DNA from: Eremomyces bilateralis CBS 781.70
Lineage: Eukaryota
NCBI GenBank assembly: GCA_010015585.1
Contig: ML975150.1
Reading direction: 5' to 3' (one strand)
Length of the DNA stretch: 64,000 bases
A program made the position numbers and the translations under genes. Under the pieces are notes generated by a model. That model was not told the origin of the DNA. It did not search any database and was given only the letters and a program-made list of their open reading frames with translations. Shown piece after piece: positions 1 to 64,000 of this stretch (position 1 is its first letter; every line of letters begins with the position of its first letter).

Positions 1-559
1 CCGAAGAATAGGAAAGGCTAGGCTGTGGTATTTCAGGCGCTGTCTTGGTGGTGGTTGGGGAGGGTCGATCTGAACCGAGACTGGTGCGAGCAGCGGCTTG
101 CTTTATTTTCATTGGTCATGGTGTCGACGGCACCGGCATAAAAATATGGGAGGCGTTTTACGGTGGGTTCGTACTCCGTGACGATCATGGAGTCCTCGTT
201 TTCGAAACGGTCTCCGATTCAGCGTGTCACTTGGGGTTCGTGGGAGTTTTCAATCCGGTTGAGATGTTCAACTGGGATGGGTTCTTTGTCTTTTCTATTC
301 CGAGCGAATTTTTCCCTTTACAACGCTGTCCGTGTCGTCGAGCACAGTCCTCATGCGGCGGACTTGGACTGACACGGATGTTATGACTGGCTCCCGGAAG
401 AAATGCAAGATGGGAATGTCTTTTCGGTAACTATTGTGGTACTGTACGAGCATAGTTAGCCTTATATCAACGCAGCTCTTAAAACTACCATGCATGCATT
501 GCATCTGATACCTATAATTTTACTGACCGCGACTCCCAATCCATACATAGCACGGGGTA

Positions 560-2149
560 TCAAGATCCCAAAGCCACCCAACTCGCCCAACACTCCTTCA
601 ACCTACCTCCACCCCATGACCCTAACCTACAGATAAATCCTTCGGTATCTACCCACTGGACCTCAACGCGCACCCGGAGATCCCCATCCCTATCGGCGTC
701 GAAGCCGCTCAGGGCGGCCAAAACCGTGGGCGGCTTCGTGAACCACCCGTCTTTGAAATCGACCCGCACGAGCTGGTCATACTCGTCATCCTCCTGCTCA
801 TCCAGGCCGAATGTGGCCTCAATCACGCCTGAATCGACACACTTCTTGCCGTGAGGGTAGCCGATCCAGCACATCGAAGCGCCGACCGGAGATTCATCAT
901 CAAAACTCGGATTGTGGTCCATACCTCCTCTATCAGTCCGGTCATCGAGACCCGAAGCATCCAGCACCGCGCGAAAATGCGACGACTCCACCCCCTCCAC
1001 CTTCGCAAACAACCGCCGCGGCCTCCGTTCCGACCTCCTACGCGCCGGGAAGTTCACCCGGTTAAGCCAGCAGATAATCTCCGGCGGCCGACCTTCCGGC
1101 TGCGGAAACGGCAGCTTCACCCACTTCTCATACACGTTCCTTCGCGGCTGGCGCAGCCGTGGTTCCCGCGGACTGAGTGGACTGCCGTCCAGGGAGTTCA
1201 TGCCCGTAGCGGTCGAATCGCTCACGGTGAGATCGCTCAAGGTCGTGCTCAGTGTCGACGGTGCTGTGGACGAAGTCGAGATCGAGCTCGCCATTGTCGT
1301 GCTGGTCTCCATGCGTGTAGGAGCGGCTCGTGAATTCGGCAGAGGCGTGGTTGGACGGCTCTCGGTCGACTGATCGGCCCACCCGCGCTCCACCACCCTT
1401 TTCGGGGCCGGCTGCCCACAAGTGGGACATCGCTCCGTATGCTCTCGTCCGGCGACAGGTCGCACCGACGGACTCACCGGAGTCCGTGGCGGCGTCAACA
1501 ACTGTCTCCCCTCTCCATGGGAGACCAATGCCTGATTCCCAGTATTCTTCTCACCCCTCCGTCGCCAGCGGCGCTTCTTCACCTGCCGCGAGTCGAATTG
1601 CCCAAACCAGCATTGCTTCGCGCCATCTTTATGCTCAATCCACGTCCCCGCTGCAGCGTACATGGCACCCCGACCCCACGTCTCGGCCGTCAGGCGCATG
1701 CTCGCGGCGGTGATCTCAGAGCCCACGAGGTTGGCGCGCAGCGGGAGGGAGGCATCGTTAGCGGTGGAGGGAGTTTGAGGGGAGTCCTCGAGGCTGGTCG
1801 ATGGCGAGGGTGGGTAGGCGGCGAGGTTCAGCATGCTGAAGCCGGCGGCGATCTTGGGCGGGCGATTGTAGTGGCATGTGGGGAATAGGATCGTTCGCGA
1901 TGTGGAGCGGATAGGGAGGGTGGCGGGTCGGACGGAGATGGTTGTGAAGTGGCCGGTTGAGGGCTGCGGGTCCGGGTGGTGGAGGGAAGTTGGGGTGGAT
2001 TTGGAGGATTGAGATGCGGGCTTTGGGGATGACGGAGGAGTGTAGAACGGTGCCGAAAGATCATGGAGACCCGATTCAAGCGCGCTTGCGGAGGATGACA
2101 TGTTGAGTCCTTGATAGCCGGCCGACCGGTTCGAATGGAGTGTACTCAT
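560..2149 (-). CDS. H-type lectin domain protein (three repeats with disordered inserts)
   Basis: 529-aa intronless ORF. The C-terminal VDFKDGWFTKPPTVLAALSGFDADRDGDLRVRVEVQWVDTEGFICRLGSWGGGRLKECWASWVA matches the H-type lectin pattern. Two more degenerate copies lie upstream (RPPKIAAGFSMLNL..., RPPEIICWLNRVNF...). Confidence 0.75.
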   Translation of the reverse strand: MSTLHSNRSAGYQGLNMSSSASALESGLHDLSAPFYTPPSSPKPASQSSKSTPTSLHHPDPQPSTGHFTTISVRPATLPIRSTSRTILFPTCHYNRPPKIAAGFSMLNLAAYPPSPSTSLEDSPQTPSTANDASLPLRANLVGSEITAASMRLTAETWGRGAMYAAAGTWIEHKDGAKQCWFGQFDSRQVKKRRWRRRGEKNTGNQALVSHGEGRQLLTPPRTPVSPSVRPVAGREHTERCPTCGQPAPKRVVERGWADQSTESRPTTPLPNSRAAPTRMETSTTMASSISTSSTAPSTLSTTLSDLTVSDSTATGMNSLDGSPLSPREPRLRQPRRNVYEKWVKLPFPQPEGRPPEIICWLNRVNFPARRRSERRPRRLFAKVEGVESSHFRAVLDASGLDDRTDRGGMDHNPSFDDESPVGASMCWIGYPHGKKCVDSGVIEATFGLDEQEDDEYDQLVRVDFKDGWFTKPPTVLAALSGFDADRDGDLRVRVEVQWVDTEGFICRLGSWGGGRLKECWASWVALGS

Positions 2150-2778
2150 CTCAATTGCTACCGCGCCTTCGTTCCGAAGATATTACTGCCATCGCATCCG
2201 GTTTGGCATCGTCGCGATATTGCTAACCAGGCCAATAGGTTCGCCAATCCTATGCGACCAGGCTTGGGACACTGGCAAACATCGAAGGAATGACAATATC
2301 CGCGGTAATGAGCCGAGGCGAAGAAGGAATAGTTATTCTGAGAAACACTGGAAAGGTTGAAATGGAGACGATTGGAGATGTTCAAGATCGACACATGGGA
2401 TGTCCAGGGATAGTCGCTGCTAGATACTTGGGATAATTCTCGATGAATTGATCTAACCAACTTTTCGTCAAGCCATATATGCTCTGGAGTACAAAGAGAG
2501 GCGTGTATCAACTGAGGGAACAGTGAGGGCATTGATGAAATCAACAATTCTATCTTGCAGAATATCCATTACTTCTCGACAGCACAAGGACTGCGCCGAT
2601 CTGATATTGCTGCTCGCACTGGTGACGTCATGCATCCTCATGCTCGATGCGCTTCATCATGCCGTGAGATTGGGAGATTTCCAAGGAAATACTATAGGTG
2701 AAAAGGTATACATGCAAATACTAGAAAAGAACAGACCGCACCTAGACTGCGCCTAGACCGCATCCTTTCATTAGCCTT

Positions 2779-3323
2779 CTACTTCTTCGCCCCCTCACCC
2801 TTCTTACCCCAGAGTCCTCCCACATATCCACCCGCACCCTTCACGCCCTCTCCAGCCTTCCCCGCCATCCCCTTCGCTTGCTCACCCGCACCCGAAACCA
2901 CCCCTCCCGCCTGTCCAACATAGCCATCCCCCTGGCCGCCGGGGAGATACCCCCCCTTATCGTCCTTCCCTCCCCGCTCCGCTCGATTGACGCCCTCTTT
3001 CGAGGCTCTGTCGCCGATCGGTTGCGCAAGGCCGCCTGTGCCCACTTGCCCGGCGACGAGGTTGTTTACGCCGTCTTGGAGAGTGTCGACTTGCTTGATG
3101 CCGGTGACTTTGGATTTGTTGAGGGTGTCTAGAGGCGTTCAGCGTCTGCGCACGGATTGGGTTGAGATGGGATGGGGATACCTTTGGTGGCATAGGAGGC
3201 TTTGTTGTCCTTGGTGAACCATCTCAGATATAGGTCTTCGATCCACGGCATCCATGAGTCTTTCTGTTTCTGATACTGCTCGCTGGTCCGCTGAGAGTAG
3301 GTTTTATTCTGAGGTTCGGCCAT
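2779..3323 (-). CDS. small Gly-rich hypothetical protein (163 aa, LEA-like tail)
   Basis: Exons 3323-3182 and 3128-2779 are joined by the 53-nt GT..TAG intron 3181-3129. The frame is preserved (…ASYATK/DTLNKSKVTGIKQVDTLQDGVNNLVAGQVG…). Confidence 0.8.
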
Positions 3324-4245
3324 GGCAACGGGTTTCTTTGCAGACTCTAGAGGTTGGGACAGCGATATGTAAATGAGAAAGACTGGATTACTTGAACGAC
3401 GTAGAAGCAGAGGACCTATATATTGGGAGAGAATACTAAAACCCTTCTCTTCAAATGGGTCCTTTGAATCCTAAGTACTCATCGCCATCTTCCTGATACG
3501 TCCAACTCGAACCTGCGCCGCGGTAGACCAGCCCCAAAATCAGGGTTCCATCCCGTCTGGGCTAAGACTCCATCACGTAGCAAGTGATGAAGTGACCCAT
3601 CACTGGCGGGCTAGTATCCGAAGAAATCCTCCGGTTGGTTGATACCAAAAACGGCCGGCTTGAAGTGATGATATTAGCAAGGGCGACGGGTCGCGAATCT
3701 AAGTGTCGACGTCATCGGGGAGGGAACGTCGATCGTTATCCTTGTGCTACTTTCTGGGATGGAGAACCTGTACGTCGACCAGGGTCATCGCATATTCATT
3801 GGAGATTCTGGAAATGGTCATGTGCGAAACGGTGCTCAAGTCGTGGATACGGCAGGCTACAGTATAGGCGACAAATGGAACGTGCAAATACCATCGCCTT
3901 CCTGTAAGCGGTTGAATCGGGGGCCCATTGCGACTACAGACTCCATTCCGAGCCTTTCTAGACTCAGTATGACTATCAAGTAAAGAAGATCAAAGCCATC
4001 CATTCGCTTATCGCTTATCGTATCAAACGTGGTATCAGAGCTACATCTGCTGGACGTTACACTCTATCCATCAATCCGCTTCGAACGCTCAAAATGGTCC
4101 CCAAAAAGGGACGAACCGACTCAAATCCGAAAGGTATCGTTCTTCCCCACTGCATGCAAACCAGGGGGCGAACCCACTCATCCGAGTATCCAACACGGAT
4201 CTCGCTGCCTTATCACTCCCAATCTCACTCCTGCCCCGTCACATA

Positions 4246-7200
4246 TCAGCTTCTCAAACTACTATTCCTCCCCGCCGCCACATTCCCCCCCAACGACGTC
4301 CGCCTCCCCTCCCGATCCAAATACCGCCGCGTCCCCGCCCCCGCACTCATCGGCACCCGACTCGTATCGATCCGACTCGCCGCTCGCTCCCCTGTCCCCA
4401 CGTTCAACCCCATCTGCACCCGCCGCAACCCATGCGCGTACCCCGGCCCCTCTTTCGCCGTCCCTGTTGTCGAGGACCCGGGTTGACCGCCAACGGTTAG
4501 GTACGCGCTCCGCGTCTCCGGGAGGGGCACGTTGCTGGTGTACACGCCACTGCCAGTGGTGGTGGAGCTGGAGGCGGACGCAGGGCCTTCGCGGCCGAGG
4601 CTAAGGCGCTTAGCGCGGCTGGCGCGGAGCTCGGTGAGGTTGAAGTGGCGGCGCTCGGAGAGGGAGTGGCGGGTGCTTGGGGAGACTTCGGTGGCGGCGC
4701 GGCTGGGGATGCGGAGGGAGGGGGAGTTTTCGGCGGACTCGGTGGTGTCGGGGGCTTGGTCGGAGGAAAAGGTGATGGGGGATGATGCATCGAAGGGTCG
4801 GGAGGTGTGGCGGTTGCGGAGGAGGGAGGTACCGGCGCGGATGGGTTGTGAGGAGGGGACATGGAGTTTGGATTCAGCGGGAGATTGGGGGGAGAAAGTA
4901 GAGTGTGGCTGATTGGTGGAGTCCCGTGGGGAATTGGTTGCGGAATTGGATTGAAATGTCATCAGGCTGCTTCGACGTGCTTCGATGCGGTCCAAGGCAC
5001 GGCTCGGCGTGGAGCGAATATAGTCAGGATCCGGTTCGAGAGAGGCAGATCGTGACACTCGAGAATAGTTGACCAATGGATAGGAGACGGGAGGTCCCCC
5101 TTCGTGGTCTCCATTTATAGAAGGCCGCCGTGACAAGCCATCTTTGCTCCCAGGACGAGTCCTTGTCTCAGCTGCCGCGGTGGTCGTGTTCGAGTCCATC
5201 CGGCCGTCGCACATGGCAATGGTAAGCTCCGTCATACTGCGGCAAAGGCCGTCCACTTTGCGCTTGATTTTGCGGTCAACGTTACTCGAACCGAAATTGT
5301 TCAGGCCCATCACATTGTGGGAGTAGATGCTTGCCGTGCCCTGGGGACCAGATTGAGAAGTCGATGCGAGGACGGCGAGCTCCAGCGCATCGCTGGCTGC
5401 CACCTCGAGGGAAGAATAGAGAGGGGAGGGAAGAAGCTCCTTGGCACGGGTGAGGGCGTCGTGGAGCAACGGATGGAGGGATACAGCAGCTGGCCCTCCC
5501 AGATGCAGGCTGGTCGGAGTGTTTGGATCGAAACTTCCCTCAAGAGATTCGCTTCGCTTGGGCGTATTCGTCGCCCGCCGCGGCGAAGACGATACGGTTG
5601 TGACGGTAGTGGTTACTCCTGTGCCTGCTGTTCGAGGCCGGTCTCGGTCGGTATGGGGCGAGCTTGATATTGTTGCTCCGCTCGTGGAAGGCCACTTTCC
5701 CGTGAGCTCAAGATTCCGGATTCGAGACTTGATATCGTCTAATTCATCCCAAACCGTGGATGGAGCCGAGGTCGGATTGGATCCGACGGATTCCGCGGTT
5801 GCGTCCATTGCGGCGCGGGATTGAGCACGAGGTCTCCCGATTAGGCCGGTGATGGTGGTGTCCTCTTCTAGGGGCATCTCATCATGCGTAGAGCTCTCGG
5901 GATCCAGGTTGAAATCTGCGGATGCATCATAATTCAATCGCGAAGGTCGGTATGACCGTTGTCGAGCGGATGCGGCGTACATAGATTCGGAGATAGAGGG
6001 TCTTCGATTCCTGGTGCCGTGCTCTAAATTCGGTGGCTGGGATCCCGGAGATACCAAAGGAGAATGCGGCAAAGTTGCCATCGCGCGCGATTTGGTGGGT
6101 TCGATGCGAAGAGATGGTGATATGGGAGATGACTCGGGATGGTTTCGGTATGATGGTGTGGTAAAGGTCGATGACCGTCGGTACCTAGAGCCGCTTTCAC
6201 CGGTAACAGACATGAGCGGAGACTCTGCATAGTCGGACCCTTGGTCATTCGAGTCGCGACGAAGTCGTGCTGGCGGCGTGTAGTGGGTTGGAAAGGATTG
6301 ACGTTGTGGAACACGCGCGATCCTCGACTGTTGTCATGTCAGCAGAGGCACACCATGGCTGGAAGAAATAGTAATTTACCTTTCGCTTTGTAACCCCCGG
6401 GTCGTCCGCTACCGAATCCTGTTTCTTTGCAAGATGTAGAAACAAATCCTCGCTTCCAGCGGAGTTGCCTCCTTCTGCTCCAAAGCTCCGTCCGCTTTCT
6501 TGCTCCTCCAACCCAATCAAATCTTCAATCGCGTGGTCGTCATCCTCATAATGAGGGTCCATCCGGGGTCCTCGAGCCATGTCCTCTCTCTCGTTTTGAT
6601 CCCTAGTGTTTTGGGGTTCGGACGCGGTCTTCCCGTCGTGTGCTGCTGCGTCGTTTTCCTTCGATGATGACGCCTCTCCCGACTTTCGCTCTTCCAACTT
6701 CTCTTCCTTCACTACTGGCGAACCCTCCAAAGTTACTGCGCTTCGCGAAGTGGTGCTGCCGTGACCTAAAGAATCAAAATTCCGGGGCTGTCCACCGGCT
6801 TGCTCTCTGTCGTGACGGCGGTATAACCTCCCAAGGTCTGAGCTATAACTCTGGCGGGTAATCAAAGACTGCGGAGGTCCGTTGGCCGTTGCGATTCCAT
6901 AGGAACTGCGGGATGCGGGTTGTCGTTTCGCACCTTTCGCAGGAGTTTTGGGACTCCTATGTGAATACTGATATGATACGGCCCGAGTGGAGGAGAGCGC
7001 AGGAAGGGATTGTTGCTGTTTAATTTTGGAGACCGGCGGAGTGCTCTGGGTATTTTTTGCAGCCGAAGTAATGTTGGTTGGCGATGAATATGGTGAAAGC
7101 GACGGAGCCACCGACTTTGGAGCGTCGGGTTTCGGAGGGCTCGAGAAGGAGGAACCGGCGGTCGGCGAAGTAACAATGGTGCTGGAAGAATCTAGATTCG

Positions 7201-7900
7201 AATCCTGAGAAGTCGCGGAGCTCGAAGTCGAGCTTTCTGTCGGACGACGGAGTTCTTGGAAACGTCGGTCATTCGCGTCGTTGCTGCTTTGGACGCTGTG
7301 AGGTTCCTCGGGGATTGGATGTGAAGTCGACTGGGACGCGGGACGATTATCTATTGGGCGCGACGTGTCGCTCTTGACGTGGTTCACGGGGACTGCATTC
7401 GGATCTTCGCCAGCTTTAGCGGCCTGCGCGTGCTCGTCGCAATCGAAAAATTGATCGTGGCTTTGTATGGAGGCTCGCAGATCGGTGGTGTTTGGCTGGG
7501 TCATGCCACGACTGTTGCGGAGGAGATCTGGAGTGATGGCCGGATCACTCAGGCTCCTCGCCTCTGAGACGCTGCCCCGGCCCATTTTCGACGCAGACAA
7601 CGGCTGCTGTCGCTGCGATTGGCTGTGCGGAATATGCGACGGGCCGTTGTCAATCTGCCATGCTGTAGCACGGTAATTAGATCCCGATGAGCGTCGCCCT
7701 TTTAGTCCAACTCGACCGCGCTGCTCGGCAGCAAACATCGGTTTCCTGACAACAATTGAACTTGCAGCTTCAGGAGATAAGACAGAGGAGAAACAGTTCT
7801 GCAATGCCTTGCCAACTGGAGGAAAAAGGGACGCCCGGACAACACGCGGGACGGCGGGAGGCGTAAGGGGGGCTTTCCGAAGCGACCAGACATGGCCCAT
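4246..7900 (-). CDS. Mto2/Spa18-like MTOC-associated disordered protein (start uncertain)
   Basis: Two long ORFs are joined by intron 6379-6328 (GTAAAT..GCTGAC..CAG). Blocks STVWDELDDIKSRIRNLELTG, LLHDALTRAKELLPSPLYSSLE and VDGLCRSMTELTIAM resemble S. pombe Mto2 as recalled. Several in-frame ATGs are possible starts. Confidence 0.65.
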
Positions 7901-10014
7901 GGTGCCTTGCTTGCCCAACCCGCAAGCGTCTGGCCCTGCAATTCTCACACACTATCCTAGTTTCGTCGCTGCTAGTTGGGATCCTTTCAACAACATGTTT
8001 AATTGAACCGGAATTAGTATCGAGAACCATTCCTGGGGTTTTCGCCCTCAAAGAGACCAATGGGTTCAGGTACGGAGAACCGCGATAGGAAACGTTTGGA
8101 TTTCCCCTTTCTCCATGCTCCTGGTACTGGCTCCTGGGAAGAGCCATACCGTCCCATCTCAATTCTCATGATCTAATTCATCTGAATAACCCCACAAACA
8201 GTCTACCCGCATCACACTGCAAATTGTAAAACCATTGCAGTGGAAGGAAAGCACGGCCCTCCATGGAACGGCGCGGACGCGGCGGGGTGAGACATGAGGG
8301 TGAGGAGAAGGGGGGACCATTTTGGATTTTACGGATCACAGAACCCACTGGGCACTGGGACTTCAGAACTCAGATCCCCCTGATGATAAAGAGGTCCATG
8401 CCTGTTGTTAGTGGTAATACTGGTGTATAATATATTATATATTCCATCAGGTTGTCCATTTTGTCGAATCATCATATTTGACTATCCATGAGGTTGGCGA
8501 CATCACCCCGGCTTATACCAAGCCGTACATGTCCCATCGCTCGAGGTAATCGGGATATGGGGTTGCGGGTGGTCTGTCCTACGCTTCCTTATTGTCTCAT
8601 GAATACCTACCGATCCGGAATACAGTTTCGCAGTTCGCTTGATCATATATGTGACCATGTTTTCCTATCTTCTTGACTTACTCCGTATCGACTATCGCAT
8701 ACCATGAGGCTACTCAGTAGTCAGTACATCCCACTTAAACTCAAAGGGGTTAAATAACTACCATCCGGTACGTACCATACCCCGAAATATTCAATCTCCG
8801 CGTGGAGGCAGCGTGGTTAACCACTCGTGCCACTCCACAACTTTTTTACAAGGAAATGGAACGTGGATGATGGAACAATATCAGAACTAAATCAAGAAAG
8901 ACGTTGTTGGCCCACTTAGGTGACCTCCGATTCCCCGAATGCTGAATAGAAAGCGCTCGTGTCATGACGGCAAACCTGTCAGAGACTCAGAGTGTCAGTG
9001 TTTCGAAAATCGAGCATTATCTGTGGGGCAGACTGTGCCCCATCGTTCCTACTGGAAGCCTGAAAGTCTGAAACCCTATTTGCGAACAAGATCAGCAATT
9101 GAATTGATCAATTGTCAATTGATGCTGGATACCAGACACGGCCCATCCGTTCAAGCCTCTGGAAAATATATTTGGATTATGGACATTTTGATTCTCTCGG
9201 CCGCAATCCACCAATCGAAGGTGTCCCCATTGCTCTGGATTTCAGGAATTTGAATTATCAACCTCAGAATATGCAGGACAATCCAACCCAGGGTTCGATG
9301 GGACCTTGCCAACCTGGTCAGCAGCCACAAAAAGATGTCCTTCAGCACCTGGGAGTTTGAAGTTTGAAGGTGGGAACCGGAAATGGGTGATGGGGATCGT
9401 CTGCGCCATCCGGCTACCCGCCGTTTCATCACTGTGGAGGCGTCTGACGGCCCCGCTCGGCTCTCCCCTCCGCGTCTGTTTGGTCAGAATCCAGAGCCCC
9501 GAGCCCGATTTTCCAGGCTCGCGAGTCAACGCCCAAAGAAATGCTCGCAATTCTCCACGATTAAATGAAGCAGGGAGAGGAGTGGAGGAGCAGAAGTTGG
9601 GCGGATTCAAGCCTTGGGGACTGGGGAGCGAAGGGCCAAGTTTCTTATCTGATCACAGGCATGATGTAGTCGGCGTTGCAGTGGAGGTGGTCACGGTGGT
9701 GTATCTTTTTGGTGCAAGCTCTTCGTTCGAATATCCATTGCCAATTTGGAAATAGGATAGGTTCTGGTCTTCTGATGGAGCATAAATAGAAGCGTCTTGA
9801 CTCATGAAGATTAAAACCACTAGTAATTCCTCCTAGGATGGCTAGCTTTGGAGGTTCAGATATCATCCGTGCCTGGATAGTCCATCACAGTGTTCAGGGC
9901 TCTCGTCTTATCGCCATATTTCGTGATCTGACGTTGGTGTGTGGAACGTCACAATATAATGTCTTAATGCTTCCTATGCTCGATCAGACTTGTCCGTAGG
10001 CGAAACAGCTGCAG

Positions 10015-10542
10015 CTATGGCAATCTGGCTACAAATGTCCCCTCATAAGCCTGCAATCCGGAATCTTCTACTTCAGTGATTTCTTTGAAGGATGAATCTC
10101 GGACTATATCCTCGAATCGCTGCCACTCACTCCTCGGACATATGCAAACGATCTGCCTCAATGACCCACCCTGGAAATGCTCCAGATATTTCGCAACGAG
10201 TCGAGGATCCCGTGGATACACCAGCAGCCAGGTCGCGGCCGTACCAGCTCCTGGGAAAAGATCATACGTGCCTCCCACATAGTGCATCAGGTCTTCAGGC
10301 ATGTACCTGTTGATCCCCAAGCTCTTGCTGTCTTGTATTTCCACTGCTTGGATGTTCAATGCATCAATATTGGCTAGGAGGAGTGCCTCCAAGAGACCGG
10401 CGCCGCTGCCGATTGACAGCACCGAGCCCGGAGTATGGGAGAAAACATGGTCCAGAGACGTAATTAGTTGTTTCGAAAGGCTATGACAGCAGCCTGCATG
10501 GAAAGATGGCTCATCGGGCAGATGCTTTGGCAATTCGCTCAT
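10015..10542 (-). CDS. putative class I SAM-dependent methyltransferase-like protein
   Basis: 175-aa ORF with motif I-like VLSIGSGAGLLEALL, followed by IQAVE. Confidence 0.65.
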   Translation of the reverse strand: MSELPKHLPDEPSFHAGCCHSLSKQLITSLDHVFSHTPGSVLSIGSGAGLLEALLLANIDALNIQAVEIQDSKSLGINRYMPEDLMHYVGGTYDLFPGAGTAATWLLVYPRDPRLVAKYLEHFQGGSLRQIVCICPRSEWQRFEDIVRDSSFKEITEVEDSGLQAYEGTFVARLP

Positions 10543-11012
10543 TGAAACGACCCGAGATGTATATGCATCTCCGTCCCGGTCCGGTGTGCGGATACGCAGT
10601 GCTGCGGTGTTCTTGTAGATTGCAATACGCGGAATCTTGAATATATTGATCCGGAACGGTGGTGGTCATTGAGAGAGTTCGATATCGAACTAGAATTTGT
10701 CTGTTGAGCACCACAGTCAGCAACTTGTTGTCCCTTGGTCCCTTGCGCTGATAGACATTTATTGTGGCACGAGCTTCTGTCTCCACCATGAAATCAGAAA
10801 TGGCATGGCTTCACGTGTTGACGTTGAAATGAATCACAGCATCATCCCCGCATTGATGACATCCCGTCCTCATCGAGCATATCAGCGTCTCTTTATCGCG
10901 TTGACGATGCTAGTTGCTGTCGAATATCGCAATTGTTGAATGCCGTTGAAGGATGTATCAGGATTGATTACTGTGACGTTCAACTGAGACAGCAAACGCT
11001 GTAACCGTAAAC

Positions 11013-14000
11013 ATGGTTGGCCGAGGCGGCCGGCTACCATTCGCGTATCGAAGAGGACCGGTGACGATATTCAGCGCGATAATATACATCTCCCTTCTCA
11101 CAGCTCTCCTGGTTATACACAATACCGTTCCGTCCGCTCATAACGATTACATTCCAGAGGAGATTAGCCTGGATGAAGCGTGGCATGATCTTCAGCGCCT
11201 GACCAAGAGGTAAGTTTCAACAGGAGAAGACCCTTTCGGCCTGGCTGATGATTTGAGTATTCAGTTTCCATCCGTACAATAGCCATGCAAACGATGATGT
11301 ACGGAACTGGCTCCTTCTCCGCATCGAAGAAATTCTCGGGAATGGCAAAGGTCCGTCGGCCAGAGTCTCGGAAGACTTCGCTACCGTGGAAAATGATCTT
11401 TCTTCCAACGTGACTTCTAGTTCTCAGGGTTTGAGCGTGTACTTTGAAGGTACCAATATCATGGTGCACGTTAAAGGCACGCCGGAATTCAGCCACCTTG
11501 GGGCGGTCCTCGTCAATGCCCACTACGACAGCGTATCTACGGGATACGGTGCCACTGATGACGGGGTGGGTGTGGTCTCCATCCTTCAACTAATCAAGTA
11601 TTTCACGACGGGAAAGCATCGCCCTAGGCGAGACATCATATTTCTGCTCAATAATGGTGAAGAAGACTTCCTGAACGGTGCTCGGGTGTTCATGCAACAC
11701 CCAATATCCTCGCTCCCCCGTACCTTTCTCAATCTTGAAGGGGCCGGAGCGGGAGGTCGAGCAGTACTTTTCAGAAGTACTGATACCGAAGTGACGAAGT
11801 TCTACAAGGCTGCTGGGCATCCATACGGGTCGGTCCTCACAGGAGATGGCTTCCAAATGGGCCTAGTCCGCAGTCAGACAGACTATGTCGTTTTCAATGG
11901 CGATCTCGGCCTCCGTGGCTTGGATGTCGCATTCTTGGAACCTCGTGCACGGTAAGTTGTATTCTAATCAGTCGATACGAAGAGGATCTTCTAGACCCCT
12001 CGACTGACAATGCAATCATTACAGGTATCATACGTCTGAAGACTCAACCAGGTACACTTCGATTGACTCTGTCTGGCACATGCTGTCAGCTGCCATAGCA
12101 ACTGTTGAAGGCCTTGCGCTCGATAAGAGTGAGGAATACCAAGGCCGTGTTTCCAACGATAAACGAATCGTGGATAATGGTGGTAGTCGTGCCGTCTGGT
12201 TCGACATGTTCGGACAAGCGTTCGCACTTTTCAAATTGCGGACAATGTTCATAATCTCCATCTTGTTACTTGTCCTGGCACCTCTATTCCTCATCATTCT
12301 CACCGTGGTTCTGGTGCGTCAAGACAAATGGTACCTTTTCGATGGCCGAGTTGTTACTATCAACTACGATGCCGGACCCGACGAAGGCCAGCTGCCACAA
12401 AAGTACAAGATGAAGGGGTTATACGGACTTTGGCGCTTTCCCGTGACGACCATCGTGTCGGTTGGCCTATTGGCTGGGTTTGTGCAACTGACAATCCGAG
12501 TTAATCCTCTGATTGTGTATTGCAGCCCATATGTTGTGTGGAGGTAAGTCAACGATACATAGGCATATGAGCCAACATTATCTAGCCTCTTACCGTTGCT
12601 AATGACCTACAGCGAATTCCTATCCCTGTTCTTTATCTTTTTCTGGTTCCTTTATAGGAGCGCTGATTTCACGCGGCCGTCGGCTCTTGTCCGTGTGTAT
12701 TCATTAATTTGGCTCTTCATCTTGTCCTGGGTCGGTCTCGTTCTCGTTACCGTTTCGGAGAACAACTATCAACTCGCTGGAGGCTACTTTATATTGTTCT
12801 ACTTTACTTCGATCTTCGTGGCAACAGCTATATCGTTCTTGGAGATGCTGGTCCTCATGAAAAAGCGCGTCTACCTTGAGGACCTCCCTCGGCTGAGATG
12901 GTGGCACAAGCAAAATCACAAGGATGACGACGAGTCTGATGACACTCGTCCATCGTCCCATAACAGACAAGCAGAGGACAATCAAGATGCAACCGAATCT
13001 TCTGCTTTACTTCAGTCGTCGACATCCTTCCAGGGGTACGGCTCACGACGACGCTCAAGGGATGAGGGTAATGCCGAGGAGCTTGAGAAAGAGGAGGGGA
13101 AATTCGACTACTTTGGAGAAGAACAGCATTGGAGTGGGATGCTGCCCAAGTGGACATGGGTCTTACAGATCCTAGTCTTGGCTCCGATCAACATCATCTT
13201 GGTCGGCCAAATCGGACTGCTGATTACATCTGCTCTGCGCCAAACGCCTGCGGATGGAAGCAGCGTTGCCGCAGCCTATGTAGTCATTGCCGCGTTTTCT
13301 ATCCTTATTGTTCTCCCTCTAACCCCTTTCATTCATCGATTTACCTACCATATCCCCACTCTGTTGTTGGCTGTTGCCGTCGGAACGGCCTTGTATAACC
13401 AATTGGCTTTCCCATTCGACCAAGGAAATCGACTTAAAGTCTTCTTCCGGCAGGATCTCGACCTGGACACTGGAGTCAACCGTGTCTCAATCACAGGACG
13501 CAGTGACTATATCCATTCCGTCATCGATTCACTCCCCTCCTCCAGATCGATGCAAGTCACATGCAATCCTCCGCCACAAGAAAATCGTTACGGACTACTT
13601 GACTGCTCCTGGCAGGGACTTCCCCCCGCGGTGGTCCCCCGAGATCCCTCCGTCCTGCCCGAGAAGAGCTATATCGATTATATGCACTTGGACGTGGTTC
13701 GCAGCAACCTCTCATCCGAAGGAACCATCACGATCTCCGGAAATAACTCTCGCGCTTGCAAGTTATTCTTCGACCCGCCCTTATCCGACTTCAAGATCGT
13801 GGATCCCCCGAATGCGGCAGAAGATCCCCGATTCAAGCCTGTTGGGCCCGATGGGGTCAAGGAACTTCGCATGTGGAGCCGTGAATGGGAACGCGGTTGG
13901 AAGGTGTGGGTGAAATGGGGGAAGGAAGGGGGGCTCGATGGCAGAGCTGTATGCGCATGGAGTGATCAGAATGATCCAGAAGCCATTCCGGCGCTCACTG

Positions 14001-14086
14001 AAGTGCGGAGATATGCGCCTCATTGGGTCACGGTCAGCAAGACGACTGATGGGCTTGTTGAGGGGTTGAAGAGGTTCAAAATGTAG
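11013..14086 (+). CDS. PFF1: vacuolar membrane protease, peptidase M28 (FXNA-like)
   Basis: Exons 11013-11209, 11265-11951, 12025-12543 and 12613-14086. Motifs [36 protein letters not shown] and RYHT, then multiple TM helices and a luminal C-terminal domain. Confidence 0.92.
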
Positions 14087-14530
14087 CTAAGTACATGTCA
14101 TACCTGGTTTCTAGAACACTTCCTTTCTTAGAGCCCTGGTTTGGGACCTTTAAATGATGCGTGGATAAAAGGAATCGACCCCATGGAGGTCATTCACTAT
14201 TCACGAGGCGTTGGTAACAATTCGTGCCATTAGTGAAATCAACACAGTGATAATTTGGATCGGCCACTTCCACTTTCCCCCCTACCACTAGCCTGATATC
14301 AACACACCACTACAAACTCTCATCTTTGAGAGCCAATTCTTCAATTCAACAAACTATTCCATGTAGGGACTAGTCGTCTCATCGCCTGGACTCTCCATGC
14401 CATAACATTGCCAAAGAACCGATTTTCACGAAAGTAATGTTCGAATCGGACCTAACTCATATTTACCTACCTTAGCTAACATTTCTTGTGCTAAGACGAA
14501 ACACAGCAACGCATATCCTCCTGCTAAACC

Positions 14531-14720
14531 ATGGGCGACTACGAGCAAATCTCACCCGAAGGTGACCTCGTCTTCCTCGTCGGCAAGGAGAAGGTTCCTA
14601 TGCGAGTGGACTCCTTCATTCTGAAGCGTCATCCTGCGGTCTTCAAAGCGATCCTCAGCTCGAACTTCCATTAAGGTCAAAAGCTTGAATCGAACAATTT
14701 CATTCTGGTTTGACGATGAC
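14531..14720 (+). pseudogene. BTB/POZ domain gene fragment
   Basis: MGDYEQISPEGDLVFLVGKEKVPMRVDSFILKRHPAVFKAILSSNFH*GQ follows the fungal BTB N-terminal pattern. There is an in-frame TAA at 14672-14674 and the frame is lost soon after. Confidence 0.65.
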
Positions 14721-14996
14721 TGTCCCTAGTCTGGTAGACTTTTGACTTCATTCGCACTGATATCATGATTCAAGGAGAGACACTAAGGCCTCCTGTGTTG
14801 GTAAACGTTAGATTCATACTCATCGCTGTTGTATACATTCAAACTGGGATGCTATAGAAGCGAAGGCCCACTGCTCTCCAAGGTGCATTCTCGAGTAACA
14901 ATGATCCGACCGAACTCCAAAGTAACAACCCATGCATCCAGATGCATCCTTTCCTGACCTCTCCCATGCGAGAGGTACGTACTACAAAATATCCAT

Positions 14997-16222
14997 CTAC
15001 TCCTTCTCGACAGCATCCACGTATCGAGGAGGTGCCTCACCAGCCTCGTTCACATCAAGCTTAGCATTCTCGGTGGCAGCCTCGTCCTCCTTTCCATAAA
15101 CTTCAGATTCCTCATCATCCTCAAGCGCCACAGATCGATACGCTCCACGTCGAGATCGACGAACCGAATTCCAGACGGCCGCGACACCGTAGCCGATAGC
15201 AACCAACAAAATGTAGGTAGCCGCGGCAGCAGAAGCGCCGACCAGGAAGGGGACGACGAGCACGAGAACGATCCACTTGATGGCGTGGAGGAAGCGATTT
15301 GCGTGCTTGTGGCCATGATGATTATGTGGGCCGTGCTGCATGTGGTGTCGTCCGGCGCCGTCATGGTGGGAGTGCGGCCCGTGGTGCATGTTCGTGCCTG
15401 GACGGAACACACGATCAACGCCTGGGGGCTTGCCGTGAGGTCCCTTCCCTCCACCATGGCACATGCTACCGATCTTGTTGCCGACCGCATGAGCCTTGTT
15501 CATGACGATATCGCGCCATCTACAGATGAGCGGGTGCGTGTGGCATTCGCGGGGCTTGCTCGGATCGGCGACCTTGATTCCCGCGATCATGAGCTGGGCC
15601 TCGGGGTCCTTGATGGCATTGATCTCGATCCGGGGAACGTTGACGGCGGCACCGGCAAGACTGCTCACTTGAACCTCGATCTCGATTAGCTCGTGGCCGT
15701 CTTCGGAGACTGTGTCAGCGCTGATGGCATTGATTGACCATGACGTGATCGGGTGGGGTGATGAGATGTAATCGTTTGGATTTGCTCGAATATCGTCAAT
15801 CGATACGGAAGAAGCGACATGTGGGACTGCGGGCATGGCCGGCATGAGACTGAGTGACATCTCCGGAGGATAGAATTGAACGGAGTTCATCTCCAGAGTG
15901 GTCGGATCGGAGCCAACTGAGATATTCAAGAGCTACGGTTTGTAAGTACGCCATTCATGAAGGGTCGCTGTTGACCTGTGCTGGAACGTACCAATGACTG
16001 CTCGCCACCCTGATCCCATACCAGACCATTCTCGGTCATCCTCGCGAACTGGCAGCCTGGGCATGGCACCTTCAGGAGCTGTGTGTATGGATCGACTATT
16101 CCCAAAGCCCCAGGTGACCCTGATGATGAAATGCCTTCGATCGTGACATCTGGAGGAAGGAGGAAAGCGTTCGCTGCCAGCGCAAAGGCGGCAGCGCTCA
16201 GGCCGACAGTACGGGAGATCAT
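14997..16222 (-). CDS. signal-peptide, single-pass membrane protein with His-rich juxtamembrane region
   Basis: Exons 16222-15992 and 15932-14997 (intron GTACGT..TAG). Signal peptide MISRTVGLSAAAFALAANA, CPGC, CHTHPLICRW, a His/Gly tract, a hydrophobic segment, and a PPRY near the C-terminus. Confidence 0.85.
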
Positions 16223-16930
16223 GGCGGTTGTGGCAGAGAGGAGCAAACGGAAACTTAGAAACGCTACACTGTTATGGTTCGAAGTGATGCAAGTTGGATG
16301 ATACGCTGGTAGATAGATGAAGGTTGTTGGAGACAAAGAAAGATGAGGATGGTTACCTATTGATGGAGGCTGGTGGGGGCTGAGCAGTTCATTCACTGGC
16401 GGTGGGAAGCGGAGAGTGATTGCGTATGCGTCACGTGACAATTTCTTCAATACAGACCCTGTCAGGGCTGTCACAGATTAAGGAAAGTGGCACCAGCGCT
16501 AGGCTGCTTTCCAGTCCCAGTTTTGTGTCAGACCCCTGGATCACATGATATCAACATGGATTCGGATGTTTGACGCCTGACGCCTTGACGCCCTTGAGGT
16601 TTCATGACCACAACGTGAAGGACACCACGTCTTCATTATAACGCTGATGAGCCCTCACAGAGTATAGTAGTATATAAGTATGCCCATAATATTGGACTGT
16701 GGTATACTACTTATTCTATTATTCTCCTAGTCTGGAGATATCCATTTCATCTTTGCCGTTTATCTGTTCAAATAATCAAATTGCTATCGAAATATGCTCC
16801 GAGGAGAATGATCTGAGAACACTTCTACGGCTCTCATACTTCTTCTCTATTATGCCTCTTGGAGAGAAAGATTATTTTACTGCCCTTGTCTCTGTCTTAT
16901 TAAATATTATAGAGCCTCCCTGCTTACGGT

Positions 16931-17494
16931 CTACTGCTTCGTTGTCCCTATACAGTGCACAAGCGAACGTATCCATCGATCTCGCATTTCCACGGATTTC
17001 ATCCAGATACCCACCATCTCTTCGCTCCCTTCGTTCTTCCAGGTGATGTCCAACCAAAGCCCATGGCCCTCTGTCCAACCAAATTCTAGAACTGAATCAA
17101 GGGGTATCTTACTCTCAAGTTGCATCGTACGGTTCGGTTCCCGACTCGCATCCCCCTCCTCTGGATCCCGTCTCTGGAAGCGAAGTAGGGCACTCTCAAA
17201 GAAGAGGAATGTATTGATATGATTGAGGGAACGCGGTGTCATACACAAGCTGCATGGCGCTTCTTCGAAGAGAATGAGCGCCCCTAGCTCGCTCTGTCTG
17301 GTTCCTCGCCAGTCCCATGGCCCGGAAAGTAGAGCCTCCAGAAAGCGGCTTTCCGCATCGTCGTCCTCATCCGAGGAGTCGAGGCTAGTCTGCGGTTCTA
17401 TCGAACCAGCATGCTTGATGTTGATCAAAAGTGTATCGAATAGTTTGGCCGCATCTTCCGCGCTATCGTCGTTAAGATCCCTATCATTGGACAT
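16931..17494 (-). CDS. stand-alone Cdc24/Scd1-like PH domain protein
   Basis: 187 aa from the ATG at 17494. Blocks DWRGTRQSELGALILF, FLFFESALL, MQLESKIPLDSV and LDITWK..EMRDRWIRSL follow the fungal Cdc24 PH pattern. The 5' end is uncertain. Confidence 0.5.
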   Translation of the reverse strand: MSNDRDLNDDSAEDAAKLFDTLLINIKHAGSIEPQTSLDSSDEDDDAESRFLEALLSGPWDWRGTRQSELGALILFEEAPCSLCMTPRSLNHINTFLFFESALLRFQRRDPEEGDASREPNRTMQLESKIPLDSVLEFGWTEGHGLWLDITWKNEGSEEMVGIWMKSVEMRDRWIRSLVHCIGTTKQ

Positions 17495-18205
17495 TGTTAT
17501 ATCGTGCAGAGTCTCCTTGTCAGACCGCACCTCACTGGCACTTATTAACGTTACTAGCGGAGCTTGATTAAGGCGAGATCTTCCTGTCTTGGCTCAGTTC
17601 CGATTAGAGAATTTGTCCTGGTTGATTTGGTTGCCTTTGCTCTGGCGGTAGTATCTCCGGATCGTGCGAGTACAGAATTCAGGCTAATATATGGAAGATC
17701 CAGGACCCTATTCACGCCCAGATTAAATGACTCCTAAGCTTCTATTTTATATGAACGCGGCTATCGTCGGGATGGCTATTCACTCCATTGTCAATGTCCA
17801 TTTTAGCGTCACAGCCCAAGATTGCGATCTCTCCTTTCGCTGGATAGATTGGATGATGATAGACCTCCACTGCCAATGTACGTCTCCATGACAAGCGAAA
17901 GCGGAAGATTTGCATGGAATATAGCAACGGGAGGATAATTATTGACGCTGACTAATTTGTCGGGAGAACACCTGCCCGACTTGGAACAGGAACGATGATC
18001 CACTCCACGTGTTTCTAGAACTAGGGGTGTACTTCTGGATTACCAACCTCTCCTGGATCAGAAAATTGCACACTTGAACGTGTGGCTGTTACCTTGACCA
18101 TTTTATGGCAGTGGAGTAGAGTGGTATCAAGTGACCATAGCTCTTAGATGAATTGATATGGCATTGGAAATCCCCGCTTCACCTCGATATTCTCTGCAAG
18201 AGATT

Positions 18206-18387
18206 AGGGCCGTTAAAAAACTGGTAGGCGCCAATTGATATTTGGTTTACCGTAAACAATTAGTTAATCGCACACTGTCTTCAAGATATCGCAATATTGT
18301 GTGGTTTGACTAGATTTAGTGACCGGAGTGCATAACTACGGGTAACCAATCTAGGTTTAAACCAGCCCTACGGTTTTTGATAGCCCT
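18206..18387. mobile_element. degenerate MITE-like inverted-repeat element
   Basis: The left end AGGGCCGTTAAAAAAC resembles the reverse complement of the right end, AGGGCTATCAAAAACC. There is also an internal inverted pair TTGGTTTACCGTA / TACGGGTAACCAA. No clear target-site duplication. Confidence 0.4.
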
Positions 18388-18737
18388 CAGATATTGCGAT
18401 ACGCTACTGAGGCCATAACCTTTGATATCTATCAATTGTTTGTCATCACAAGAGCATTGTCATCATCAAGACGTGAATCGGGAGTTAGGTACTTTTATGG
18501 TGACATAGCACGACCGCATTCGGCAATTGCCCGATTCCCGCCCCGCCCAGATTAGCGCTCTACTGGCAGCGGGGTCCGAGGTCGCCATATTAATAATTGC
18601 CTTGATTGATCATTGTTTGAAGCAATTGAGCAGTACATATAAATTGGACATACCGGAGCTACTTTTTTGGAAGGGATAGTTTCCTTATCTCACTCATTTT
18701 CAACTAGCTCCTGACCGAATCCAAAAGAGCGTGGAAA

Positions 18738-20142
18738 ATGGCTTCGAAACCGGAACTCCAACAGGTGTATTCCAAAGGCATATACCATGGCCTCCCTGTC
18801 TACCCATCCGAAGTCAAAGGCCTCACGGCGATCGTCACTGGTGCAAATGGAATCTCCGGGCAACATATGGTCCGCGCCCTCGGCGAGGCCCCCGAACGAT
18901 GGGCGAAGATCTACTGCCTGTCTCGACGCCCTCCGGCCGTCGCAGACGCACTGCCGCCGAATGCGGTGCATATCCCGTTGGACTTCATGACGTCGCCAGA
19001 GGAGATCGGTCGGGTGCTCAAAGAGAACGGAGTCACGGCGTAAGGAAAAGGATGGTCTTCTGATGCAGCCAGGATACGCACTGACGCTTGAGTAGCAACT
19101 ACGTCTTCTTCTATTCGTACATTCAAGTGCCTTCAAGTGACGGGAAACGCCTCTGGGACAACGCCGACGAGATGGTCCGTGTCAACACCCTCCTCCTCAC
19201 CAATTTCCTTGAAGCGCTTCCCCTCGCGTCTATCATGCCCAAGAACATTATGCTGCAGACCGGCGCGAAGAACTACGGGGTTCACTTGGGGCCGGCCGTG
19301 TCTCCGCAGGACGAGGACGATCCTCGCATCCTTTTGGAGCCAAATTTCTATGCGTCGCAAGAAGACAGCCTTTGGGCATTCTGCGGCAAGCACGGGATTA
19401 ACTGGAGCGTCGCGCGCCCATCGTGGGTCGTCGGCGCGGTCCCTGACGCGGCCATGAACATCGCGTACCCGCTCGCTGTCTATGCGACAGTGCAGAAGCA
19501 CCTCGGCCGCAAGTTGGAATTCCCCTCTGATATCATTTCATGGGAGAATGCGCAGGTCAACAGCACGGCGCTAATGAACGGGTACTTCGAAGAGTGGGCG
19601 GCCTTGTCGCCGCAGGCTCAGAATGAAGCGTTCAACACCACGGATGACTGCATGTGGTCGTGGGCGCGGTTCTGGCCGGAGTTCGCCAAGTGGTTCGGGC
19701 TGGAGTACACGAGGCCGGATCCCGAGAAGGATCAGTACCAGGAAATGTGGAACAAATATGATCCGCCGCCGAGAGGGTGAGTTGCAACTGAGGACGGGAG
19801 AGACAGTATACGAATTCAACTGATCGTTTCGATAGATTCGGGGGTCCGGGAAACATGAAGGCACGCTTTACGCTCACATCATGGGCAAAGCAACCGGAGG
19901 TCCAGGCTGCGTGGAGGGAGATCGCAACGAAGCATGGCCTCATTGAAAAGGAGCTCCGAGACCCGGACCGTGTTTTCGGCTTCGCGGATGCGGCACTTCT
20001 CCTCTCGCACCCCATTCAGATGAGGATGGGCAAGGCGAGGAAGCTGGGTTGGCACGGCTTTGTGGACTCGTCGGAGAGTTATCGAGAAACGTTCGAGGGC
20101 TTCGTCAAGCTAAACATGCTTCCACAGCTGCCGTGGCAATGA
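18738..20142 (+). CDS. PRISE-like (progesterone 5-beta-reductase/SirQ-like) atypical SDR
   Basis: Exons 18738-19039, 19096-19776 and 19836-20142. Motifs AIVTGANGISG, LSRRPP, LQTGAKNYG, EPNFY, WSVARP and KARKLGWHGFVDS. Confidence 0.9.
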
Positions 20143-20209
20143 GCAGGGGATGAAACACGTTACAAGCCTGTCTCCCTGTAGTAGTGTCTATATCGATCGA
20201 GAGCTGCAT

Positions 20210-21688
20210 TCATCGGTAACCTCCTCTTTGGGAATTAGCCCACCTGCTTTCAAGTTCGGCTGCCCTTCTTGTGGCTTCGGCTCGTTGCTTGGCAGATGCT
20301 TCGGCCTGTGAAGTTGCGTAATCCGGTAATTCATCGTCGGAATCGTCGTCACTCTCAAAACTTGAGCGACGCGGTATTCTCGCCGAAGTGGATGGTCGGA
20401 GCGTCGGTGGCGGTCGTGGAAAGGGGTAGGGGGCGGTTCGGACTGGAGATACCTCCCGTTCTGAATATTGATGACCGCCGCGACGCGTGGGTGGTGAAAG
20501 TGGCCCGGTTGTCGCCGCAACTACAGTGGGATTAGGGTAAGAACTTTCAAATGGAGGGGAGGTGATTCTCGAGCTTGGGTCGAAGTGCGGTCGGTTGGCG
20601 GGTGGTGGTTGAGAAATCGATCGTTGCAACTGGGTTGGTATGTTTTGTATCCCAGTAGATAGATGGGCGGGAGAGAAGTCCGGTTGAGCCGGGAGGAAGG
20701 TCTGCGGCAGTGTATAGTTCTGAGGCGATGAGACAGAGTTTTCAAGAGACATAGCGTTGAATCCTGAAGTCGCTTCAACAAATAAGCGAAAGTCTGAGCT
20801 GTCAAGGACTTCATGATGCTGCTCAGACTCAGTCCGTCTTCTTGTCGATCTCGGTGACAAAGATGACGCTTGATTGTCTTCAGCTGACGGAGTTGAGAGT
20901 GATAGTGTCCGTTGACCCTGAGAAGTCCGGGCATATGGCAGATCGCTTGGTCTCAGCCTACTCGAATCCCGAGCAGGCCAATTTGAAGGGTGAGGACTCG
21001 GCGGAACTAGCGAGGAGTTGCTCCTGCCTAGAATCGACGCGCGTGACCGACGAGACGATGAGGAATTCTCCCAAGGATTCGATGATATCGGGCTGTAATC
21101 AATTGCTCGCCGGGGAGGCGCATACGCAGTGTATGTTGGCTGAGAGGGTGCTCCAGGACCGCTGGATGGTGGAAATTTTGTAACGGTCGAGGGCGCAGAC
21201 CTTGGAGGACGTCCGTCTCCGAACTGATCTTGGGGACCCTGAATCTCGAGTTGTTGCGGCGTCGCTTTTGGTTTCCGCGCCGGTCGTGATTGGTCGTCCG
21301 AGTTGCCGCGAGACATGAATGCTCGGAATGCTTGCAGTGGTGATGTCGTAGATTTCGATTCCTCTTGTCGTGACCCGCGTAGAGTTGTTGGACTAGTAGA
21401 CAGTCGCAGACTCGGCGCAGGTCCAATTGGGGTAGAAGGTGGGATCGCAGTTGAGGGACGCTGTATCTGTGACAATCCGTCACCGGCACTGGACGAACTG
21501 GAATCATAATTCCGACGTCGTTCCCAATGGGACGGCGCGGGATATGTCTGGCCTTTATCTGGAGCCATCCAGGAAACTGTCCCAGCCACGCTATGAAGAA
21601 GAGACGACTCCGACGGAACAAGAGAGGTAAGACAAGACAACGGAGATTGTTGGTAGCACGACTGGCCTGATTGTCTTAAAACAAGCAT
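20210..21688 (-). CDS. Ser/Pro/Arg-rich hypothetical protein
   Basis: 492-aa ORF, mostly low complexity. The C-terminus DDELPDYATSQAEASAKQRAEATRRAAELESRW looks structured. An alternative ATG lies at 21568. Confidence 0.7.
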   Translation of the reverse strand: MLVLRQSGQSCYQQSPLSCLTSLVPSESSLLHSVAGTVSWMAPDKGQTYPAPSHWERRRNYDSSSSSAGDGLSQIQRPSTAIPPSTPIGPAPSLRLSTSPTTLRGSRQEESKSTTSPLQAFRAFMSRGNSDDQSRPARKPKATPQQLEIQGPQDQFGDGRPPRSAPSTVTKFPPSSGPGAPSQPTYTAYAPPRRAIDYSPISSNPWENSSSSRRSRASILGRSNSSLVPPSPHPSNWPARDSSRLRPSDLPYARTSQGQRTLSLSTPSAEDNQASSLSPRSTRRRTESEQHHEVLDSSDFRLFVEATSGFNAMSLENSVSSPQNYTLPQTFLPAQPDFSPAHLSTGIQNIPTQLQRSISQPPPANRPHFDPSSRITSPPFESSYPNPTVVAATTGPLSPPTRRGGHQYSEREVSPVRTAPYPFPRPPPTLRPSTSARIPRRSSFESDDDSDDELPDYATSQAEASAKQRAEATRRAAELESRWANSQRGGYR

Positions 21689-23600
21689 TCTTTAACAATC
21701 AAAATGTCCAGGAGATGATGGTGAAGCCAAGCTCGAACGATGGAAGTTAGATAAGATCGTTCGGCAATGCAACTCCTGAAGAAAGAAGGGTAGGACAAGT
21801 TGGTATATGTGCAAGGAAAGTGAAACCTGCATTAACTATAATCGAAAATGGGAATAAAGAAATAGGATGGCCCAGGAAGAAATATCGTGGCGTTTGCATG
21901 AACCGAGTGGATGTGGAGGCAAATGGGCAATGAATAGACCGATGTCGTCCAGGCTTGTCATATGTATACGAGGACTTGGAAGAATAGGGCAAGGATTGGA
22001 TATGCACATCTGCTCCTCGAGATGTACCTGAAGAATATGGCGATTTGCCATAATAAAAGGAAAGTCTTTCACCTTTGCGCCTGTTTCGAACCAACGGAGA
22101 CCATAATCGACACTAAGAATTAGCATCTTACACCTGGATCATGCTTCGGCATGCGCTCGAAGGAGGCAATCCCTGGCGAAAAGGCATCGTACGAATCTGT
22201 CGATCACTCATCGTCGTCCCACTCTATTTCGAGCGAAGAGGAGCCCCTCAGACAGCCAGGAAACCACGGTGCTCACTCGGTCACTCCCTAGGCTGAATGC
22301 CATGGAGCGCGGCTATGCGGGCATGCGGCCACCTGATGGTAAATAATACCTGGATTGAAATGATTAAGCGAAGGCCCTGCGTTGACGCATCGAAGAAGCC
22401 ATATGCGCCTCGGAATGCTACACAAGGCACTCTTTGAAGTTTATTCCATCGCATGATTCTGGGGTCTGGATAACACTTGATGACACTGTGGAGAACTGGA
22501 GCGGTGCCGTCCGTGGCGCTTCATTGCAGATTTGCTAGCATGGAATACGGTCCTGCCGGTTTCCCTTTCCTATTTCGTTAACCCAGGTCCCTGGAAAGAG
22601 ACGCGAAGTGGAAACGGGAAATGGCAGAATCCTCGATCATCCTTTAGATAACTCATAATCCTTTCGGCCATTTTTCGGTCATCCTTTAGCAATGGGCTAG
22701 AAAGCAATGGGAAAGTTCCATCGGAGCATGATCGTATTTCCGCTGGAGGCCTGTATTAGATTATCAAAAAAGCCACGGTAACACTGGATTCCACGAAAAT
22801 TGACGACGCGCTGCGGAGGATCAAAGACTTCAAGACTTGGCTAAAAAGGTGAAATTACAGAAATGGTGAAATTGTTGGTGCCCGGTGCCGTCGTAGTGCC
22901 TCACTGTGCATGGTTCCAGAATCCCACCAGACCACCACCCGCTGCACAGCCATCCGCTAATCCTAAGAATAGATCCTACCCCAGCGCTATCAGAACTTGG
23001 ATTCCAGACATATTCACCCCCATGTATCACATGACTCGGCCGATTCTGATTTCTGAGTGTCGGATACGGAATACTCGGATGGGGTAATTACCGTATAGGC
23101 GTATAATACCCGGAATTGGTTTCAAGCTTTTGAAGGGAGGTGTGGGGGAATGCTGAATTACCTGGGAAGGGAGCATATTCTCCACCAGGCACCATGACCT
23201 GCCAGTAGTCACCGTCCAAAACTCCGTATGATACGTCCATTGCTTATTATCGCCACTGCCTGGTTGTCGATGTGACATACCTGTGCGGCTCTAATGTCGG
23301 GTGGTTCGTGAGGAGCTCTAGTTTCGGGCGTAAGGAGTAAGGGGCAGATCACAGATGTCTTCCGACCACATCTCTTGGCCGTACAGTATGTATCTTCCTC
23401 AGCCCGTCAGCCGTATCAGCATTTGAGGCTACTCAGCTCGAGATATTGGAAGCAGTGTGATTGCAACCTGCCATATCTAACCTAGACTGACGCTCACCGT
23501 AAGAGCGAAAGGGCGAAAAATAGATTATGACAATTTTAGAGCATTGAAGATCAAAGCTGTACTACTAATATTCAATATCTCGTGAGACCAACCGCCCGGA

Positions 23601-25377
23601 TTACCAACCGTCAATCTGAGTGATCTTGACACCAAGGCCACCTCGAGGCCTCAGCACCACGCTGCCCGATGCGGGAATAAGTTTGTATGCCGGATCCTTG
23701 AACCGCATTTCAAACCTTCCAAACCACGCCGCCATGACACAAGCGAATTCCGCTCGGGAAAAGTCCTTCCCAATGCAGCTGCGCGGTCCGTGGATGAACG
23801 ACATGAACGCATAATTGCTTTCCGCTCCGCCCGTGTTGGCCCGCCCCGGTCCCATCCACCGGTCCGGATTGAACTCGGCCGCATCGTCGCCCCATAAATG
23901 CTTGCTCTGGTTGATCGCCGCGGACGGGATCACGATCTGCGTCCCCTTCGGGATGAACGTCCCCAGGATGGTCGTGTCCCTGACCGAGATCCGACCCGTC
24001 GCAGGGACGGGACTGAGCAAGCGTAGGGTTTCATTGCAGATCGCGTTTAAATAGGGCAGATGGTCGATCTGGGTCGACGTGATCCCTACGTCCTCGGAAA
24101 GCGGGGGAAGCTGGCTTCGGATCTCGTCTCTCAATCGAGATTGAAGTTCTGGCTTCTTGCAAAGAGAATAGACCGCGAGTGTCAGCGCGTTAGCCGTCGT
24201 TTCGTGGCCAGCGGCGAGGAAGGTCATGAGCTGGTCCGCAAGGTTATCGTCCGAGAAGCCACCCGACTCCATCGCAATGGAAAGAATATCAAGATCAGTG
24301 GGGCCACCCTTCGCAATATTGACTTTCTTTTCCTCTATGAGCTGCTGAGATATCCGTCGAACCACCTTCGCTGCCCGAGATACAACGTTCTCGGTCGGGA
24401 TGATATACCGAAGAGGCGTTCTCTTGATCCGGTTGAGAATTGCCACAATGACCTTAGTCTTTCCGGACTGGCTAAACACAGCGGAGTAGGTTCGGCTCAG
24501 TTCATTTTCCGGATCCAAAATGGCATTGAAATCGTGGCCCATACCAGCAATTCCAATGATATCAAGAGTGCACAGGCTCGCCCATTCATTGATCATTTGA
24601 AATTGAGGGCTATCCTTCCCAGGAAGCTGAGAAGCATTGATGGCTGTGGTTATCGCCTCTGTACACTGCTTTGCTTTGCCCCAGAACGTAGGGTAGAGAT
24701 CTTTCACGTGGCGGAATGAGAAAGCTGGAGATAAAAGTTTCCTTTGCCGCTGCTGAAGTTAGATGCCTGCCAATCCTATGACAATGACTTGGTGGCCTGC
24801 ATAAATGGCTTACCTTATGTTCGTCTCCTTCTGCGATGAGGATGCCATTCCCCAACAGAACCGAAAGGATAGCACGGGCGATTCCAGGCTTTTCCCAATC
24901 ATAATTCTTGGTGACGAGAACCTCTTTCAGTGCCGCCGGGTTGGTAACCAGGACCGTTTCGGAGTTGAACGACATCCGGAAACGGACCAATCCCTCGTTT
25001 GGGATTTCGTTGACCCATTTGGATGTCAATTCGGTGTCGGGCTTCCGAAGCAAGTTCCAGAACTGGCCCATAAGGAAGGCATTGTCCTGAGATCCTGAGC
25101 ATCCATATATTTACTACGGCGCGCGCTCACATACCTTTGGTTCTGGCAGATGTCTTAAGGGACTGACCAAGTGGGGATATATGAGGACTCCGTATATGAA
25201 CACAAGCGTAAATTGGACGCTATATAGCCAGACAAACGACGCGATCAAGGATTGAACCGGCCAAAAACCAGGAACAACGTTGGTAACGACATAGGAACCA
25301 AGAGCACTGGTCAAGGATAATGGAACCACGACATTCAGGAGCGATCCCACCGAGCGTAGCCCAATTATAGAGGACAT
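23601..25377 (-). CDS. cytochrome P450 (CYP617-like)
   Basis: Exons 25377-25135, 25086-24814 and 24752/24749-23601. N-terminal TM anchor, AAGHETT, ETLR, FNPDRW and the heme motif FIHGPRSCIG. Confidence 0.93.
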
Positions 25378-26034
25378 GATGCTGATGCTATGGATATTTC
25401 ATAGGAGAAGAAAGGATGTCCACCGCGTTACCGTGGTGCCGTGGTGCCGTGAAGGTTATAAGATGTTCTGGAGAGAGCAGGCTGCCGAATTGCTCGATGT
25501 TGTCGCAATCCAACCCGTATCATGATTTGACTTTTCTTGCGCATGATTGGCTTGATGGCTTCACCTCAAACATGAGATGCATGCACGTGAGAGCCTCGGC
25601 TCGCCTCCCTGAGGTTGTTCCTACATGAGGTGGAGAAATCGGTGACGGGCATTCGGGAAATGAGGTATCGGAGCGATTCCGCCGATATACCACCGGCCGG
25701 GATGATCCCGAATTCCTGCACAACCTGAACTCTGAAGCCAATGACATGGGGGTGCTATTCTAATATCTAGAAGGTTGACGGTAACGCTATGGATATGGAT
25801 CAGGTCAGAATTCAGATGCTGATGATTGACCTGGAGACTGGATTATAGAGGGGCGGGGCCGTTGACTCGGAAATGTTTGCCGGGTCTTGCATTCGGCTAA
25901 ACTTCCCCAGACTATCGGGTAAACAGGTTCTACTTCTACTTCGTCGAATTTGATATCAAAAACAGAACTTCCCTCGAGAATGCTATTGAGACACTGGACA
26001 CCTTGAACGGCCAGTTGGTGCTCATCACACAACC

Positions 26035-26577
26035 ATGGCCTCCCCATCCGTCGAACCGTCCGACATCCCCATCCCCACCGGTTCTGACTCCGCCTGCTTC
26101 ACCCACATCTCCAATCAAATCGCCCTCCGCGTTCCCCTCTCCCCCATCTACCACCTCCTCCTCTCCCCGCCCGCCCTCCGCCTCGTCCATGCCTCGCCCG
26201 GCCTGATCCGCGCGCACCTCATCCTCGGCCCTCAGCACCTCAATGCCGGCGGCTCCCTCCACGGCTCCGCCAGCGCGACCATCGTCGACTGGGCCGGCGG
26301 CATGGCGATCGCATCGTGGGATCTGCGGTCCGGCACCGGGGTCAGTGCGGATATCCATGTCAATTATATCGGCGGGGCGCGGGAGGGAGAGACGGTGGAG
26401 ATCGAAGGGCGGGCGGAGAAGGTGGGTGGGGGGTTGGCGTTTACGAGCGTCAGGATTGCGAAGGTGCGGGAGAGGGGGGAGGTCGGGCCATTGGTCATCA
26501 CGGCGACACACACGAAGTATGTGAGAGGGACGGCGCCGGTGAGGAAAGATGTGGCGAGTGTGGAACCCTCGGCTTAG
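26035..26577 (+). CDS. PaaI/THEM2-type hot-dog acyl-CoA thioesterase
   Basis: HLNAGGSLHGSASATIVD, GVSADIHVNYIGGA, KVGGGLAFT and THTKY. Confidence 0.9.
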   Translation: MASPSVEPSDIPIPTGSDSACFTHISNQIALRVPLSPIYHLLLSPPALRLVHASPGLIRAHLILGPQHLNAGGSLHGSASATIVDWAGGMAIASWDLRSGTGVSADIHVNYIGGAREGETVEIEGRAEKVGGGLAFTSVRIAKVRERGEVGPLVITATHTKYVRGTAPVRKDVASVEPSA

Positions 26578-27020
26578 CCCTTGGGTGTTCGTGGGTGTCT
26601 TTTTTCGATCAAGGCTCACCCTTCGGCCTTGTTGTAGGGCCATTCCTGGCGTCCGGAAGGCTTGTGGACGCATAACCAACCTGCTATCCCCTTCGCCCTC
26701 GGCATGTCGAATGGATAAATACATAGACTCGCGATTGGTGCTAGATAAACTTCCTTCTGTACTTTAGAAACCTTTGCATGAACCCCAAAGCAGTTCTGCG
26801 GTGGTGCTTAAGAGGGATACACGGGCGACAATGTCAAGTCCGCACGATTCATAAAACGATACTCTTTCCATTATCATTCCCTCTTCAATATCATACAAAC
26901 GTGCTGGTACCTCACACGCATTGAACACAACGGGTCCGTGTATAGGCCGCAAGTGGGCTATGTGCGCCGATTCAGGCCGACGCTCAGCACCGGTGACTCC
27001 AGCAGACCACACAGTGCCAA

Positions 27021-30000
27021 TCACTGGGTCACGGCTCTCAAAGCTTGCAACATTACCCCAAAAACCAACCCTCTAGCAACCTTGTCGATCATTAGACTGT
27101 CGAATACTCGACTCACAGCCTCTTTGGTAGCGGCCAAGCCCATGACACCCGTTAATGCCGCCGGCATGCCCCTCGCCTCCAGCAATTTCCTCGCCTTCTC
27201 TCTCAGTTTCCGCTTTTCGTCCTCATTTAACGGCGGCGGCCATGCGGCCAGCTCCTCCTCGGTCGGCAGGCTGTTCTCCCGGAGCTTGCGAATGTGGGTT
27301 GCGATGCCGGCGTCCGAGGTGTTGGATTCGATGACGGTGGACTGGACGAGCTGGCGGATGGAGTCCACTTGCGGATTGCCCGGCCGAAGGAGGAAGGACT
27401 TGGCGGCACTCAGAAGGGTACGTCGGAGCGTCCACGCCGAAGAGAGGGAGTAGAAGCTGGTGATCATGGCGAAGACTAGTTCAATGGTCATTTGTGTTTC
27501 TTGCTCCGACAAGGGGACGGATTTCTTCTGAGGAATGTCGGTTCGTGGCTTGGCGCTGGAATCCGCGACATCATCTTCTGGACCCAATGTTGACTGCTTG
27601 GACAGAGAAGGTGACTGAGGTCGAGGCGGTTTGGGTGGTGGTGATTCGTATTCTTCAGTGATATTATAATCGTCCGGGATGGCCGATGGTGGCGGTGGAA
27701 GAGTAAGGATCTGATCGCCTCCCAGTATTGGAGTGGCGCCGTCCATACTCTGCCGCACGGAGGACCTGCCGCTGTTGGTCTGGCTTGAAACCGGTGGTCG
27801 TGATCGTGCCGAAGTGGCAGAGCGAGGCGCGACACTGCCTTCGGTAGGATAACTGGATTTGCGCTCCATTGGAGGTTCTGGGCCCGGTTGCGTATCGATG
27901 ATCTTGCGCCCAGTCGATGCCGCCATTTTGGTCAAGGAATCCTCGCTCTTCCGACCGCCTTGGGAGATGTAGACACTCGCTTCAGAGCGAGGACTGGAGA
28001 TGGGGGACGAGGTGCTCTGTCTAGCTGAACCCGGTGGTTGGCTGGAGATAGATGTAGAGCTCCGTTTGGATGGGTGACCTCCAGTAAACACCCCTGTTAC
28101 GCCGCCCAGGAGAGCCTTTCCTCCTCCTGCGACCTCTTTGGGCGCCTTCGTAAGTGCATCTATCATTCCTTTCCCCATGGTCTCAAAAGCTGCTGGACTG
28201 GGCCAGCCGAGGCCAGCAAATTTGGTCTGGCTTCCGGCACGGCTCAGAGCTTGGTCCTTCTCCAAGAATCGTTTCATCCCATCGCTTTCGGCAAGCGATC
28301 GAAATCGGACCGCGTCCGTGAGATACCGTTCCAAAGATTCACGGAGTTGCGCCTTCGTCCTGCCTTTCCAAGTCGGTAGCTGAGCATGCGCCTGTGAAAA
28401 CTCAGGAACGCCGGAGATTACTGATATTCTTTTGATAACCTCGTGAAGGTTCTCAAAATCGGCGTATTTTCTTATGATCATCCATCCTGGATAGTGCGAG
28501 GTCCGTGGCTCGATTTGTATTAAGTAGTCTGCTGTTGGTTTCGTCTTCAATGCAAGTCTAGATTCGCGATCTCCGGCGACAGAATCATCAAATATCGTGA
28601 CGATAGCTTCATGCAATGTTAATGGAGCTGGTTGAGCTTTGGCACGCTCGGGAGAAGATGCTAAAGCTGTAGGAACTTGGTTCGGAATGAGTTGATCGAA
28701 ACTCGTAAAAGCTGCTTTGGATGTGTCGACGATGGACTCGGAGGATGAATTCGCGTGAACAGGTGGATCGACAGATTGTCTTGATTCCGACATGGTCGTC
28801 AGGTCATGCGAGCCGCTTTGAGAAGAGGTCGGTGTTACAACAGCTTGTTCATTGCTTTCAGATGCATCATCAAATGAGGACGCGATGGATGCGGACATTG
28901 AGTGGCCGTTCGAGTCTTTGGGCCGCTGCGGAAGGGGTGGCGAGATTTTCTCATCAGGGTTGCTGGTAGAAGTGGTGTTCGTCTGAGAGGTTTTCTGCGA
29001 TTGGTCTTGCTCTTCCCGTGCCCTTCGGGCGTCCTCCTCCTGGATCATCTGTGTCAACCTTTGTGCCTCCTGCATAGCGTCGTCCATAGCTTCTTGGGCT
29101 CTGCTGACTACCCGCCGATGGTTTGCCCGCTGCTCATGTTGTTTCTTCTTCATTTCTACGGTCTGAGATTCTTGAGGTGAGGTGATATCACCAGGCCGTG
29201 CCGACTCCGCCGCTTCTTGAACAACATCATTCAAAGGACTCTCCAGCTCCTTCATAGACTCGGGCTGCCCTTCCTCAAGCAGGTACACAATCCAACCATT
29301 AATAAAGTCTTCGGTGGAACACTTTTGGACTGTGACCTCCAGTATTAATTTGGCCAAGACTTCGCGCAGAAATGTCTTGACTGGTCTGCAATTAAAGGAC
29401 TTTGGATCTAGATAGCATTCGAGGATGTCTTCGGCTACGATGTCGAGTTTTCGTCCCTGTGACTCCGTATCGATCAAATTTGCCAAGTTACTGGTCGGTT
29501 TGAGTTCGAGGTAGGTTTCGATGGCTTCTAACGTTGAGCTGTTCGGACATGCTGATACAGCAGCCATCAGCTCTTCGAGATAGACAACGACGATCGAGGA
29601 GGAGTTCGTGAGGAAGTTCAGGAAGGTATCTTCAGGTCGTTTGCGCCAGAGATGGGTCGACATGGAATTGATGAAAGCCACCAGCGTCTGCTCACATGAT
29701 GCAGGAAACGACTCTTCCTTCGGAAGAATCGGGGAGTACCACCATCTAATAGAGTCAGTCACGCTATCTCGTCGGGGGATTTCCGGGGCCATACTTCACG
29801 TAGTCCCGTACCACAGCATCTGTGAACTCGGTCAGAGCAGCGGATGTCTCCGGCCTGAAACTCGAATAATCGAGTCGGGTCCCTGAAAGGAGTTGCAAGT
29901 CTGCCATAGACTGCGAAGGCTTCTCCGCATCTTCATCTCCTTTCCGGTCCCTGCGCCATTCCAGCACTCGTTGAGCGACGTCGAGAGCCACCTCTCGCCG

Positions 30001-30342
30001 CCTCTTTTCCTCGCTGGCCGCATCTTTTGATATATCCAAACCACGGATCGTTCCATCCCATGTGGCATGTAGTGCGACGCCTCCAACTACCCCGATCAGC
30101 ACCAAGCCCACACGTCCTAGAATAAAGTAGGTCGTTGCACTAAGGCCGACGAGGCACGCGCCGAGAGTCTCATTGGATGCGGTGGACAGAAACTCCAAGG
30201 CTCGGTCTGCAATCGAAAGTGCGGTGATGCGCAAAGAGGGTAAAGGTTCGGTGAGTGCGGCGTCCTCTCCTTTGATCTCCTCCGATGGAGAACCGTCAGG
30301 AGTCTTCCTGCCGGAGGTCCCGGTCTCCGGACTATCGCTCAT
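27021..30342 (-). CDS. PXA-PX-Nexin_C sorting-nexin-like protein
   Basis: Exons 30342-29795 and 29745-27021 (intron GTATGG..TAG, reading VVRDYVK/WWY). N-terminal TM pair, PXA region, PX motif GWMIIRKYADFENLHE, and C-terminal YSLSSAWTLRRTLL. Confidence 0.88.
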
Positions 30343-32291
30343 GTTGGAAGGGATAAAATGGCATGAGGGGGCCTTGTCGCTTGATCGATGAGGCTGCTAC
30401 CCATCCATCGTCTATCCAAAAGTTGGAGGATTCGTAACAATAGTAATGGACACCAGACTGTTTCACGGTGTGATATTGAGGCGGTTCTGACGGGCGGTAC
30501 GGACCACACCGTTGCCAAGCTCGAACAGTTGAATCTTAGTTTCTAACGGAGGAGATACATCAGCTCAACGGCGCCAACATCGACCTGTAGGCAAATATTC
30601 TCCTTTAAAGTGATAAGAGCTCTCCTGATAAAACAATGTTATAGCAAAGATGCCTTAGGATTCGATGTGTATGCTGAACGCTGATTTCATGGGAACAACT
30701 TCTCTGTTCTATCCCTGGATCATGCCCTGGATGGTATGTGGAGCCGCATCACGTGCATCGAGTCCTTAAATGAACTTGAATTGAGAACTGAACCCGGTCA
30801 CTGGGATAAATCTTGCGCTCCAAGATACCTCCGCAAGTTCCCAGCCATGAATGTACGAAAATGAGCAGGATCCTAAACTCCTGATCAAGAAATCATTGCG
30901 ATCCAGGTATCCAACGTCGGAATGTCGTTATGCAAATTGAACGTGCGAGAAAGAGGGTGAAAGAGGTCGTGATGGTTCTTCTCACAGCAGTATCAGGATA
31001 CCGTTACCTCAACACTCACTGGAAGTGCATCATGGATCTCAATAGTTGTCCAAATCCTCACTCTTCCATATACTGGGCAACTCTATACTTTTGGATCCTA
31101 GCTCCTCGACGCAGTTGATAGTCCAAGGTATGGTATGTAGCCTCTGGGGTTACGCGTGAGGAAGTCCAAATTCCTACACTAACAAGTAACAACTGGGCAT
31201 TTGCAGGCTTGACGGTGGAGATATTCCTCCTCTTCCTAGCCTTTCCATGTGAAAATAAGCAGTCAAGGTCCAAGGGGAAACTGGAGAAGCCGTTCTAGCT
31301 TTACCCAGTGATAGAATGAAGTGAAGTCACCCTGACTCAAGTCCCTGCCATGTGAATCCCGAGTTCCCAACGGATCTGACACTGACTTGGGGTCTCCCAG
31401 TCGATCTCCCAAGACCCGGGGGCCAGGAGGCCAGGACTCCAGGGGTTCCGCCCCCAACGGACAGGAGGAGTGGAGGCCTTATTCCGTATTCCGTACAAGT
31501 TCTACTACTACTTATCAGGCCATCAAGGTTCCCGACTCCCTACCCCATGCTTTTTGCCATTGTATTCCAATTCCGGAAAGTCGTCGAGCCTCCGAAACTT
31601 CAACGTTGACAACATCTACAGGCCAATCAGGGAAGTTCCTTGGGTTGAATCTCACGATTCATATGTTTGGCACGTGAACATTGGACAATCTGGTCTGGTC
31701 TGGTCGCCGTCGTCGTCTGTCGGGTGGCTGGCCAGGACCATGGCGTTGGGTTTCCGGATGCGTGTCCTAGGAGACGGAAGTACATGACTCAACTGCAGTC
31801 TGCAGGGCTTGACTTGAGAACATCGAACGGGCAATGGGGAACTAGAAATGGCTGGGCGGTTGGTGGGCTGGGGAAGGGAAGCGGTGGGACGGGAGCGGAA
31901 AGTTTAGTGCGATTGTCCATGTGGGCTCCACAGTGGAAGTATGTCTGATTAGGATAAACCATTACTCATGAAAGGAGAAATTGATAGGATTGGCGGGCCG
32001 TCAAATAAATCGAGTCAGGCCAGACCATGTTCCTCGACATCATAGCATGGCACTTGGAAGCATTGCCGTGACAAGGGTGTTTGTAGACTTGATGTTTACA
32101 TAGTACGCCTTTTACGGAGTCCATTACGTAGTATGGAACAGTGAGATATCAGATGTTCAAGGGAATATGGATCCTGTCGCGATACGCGATAATAGGTGGT
32201 GTAGCGAAACAATCAAGACCGTGGACTTCTAGGACCACCTAAAAGCTACTCGGTCATGTGAGGACTTACTCTATATAGTTCCCAGATCCGA

Positions 32292-33639
32292 TTACAATTT
32301 CGTGCCCCCTTCGATTCTCGGCCCTGCTACCAATCGATTCTCGACCCTCTCCAACCTCCACTTCCCATTCCTCACCCACTCCACACACCTCCTCCACGGC
32401 CCCTCTGTCATACCGCCCCCAGCAACCCTCCTAATCACCCCATCCCCATCTGCCTCTCTCCCATCATATACCTCCTTCACCAGCTCTTGCAGCATCCAAA
32501 CCGCATGGGGGATAACCGCTCTCTTCCCTCTTGCCACCAGCCCCTCTGTCCCACTCCTCAACTCAAACGCCTGCCATCCCACCGCCCTGGGCAACTCCAC
32601 CCAGCCCTTCCGCGCCTCAAACGGCTTCCCCTTTCCGCCCTCCAGAAACCTCGAAACTTGCTCGCAGCTCTCCGCCAACAGCGGCAGATAATCTCCAAGC
32701 CATAGCTCCAAAAGCGGCACCAGCGTCTCCGGCAGCTCTGTATCCTCCGGCACACTCGCATACTCGTTCACCCATTCCCCCTTCTCGTCCAGCGTGACCA
32801 CCCCGCCGTGCGCCGACCCCGCGCGTCCCATCCCGCCGACCCGCTCGATCCATTCAAACACCAACGGCGCTTGCGTCTTGAGGATGAACCCCGGGACCGG
32901 GTTGCGAGAGAGGTGCGCGTAGAACGGCGCGTACACCGCGAAGTCCGCTAGCGAGATGCGGTCCCCGAGGAGGAACCGATGGTAAGCGAGATGTGTTGAG
33001 AGCAGCGCGAGGGTGTGCAAGAACTGCTGGCGGATCGCGGGCGCGGTGGTGTCGGTGATGCCGAGATTCGGGAGCACCAGCGGAAAGTTCGTCCATCCCT
33101 GCTGGTCCGCGCCCATCTTGGCTGCCATGGTCGCCTTCTTCCCGCCCAAGATCGTGTCCCCGAGCTCTGTCATGATCCACTCCCGCTGCTGGTCCAGCAC
33201 GTCCTTCTGGCCCATCCAGAACCGCCCTTGGATGTTCAGCCACTGGTCCGCCAGCAGTTCCACCCACGCGGCGGTAAACGCCAGCGCGGACGAGGACACG
33301 GGTATCACGCTGTGCTTCAGGTCCCGGTGGTGCTCTTCAAGGTATCGGATCATTCCGCGGGTGTCTTGAATCGCCTTGGGGACACTGCGGGCTTGGGAGC
33401 GGGGGAGGATGAGGATCGGGATGAAGTTGGTGCGGGTGAGGGGGCGGATGACTTCGGCATAGACACGCTGGGAGGCGAGGGCCTGGACGAAGGGGATGCC
33501 TTTCCATTGGAGGTAGGCGCGAATTCTGGTGGGAAGGTTAGTGAAGCAAATTTGGGGGGAGTACTACTCCGTACTTGGCTGCGAAATAGCTTAGCTCGGA
33601 GCCGACGAGGACGTAGGTGTTTTCGTCGACGGCACTCAT
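32292..33639 (-). CDS. glutathione S-transferase-fold protein (bacterial-like subfamily)
   Basis: Exons 33639-33575 and 33525-32292, 432 aa. Motifs SYFAAK/IRAYLQWKGIPF, IQDT..MIRYLE and FLLGDRISLADFAVYAPFYAHL. Confidence 0.85.
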
Positions 33640-36460
33640 GGCTGGATACTGTTCGCGGTCTGCAACTTCTCTAGGTAAGATGCGGGATTTAGGTTCTGTG
33701 CTGTTCTCTCTTCTCTCCGGGATCCTTGGCTAATGTGACTATTTGCGAGAACCCCGTTGATCGCCTCATTCCCAAAGTCCTCAGAGCATAGAACCGATAG
33801 TTCTGTATAGTCCAGTATAAGTAGCAGCATTGGCCCATTGTAGTGGAACTGGGGAGAAGCTGTACGGAGTAGATTGGTCGTGCATGAACCGAGGCGATTC
33901 TGGGTGTCACTTCCACCAATCATGCGTTCGACCGCGTTTGGTTTCAGTATCCTTTATTTTGACTGAGTAGCGGTACCAGGCTTCGGTCTTTCGAGGTAGT
34001 TACTCAACGCGCTCATGACGACCATTTAGTGGTCAGTCCGTCCCCGTTGCTGAGGGCATGAGCTCTGCTGCGCGGAGCATACAGGGCGACTAGTATCTCC
34101 GCTTGTTCGACTTGACCGGTTCTAATGTAGTGTCAGTCCTAAGGAAGAGAAGTGGCATGAATTGAGCACAAGTCAGTGAAGTCATGTCATTTGAATGATT
34201 GCCAGTATGAACGATACCAATCGTGTCTCGCACGTACATGTGCCGCGCAACTGAACCGCTGAATACTGGACCCCAGCCAGGATTATTGACTCGGTCCATC
34301 GGCCGGATGCAGGAGTGGCTGACTTTTGCATGAAGTGAAACTAGGGTCCCACGTGTAAAGCCACGGAAATCGGTGATTGCTGAATGCTGACATGCGATCA
34401 TCATGTCCCTAGCTAAAAGTTTGCTTGCTGTAATTGAGCTTAGAGCGGGATAGCGAGTGCAACCGGTCAGCGGCATCACTATGCAAATCGCTTACTCATT
34501 GTCTCCTTCTTTTAGGTCTGCCCATAAAATAGCGGTCTCAAATGGAACTCCGCGGTGATGGACCTTTACTATGTCCTGAGTACTCTTTGCTGATCTCCAC
34601 TTCTCCAGGGCAGTGACGGACACTAATAGAGGTACCCCAACGTGGAAATTCATGGTTGACAGTTGATAGTTGTGAGTTGACAATTGACATATGACATTCG
34701 TGAAAACCTGCGTGTGGGGAAGATAGAAAATCTCCATTAATCTTCGGGCCCCAAACTCTGATCGTTTAGGGAAGCTGCATAGTGCATACGAACCCGAGAG
34801 GACCGTTGCATTGACATGGTACTAGTTACTACGCGATAAACTCAAAATAGCCAGGGACAACGTGGAAGATCGGGATGGATGGTTATCGGTGCTTCCACCA
34901 ATCTTCTAGAAATTGACAAAGCTCGCTCCGTAATTTGGATGTTTGAGAATATCGTCCAGGATCCTTGCGACTGTCGCGCTGCGGACCTGCTGCTGCACCG
35001 CCTCGGGAGTTGACGCGACGGCGAGGCTCACCATTCGCGATAATTTCGGATTAATGGGGCCGAGGACCATGACTTGGAGACTGGAGTGCACCGAGTGTCA
35101 AGCATTGACTGCATTCACAAACTTTCCTACTTCCCAGCCTCCCCCAAATGAGGTGGTTTGGCAACTGTACAATGTAAATGATGGTTTTAGGGAGGAAAGT
35201 GCGTGAATTGCCATGGTCCGAGGTAGGTTCGTTTGTGTTGTAAGCTCCATGATTTATCTCGTGAGAACCACAGCTTAATACATACGTACGGTAAGTCAAT
35301 ATGAGACAGTTTCACCACGCAAATGACGGCATATCTAAGACGAGAGAAATGGAAATTTTGACGACCGAATGCAGTAAAGTGTACGAGCTGAGAGAAACTA
35401 GCCTTCCACTGATTTGAAACCCAACCAGATCTCACCGACGTGGGAGACATGTATATTGCGTGGGAATGTAGGATGTGGGATGACCGAAAAAGCAAAACAA
35501 CGATCAGGATAGGAGATTCATTCCCACGGACTTGGGACAGCGACTCGGCATTCATGAGGCTGAGATGGTCTTCAGTGGAGCGAATAAGCCGGATGGCCCT
35601 TCAACGATCCGACTCTCTGGGTGATGGCGGTTTGCGGGTGGGAACTGGGAAGGTCGCATTAGTAGCGGCAGAGATATGGAGACTGCAGTGGAGAGTCAGG
35701 ATCATGATTCGTTTAGTTCGTATGGAATCAAAGGCTGGCTTGATGGTTTTATCCCCAAAGTCCAAGGGGGTGAACGCCGTTTCTCGGGGAGCCGTTCCCC
35801 GTTGCTGTCCGGTGCGTATCCGCTTCCGTTTCTCGTTCCACCAACGTTCCTAAACGGTTCTCGAATCTCGAATTTGATACCAGGGCAACAATTCTAGGAC
35901 AGACTCGTGGCTCAGGCTCTCTGTTTCACTCTCAAATCGTCAAATGGAACTCCACCATTCCCCCGTTTCACGAAGATCAGCAGCCGCGCTACCGATATTG
36001 GGTGTGTCCAGGCAACCAGAGAGTGTCAAAACTCCAAACTTTCGAAACTTTAGGGGTATTTTGACTTTTGAGAATCTAACTGTGTTGGACAAGGGTGCGA
36101 TGTATTTCCTGGGGTTGGTTACAGTGTCAGAAAGACGAACAGGTCGTGTCAGAGGGATAGAAAATCTAAGGATGACTGCTGGCATCACTACCGTCCCTAT
36201 ACCTTGGTGCCAGGGCCGACTGTATGTTTGTACTAGCTGTCAAGTTGTACTGAAGCCTGAATGAAGTCAATTGCAGACAATATTAAAAAGCCACGGGCCA
36301 GTGATCTCAGGCAAGCAACAAAAGCTCTCCTGGGATTAGTGGCTGGCGCCTGGATGCAGTGGCGAGTAGGGGTTCTGACTCCTCAATCCTCGATCGGCAT
36401 CTTACCCAACACACGTTGCAAAATTGCAACAAAATATGCCTCTCCGTTCCCGAAACCTTA

Positions 36461-36517
36461 CTAACCTGCTTCGATGGCTTTAACCTGCTTCGGTGGCTCT
36501 AACCTGCTTCGGTGGCT
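36461..36517. repeat. 19-bp tandem repeat x3
   Basis: ctaacctgcttcgatggct / ttaacctgcttcggtggct / ctaacctgcttcggtggct. Confidence 0.9.
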
Positions 36518-38611
36518 CTGCTCAACTACTTTCTCCCAGCTCCGTCTTGGCAGTGCCCGAAGGTTTGATTAGGCTGGTGCCACTTTGCAAGGGCTCCAGG
36601 AGGATCAGTGGAAACTGGAAAGGTGAGTAATATTATGGAGTCTGGAGTAAGCTTCGTGCCGGTTGGGAGAAGCCGATAAACCGTCTCGCTGATCATCGAA
36701 ATGGAGGAATTCTCTCCAAAAGGCAATAGAAAAAGTCTCTAGAGTTTGAAGGACGGTGTGGCAGTTGGCACAGGTGGCAGGCAAACATGCGACAGGCGGC
36801 AATAATGAATTCATGCTTTCACCGAGAGCTATTTCAAAGTCTGATAGGTGTGCATGCCTATTCGGCTATTTCTGAACGTTGTTCCATAGGAGCAGTGATT
36901 CAGTAGCATACGCAAGCTTTAAAGTGTCGTTGGAGGAACAGCTGCACGTTGCATGGCCAGTAGAAACCCGGATTCTGGGATATCTCGTGTGGCGGGATTT
37001 ACGCGTTTTCTGGGTAATTGATAGGGGGAGACAGGCGCTGTCACAATCCCGCAATACTGTAATACCCATTGCTGCGAGCCTGGAGTAGGACTTAGGGGTA
37101 CTAGATAGAGTCATTCATATCGTTTGTGGTAGACAAAATTGATTGGTGGTACCTACCGTCTACATGTACCGGTACTCAACGACGTGAATTGGATACCTGT
37201 ATTCGCCAGTACCACTTACCAAGGTACTATTTCAACCTGATCTGAACTCCAGGGCATTTCTAGCTCCTGGCATTTCCTTCATATCAGACTTTACCTTACC
37301 TAAATAGCTGGTGATAAAGAACTACTATATACCCCGGATGCGGCATCTATCAGCTTTATGCGTGGAAGGCTTCTAGCGCGGACGGCGAATATGGGCCGGG
37401 CTGCAGCGCTGCAGGTACGCGGAACCCAAGAAACGGAATCACAGGGGCCATCCCTTTCCGTGGGACGCAGATTGGCGCGTTTTGCTGATTTCCGTTAAGG
37501 CGTGAACAGCCTCGCTCCTTTTGACTTTCATATCCCAGTCCCCGGCCAATGTACTGACCGGCGTACTGGCCACTCTCTGGCCTCCCGGCTCCCCTTGCCC
37601 GGCCCAATGCTCCGAAAAAACGAATCGCTCTGGCTCGGATTGACTTTTGTCTTTCACACGAGTGCCCTGGAAGTTGAAACATCCCTCTCCTGCAACGCGG
37701 ACGTCATGGACCAGTAGCCACATGCGGGAGACGGCGACGGGCCCCCCCCCAAAAAAACGCGTCCAATGATACCGGTGGCATGCTCCGGCGATGCAAGGGC
37801 TGCGTAAAGAAAAAAAGAAGGCCTGATCCCAATCTCCCCGGCCGTCTCTGTTCGATTCAGCGCAAGGGTTAAACTGATCCTTGCTATTCCTCGTTGGTTA
37901 CGGGATTCGCACTGACAATCACAACGAGTCGCAAAAGTAGTCCCATAATAATTTGACAGACTGTAACGCGGTGCAGAGACATGTCTTTGTCCTTTTGAGA
38001 GATCCTTTCCTTTGCCTTGAATCGTAAAGTGCCATGACCGTCCCACGCTTGAACGCTTGTGCGATTAAGGGGCATCTCATTTACGACTGCGCTCATTCAT
38101 AGCGTTTTTGCACACACATAAGACGAGAATGCCCTGCCGACTGTCGCCGTCATGTTCACTTTTATTTTCCCTTCTCCCTTCCTTCGAATTTCCGTTCCGT
38201 CAGATCTGATCGCTCATTTCACCAGTCTTTCATCGGCCTTTTCTGAAGTGCCTATAGCCTCCTTACAGTTGTGAGCCACGCTGCCTACGAAGCTCCCTTT
38301 CTTCCTGATATGCATATGCACATGTCCTGGCTTTATCACCACGTCTCCAAAATAAGTTGTCCGACATAACATCCAGCATTTTTTGGACAGACTGCTTTTC
38401 GTTTAAAGTGTCTCATCTTCTCACTTCTTTCTTCTCCTACCTCACAACAAAAAACATACTCCGCATCTGACCCCCCTCAATTTCCGTCCTGCGAACATCA
38501 CTGCCTTTGATTCGGTCGGCTGCACAAGTGAGTCAGACATGTATTCTCGGCACTTAACCAATGTCACTAATCAGAGTAGTTCTACTGCCAACCTTGCAAT
38601 CCAGTGTCATC

Positions 38612-38710
38612 ATGATTCTGAGAGAGACCGAAATGCACAACATGGGCCGAGGTGCCTATGACACTACGGGAACTCCGAAGCCGCCACCACCGCCGCCCAA
38701 AAGGAGATGA
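38612..38710 (+). CDS. putative Pro-rich micropeptide MILRETEMHNMGRGAYDTTGTPKPPPPPPKRR
   Basis: Three in-frame ATGs (38612, 38633, 38642) and a TGA at 38708-38710. It is preceded by a CT-rich leader and an intron from 38528 to 38574/38579, and followed by intron 38863-39118. Confidence 0.6.
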   Translation: MILRETEMHNMGRGAYDTTGTPKPPPPPPKRR

Positions 38711-41300
38711 ATCGCATGGTCCCCTCCATTCGCTGATTGGTGTCGGATATCACAAACCACACCAGACAGAGCTCTTTTGCAGGCGCCCACAAGCGCTGGA
38801 AAAGTTATGAGATGCGGGACGCGCCATTGCATGGTAGCCTGCAGGATGACTCGACCATCCTGGTATGTTTGATTCCCAGTCATATGTTTCCCAGTGAGCG
38901 ATTCCGCCCTGCGACTTGCTTTTCATCAAGTCTGCAGAAAACTATGTGTGCAGTTGCGATCCCGACGTCCCAAATGGGATGGGATGTCGTTGCATATGTC
39001 CAATCCGGTCTATTCAACCAGATCGGATATCAAGGCAGCGAGGCTGGAACGCCGAGAATCACGACAATATTTTGCGATCTATTATTATTGATAGAATCCG
39101 GAGCTGACATTTCCATAGTTGTCCTCTCACAGTCCACACACCTTCCTCACATGCAGTACCTAACCTCATTCCGCGATCCCTGCCCTTCACGATACTGCCC
39201 CCTCCACCAAAACAACCGACGACAAAAGCAACCCCGATCTGTTTCCATTAGTCTACGGCCGGCTAAAACTCATTATCCGGCGACCTGTTTGATTTCCTGC
39301 CCCTTGGCCCTTAGCGATCTGTAATACCTGCCTGGCTTCTTTTCCGATTGAGCGAGCGATTGCTACCTTCTGTTTCGAATTCGGGTTGCTTCCCGATCGA
39401 TCGCATCCACCTTTGTACGATACGAACGCCGTCCTGCAACATCACACGCTCGAACACTCGACACACTAATACCCCATTATCTTCTGTCCTTCCTGTTTCA
39501 ATACTCCTCTGGAAACCCAAAATCCCTCGGCAAATCGACCCGCATTGCGTCACTCGCCCGCTCTCTTACTCGATTGGAAAGCATACCGGATTGGGTTTTC
39601 TGGCGTTGAGTTGGCGAACATTAGACATCGCTGGGTTGCACTAGCTGGCTTTTCGGGATACCCTCTACTTGTTTTCCTTCTGACTTGTCTTTCTTTGGCT
39701 GGTTTTTCGGGTTGGTTTTTCGAACATCAGATAGAATTAGGCCTTCAGTGGCGTACAGTCGGCCTCGCGGCCCCCTATGTACGACTTCGGAGTTTGAATG
39801 ACTTTCTTTGGGTTTGGGCTGCAAAAACGGAACAGGATTATGTACAGCATGTCCGCAAGGGATAGGAACGAATGCCTGTCGCATTCGGGGTACTGTTTGC
39901 TTTTCGGTGCTTGGGTTTTCGGATGTAAATATGTCATCCACGTCTGCGATTAGCACGGTCAGCTTGAATCGTATGCTACAACACTGCTCAGTGTCCTTAC
40001 CACAATCAAGCGCTAATACATTTCACATTGTACCTTGCAGTCCTTCGCTGCATCGCCTCTCGTTCCTTGTGATGATTTGTGCATATCCCTTTGCTTCTTT
40101 GTCTGCAATATGTCCTTTCTTGATGCTTCGCCCCACTCAGGAAAAACAAATGATATTTGGTCACTGCGCACCCACCCTTACGGCCAACTACCGCATCTTC
40201 AACCAATCCCGTTTTCCGGATCTTTCACGAACGACTGCTCTCCCAGCAGGAACTGACAGGTAGCCTAGACGCAGCAGGCTGTTTTCGGCACTTCGCAAAC
40301 CGCCAGTCCCGTGTGGCGGCACAGCGTTGCACGAACCCCCCTTCGGTACCAGATTCCGCAATTTGCCATCGATCGGATCGCTCGATTGCCTCGTATGTTC
40401 AACAATAAGCTCTGTACACGCCGTGTCACCGTGGATGCAAACGCCACCACCTACCAAGCGAACCCCAAGTCCCCGAATGCATGGGACCTGTCACAATTGA
40501 CCTGTTTTCCTCTGTTGGTCAGTGGTCCGACCGGGCATTGTCTGTCGTCGACGGAAAGATTCATGAATTCACCACATGTCGTGCAGCGGACCGTTACCTC
40601 ATACCTGCTTCCCGGTACGGAATAAGGAAGTATAGGGGAATTCGTTCTGCGTATCCACATCTACCCATCAAGGAGTAATGCCAAAAATATATTTGAGCCG
40701 GGCAGCTTTCCGTGCCACGTTTGCCGGCTAGCGCTAGTGCTTGAAGAGTTGCACATCAAACATCAAATGACAAATGGGATGAGTCGGACTATTGGGGTAA
40801 TATGTACATATCGAAAGGGATAATAGTCAGCAAACTAGGATTGTAATACCGGAGGACGCAACGATGGCATCTGGTTCTTCAATATCATATACCTATACTA
40901 ATGGGATATATGTGCATTCTATGAGATTAACTTGGGTTGAATCCCTCCACTGTGGTATAACCACAAACTGCCTTGGTCACCATGAGGAATTCCTAGACGT
41001 ATTTCGTCTTTGGACCATAATGTATCGGGTGCTGCTAATATGAGTGGCAGGCCTAGGCTTTGGTGGCTTAGATGTAAGTTGCTATTCTAGATTCGACCGT
41101 AATTAGTGTAGAAGCACAGCAGCATAGAAACACTGAATTCGGGAAACTTATGATGTACAAGTCTTCCCTTGCCATAACATTCACTCAGGTAGCTATCCGA
41201 GATACTTTGGTCTCTACAGACGTCAGCCATCCATCGTTTCATAGATTCTCCGACACTTAGCCCGGAGATTGCTTCGAAATTATACCCCATTGAACCACCT

Positions 41301-43654
41301 TTACCGGGGGCGCACATCCAGCTCAATCTCGTCGTCCCCTTCAGCATGAACCCGGAAACTGGTCCTCCGGCTCCCTCCCTTCGCAATCTGTTTCTCCGGC
41401 GCATCCCCGAGCTGCTCCTTTCGCGACCCAGCTTCCCCCCTCTCCGCCTCATCCCCATCCTGAATCGGGCTGTTCGATCCGCTTGTGCTCCTGTCCGGTC
41501 CATCCATAGCCGGAAACTGGGTGAGCGCATTGGCACTTCCGTGCTGGCCACCCACGCTCTCCATAGTGAAGGGGCTCGCCGTCGGTGCATCGAGGATAGC
41601 TAGCTCTTCGGAGGCAAACCACCTGGGTAGCAGCCAGACGCGTGCGGGAATGAGGATTATAATGAAGATGGGGAAGCCGATGGCTGCGATCGTTTGCGTG
41701 ATGGCGAAGGTCGCGCCGAAGCCGATCAGCTGTATCGCGACGAAATACCAAATGGCCGATTGCCGGCGGATGCGGCGGAGTGGCTCGGTCTTGGGGACCA
41801 ATGACCTGTCGCGGAAGAGATAGAGGATTTTTGTGGTGATGCCGTTGGCTTCAAGAGCTTGGATGCCCATTACGAAGAAGAGTCCGGCCAAGACCGCTTG
41901 TGGAATCAGGTGAATGACCACAAGGAGAGGGCCGGTCATGGTGCCGAGTGTCAGCAGGCCTTGCGCGAGGTTGGACAATCGTTGCTCGACCACATGGCTG
42001 GTTATGCGGCGGGCGTGGCCTTTGGATTCCGATTCATCAGTGTCGGCCACCATTTGAGTTACGCAAAGCGAATTCGTATGGAACGGCGCCTGTGGAATGA
42101 GGCCATTTGGGAAGGGAATTCCAAGGAGTCCGGCGACGCCTGTGGTGATTCCAAGGAGGAAAATGTCCCAGTGAAATCCTGCTGGCTTGCGCAACGGGAA
42201 TTCTGTTCCCTGTGCAATGAGTGAAGACACTATTCATAAGTCAGAGTGATGTTCTTGCCCATTCTCCCGTATGTGATCACTCGCCGTTATGGTCAAACCA
42301 AAATAGGATGGTGAGTAGGACTCCAAATGGGAGCGCAATGAATACGTCCCCTACTGATACCCCACCCCAGAAGTGTACGAGCCAGCCCCGATCCGTTGTT
42401 GGGAAGAACGCCTTACTGGTGGGTAAGGTCAAGAGCTCGATATCCCTCATCTTGCCGATGTGCACGAAGCCAGTGAAGAAAATTACCGTCAATGGCGTGC
42501 CATAGTCCTCGATGAACTTCCGCACATGTCGTTGGAAGAGGGTGCTTTCCCCTATCACACCGCAGCCGTAGGCAACCATCAACACCATCAGTGCTATTGC
42601 AATAGATAAGTATGCCGAAGCATCACCCGCCTCCCACTGACGAGTAAGGACTTGAATGCCCTTCTGGAGATATATGAAGGCGACGTAGAATCCAAAGATG
42701 TCGCACGGGAACCTTGTCACATATTTCAGACTATTGCAGGAGTTCGAGATCGCCAAAAACCAATGCATGAGCATTGCCCATCTACCGGTCTGTTAGAGTA
42801 TTCTTCCAATACCTCGGTTTTGTACCTACAATCCAATCCAGCACATGAAGGAGAAATAGTTAGTTCCTCGAGGAGTAATTATGTCATACACCGTATAATT
42901 AAATACAGTGATAGGACCTTGGCCGTATAATTAGGACCATTCTCGTTTTGGGTGTAGAAGAGTCCTACCAGTTACACCGACGATGACGAGGGGTTGAGCC
43001 GCCAGAAGTGCAAATACTACTGCACCAAGGACAGAAGCAAGTAGAACTTCGTTGACTCCAAAGCTCATGTTGGTTTTTGCGAACATATCCAAGGAGAATG
43101 CCAGGGCAGGCAAGATGCTGGGAGCGGTATTAGTGTCCGTTCGGTCTTTTCTGGATTGACTTGTCTATGGAGATCGTGGCACTCCATCCAAAGACTGTCG
43201 GGAGTAGACAAGACGTCAGGTTATCATAGCGTCGCTGATAGCACAGGGTTCTGCAGAATTGTCGGGATGGGAGGAAGAATGTATTAAAAATGAGGTTATC
43301 AAGCGGTGGGCAGTCATGAACATACTTCGCAAAATACATGTATACTGTCGCGGGAATGACCCGGTAATCATACGCATGAGTCCAGTCACTGAGATAGAAC
43401 GGCAGGCGCCTCTTCAGATCATTCTTCATGCCCTGAAACCAATGAATCCTCCACCAGGCATCTCCCCCATTGGCGTTGTTTGAATCCGGATCGGCATGGT
43501 GCGGCCGATCGTCGGCAGAAGCATGTCGCAACGAGGAGTGCAAAAACGGGACTTTTGTCTTCCATTTCGCAGCTCGTCGATTCGGGCGGATACCGGTCGT
43601 GATGTGCGGCGAGCTTGCGCCAGGAAGGTTATACGGCTCGGCGGATTGGGACAT
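41301..43654 (-). CDS. BOR1: borate exporter, SLC4/HCO3- transporter family
   Basis: Exons 43654-43326, 43117-42969, 42917-42830, 42781-42285 and 42229-41301. Motifs YFANILPALAF, QPLVIVGVTGPI, FDHNVSSLIAQ, GLIPQAPFHT and VEQRLSNLAQG. Confidence 0.93.
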
Positions 43655-44680
43655 GGCGAACGGAATCTACACCAAGGATGAAGTCAATCTTGCCAATGTC
43701 ACAGCGCGTCTAAGCACGGAAAAGGACCAATGAGCGCATGCGAATCGGGCGCTATGTAACGTCGACACAGAGCAAAGGACGATCTCTCCGGACAAAGAGA
43801 ATGGGTAGGTCTTGTTGGAGACAGTGGAAGTCGGAAGACCAGGCGGTCCATTTAAGGTCAAGTAGTGTCCGTCTAGTCAAAACTTTTGCGGAGTGAGACT
43901 ATAACATGAATTCGACAACCTGCAGGCGTTCTGGCGAACTGGCGAAATCGGGGGAGACTAGAGAGGAGGTGCAGCCAATTGCGTCATTTTTTCGATAGAC
44001 CGGGGCCAACACGATCCTTGACCTATGTTTTTCAACAGCAGCGGCATTTAATAACTCGAAATGGATTATTCCCATAAAGAGAAGACTGTAGATGGTGGCG
44101 GCAAATGAGCTCTTCTCATCATTATTGAGCATCATCGTCGTACGGAATAGTTTAGGACGTAAGGGCGAATCCGTGGAACGGGAAGTTATCAAATTGGTCA
44201 AGAACCCTTCAACACCTGTTGGTGCCTTATGGCCTGAGGCGAACAGATTACATATACATAGGTAGTTATTGTTTCTCCCAGCAGGAGGAGCTCATGTCAA
44301 CTCTGCAACTCTGTAGACTCCCTACAACATCCCTTGTCATATTCTTGTTGGCCGATTCAACTGCCTTTCTTTGGAGTCAAGCATAGATATCCTTTTGAGT
44401 TCGGGTCATCTCCTTTGTAGCTAAGAGACCTCATTAGGGCTGCACGTTAAGGCCTCGGTATTGTTATCTCCGCAATTCGGCAAGGGTCCATCTTAGATCA
44501 CATAGCCGGACCAAGCCAACTGGAAACTGTGAAGTCCGAAGCTCTTTTAATCAGTGGAGAAATCCTTGATAAGTTGATATCGATTATCCGTGTCTGTTGT
44601 TACCCTTTCTACCTTCAAAGTCTTTCATATCTATTTCTAAGAGTCGAAACAACGTACCGTGTTTGACCAACCCAAACAAC

Positions 44681-45877
44681 ATGGCGTCTGCACCACCCAA
44701 CGAGATCATCGTATATCACTATCCATTCTCTCCATATGCGCGTAGGGTTCTTTGGTATTTCCAATTACAAGGTATCCACTATGGCCAGTGTGTAAGCAGC
44801 TCTGGATCCTAGGCTTTGGCTTCTTACCGGCCTGGAAATCAGATGTAATGACGGATACTCACCTCGCATTCAAGGTCCAACCGCCCACCCTGCCCCGTCC
44901 CACCCTTGAGGCTCTAAATGTCAACTACCGCCGTATTCCCCTCATGTCAATCGGACGTACGGTCTACTGCGACTCGCGACTCATCCTGCGAAAGCTAGAA
45001 ACGCGCTTTGGTTCTACTCCGAAATCAAGCAACCCCAAACTTGGCCTGGCTCCCTTGACAACGCCAGACCAAAAGGCACTGGCGAATCTCTTCGAGCGAT
45101 GGACAGGGGATGGTGGCGTGTTCGCCAGGGCAACGAAGTTGATCCCACTTGACCTTCCAGTCATGAAAGACGCGAAGTTTCGGGAGGATCGCTCGTCGTT
45201 TGCGGGGGGCAAGCGAAGCTGGGATCCGGAAGCCATGCGCCAAGCTAGACCAGAGGCACTGGCAGGCATTCGCGAGCAACTTGAGTGGTTGGAGAGCGGG
45301 TTGCTCAGCGATGGGAGGGAGTGGGTGCTTGCAACCCCGAAAGCCAGCATTGCGGATATCGAAGGTGAGTTCCGCAACGAGTCTTCATATCATGCGCTTC
45401 TTCATACTAATATCGTACTGCACAGCGATCTGGCTGTTTGACTGGCTTATCGAAATGCCTGGAGCCCTCCCTGCTGAGTGGTCCAAGCAATTTCCTCGGG
45501 TGTGGGCTTGGGTCGCACGATTTCGTGCAGTGTTGAAAGAGACGAGGAACTTGGCTCCTAAGGCTGTTACCTTCAAGCCGGAAGAGACGGTTTCTTACGT
45601 TCTCTCTGCGCAATTCGCCCCTGTACTCGACTCTGCAGGCCCTGCAGGACAAGTGGAGTGGGTTGATCCGGCCGATTCCCTTGGATTGAAAGCCGGCGAC
45701 AGTGTTACTGTTTGGCCTATCGATTCGGGAATGACACACAAAGACCAGGGGAAGCTCGTCCGTCTGTCGGTCAACGAAGTCATCATTGAGAAGGAGGTGA
45801 AGGGTTCCACCATCAGAGTATCCATGCCTCGATGGAATTTCCGGATAATTAAGTCTTCCTCCGCATCGAAGATCTAG
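44681..45877 (+). CDS. glutathione S-transferase-like protein
   Basis: Exons 44681-44791, 44875-45364 and 45426-45877. Motifs YPFSPYARRV, YRRIPLMSIG..YCDSRLILRKLE, SIADIEAIW and PRWNFRI. Confidence 0.88.
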
Positions 45878-47865
45878 GCTGTCCTTCCTTTTCTATTACG
45901 ACCTGGATGGACCTAGAGCATAAGGAACGCGGCCAAATTCTCCGGGTAGGACCGCATTGGTGTGGCTGGAGACATAATATGGAACAGCCAGTCCATGTCG
46001 ACTACAATGGCGACCGCTGTACTTTGTGCATCTCAGGCTTGGATCGTCGGCTTTGAATGTCTGTATTCAACGTTCCACGATATTTTTTGCGGATGCAAAC
46101 ACAGGCAGGGTCTATCTGTCACTGTCATCTCAGCGCAGACCCGTTGAAGTCGCTTCCTGTGCCACGCGGCAAGTATCGGAACCAATGGTACAGGTGGCAC
46201 CTTTTCTTTCCGACCGCAAATGAACATCGGTTCTCTGTTACGAACTTTATCGATACATATGATTTTAGCATGTCAAATACATACATTGAAACCTCCAAGG
46301 TCTTGCGGGTAGCAACATGCGAGAGTGGCGACGTCAACGGAGAATGGTGAGGATCTTCGAGAAACTCTCTTCGGAATCGCCTGCAACTGAACGTTTCGAC
46401 CCAATGTCAGAGCCCTCGGAGGCAAATCGGGTAAGGTCTTTGGGTCGAATCTGGCATAGGTTCTGGTTGGCTAGTCCAACGTGGAGCTTCCCAATGCTAC
46501 CACGCATCGCTGCCCAAATCTAGTCAGAGATATCTGGTTTTGGTTCGGGTTTCCGCGAACTTCATATCATTGCACCCTGGAAACCAAGTAAAGTGGAGAT
46601 TTATATACCGTCGTCCCTCATGTCCATGAAATCGGCTCATAAGTATGGAGGAAATGCGACAAGACATAAATCATACCTTACTGAAGAATTATAGGTCAGC
46701 GGCGGAATTGCGAGCTCAAGGCTGTACAGCGATTCCAATCCGCATTGGTGCCTGACGTCCAAATTCCTGCCCAACCCCGTCATCCATGTCTGCTGGTGCC
46801 GACAACGTTAGCTGGCAGCAATTAGGCGCAAATTGAGAAGCATTATTACTCGGGTCTACTCTGTTCCTTCGACTTTGCGTGTCAGTGATATCCATTGCAA
46901 TATTGTCTGCTTCAACCGTCCCAAAGTCAACTTGGAGCACTCCTTGAATGCTGGTCTATGGGCTTTGATTTCTCATCACAGGTACTCAGATACCCTAGCT
47001 TTGCACACCAAACGTGGCACAGCGCTTCAGCGTCAGGTCCTTACCCTCTCTCGAATCAGAATCACTGCAGCGCGACGTGAGAAGAGCTGCAAACCGGCAA
47101 GGCCGCGAAGCCGCGAAGCCGCACGCCACACACAACAATCGGAACCCCGTCCCTGGACTCTGGAGTGCTGCTGTGCTGGACACGACAGATTCAGATTGCT
47201 TGCGACCCGCAACACGCGGTAAGTCGCCAATCATCACGCGAACTGGTGGGTCAGAAGGGGACGTGCTGATTTTTCACGAATTCAGCCTTCAAGAGCCGCA
47301 GCATCCCCCGCTTGAGAAATCGGTCTATCTTCCCGCCCTCACCATACCCATCACCACCTCCTTGGACGTCGAGGCCCCTACACGCTGTTAATATCGGATT
47401 TATCGCCATCCCTGGACCAGCCTGGTACCTGTTGGTTCATCCCATCTATCCCAAAGGGCTTTTCCGGAGACCAGAGGCCTCATTTCGTGCCATCTCCTCT
47501 GTTAGAGAGGGCCTGGAGGTCCTTGAGTTTGGTCACTGCCCCTCTTTTCCCTCCATTCCGGTCCCATATTCATCTTCGACAACACTTTAGCAGCATATCG
47601 TTCTTGTGATACCCCCTGGACCAGAGACCTGATTGACGTTGGGTCTTATTTGCCGGTCGCTCGACTCGTTGCTGTCGCCCAGGTGCCCAACCGAGGATCC
47701 CTTGCAACCCTGTCTGTCACCTGCCATCTGTTGCAGCTTGCAAAACACTTTCATCCTCTGGAAGGCTTCAGTTGCTTCCCGGACTGACATCAGTGCGATA
47801 TCTTTTCCATCATCGGGTATCATCATTCCGGATCTGAGTCTATTCTCATACTTTTCGCCTCTATC

Positions 47866-48956
47866 ATGCCCAAGCTCGAATATAAATGGTTTATCTCTGG
47901 GGAGGGAATCTCTCGTGAAGTCATCCAGGCCGACATCTGCCGTTATCTTGGAAACGACGCACTCGTCAAGCCCGGTTACGGCACAGGTGAAAATGAAGTG
48001 AGCTTGCGCACTGTCGCTTCGGTCACATCGCGAAAGCAAATCGCTGACTCGATATCGAAGGGTGTCTACGGATATTGGATCGCTGCATATCGGGCCTTGA
48101 CCACTGTGAGTAACACCCAACGTCCTTCACGCTTCGACTTCGACATCTGACAGACCTAAAGGAGATGACCTCAGACCTCAAGACAGATTCCACGCGATGG
48201 AGTCAAGAACAGGCGCGATCAAGGGATCCGCGAGGTACTTCCGAAGAGCGAAATTACACAGTAAGCGCTCCTAACAAGGTTGTAGCTGCCTATGAGGATT
48301 CGCAAGTACACCAGTCCAGGCAATATTGGGGACCAACAGCGCCAGGGAGTAGTGCACCATCTGGATATACGCCCACTGGAGGAGCAAGTTCGTCGCACCA
48401 GGGTTCCACAGGCCATAATTATTCCGGCGGTTCCACGTACCCTCAGGCTGGACAAGCAGGCAGACAGGGTCAGTACGCTCAGGCAGCATCTTACTCTCAC
48501 CAAGCACCGGCCTATACAACCACGTCAAGTTCCCAGGCATCGTACCCAGCGCAGGCAGGATATCCGGCTTATCCTCCCCAAGGCGCGTCCCAGCAGGATC
48601 CTTATGCGGCCACTCAGAACTACCCCGGATACCCGCCACAGCAGCCTTATCAACCAGCGGACCCCAGGAATCCCCAGAATCCATATGGTTATCCGCCACG
48701 TGAAGGAGCCGCGTCTGGAAGCAACCAAGCAGGAGCATATCCATATCCTCAGCAGGGAGGCTATCCGCAATCGCAAAGGTATTACCGTGACCGTGACCGG
48801 AGTTATTTGGTTTATCACTAAAGCCCTGAACAGACCCGGACAATCTGCTCCGGGATTTGACCAGTACGGTCGACGTGAGTTTATTGGTCCCATTCCCCAT
48901 GATCGCCCATGCTGACCGGCGTTCAAGCTATCAACCCTAATCAATATGGCCGATAG
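47866..48956 (+). CDS. rfeG: RfeG-like putative transcription regulator
   Basis: Exons 47866-47997, 48061-48105, 48162-48234, 48286-48778, 48834-48874 and 48928-48956. N-terminal GEGISREVIQADICRYLGNDALVKPG..GYWIAAYRALT, then a Y/P/Q/G-rich tail. Confidence 0.8.
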
Positions 48957-50065
48957 AACCTGCCGCGCCGTTACGTTAACGACTTGACGATACCTCTGTT
49001 ATCTGTGAGTAAAGTACATCATAGACTGGTGCACTTCGAAAATGAGCCGGTTTCCTTTCCTTTTCGTACAACTTTCTTCAATGGCCACGCCCGTCAGACC
49101 CGGATTTACCTTCATGGATGGTCCCTTGCCCCTGGATCTGGTTTTATTACCGCCCCAGGATTCTGCTCTTCTATCCGGCTGTTCCCTCTTCGAGCCTGGG
49201 AATGTTCTACTCCTGCCGTGTCTCGGAAGTCCCTGTGGATGTCCGCCGGAAGTCTCTTGATCTATTCCATTTTCGAAAGCATCTTAACCTCAAGGGGGGC
49301 TGCGTGTTGTTGACCCTAGCTGGGAACAAGGGCTGAAGTGGCGAGTGACACTCGGAAGGTTGCAGGCCGGTTCACCCGTCGACCGTCGACCGGGAGGACT
49401 TGAAGGAATCGGATACTTGGAAGACCTTGGGAACGCCGCTTTGTTCGACGTCCAGCTTTTGTTCGATCATGTCTTGATGACTTAATTTATCCATTGGTTT
49501 TGAATGTGGTCATGTTTATTCCTGTTGCATTGGACCGGATGACGCATTCGCGAGGCATTCTTCTTGATCAAATTGCAGCTATGTTTGAGTCATTCCAATG
49601 TACATCTCATCCCTCCTACTTTCAGGTGTCCAGTGTCATGCAAGCCTTTGGGATTGAGGCCGCCTTATTGATCCGACGACCCATGCTCAAATTCAAGATC
49701 CATTTTTCCCAGGAGCTTGTTTTTGATATATCGCAGACCTTCTCTCGCCATACGGGAGTACGTGTATTTCCACCGAGTTCTTGTACCAGTTGTACCTTCC
49801 TTCTGCGCGGCCGTGCTCCAAGACTGATAGCAGACAGTCCGTCCGACGTACCATAATCCGTCTCGCTTGCATGCGCTGTAATGTGATATACTTAAGCTTA
49901 ATCCAGCTAGGACCACTCCAACTCCGATCCCATTCAGCTCTTCAAGATGCATCTTAGTCTAATACATTAGCTGCGACGTATTGACGCTATCGATTATTAT
50001 CTGACCAGCACCCTTCTCCGTCGCCTCGGCTCCCTACCTTCCGATCCTATCACCAGCTCTCGACG

Positions 50066-50572
50066 ATGTCCTCCCTTACGACCCAATTATCTGATTTGCT
50101 CCGACGAACAGGATCGACGAGCAGCGATGAGTCGGCGACATCGGCAGCCTCCGTCGCGGAACAGCACCAGACACTGTTAGCACAGCCACGACGAGCACAT
50201 GTACATGAGACGGTTACGAACGATCGGTTCTGCCTGATTCATCCCTTGCGTGGAAGCAAGAGCTTGGAGGCAACGCTACGCGAAGCGGATCGAACACCTG
50301 GACATCACTCTGGCTTTAGCGATCCTCAAATAGTTGAAAGCGATCTAGCAAACAATGCGCATCCCCCTTGCATTATTGCTACGACGGCGAGTGAATATAT
50401 TACTATAACCTCGACCACAGAACTACCGAACGTGGTGGATCAGTCTCTGCTTATGGGGGTTGACACACCATCGAAAAAAGGAGTTCCTGTTCCACTTGCA
50501 GTTGGCTGGGCAATGCACGCCTCTTTCATCAGTTGCGAACGGCGCACGGCAGCAGGTTACGATGTGGGATAG
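50066..50572 (+). CDS. hypothetical protein
   Basis: 168-aa ATG-initiated ORF after a CT-rich leader. No recognised domain. Confidence 0.35.
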   Translation: MSSLTTQLSDLLRRTGSTSSDESATSAASVAEQHQTLLAQPRRAHVHETVTNDRFCLIHPLRGSKSLEATLREADRTPGHHSGFSDPQIVESDLANNAHPPCIIATTASEYITITSTTELPNVVDQSLLMGVDTPSKKGVPVPLAVGWAMHASFISCERRTAAGYDVG

Positions 50573-50733
50573 GGTATGGGATTGGCGTTGGATACGAGCA
50601 TGAAGCGTCAACGTTGGGCAGAGACATTGGATCCGGATGTGTATCCCGAATATCATAGAACTTCGAATAACTCTCATTCCTCGAAACGAGATAGGGTCGT
50701 ATATCATGCAGTATCTTTTTCATGACCTTCGTC

Positions 50734-51410
50734 CTACACCGTCCTCCGGTCCGTCATGACGCGCACGATGCTCCCCTGCCCGGCAATCTCCACGGTCTTC
50801 TCATGCCAGCTGAGCAGCACGCTCATCGCCTGCCCACCGCCCTCGGCGGTCCCGCGTCCGGAAATTTGTGAGAAACCCGTGGGCTGCGGCGAATCGGTTT
50901 TGGATCCTAAGGGGGTTGCTTGGGCCATTCCTCTGTATCTACGGAGTGAGGACGGTTAGCCGCTGTGTCGGAGCTAGAGAGAAACGGACTCACAGGTATT
51001 TCATGAGCACATCGAGCAGTTCGGAGCCACCGGGTGACTGGTATATCCGTTGTAGAAGGGGCGTCATGTCCGATTGTCGGATTGACTGGAGGATCTCGAT
51101 CACAGTAGCAAGATGCAGCTCCTGTTATAGTAATGGCCCTCTTAGTACGGGTTCTCCCACGAACTGCTTAAGCGAGCATATATACCTTGCCTCGTTCATC
51201 CGACCCATATGGCGCACTCTCCAACGCCCCCCGTAACGCACCCTCGGTGTCCCCGCCCCGTAACAGCTGCCTAATCTGCCCTGCCAGGTTCTGGACGTCG
51301 GAGGCGGAGACTTGCGCGACGGGAGGGGATAGGGAGGCGAGGTCGAAGTTAGTGGATGCCTCGGGGTCGAGCGCATCGATGTTGATCGTTCGCCAGTTGA
51401 TGGCGGCCAT
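50734..51410 (-). CDS. ARC15: Arp2/3 complex subunit 5 (ARPC5)
   Basis: Exons 51410-51186, 51121-50994 and 50938-50734. Motifs NWRTINIDALDPE, LDVLMKYLYRGM and LLSWHEKTVEIAGQGSIVRVMTDRRTV. Confidence 0.95.
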
Positions 51411-51983
51411 GATGACGGTCGCGTGTGGTGAATTGCCGTGGATGCCGCTGGAACCGACGCTGGACGGAGGAGGTAAGCAGGGAGGATTGGATTTGGTGGA
51501 AAGGGCTCGATATATCACCGAGGGAAGGAACAGTGGACGTCGATTCGCGAGGCCGCTCGGTCAGTGATTTGGAAGCTAGTTGAGTGTGCCTTGCGATGAG
51601 CTTCGAACGAGACCAAATGGGGTTATGTGGATGTATAGTTAATACGTGGTTGTGGTGGGGTGCCATTTGCGTGGGAATACTTGATGGCTTGGCGCAGGTC
51701 ACTGCACGGCAGCAGGTCCCTGAGTCTCCTGGACACCGGCCTCACAGGTAAAATGAAGCTTCATATTTCTAGAACTTAAATGGTCTCGCCTCATAGAGGA
51801 CGAAGAATATTGAAAACCAAAGTATACAGGTGATTGGAGAATTCTATTTCTGCTGCGGCCTTCGTGTGATGACCACTTTGGTGCTAGTATACAGCAGCGA
51901 TGCGATGCGACGAACTCCAAACTGATGAGACTATATACAATTCGCTAAACAGAAAGACCGGATTCTTATAACGCGTCACCGCC

Positions 51984-54789
51984 TTACATCGGCTTCGCAG
52001 GAGCGCATCCTGGACTGAGACCTGGCGTAGGCGGCGGCGTGATCGGGCCCGGCGTGGGATCCGGCGGACCTTCTACATCCCCTCTGCTTCCGAAGTACTT
52101 CGCGATATCTCCTTTATCCTCCCACGGCCGCGGGCCCAGCAACCGTAACAGATCCTCGCGCGTCAACATCTCCTTCGTCAGGAGCTCCTCCGCCACGATG
52201 CCGACCTGCTCCTTCTTCTCGGTCAGCAGGTCTTTGCACTGCTGGTATGCCTCATCGATGATGCGGCGCACCTCGCCGTCGATGTTCTTCGCGGTCTCCT
52301 CGGAGAAGGGCTTGTGCAGCTGCTGCTGGTTGTCGTCTTCGAAGTAGAGGTAGCCGATCTTGCGGCTCATGCCGAACTTCGTGACCATCGCGGTCGCCAG
52401 TCTTGTGACCTTGTTGAAGTCGTCCGACGCGCCCGACGTGACGGTGTCGAAGTGCAGCTCCTCGGAAACGCGACCGCCGAGCGTCATCGCCATGCGGTCC
52501 ATGAGCTGATTGACGTTCATCAGGTAGGAATCGCCAGCCGGGAGATATTGAGCGTAACCCAGGGCTGCCGAACCACGAGGGATGATGGAAACTTTGAGCA
52601 ACGGATCCGCATATTTGAAGTACCACCCGCAGATGGCATGGCCAGCCTCATGGTACGCAACGACTCGCTTCTCTTCGGGGTTCAAAACGAGGGACTTCTT
52701 TTCTAGTCCACCAATAACGCGCTCGATGGCCCCTTCGAAATGCACCATCTCCACGCTATCGGCATTGTGTCGGGCGGCTATCATCGTAATTAGCAAGAAG
52801 CCTAAAGGGCCATGGAACGAGTAACTTACCGATCAAAGCAGCTTCATTGACACAGTTAGCGATGTCGGCCCCCGAGAACCCTGGCGTCAGCGATGAGAGT
52901 CTGCCCTTCAGATGTTCGATATCCTCGTTCGTGACGATATTCTTCAAGTGTACCGCGAAGATTTGCTTTCGTCCCTCCATAGTCGGCTTGTCAATGGAGA
53001 TATGACGATCGAAACGGCCGGGTCGCAAAAGGGCCTTGTCCAAAATGTCAGGCCTGTTGGTACCCGCCATGACCACGACCTGCTCGGCCGTGTTGAAACC
53101 GTCCATCTCTGTGAGAATCTGGTTCAGCGTGCTTTCTCGCTCGTCGTTGCCTCCTCCAAAGTTTGACTTCGCTCTTGATTTCCCAATGGCGTCGATTTCG
53201 TCGATGAAGATGATGCACGGCGTGTTCTTCCTGGCGGTGGCGAACAGGTCCCGCACGCGTGACGGACCGACACCCACAAACATCTCGACGAACTCGGAGC
53301 CGCTGACGCTGAAGAATGGGACCCCGGACTCGCCTGCCGTCGCCTTCGCGAGGAGGGTCTTACCCGTCCCCGGAGGCCCGGAGAGGATGGCACCGCGAGG
53401 AATCTTCGCGCCGAGTTTCTGGTAGACGCCCGGTTCTTTAAGGAAGCTGACGAATTCCATGATCTCTTGCTTCGCTTCGTCCATGCCCGCGACGTCGGCG
53501 AACTTGACCCGTACGTCAGTTTCGTGGTTGAATTTCTTCGCGCGACTGCGCATCATCCCGAAGATTCCACTCTGGCCACCGCCGCCGCCGCCTCCTGCTC
53601 GTCGAGACATGTAGATGATGGCGCCGATGAACAGCAGCGTAGGGCCGAAGGAGAATATTGTCTGGAGCAGCGGCATCTCGGAGTGATAGGCGACCGGTAT
53701 CCGTTCGCTTGAAGGGATGCCCAACTCTTTTTGCGCCTCCTCTAGACCTCGCTCGAACGCCTCCACCGATCCGATGCTGAAGAAGTAGAAGAACGCAGGG
53801 TTCACCGCGGGCGATTCCGGATACAAGGCAGCAACCTGCTCGCGGTGCAGGAAGACCTGGGCGCGGCTCTGGTTGAGAACGATGATCTTTTCCACCAAGC
53901 CTTTGTCCAGGTAGGTGTTTCGGAACTCCTGCCAGGTGATCTCGCGAGAGTTCTCGCCCATCCCGCTCGTCGACCATAGCAACCATGTCGCCACCGCCGC
54001 GATCGCGAACGTGTTCCAGTCCAGCTTGAACTCAAACCCCGGTGGTTTTTCATCCTTACCCTTGCCATCCTTATCCTTCTCCTTGGACTTCGGACCGGGA
54101 TCGTGGGCACCGGCTTTCTGCTCCGGCTCGTCGTCCTTGGATTCTTTCTCCACCTTGGATTCCTTCAACGCCTCCTTCTCCGCCCGCTCGTATACTTCGT
54201 TGCCGACGCGTCGCGCGGTTTTGGAACTAAGACGGGCCAGCCTCGCGATGTCGCCTAATGACAGCGGCTTCCCCCTCCGCGCAAGCTCCAAGGATTCCTC
54301 AATCTCAGGCGGGATGCCGTTCTTTTTATAATCCTCGAAGACCTCGTGGAGCTCCTTCTGCATGGACTGGGGCATCCCCTTCTTGAGCATATCCCTCAGA
54401 TTTTCCAGATGGCGTTCATCGTCGGGCGAGAGTTTCTGTGGCGGAGGTTTTGAATCTTTTCCGGTGGGTGGTTGGTTCGGCGAGGAAGGGGCGTCGGGGC
54501 TCTTGGAGTTGTAGAAATGCTCGAAGCCCGACGGCGGCTTGTCGGATCGGCCGTCCTTCGACACCTTCCCATCCTTCTCCGACGGGGACTCCTTGTCGTC
54601 CTTAATTGGCTCTTTGGAATCTTTCGGATCCTTGGGCGGACCGGTGGCGTATGCTCGTCGTGATGCAGCGAAGGCGTGCCGTGGCAGTCGAGCGGACGCA
54701 GCGCGTCGGAAGTATGCTCTGCTGGCGCCATCGACAGTGTGGAAGGAGGTTTGGGACAGGTGCCTCGAGATCCGGAAGAGGGTTGTCAT
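51984..54789 (-). CDS. AFG3: mitochondrial m-AAA protease subunit (Afg3/Yta12 family)
   Basis: Exons 54789-52830 and 52777-51984. Arg-rich presequence, two TM segments, Walker A GPPGTGKT, Walker [22 protein letters not shown] and M41 motif HEAGH. Confidence 0.93.
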
Positions 54790-55729
54790 GGCTGGGCCGG
54801 CGTGGAGCGAGGAGCTCGAAGAGGTTTTGATGGCGTTGCGTTGGAGCTGCTCATGCGACGGTTCCAGGATGTTGGTTTCCTCAATAAGGGGTCGTGGGAA
54901 ACGGAGGAATCAACGGAGTTCAAAAGGGGCCAGGTCCGGCGCATGGGGTATGGACGAGGCCGCGATGAAGGATACTTGGGACATTGAGTTGCGTGATCCT
55001 CATACATGCCGACTTTGGGCATTGGACGATGGTTCTGTTCGGATTCTGGTCCCACAGATTCCACACAATTCTGACTGCCACGCGCCACACTTTTGCCTGG
55101 TCTGGCCTGAGGCATCCACATCGGATTTATGACTAGATGCAACGTCCGCAGATCCATGCTCTATCACAAGAATTTTGCAAGGTACGGTATTAATATTCTG
55201 TCCCTACAGGGGATTGGGAGGTTGCCTAATGATACGGCTTGACAACACTGGCAAAAAGTCATAGATACCGTCGGGAGACTTAAATATTCCATTAAAATCC
55301 CCCATGATATCGTCTCGTCGAGGTAAGTGATTTTCGTAGAGGAAGACCAGCCGAATTGGGTTCTGGACCTTTGTAGCTCATCAATTATTACAAACACAGA
55401 GGTCACTCATCCTTGTCGGCAGTAGAGATGAAAGTGAAGGCGAGGCAGGTCTACGCCATAGATGAACTCCACTGCTCTGATCACGAAGAGCAATCCGACG
55501 ACGAACTCTTCGCTCTATCGTACAGACAGAAAGCAGAACCGAGTATAGGAGACGACACATAGGGCCGAGAAGTTTTCCATTGTCTATCATGAGGAGGAAC
55601 TAACTAGGTATACAACACCACACCGAAGAATTTTGCACTCCCGAGCCCACGACATGCCCTGCACCATCCCTACGTGCGCATCTACCATCATCCTCGTTAA
55701 AAGTCCACAGCACTCGTGAAGAGAGCCGC

Positions 55730-57648
<1,919 letters not shown>

Positions 57649-58521
57649 GGTGAAGGTTTGATTTGACGGTTTCTAAGTGTTTAGAAAAGGGTAGATTGAT
57701 GTCCTGAGAGAGATTCAGGAAGGCTGGAATTGCTCAGATACGAATGCCAAATGATTCGAGGTATGAACGACGAGGAAAAGAAGAAGAGAAGAATGGAAGA
57801 GAGGGGCGGGCGAGGAGAAAGTTTTTGTGCGTTCAGGTTATGTTGGTGGGGGATTCGCTTGAACGCGCTAGTCCCGTTGCGGCAAGTGGGTTCAACCGGA
57901 ATATTCGCTCTGACTCTTCACCTCCCAGGTCACCACTCCAACTCACCACCACCCCGCCCACGAACGACGCACCCATTCACCCATTCACCGATCGACGCCA
58001 AAAAAAAAACTTTTTCGTTTCTACCTAAAACTTTTCATGCCACAGTACAATTTTTCTTCTATTAGGTTGGATGACCGTGGGTGGAGGTCCTCTCCCGAGC
58101 ATGCTCCACCCTGCTCAACATCATTCCATTCCTGGCGAACACAGGAGAGTTTGGTCTAGTTTAATGGTGCCGCCCAACCCATGAAACCATGATGCCCAAC
58201 TGAAGTTGGAACTGAAGTTTGGGCCTGCTAGTTAACTACACACTGTGTGTTGGAATCAGGGTAGATCAGCCCCAAACCCTGGAATCGCCGCCTGAAGGCA
58301 GGAATGGGACCCCTAAATATGTTCCTATCTGACTAGAAATACTGGCCTACGGAGTCATATCGATCGCTCTTCTGACACACAACGAGCCACTGGACCGCAT
58401 ACCTTATCGTGTAGCTGAGATTGAATCTATCTGCTTTATGACACCGCTACTTGGCATAATATCTGGTGAACCTGTCTCCCCTCCACTCGGAGTGCACTCC
58501 GATATTTACAGTAGATGTCCA

Positions 58522-61160
58522 TTATCTTCGAGTGGAGTTGGGTCCACTCGAAGGTCTATCCTGGATTGCAGACTTGACTGCAGCAGTGAGATCCTTACAT
58601 AGCCTCAAGGAGTGCGTCATAAATCTTGCAATGTGTTCATTTTCCATAGACGGGGTTTCCTTCGCCTTCACCTCCTTGGCCGAAGAATGGGGTTCGGGCT
58701 GGGATTCCACCGATTCAGAGCCTTCCAGTGCGAAATTTAATCGTAGCTCGTTCTCGACATCTCGGAATTTATCGCCTTCGGTGCTGAGGAAGCGCAAGGG
58801 GCCATCGGCGGAAGTTAGGGGAGTCTCGTGCTCCGTCCGTATGTCGAAGAGCTCGTATTGGATATCTTGTATGCCGTCGATTAGACTGGATTGCTTTGGG
58901 GAAAGTGTTTTCTGAATCGCTTGCACCAGTCCGGGTAGAGATGTAGTAGCAACTTCGGAAGACAAGGTAGTAGGGTTTTTACCCGCTGCAATAGAACGTT
59001 CAATTACGCCGACGATGCCTTGCACCGAAGATGGTAATGAACCCATGTTGTGTCTTTTGCGTATCGTCCATTCGATATCGCATGCCGCCGGAGGTAGTCG
59101 CATGTCGATCCGTTCTTCGTCAAGAACCACGCTGGCGCCGAGAAAACTTCTTCCGTCATGGTACGGTCGAGAGCGGAAGGACAGATCAAAAGTCCGATTT
59201 TGCAGCTCCAATGGAACTTGCCACGGCGATGGTCCGAACCGGAACACGGTCCGACTCGAGGTTGGAACTTTCTCCGACGGTGTAGGAGCCGGTAACGTGC
59301 CCAAGAAGTGCGTGGCGCCCGGGATCCAAGGAACGAAATGTCTTCGCCGGGCCGCGGTGGAGGATTCGCGCGTGCTGCCACTAAAGACGACCAGCCCGGG
59401 TCGTGAGAATATCTCCAGCATGGGTTCTGGATTCCAGATAGAAATATCAAGAGAGCTTGCGGCGTTGGGGGCCCCTGTCCTTCTTGACGCCAATGATTTA
59501 CGCAGGACTTTTTCAACTGTTTTGATCTGCGTCTGAACCGGCTCGCCATGCTTCGCAAACCAATCGAAAACAGGTTCTAGATGTTTGGTCACCTCAATTT
59601 CTTGGTTGCCTTCGTCCTTGTGCGATTCATCCTGGAAGGTTTGGGGGATGGGAGAGGCAAGCCTTCTAAGAGAGGAGTCGCTTGCTAAACCGTGGATAAA
59701 CACTTGCTTAGCAGAAAGTGGTGGAATAGCGACGTAGTTGCCTGGAACCCCTTTCTTAAACTTAATCGGCAGTAGATGAGTAAACTTTTCTCTTGACATA
59801 TGATGAGCAAGAAACGCAAACCCCCTCAAGGCCTCGGCGACACCTGCTTTGGTGGACACGATAGATAGCTATTGCAATCCGTTAGAAGCTTCATCTCCGA
59901 TATAGACATACGAACATACCATGGATGAATCTTGGGGGGGAGTGTCTTCAGAGGTTATTGATTTTATCTCTCTCGATTCAAATACCAGCATTTCTGGCGG
60001 GAGCTTCGGGGCAACCGCATTCATCGGCGAGATGACCATGCCACAAGCATCTTGCAGCAACGAAGTTGCATCCGTATTGAACAGCAAACCACGACCTTTT
60101 TGGAAGGGGGATAGATCAACTTTTGCCAGCACAATGCTTTCCAGTGCTGCTCTGACATCTTCGAGAGCATATCGAGTGGCGCCTTTGTCTCCGGATATGC
60201 GAATCGAGACTTTTCGGAGCCGTTGGGTGTCGGTGGAAACGTTGATATGCACCGCGCGATTCCTCTGAACGGCATCGAAGAATCCCTGGAAAGCTATTTG
60301 AAGCGTCAGGATAGCAAATCAATAGTACCCGCATTGCACTGACCATCGCTCATGAGGAGATGTAGTTGCCATTGCGGCAACGAAACCGTAACCTGACCCG
60401 AGGCGAATATCTCGTCCTCCATTTCAACATCCCAAACATGTCGTAGAATCGTTTCGCCGTATAAGGTTTTCGCCGTGATAGATCGGTTCGGATCCTCTTC
60501 CGCGCTCGGAGCTTGCGGATTCCTCAACTCAGGTGTCCACGGTGAGTAGCGAAACTTTAGTCCGTTTTCCAACTGGACCTGAAGTACTAGACCTTTCTGG
60601 TGTGCCTTCGCGTTATGCCGTGCGAGATAGGCGCGTAATTGATCTCCTGTGAAGCCATTCCCCAATACAAATTGCAATCTCCCAAACTCCTCCCTCGTCA
60701 CTGATATCGTGTCCTCCTTGTCACCCGGGTTTGGAGGCCGTAACTTATCGATCTCGTTGAACACATCCTCTGGGGTATGGGGCCGGTTTGCTTTGTCGAT
60801 AAAATCCTCCACTCCCAATCCATTCAAGTTTGGGTTGCCCTCCTCCTCTTTCAGAGCGCTTTCTTCCACAGCATCCGCATCGTGTGGTTCGGCCTCGGAT
60901 TCGGCATGTCGCAAGATGATCACCGGCGAATCCTTCCCGAGAAATCGAGACTTCAACGGCGTCGCGACTTCTCGCCGCTCATTTCCCTTCTTGCCGAGTA
61001 TGCGCCCCCATGGACGGCCGGAATGTACGAATCGGTTCGGTCCCTGCTGGTGCAGGAGGCGGAGATGGAAGGCGTGTCGCGTGCTCGGGGATATCTGGAA
61101 ACGCAGGCTTTGGGCACAGCTGGAGCAGATGAACGGTTTAGGTCCAGGTAGAAAGTTCAT
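58522..61160 (-). CDS. SLS1: mitochondrial inner-membrane-bound regulator Sls1-like
   Basis: Exons 61160-60344, 60293-59920 and 59868-58522. Presequence FICSSCAQSLR, and blocks LGNGFTGDQLRAY and ILRHVWDVE..G...LPQWQLHLL. Confidence 0.7.
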
Positions 61161-61561
61161 CGGTATGGAACTAGCCTTGACCGCGTGACTGTGCGTGTCG
61201 TAGGATGGTGAGTTGCTATACGGTATGACACAGCGGAAATGTTCTTTCATGAAATTCCCAGATCTCGGCGACCCTTCATTGCCAAATCAAGGTATTGCAG
61301 GGGACGGATGGCGACAGGGGTAGCTCCTCATCCAGACTCCAGGCCTTAATCCTCACGGCTTAATTACATATTATGTACTAACTAATTACAAGGAACTAAA
61401 AAAGTACAACTAATTTTAGCATCGTAATCTCATACTAGAACATCGTGATGTTGAGAGATAAATTTCTAATTGCCGGTACTCTGTGCAATTATATCTTGTG
61501 GAGAGCCATCTGGACACGGATGTTTCTATCTAATACCAGATTCATTAATAGCCTACTTCCC

Positions 61562-62967
61562 TTATGAGCCCCTCGGATTAGAGATCTGCCAGCTTCTCAG
61601 ATCTTCTCGAGCATCGAACTCGTCCATCTCAGTATTATGTGGGCGTCGCCCCCTCTCCGATGCCGCCTTCATATTCTGAGCTTGTTGCTCCAGGCTCCCT
61701 CGCCCTCGGATTCCTTCGCCTGCCGTCAGAGGGACCTCATGCTTATCCAAGTCCTTGAGAGTCTCAAGAGATCCATCCTTGCTATTTGGTCGTGATGAGA
61801 ATGCTCCGGAATAGTTCCTCCGGCTCGGATGCAGGGTGTTCCTCTCACTACCACTGAGGGATCCACTGTCTTCAACATTGCCATTGCCGGCGCCGTTTGG
61901 GTCGAAGCTCAGGTCTCGGTCGCCCCAGCCGTCACCACCAGCAAATATGTCCTCGATGCATTTGTCCGCGCTCAACTCTCCGGGTTGTGCGGCCCATTTT
62001 GCTGCAAGGGTCCGTCGGTAGAGGTCCTGAAGCTCACCAGCCTCGCGCGATCGATGGCTTAGAGCAGGCATTTCTAACCATGTTAGCCACGGTCAAGCGC
62101 AAGTATCATTTCGACGTACGCCCTATATCGTCCGACTCTACTTGCTCTCCTCCAACCACAATCCCAGCGATGCCGCCGAACACCTGAGCGGTTCGTAGCG
62201 GGGGCCTGCTATATATTGAGCCTCAAATACCTTAAACAATCAGCGACGTTGCACTTACGCTATGAAGTTTCGATCCCCCTCAGTCTGGCGAAGGAAGATG
62301 CTGATCTGGGACGGTTAGCGCCACCTGATTATGCCTCATAAGCGCCCTATTATACCCTCAATGTACTATTGATCTTGCTATCCTGCATGAGGTATCGTCT
62401 TGAAATTCCGACGTCTCCTTCGGCCTCGCTTGCTTCCACGTACTCGGCCAGATTCAATTTCACAACACCCAGTATTATCCGCTCCCCTTTGCTTCCAGAA
62501 GAGTATTCCTGGATTACCTCGAAATGTATCCATGACTCCTGCAAGAGACCGGATTTGTCGATCGTGAACCGTACTGCGAAATGAGCCTCATGGTTCCACG
62601 TAACTTTATGCTCCTTGATATCTCGCTTCTCGGTCCGACCCTGGTGATCTCCGGCGGCGGAATGCGGGAGGTGCCATTTGACGAATGACTTTCCGGAGAC
62701 GAGGGGAACGTTATTTAGGTCGAGGACCTGAGCAAGGCTCAGCAAGGTACTATGCCACGGATAATGGCGGGACAAACCTGCAAGTCAAGATCGAACTTTG
62801 CCTATTCAGCAGTTAGAATGATATAGTTGAAAGCCAAAGTTCCTGGCATCGTTCCCATACCCTTCGATTCTTCGGGACTGCCAACTCGGTCAGCGAATTC
62901 CGAGCCCAGTTTTGGGACCGCTTCCAAAGGGCAGTCGGCGGCATGGTTTCTCACCAAAGGCTTGCAT
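61562..62967 (-). CDS. NT-C2 (EEIG1/EHBP1 N-terminal C2) domain protein
   Basis: Exons 62967-62955, 62877-62861, 62801-62778, 62727-62356, 62305-62259, 62205-62120 and 62073-61562. MQAFVPKNRRAKFDLDLQVLDLNNVPLVSG..KLNLAEYVE..RRYLMQDSKINSTL. Confidence 0.88.
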
Positions 62968-63403
62968 GTTGGGCAACTATTCCAAGAATCACTTCTTCAC
63001 GAGAAGCGGATGTGTTCGCGCATTTGTTGGTAGGGGCAGGCGCGAGAGGTGAATGATTGACTGCCGGTAGCTCGTGCTCGTGAATTGATCGCCGCGGCCT
63101 TCATGTTCATTCTCATGCTCCTATCCCGCGACTGCAGTAAGGTAGCAATTTTTCAGTGTAGATGCTCAGTGATTAATTCATAGTTATTATCCGATGAAGT
63201 TTGAAGGTTGACCGAGTATCATCAATGACCCCACGCAGCACCTGATGCTTGGCGATCATCTCAGCCCCAGGGTCAATCGCTAGTCTACTTAATTATAGCT
63301 CTATCCCACGCCAGGACTATTCGCCGTTGAAACCATTACAGGAAATTACATAAGATACCACACTCATTGAAGTACCCGTATCCATCATCATTGAGACGTT
63401 GGG

Positions 63404-64000
63404 ATGAACAATCGGGCAGATGAAGTGGCTCGTTGTGTGACATCCGCATTCGACGAATTACCTCCAAGGGCAAAGCCCAGGCGAGAAGAGGTAGTCTCAG
63501 AATGGGTTCCATTGAGTGGAATTGTCCTTATGGATGAAGGTGACTCCTCGCGATTAAAACATATCCTTTTCGTCAAGCTAATTACTATATACAGAGACCG
63601 GGGAATTAAGATGCGTTGCTTTTGCGTCAGTAGAATCTACCCTCATCTATAGATGTCACGGCCCTCACTGATATGCAGGACAGGAATGAAATGCCTCCCT
63701 CGCAATCATGTCCGCTTAGCGAAAGGCAATACTCTCCATGACTCTCATGCAGAAGTGCTAGTTCTCCGTGCGTTCAATCGCCTTCTTCTCGAAGAATGTC
63801 GTCGATTGCTTGAAGCACCAATGGAGAGCCAAAACACGATTGTTCAATGGAGGCGGGCCCCAAATACCCCAGGATCCAGTACGGACGGACCCCCGTTTAC
63901 AATCCGTCATGGTACCAGGATCATTATGTATTCCAGCGAAGCGCCTTGCGGCGACGCAAGCATGGAGTTGATCATCGAGAAGCAGGGGGATCCCACTCCA
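63404..64000 (+). CDS. TAD1: tRNA-specific adenosine-37 deaminase (ADAT1), 3' truncated by window
   Basis: Exons 63404-63539, 63595-63625 and 63679 to the window end. Motifs EWVPLSGIV, ATGMKCLP, LHDSHAEVLVLRAFNR and YSSEAPCGDASM. Confidence 0.92.

Follow-up and report, generated by a model that had tools for sequence, protein, structure and literature searches.

A conserved 32-codon frame on a spliced message of filamentous ascomycetes, a candidate independent micropeptide gene

The closest described systems for a peptide of this size come from arthropods and from fungi. The pri peptides act via an E3 ligase. The ORF of the fungal arginine attenuator peptide has about 24 codons and lies upstream of a fixed main ORF, arg-2/CPA1, and the ascomycete lipopeptide pheromone precursor genes of the mfa-1 type carry a tiny ORF on a much longer message, which is spliced or has a long 3'UTR. 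For proline-rich sequences, eIF5A relieves ribosome stalls at polyproline, and [KR]xxPxxP and PxxPx[KR] are the class I and class II consensus patterns of SH3 ligands. According to those parts of PMC4612599 that deal with them, the arthropod smORFs with an LDPTGLY domain are several and functionally redundant. In addition, Neurospora mRNAs with spliced 3'UTR introns are targets of NMD (Zhang and Sachs 2015, as cited in the relevant part of PMC6173133).

Here we describe a short ORF (sORF) in the window, meaning the whole stretch of 64,000 nucleotides that was analysed, from Eremomyces bilateralis CBS 781.70; the features of the locus are collected in Table 1. The sORF starts with the ATG at 38612, ends with the TGA stop at 38708-38710 and translates into MILRETEMHNMGRGAYDTTGTPKPPPPPPKRR (32 aa), whose C-terminus is KRR and which has no CAAX box. 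Two further in-frame ATGs lie at 38633 and 38642, the last in the context ACAACATGG, and six proline codons follow each other as CCG CCA CCA CCG CCG CCC. Read directly, the sequence therefore contains the plus-strand ORF with three in-frame ATGs and mixed proline codons that the initial annotation had described. By size alone such a frame is unremarkable, as the spliced transcript model holds 13 ATG-ORFs of at least 25 aa. The longest of these reaches 110 aa, and Pfam matches were absent from all 40 frames of the gene desert and exon 3 that were scanned (5 frames at E<=0.01, 35 in a second scan), in agreement with the earlier view that the message has no convincing main ORF. What places the sORF above chance is that conservation is confined exactly to it and that its matches reach E values down to 3e-10 among 5.8 billion proteins; judged by this comparison, it is not a chance frame.

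Table 1. Coordinates of the sORF, of its message and of neighbouring genes in the window
Feature	Position	Strand	Details
GST-like gene, upstream neighbour	32292..33563	-	Pfam GST_N/GST_C; left edge of the 7.5-kb gene-poor stretch
Exon 1 / 5' leader	37867..38527	+	extent given by RNA contig cover
Intron 1 (52 nt, 5'UTR)	38528..38579	+	GTGAGTCAG ... CTAAT ... AG; joint 38527->38580, GT..AG
Exon 2	38580..38862	+	whole sORF and 152 nt of 3'UTR; RNA contig without differing letters
sORF	38612..38710	+	32 codons plus TGA; MILRETEMHN-MGRGAYDTTG-TPKPPPPPPKRR; read from sequence; homologues known
GGATGAC exon motif	38844..38850	+	13 nt upstream of the donor site of intron 2; like motif in related loci (alignments)
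Intron 2 (256 nt, 3'UTR)	38863..39118	+	GTATGT ... GCTGAC ... AG; 152 nt after the stop
Exon 3 (3'UTR)	39119..39900	+	end is a guess, just past the conserved module; contig 39118-42229, strand not told
Conserved 3'UTR module	39602..39782	+	ordered blocks GGCGTT .. TAGAC .. GGGATACC .. GATAGA .. small hairpin .. TGTAC
Hairpin GCC-TTCAGT-GGC in the 3' module	39741..39752	+	MAFFT of 12 loci; RNAalifold predicts the hairpin
HCO3-/borate-transporter-like gene, convergent neighbour	41087..43882	-	Pfam PF00955; CT..AC joints
ARP2/3 complex p16 (ARPC5) gene	50764..51509	-	tblastn; Pfam PF04699 on locus copies

Transcript data were taken from the contigs of run X1, which is listed only as 'RNA?' (a guess) and was used solely for contig joins. 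As these contigs show 7 intron-like joints over 14 kb, the run contains spliced cDNA. One contig spans 37867-38527 and 38580-38861 with zero differing letters, and its joint 38527->38580 skips 52 nt with GT..AG ends, which is the intron that had been proposed from the GTGAGT at 38528 to the AG at 38579. The joint of the second intron, 38861->39118, skips 256 nt and becomes GT..AG once the cut is shifted by +1 base (38862->39119). Both introns predicted by the initial annotation are thus real, and the window has a transcript from which both are spliced. RNA cover of exon 3 continues without a break into the convergent transporter gene.

The CT-rich tract that had been pointed out at about 38150-38500 is indeed pyrimidine-rich (GC skew -0.18 and AT skew -0.11 in 38001-39000). 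The last ATG upstream of intron 1 is at 38322, the segment 38325-38527 is AUG-free, and the only two ATGs between 38323 and the start of the sORF, at 38539 and 38561, both lie inside intron 1. The contig that reaches back to 37867 takes in seven upstream ATGs; if most window transcripts start at about 37867, the sORF is not their first ORF, which would speak against a first-AUG view. We also considered known classes of RNA. A role of intron 2 as snoRNA host was rejected, with no C/D or H/ACA boxes found by eye and its CTGAC being the branch point, as was a telomerase RNA, for which no CCCTAA template was seen by eye. Rfam gave 0 matches at E<=1 in 33500-41500.

When 33600-41100 was compared by blastn with 80 related loci, which include many near-duplicates from few studies and represent far fewer than 80 independent lineages, all 50 matches fell inside 38606-38708, so that the sORF was the sole conserved stretch of the region. 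Using the 42-codon open frame 38582-38707 as query, a search of 5.8 billion proteins returned 20 of 25 candidates at E<=1e-3 (best 3.2e-10), and a profile search extended this to 223 representative proteins at E<=1e-3, with 74 at E<=1e-10. Among 200 places in metagenome contigs that match the search pattern, moreover, 170 encode a relative. The MGRGAYDTTG core followed by a Pro/Lys tail is found in small hypothetical proteins of Dothideo-, Eurotio-, Sordario- and Leotiomycetes, and the MGRGxY(D/N) mini-ORFs that the initial annotation had mentioned do occur, as hypothetical proteins without a name, in Alternaria, Microthyrium, Venturia, Penicillium, Pyricularia, Gaeumannomyces, Annulohypoxylon and Monilinia.

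The constraint acts on amino acids. R13-G20, P24, P26 and P27 show no change among 26 sequences, and every synonymous codon class of the core is used among 52 distinct DNAs, the invariance of the eight residues MGRGAYDT in the loci being partly by construction because the loci were retrieved by this pattern. At codons 19-20, which the search pattern does not cover, pS is 0.63 and pN is 0; codons vary freely while residues stay constant, a strong constraint at the amino-acid level. The N-terminal part is kept as well (R4 and E/D5 each in 43 of 45, N10 in 44 of 45, with M1 and I2 likewise conserved), and the stop falls 9-16 residues past G20 in 74 of the 80 loci. This pattern of substitution is one of purifying selection on the peptide across species. 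The product had been given as 22-32 aa; considering that M1, I2, R4, E/D5 and N10 are conserved and that Met-11 is replaced by F, Q, Y or N in some relatives, the full 32 residues, and not 22, are most likely the product of the sORF.

The family has no match among described proteins in the resources searched. At E<=10, Pfam gave no family for 9 of 10 members and one chance row (E 4.8) for the tenth, the best PDB match had an E of 1.2 and was confined to the proline run, and the ESM Atlas yielded no usable match. GRGAYDTTG, AYDTTG, GYDTTG and SYDTTG were not found in the literature searched, and topic searches were likewise empty on the GRGAYDTTG family. It is therefore a conserved gene without a Pfam family, a solved structure or a paper for its motif.

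We also looked at the layout of the message in the relatives. As for intron 1 of the window, 37 of 48 distinct upstream sequences have a predicted intron that lies 6-37 nt ahead of the ATG. In the segment from 200 to 400 nt upstream of the sORF, 43 distinct loci contain 11 ATGs against about 87 expected (same-strand CAT, 173), and ATGs reappear inside the predicted 5' intron, the same pattern as in the window. The start of the sORF would thus be the first AUG family-wide, subject in the window to the seven ATGs of the contig that reaches back to 37867. Downstream, the 5' splice site of the 3'UTR intron is located 119-240 nt past the stop in related loci, and by a strict regex GGATGAC is present in 15 of 53 distinct sequences (52 loci and the window) vs 20 of 779 control pieces.

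A composite pattern for the 3' module, written after the window had been seen, matches once in the window and in 22 of 54 distinct loci, each time at 426-744 nt past the stop, with 0 matches elsewhere in 1.12 Mb and 0.01 per shuffled window. A 706-position nhmmer model of the ARPC5-type 3' region found no match at the locus of the window (a chance match at 55528-55478 had an E of 1.2), and the 3' module of the window therefore rests on the ordered-block pattern. In the MAFFT alignment of 12 loci, the stem of the hairpin has 36 of 36 cells paired, a percentage that is largely built in, as the loci were picked by a finder requiring complementarity and the columns come from sequence-based MAFFT; both-sided changes occur in 2 of 3 pairs, and the covariation score was reached by 0 of 500 shuffles. 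The 24/24 stem pairing given by the finder itself was discarded as evidence, being by construction, and MAFFT alignments of all groups, in which the 3' blocks and three CAG/CTG hairpins were misaligned, were excluded from the pair counts. Neither across intron 2 nor in the 3' module did we accept a second conserved ORF, as candidate ATGs are not conserved. As judged from these comparisons, the architecture of the mRNA is conserved, with an AUG-free leader carrying an intron, an intron about 150 nt past the stop and a 3' module of about 180 nt.

The tails of the relatives consist of 50% Pro and 29% Lys/Arg, and 69 of 90 tails, that of the window among them, carry a class I or class II SH3 pattern and 21 do not, although a Pro/Lys composition is expected to produce it often. 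In addition, eight database ORFs (gene calls, not proven proteins) contain 2-3 tandem copies of GRG[AGS]YDT[TS]G..KP(KP)n with acidic linkers between them and with W, F, Y or S at the position of Met-11. Repeated modules of this kind within a single ORF suggest that the peptide works in trans. We favour, as a reasonably probable explanation, an independent spliced micro-gene whose product would be a trans-acting 32-residue short-linear-motif peptide and whose message level would be set by the 3'UTR. We infer its translation, trans action, type of partner and the regulatory role of its 3'UTR as follows. Ribosomes scanning the long, AUG-free and intron-bearing 5' leader would meet the start of the sORF first, and translation would yield a 32-residue, non-hydrophobic and probably disordered peptide, which would work in trans as a free ligand of the short-linear-motif type. 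A specific contact may be made by the invariant RGAYDTTG block, the Lys/Pro tail could dock, as a polyproline-type arm, on a proline-recognition domain (SH3, for example), and the 3'UTR intron together with the conserved 3' module may set the amount of message.

The 3'UTR intron and the 3' module exceed what a simple peptide message would need, and a cis-acting or RNA-level role would suit them too; their conservation gives partial support to the bifunctional RNA that had been proposed as an alternative. An explanation of this kind, which we regard as unlikely but worth weighing, is a cis-acting translational sensor, in which the tunnel-length, proline-ended nascent peptide would slow or arrest the ribosome, for example according to eIF5A/polyamine supply, mRNA decay would be set by how far ribosomes occupy the message ahead of the 3'UTR exon junction, and the conserved 3' module would be the working part of this message. 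The relief of polyproline stalls by eIF5A suits this idea, as do the PPP of 74 and the PP of 86 among 90 distinct tails, the position of the most conserved residues 10-20 positions ahead of the stop, the conserved place of the 3'UTR intron and its splicing in the window, and the 3' module with its covarying hairpin. In Neurospora crassa, moreover, NMD involves the exon junction complex, as stated in the relevant part of PMC6173133, which cites Zhang and Sachs 2015. On the contrary, tandem modules with acidic linkers and internal copies without Met are hard to square with an arrest peptide, and tail sequence, last residues and stop codon (TGA, TAA or TAG) vary among relatives. As 16 of the 90 tails are without PPP, a run of at least three prolines appears common and not universal, and eIF5A dependence is not a family-wide certainty. 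The 3' module, moreover, is without a known trans function and was missed by nhmmer in the window. We consider rather improbable a broader version for the sampled Pezizomycotina classes, a bifunctional translation-coupled sensor in which RGAYDTTG and the proline run would slow the ribosome by eIF5A/polyamine status, progress relative to the 3'UTR junction would set NMD, the 3' module would act as RNA, and the released peptide may feed the endocytic actin machinery.

The genes next to the sORF differ between loci. Of the 39 loci that extend 3 kb or more past the sORF, 14 have ARPC5 as the next gene, 23 have a Rab5/Ypt51-type GTPase and 2 have neither. ARPC5 is directly downstream of the sORF in many relatives, and in the window it is 12 kb off and on the other strand, with neither ARPC5 nor a Rab5-type gene downstream on the sORF strand. 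The locus is linked to genes of the endocytic actin machinery (ARPC5, Rab5, dynactin p62). Considering that the downstream gene changes (ARPC5, a Rab5-type GTPase, none in the window), the sORF is not the uORF of one gene, and across the loci compared it is independent of any single downstream gene. It seems to us distinctly improbable that it is a conserved-peptide uORF controlling whichever same-strand gene comes next (ARPC5 or Rab5), the window copy having been orphaned by rearrangement. In favour of such control, a co-oriented gene begins about 1.2-2 kb past the sORF in 37 of 39 loci, although these represent very few independent arrangements, and ARPC5 is linked within 4-12 kb in several arrangements, the window included. 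Nevertheless, the peptide is equally conserved beside two unrelated downstream genes and in the window with none, where the transcript is expressed and spliced without a downstream ORF. The ATGs of the spacer between the sORF and the next gene are at expectation (9-57 observed vs 10.7-48.5 expected in 23 loci) with a drop confined to the 200-400 nt next to the downstream gene, as in a separate 5'UTR.

We give very little weight to the idea that the product is a precursor which is later processed or modified, for instance by cuts at basic sites of a repeat-bearing form or by cross-linking at Tyr, and not a ligand as translated. The tandem modules with linkers adjoining Lys/Arg runs, the invariant Tyr and the frequent KRR, KPR or KK ends of the tails would agree with it, whereas most members have a single module, no hydrophobic N-terminal stretch for secretion was seen in the peptide or its relatives by eye, a CAAX end is missing, and the scanned neighbours include no family of processing or tailoring enzymes. 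A CAAX pheromone scan of 33600-41100 found five small ORFs ending in Cxxx, none of them the sORF and none pheromone-like. Finally, a long non-coding RNA with the 32-codon ORF as a chance frame, suggested by the 13 ORFs of similar size and the lack of a long ORF and of Pfam matches, is virtually incompatible with conservation exactly at the ORF, saturated synonymous and zero non-synonymous change in the core, a kept stop position and an AUG-free leader.

Filamentous ascomycetes comprise the main model fungi, many species used in industry and the majority of crop pathogens, and the independent micro-gene that we favour is missed by most annotations or labelled 'hypothetical'. Ten invariant residues across four classes represent a constraint usually confined to core machinery. 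If the peptide is made, it would be among very few deeply conserved fungal micropeptides and an entry to a new interaction; if the cis-acting reading were true, it would be a new kind of translational sensor.

Compared with the known systems, the sORF may resemble SH3 ligands and other polyproline docking motifs in the pattern carried by 69 of 90 basic, half-proline tails, weak evidence in such a composition, and differs from them by the invariant RGAYDTTG block, which has no counterpart there. With the mfa-1-type genes it shares a very small ORF on a far longer message, but not the C-terminal CAAX box, and unlike secreted repeat precursors of the RiPP or alpha-pheromone type it has no hydrophobic N-terminus by eye and mostly a single module. 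The spliced intron more than 50 nt past the stop (152 nt in the window, 119-240 nt in relatives) recalls the NMD targets of Neurospora as the cited part of the source describes them; those examples are ordinary protein genes. Like the arginine attenuator peptide and other conserved-peptide uORFs, the short ORF lies at the 5' end of its fungal mRNA and has an amino-acid sequence kept across Pezizomycotina, whereas its downstream gene is variable or absent and ATGs abound in the spacer. With mille-pattes / tarsal-less / polished rice, as they are described in the cited part of the source, there is no sequence kinship, the fungal repeats stand in one ORF and not in separate cistrons, and the peptide has 30-35 residues with a Pro/Lys tail; what the two have in common is a message once deemed non-coding, very short peptides and a short invariant motif that can be repeated.

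The gene-poor stretch that holds the short ORF (sORF) is flanked by a GST-like gene and a HCO3-/borate-transporter-like gene, between which we found no stop-to-stop frame of at least 200 codons and no Pfam match at E<=0.01 among the 40 frames scanned, as the initial description of a gene desert had it. The sORF is present in one copy in the window. Its reading frame, the context of its third in-frame ATG (ACAACATGG, at 38642), the mixed codons of its run of six prolines (CCG, CCA, CCA, CCG, CCG and CCC in succession), the GTGAGT at 38528 and the AG ending at 38579 all read as claimed by the initial annotation, and the CT-rich tract that it had noticed agrees with a pyrimidine-rich + strand over 38001-40000 (GC skew -0.18 and -0.14). 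Size alone does not mark out the 32-codon ORF, as the spliced model to 41100 contains 13 ATG-ORFs of at least 25 codons, the longest having 110.

Features of the sORF locus and its surroundings (window coordinates)
Feature	Position	Strand	Remark
GST-like gene	32292-33563	-	left flank of gene-poor stretch
Unspliced RNA contig	34818-37294		low depth (17.9)
Intron 1	38528-38579	+	5' leader
sORF	ATG 38612, TGA 38708-38710	+	32-codon frame; product MILRETEMHNMGRGAYDTTGTPKPPPPPPKRR
Intron 2	38863-39118	+	3'UTR
3' module	39602-39782	+	single match of composite pattern
Small hairpin	39741-39752		within 3' module
HCO3-/borate-transporter-like gene	41087-43882	-	right flank, convergent with sORF
ARPC5 gene	50764-51509	-	12 kb from sORF

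The RNA evidence came from one public run, labelled only 'RNA?', which contains 92% of the sampled words of 37500-41000; its contigs were used for the joints and give neither the start, the end nor the level of the RNA. Across 31000-45000, these contigs showed seven intron-like joints. Four of the seven have CT..AC ends and fall within coding exons of the minus-strand transporter gene, indicating that the run includes spliced cDNA. At the sORF, the joint from 38527 to 38580 skips 52 nt with GT..AG ends, and the joint from 38861 to 39118 skips 256 nt, with GT..AG ends once the cut is shifted by one base. Moreover, a single contig spans 37867-38527 plus 38580-38861 with zero differing letters. 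The GT..AG joints and this exact contig establish that both introns predicted from the sequence are real and that the message lies on the + strand. The contig starting at 39118 continues into the convergent transporter gene and does not fix the 3' end of the message. We also noted that one transporter-gene joint, 42229-42285, appears with CT..GC instead of CT..AC ends, which could reflect an offset of the cut or, on the minus strand, a GC-AG intron. The unspliced RNA contig that spans 2.5 kb of the gene-poor stretch upstream, with no Pfam match in the frames scanned there, could stem from a further non-coding transcript or from genomic DNA carried over into the library.

We searched 5.8 billion proteins with the 42-codon open frame around the sORF. 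Results showed 25 candidates, all of 30-72 residues, 20 of them at E<=1e-3 (best 3.2e-10). The named matches, all hypothetical proteins, belong to Alternaria arborescens, Microthyrium microscopicum, Venturia inaequalis, Penicillium steckii, Pyricularia oryzae and Gaeumannomyces hyphopodioides, while cluster look-ups added Annulohypoxylon nitens, Monilinia fructicola and Penicillium roqueforti. The named members span four classes of Pezizomycotina. The MGRGxY(D/N) mini-ORFs mentioned in the initial annotation do exist among predictions of this group. Residues R13, G14, A15, Y16, D17, T18, T19, G20, P24, P26 and P27 are invariant in an alignment of 26 sequences, whose profile retrieved 223 proteins at E<=1e-3 (74 at E<=1e-10) from 1.84 billion representatives. 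In longer gene models the motif stands nearly always at the extreme C-terminus, behind low-complexity sequence, as would be expected if a conserved short ORF whose stop is fixed had been extended too far upstream by gene calling.

Related loci were obtained by scanning metagenome contigs for MGRGAYDT; 200 stretches matched, 170 encode a relative and 80 were kept. The core (MGRGAYDTTG, residues 11-20) is present in 79 of the 80, and the stop lies 9-16 residues past G20 in 74; the remaining loci comprise four that read through, one cut by the contig end and one without the core. In the four (L002, L021, L064 and L069) the frame continues for 26 to 111 codons past the core and the conserved N-terminus is absent; these may be decayed copies, copies with an extra intron or a different form of the gene. 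When 33600-41100 of the window was compared with the 80 loci by blastn, 50 of 50 matches fell inside 38606-38708, that is, within the ORF alone. All synonymous classes occur at each degenerate position of the core codons (52 distinct DNAs), the invariance of the core itself being partly built in since the loci were selected by the eight residues MGRGAYDT. Codons 19-20, which lie outside the search pattern, gave pS 0.63 and pN 0 among 45 distinct sequences, bearing out conservation at the amino-acid level. The N-terminus is also retained in these 45 sequences (M1 in 45, I2 in 41, R4 in 43 with six codons, E/D5 in 43 and N10 in 44; pN/pS 0.53 over codons 2-10), the counts covering the 67 sequences, from 66 of the 80 loci and the window, with Met exactly ten codons before the core. 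As read from these comparisons, selection is acting on a protein sequence that begins at the first ATG. Met-11 is replaced by F, Q, Y or N in some relatives and is thus not a general start; of the product of 22-32 aa first proposed, the 32-residue form is the most likely. The sORF very probably encodes a conserved peptide. Splicing, conservation limited to the ORF and selection at the protein level support the original interpretation as a micropeptide gene: the micro-gene is real and spliced, shows deep conservation and falls outside any described family, some annotations listing it as an unnamed hypothetical protein.

For the 5' leader, we counted ATGs before the sORF in the 43 distinct loci that extend 1 kb in this direction. 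At 200-300 and 300-400 nt before the start there were 4 and 7 ATGs versus about 42 and 45 expected, with 81 and 92 CATs in the same bins on the same strand. ATG counts are normal beyond 400 nt, and ATGs return in the final 200 nt, at the place of a predicted intron. Of 48 distinct upstream sequences, 37 have an intron-like GT...CTRAY...AG whose end lies 6-37 nt before the ATG. With the predicted intron removed, the leader is free of AUG over a median of 365 nt, about 400-450 nt having been examined. The only ATGs of the window within 38323-38611, at 38539 and 38561, are both inside the proven intron 1; therefore, as long as the start site lies after 38322 (the RNA contig reaches back to 37867, before this position), no other AUG precedes that of the sORF in its long leader.

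At its 5' splice site, the leader intron very often reads GTGAGTCA(G), as in 15 of the 37 predicted introns; this sequence contains TGAGTCA, a heptamer of the AP-1/Gcn4 type. Such sites occur at 38528-38536 in the window and upstream of the sORF in related loci (L010, L017, L024, L039, L049, L051, L055, L061, L068, L076, L079 and L080). In 26 of 52 distinct sequences, TGAGTCA or TGACTCA is present in the 250 nt that precede the ATG. In addition, 28 of the 37 predicted leader introns include a TATA-like element, and the intron of the window has CCAAT and no TATA. This could point to an internal promoter, or the leader splice site could overlap a site for a transcription factor.

The peptide has no hydrophobic stretch. 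After G20 it carries a Pro/Lys tail, which over 90 distinct sequences consists of 50% Pro and 29% Lys/Arg and has 4 acidic residues across all 90; it measures 9-14 residues in 86, its last residue is Lys or Arg in 75, PPP occurs in 74 and PP in 86, and it matches [KR]xxPxxP or PxxPx[KR] in 69. Moreover, eight database ORFs (P0039, P0041, P0051, P0057, P0062, P0094, P0127 and P0134, the last an annotated 138-aa protein of Annulohypoxylon nitens) hold two or three in-frame copies of GRG[AGS]YDT[TS]G..KP(KP)n with acidic linkers between them, the internal copies having W, F, Y or S at the Met-11 position of single-module forms. This in-frame duplication of the module argues for a peptide unit rather than a leader-specific arrest sequence. 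We consider it reasonably probable that the product is a free, disordered peptide ligand, in which the RGAYDTTG block would supply specificity and the Pro/Lys tail would dock onto a proline-recognition domain.

Alternatively, the locus could be a cis-acting sensor that links translation to decay through the Pro run and the post-stop exon junction. In Neurospora crassa the exon junction complex participates in NMD, as stated in PMC6173133 (citing Zhang and Sachs 2015). We regard this main rival as unlikely. It explains the tandem modules less well than a ligand does and accounts better for the conserved build of the 3'UTR.

In alignments of 13 ARPC5-type and 9 Rab5-type loci, named after the co-oriented gene downstream of the sORF, the 3'UTR has a 5' splice site that is conserved (GTAAGT or GTACGT; by eye in 12/13 and 9/9 sequences) with a branch point, and a GGGATGA-like exon motif precedes it; a strict pattern recovers it from 15 of 53 distinct sequences, at 119-240 nt past the stop, versus 20 of 779 control pieces. 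Intron 2 of the window begins 152 nt past the stop, after GGATGAC.

Further downstream, 430-740 nt after the stop, both types of loci have short blocks in common, in the order GGCGTT or GGAGTT, TAGAC, GATACC, TAGA, a small hairpin and TGTAC. This 3' module was written as a composite pattern after the window was seen. The pattern matches 22 of 54 distinct loci, always in this zone and otherwise 0 times in 1.12 Mb of locus sequence; it matches the window once, versus 0.01 on average in shuffled windows. A search with a long nhmmer model did not find the 3'-module region of the window. When 12 loci were aligned on sequence with MAFFT, the hairpin, which RNAalifold predicts, paired in 36/36 cells, versus 6-53% for slid controls, with both-side changes in two of its three pairs (4 sequences with A-U replaced by G-C, 1 with G-C replaced by C-G) and a covariation score reached by 0 of 500 shuffles, figures that overstate its strength since the 12 loci were preselected by a finder demanding a complementary stem; the 24/24 stem pairing from the finder is by construction. 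The final block reads TGTA(C/T)nATA(G) in many loci (e.g. L013, L017, L035, L057 and L062), resembling what we take to be the PUF-protein site, UGUAnAUA; the window has TGTACGAC instead, at 39778-39786. A second ATG-poor zone was seen just past the 3'UTR intron in 36 distinct loci, the three 100-nt bins from +200 to +500 nt after the sORF stop holding 23, 9 and 24 ATGs versus 34, 36 and 50 expected, and 105, 70 and 96 CATs. In the window, the zone at 39151-39797 has no ATG in 39311-39710. No conserved ORF follows this zone in the ARPC5-type and Rab5-type alignments.

A uORF of one particular gene is very unlikely, given the varying or absent downstream gene and an ATG-filled spacer. Among 39 loci with at least 3 kb downstream, the next same-strand gene encodes ARP2/3 p16 (ARPC5, PF04699) in 14, a GTPase of the Ras family (best solved relatives Ypt51 and Rab5, 5.6e-50) in 23, and neither in 2, the co-orientation in 37 of 39 representing very few independent arrangements. 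In the window the next gene is convergent. The spacer between sORF and next gene contains 9-57 ATGs versus 10.7-48.5 expected (23 loci), making that gene unreachable by scanning from the sORF message; the ATG drop is limited to the last 200-400 nt before it, and the next gene appears to have its own leader. We also observed that ARPC5 stays about 1-12 kb from the sORF across several arrangements (often 4-5 kb upstream in Rab5-type loci), and that the sORF is linked to a Rab5/Ypt51-type GTPase in many loci and to dynactin p62 in one (L011). These are actin or endosome genes, and plain synteny is possible; the linkage, an association only, suggests the endocytic actin machinery as a first candidate setting for the peptide.

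A lipopeptide pheromone precursor is excluded, as these precursors end in CAAX and the sORF peptide does not. The fungal arginine attenuator peptide is similar in size and clade, but it is tied to one main ORF, a test that the sORF fails. Pfam at E<=10 gave 0 families for 9 of 10 family members and otherwise one chance row, the best solved structure (E 1.2) aligned over the proline run only, Rfam had no family in 33500-41500 and the ESM Atlas no usable match for the family. GRGAYDTTG, AYDTTG, GYDTTG and SYDTTG are absent from the literature searched, and searches by topic returned nothing on a GRGAYDTTG peptide family; supplements of papers on fungal sORFs (e.g. PMC7394265) could contain it. 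The nearest analogue in kind, with no sequence relationship to the sORF peptide, is the arthropod mlpt/tal/pri message, described in PMC4612599 as encoding several very short peptides that share an LDPTGLY motif. The micro-gene would belong to a known kind, the micropeptide genes carried on lncRNA-like messages.
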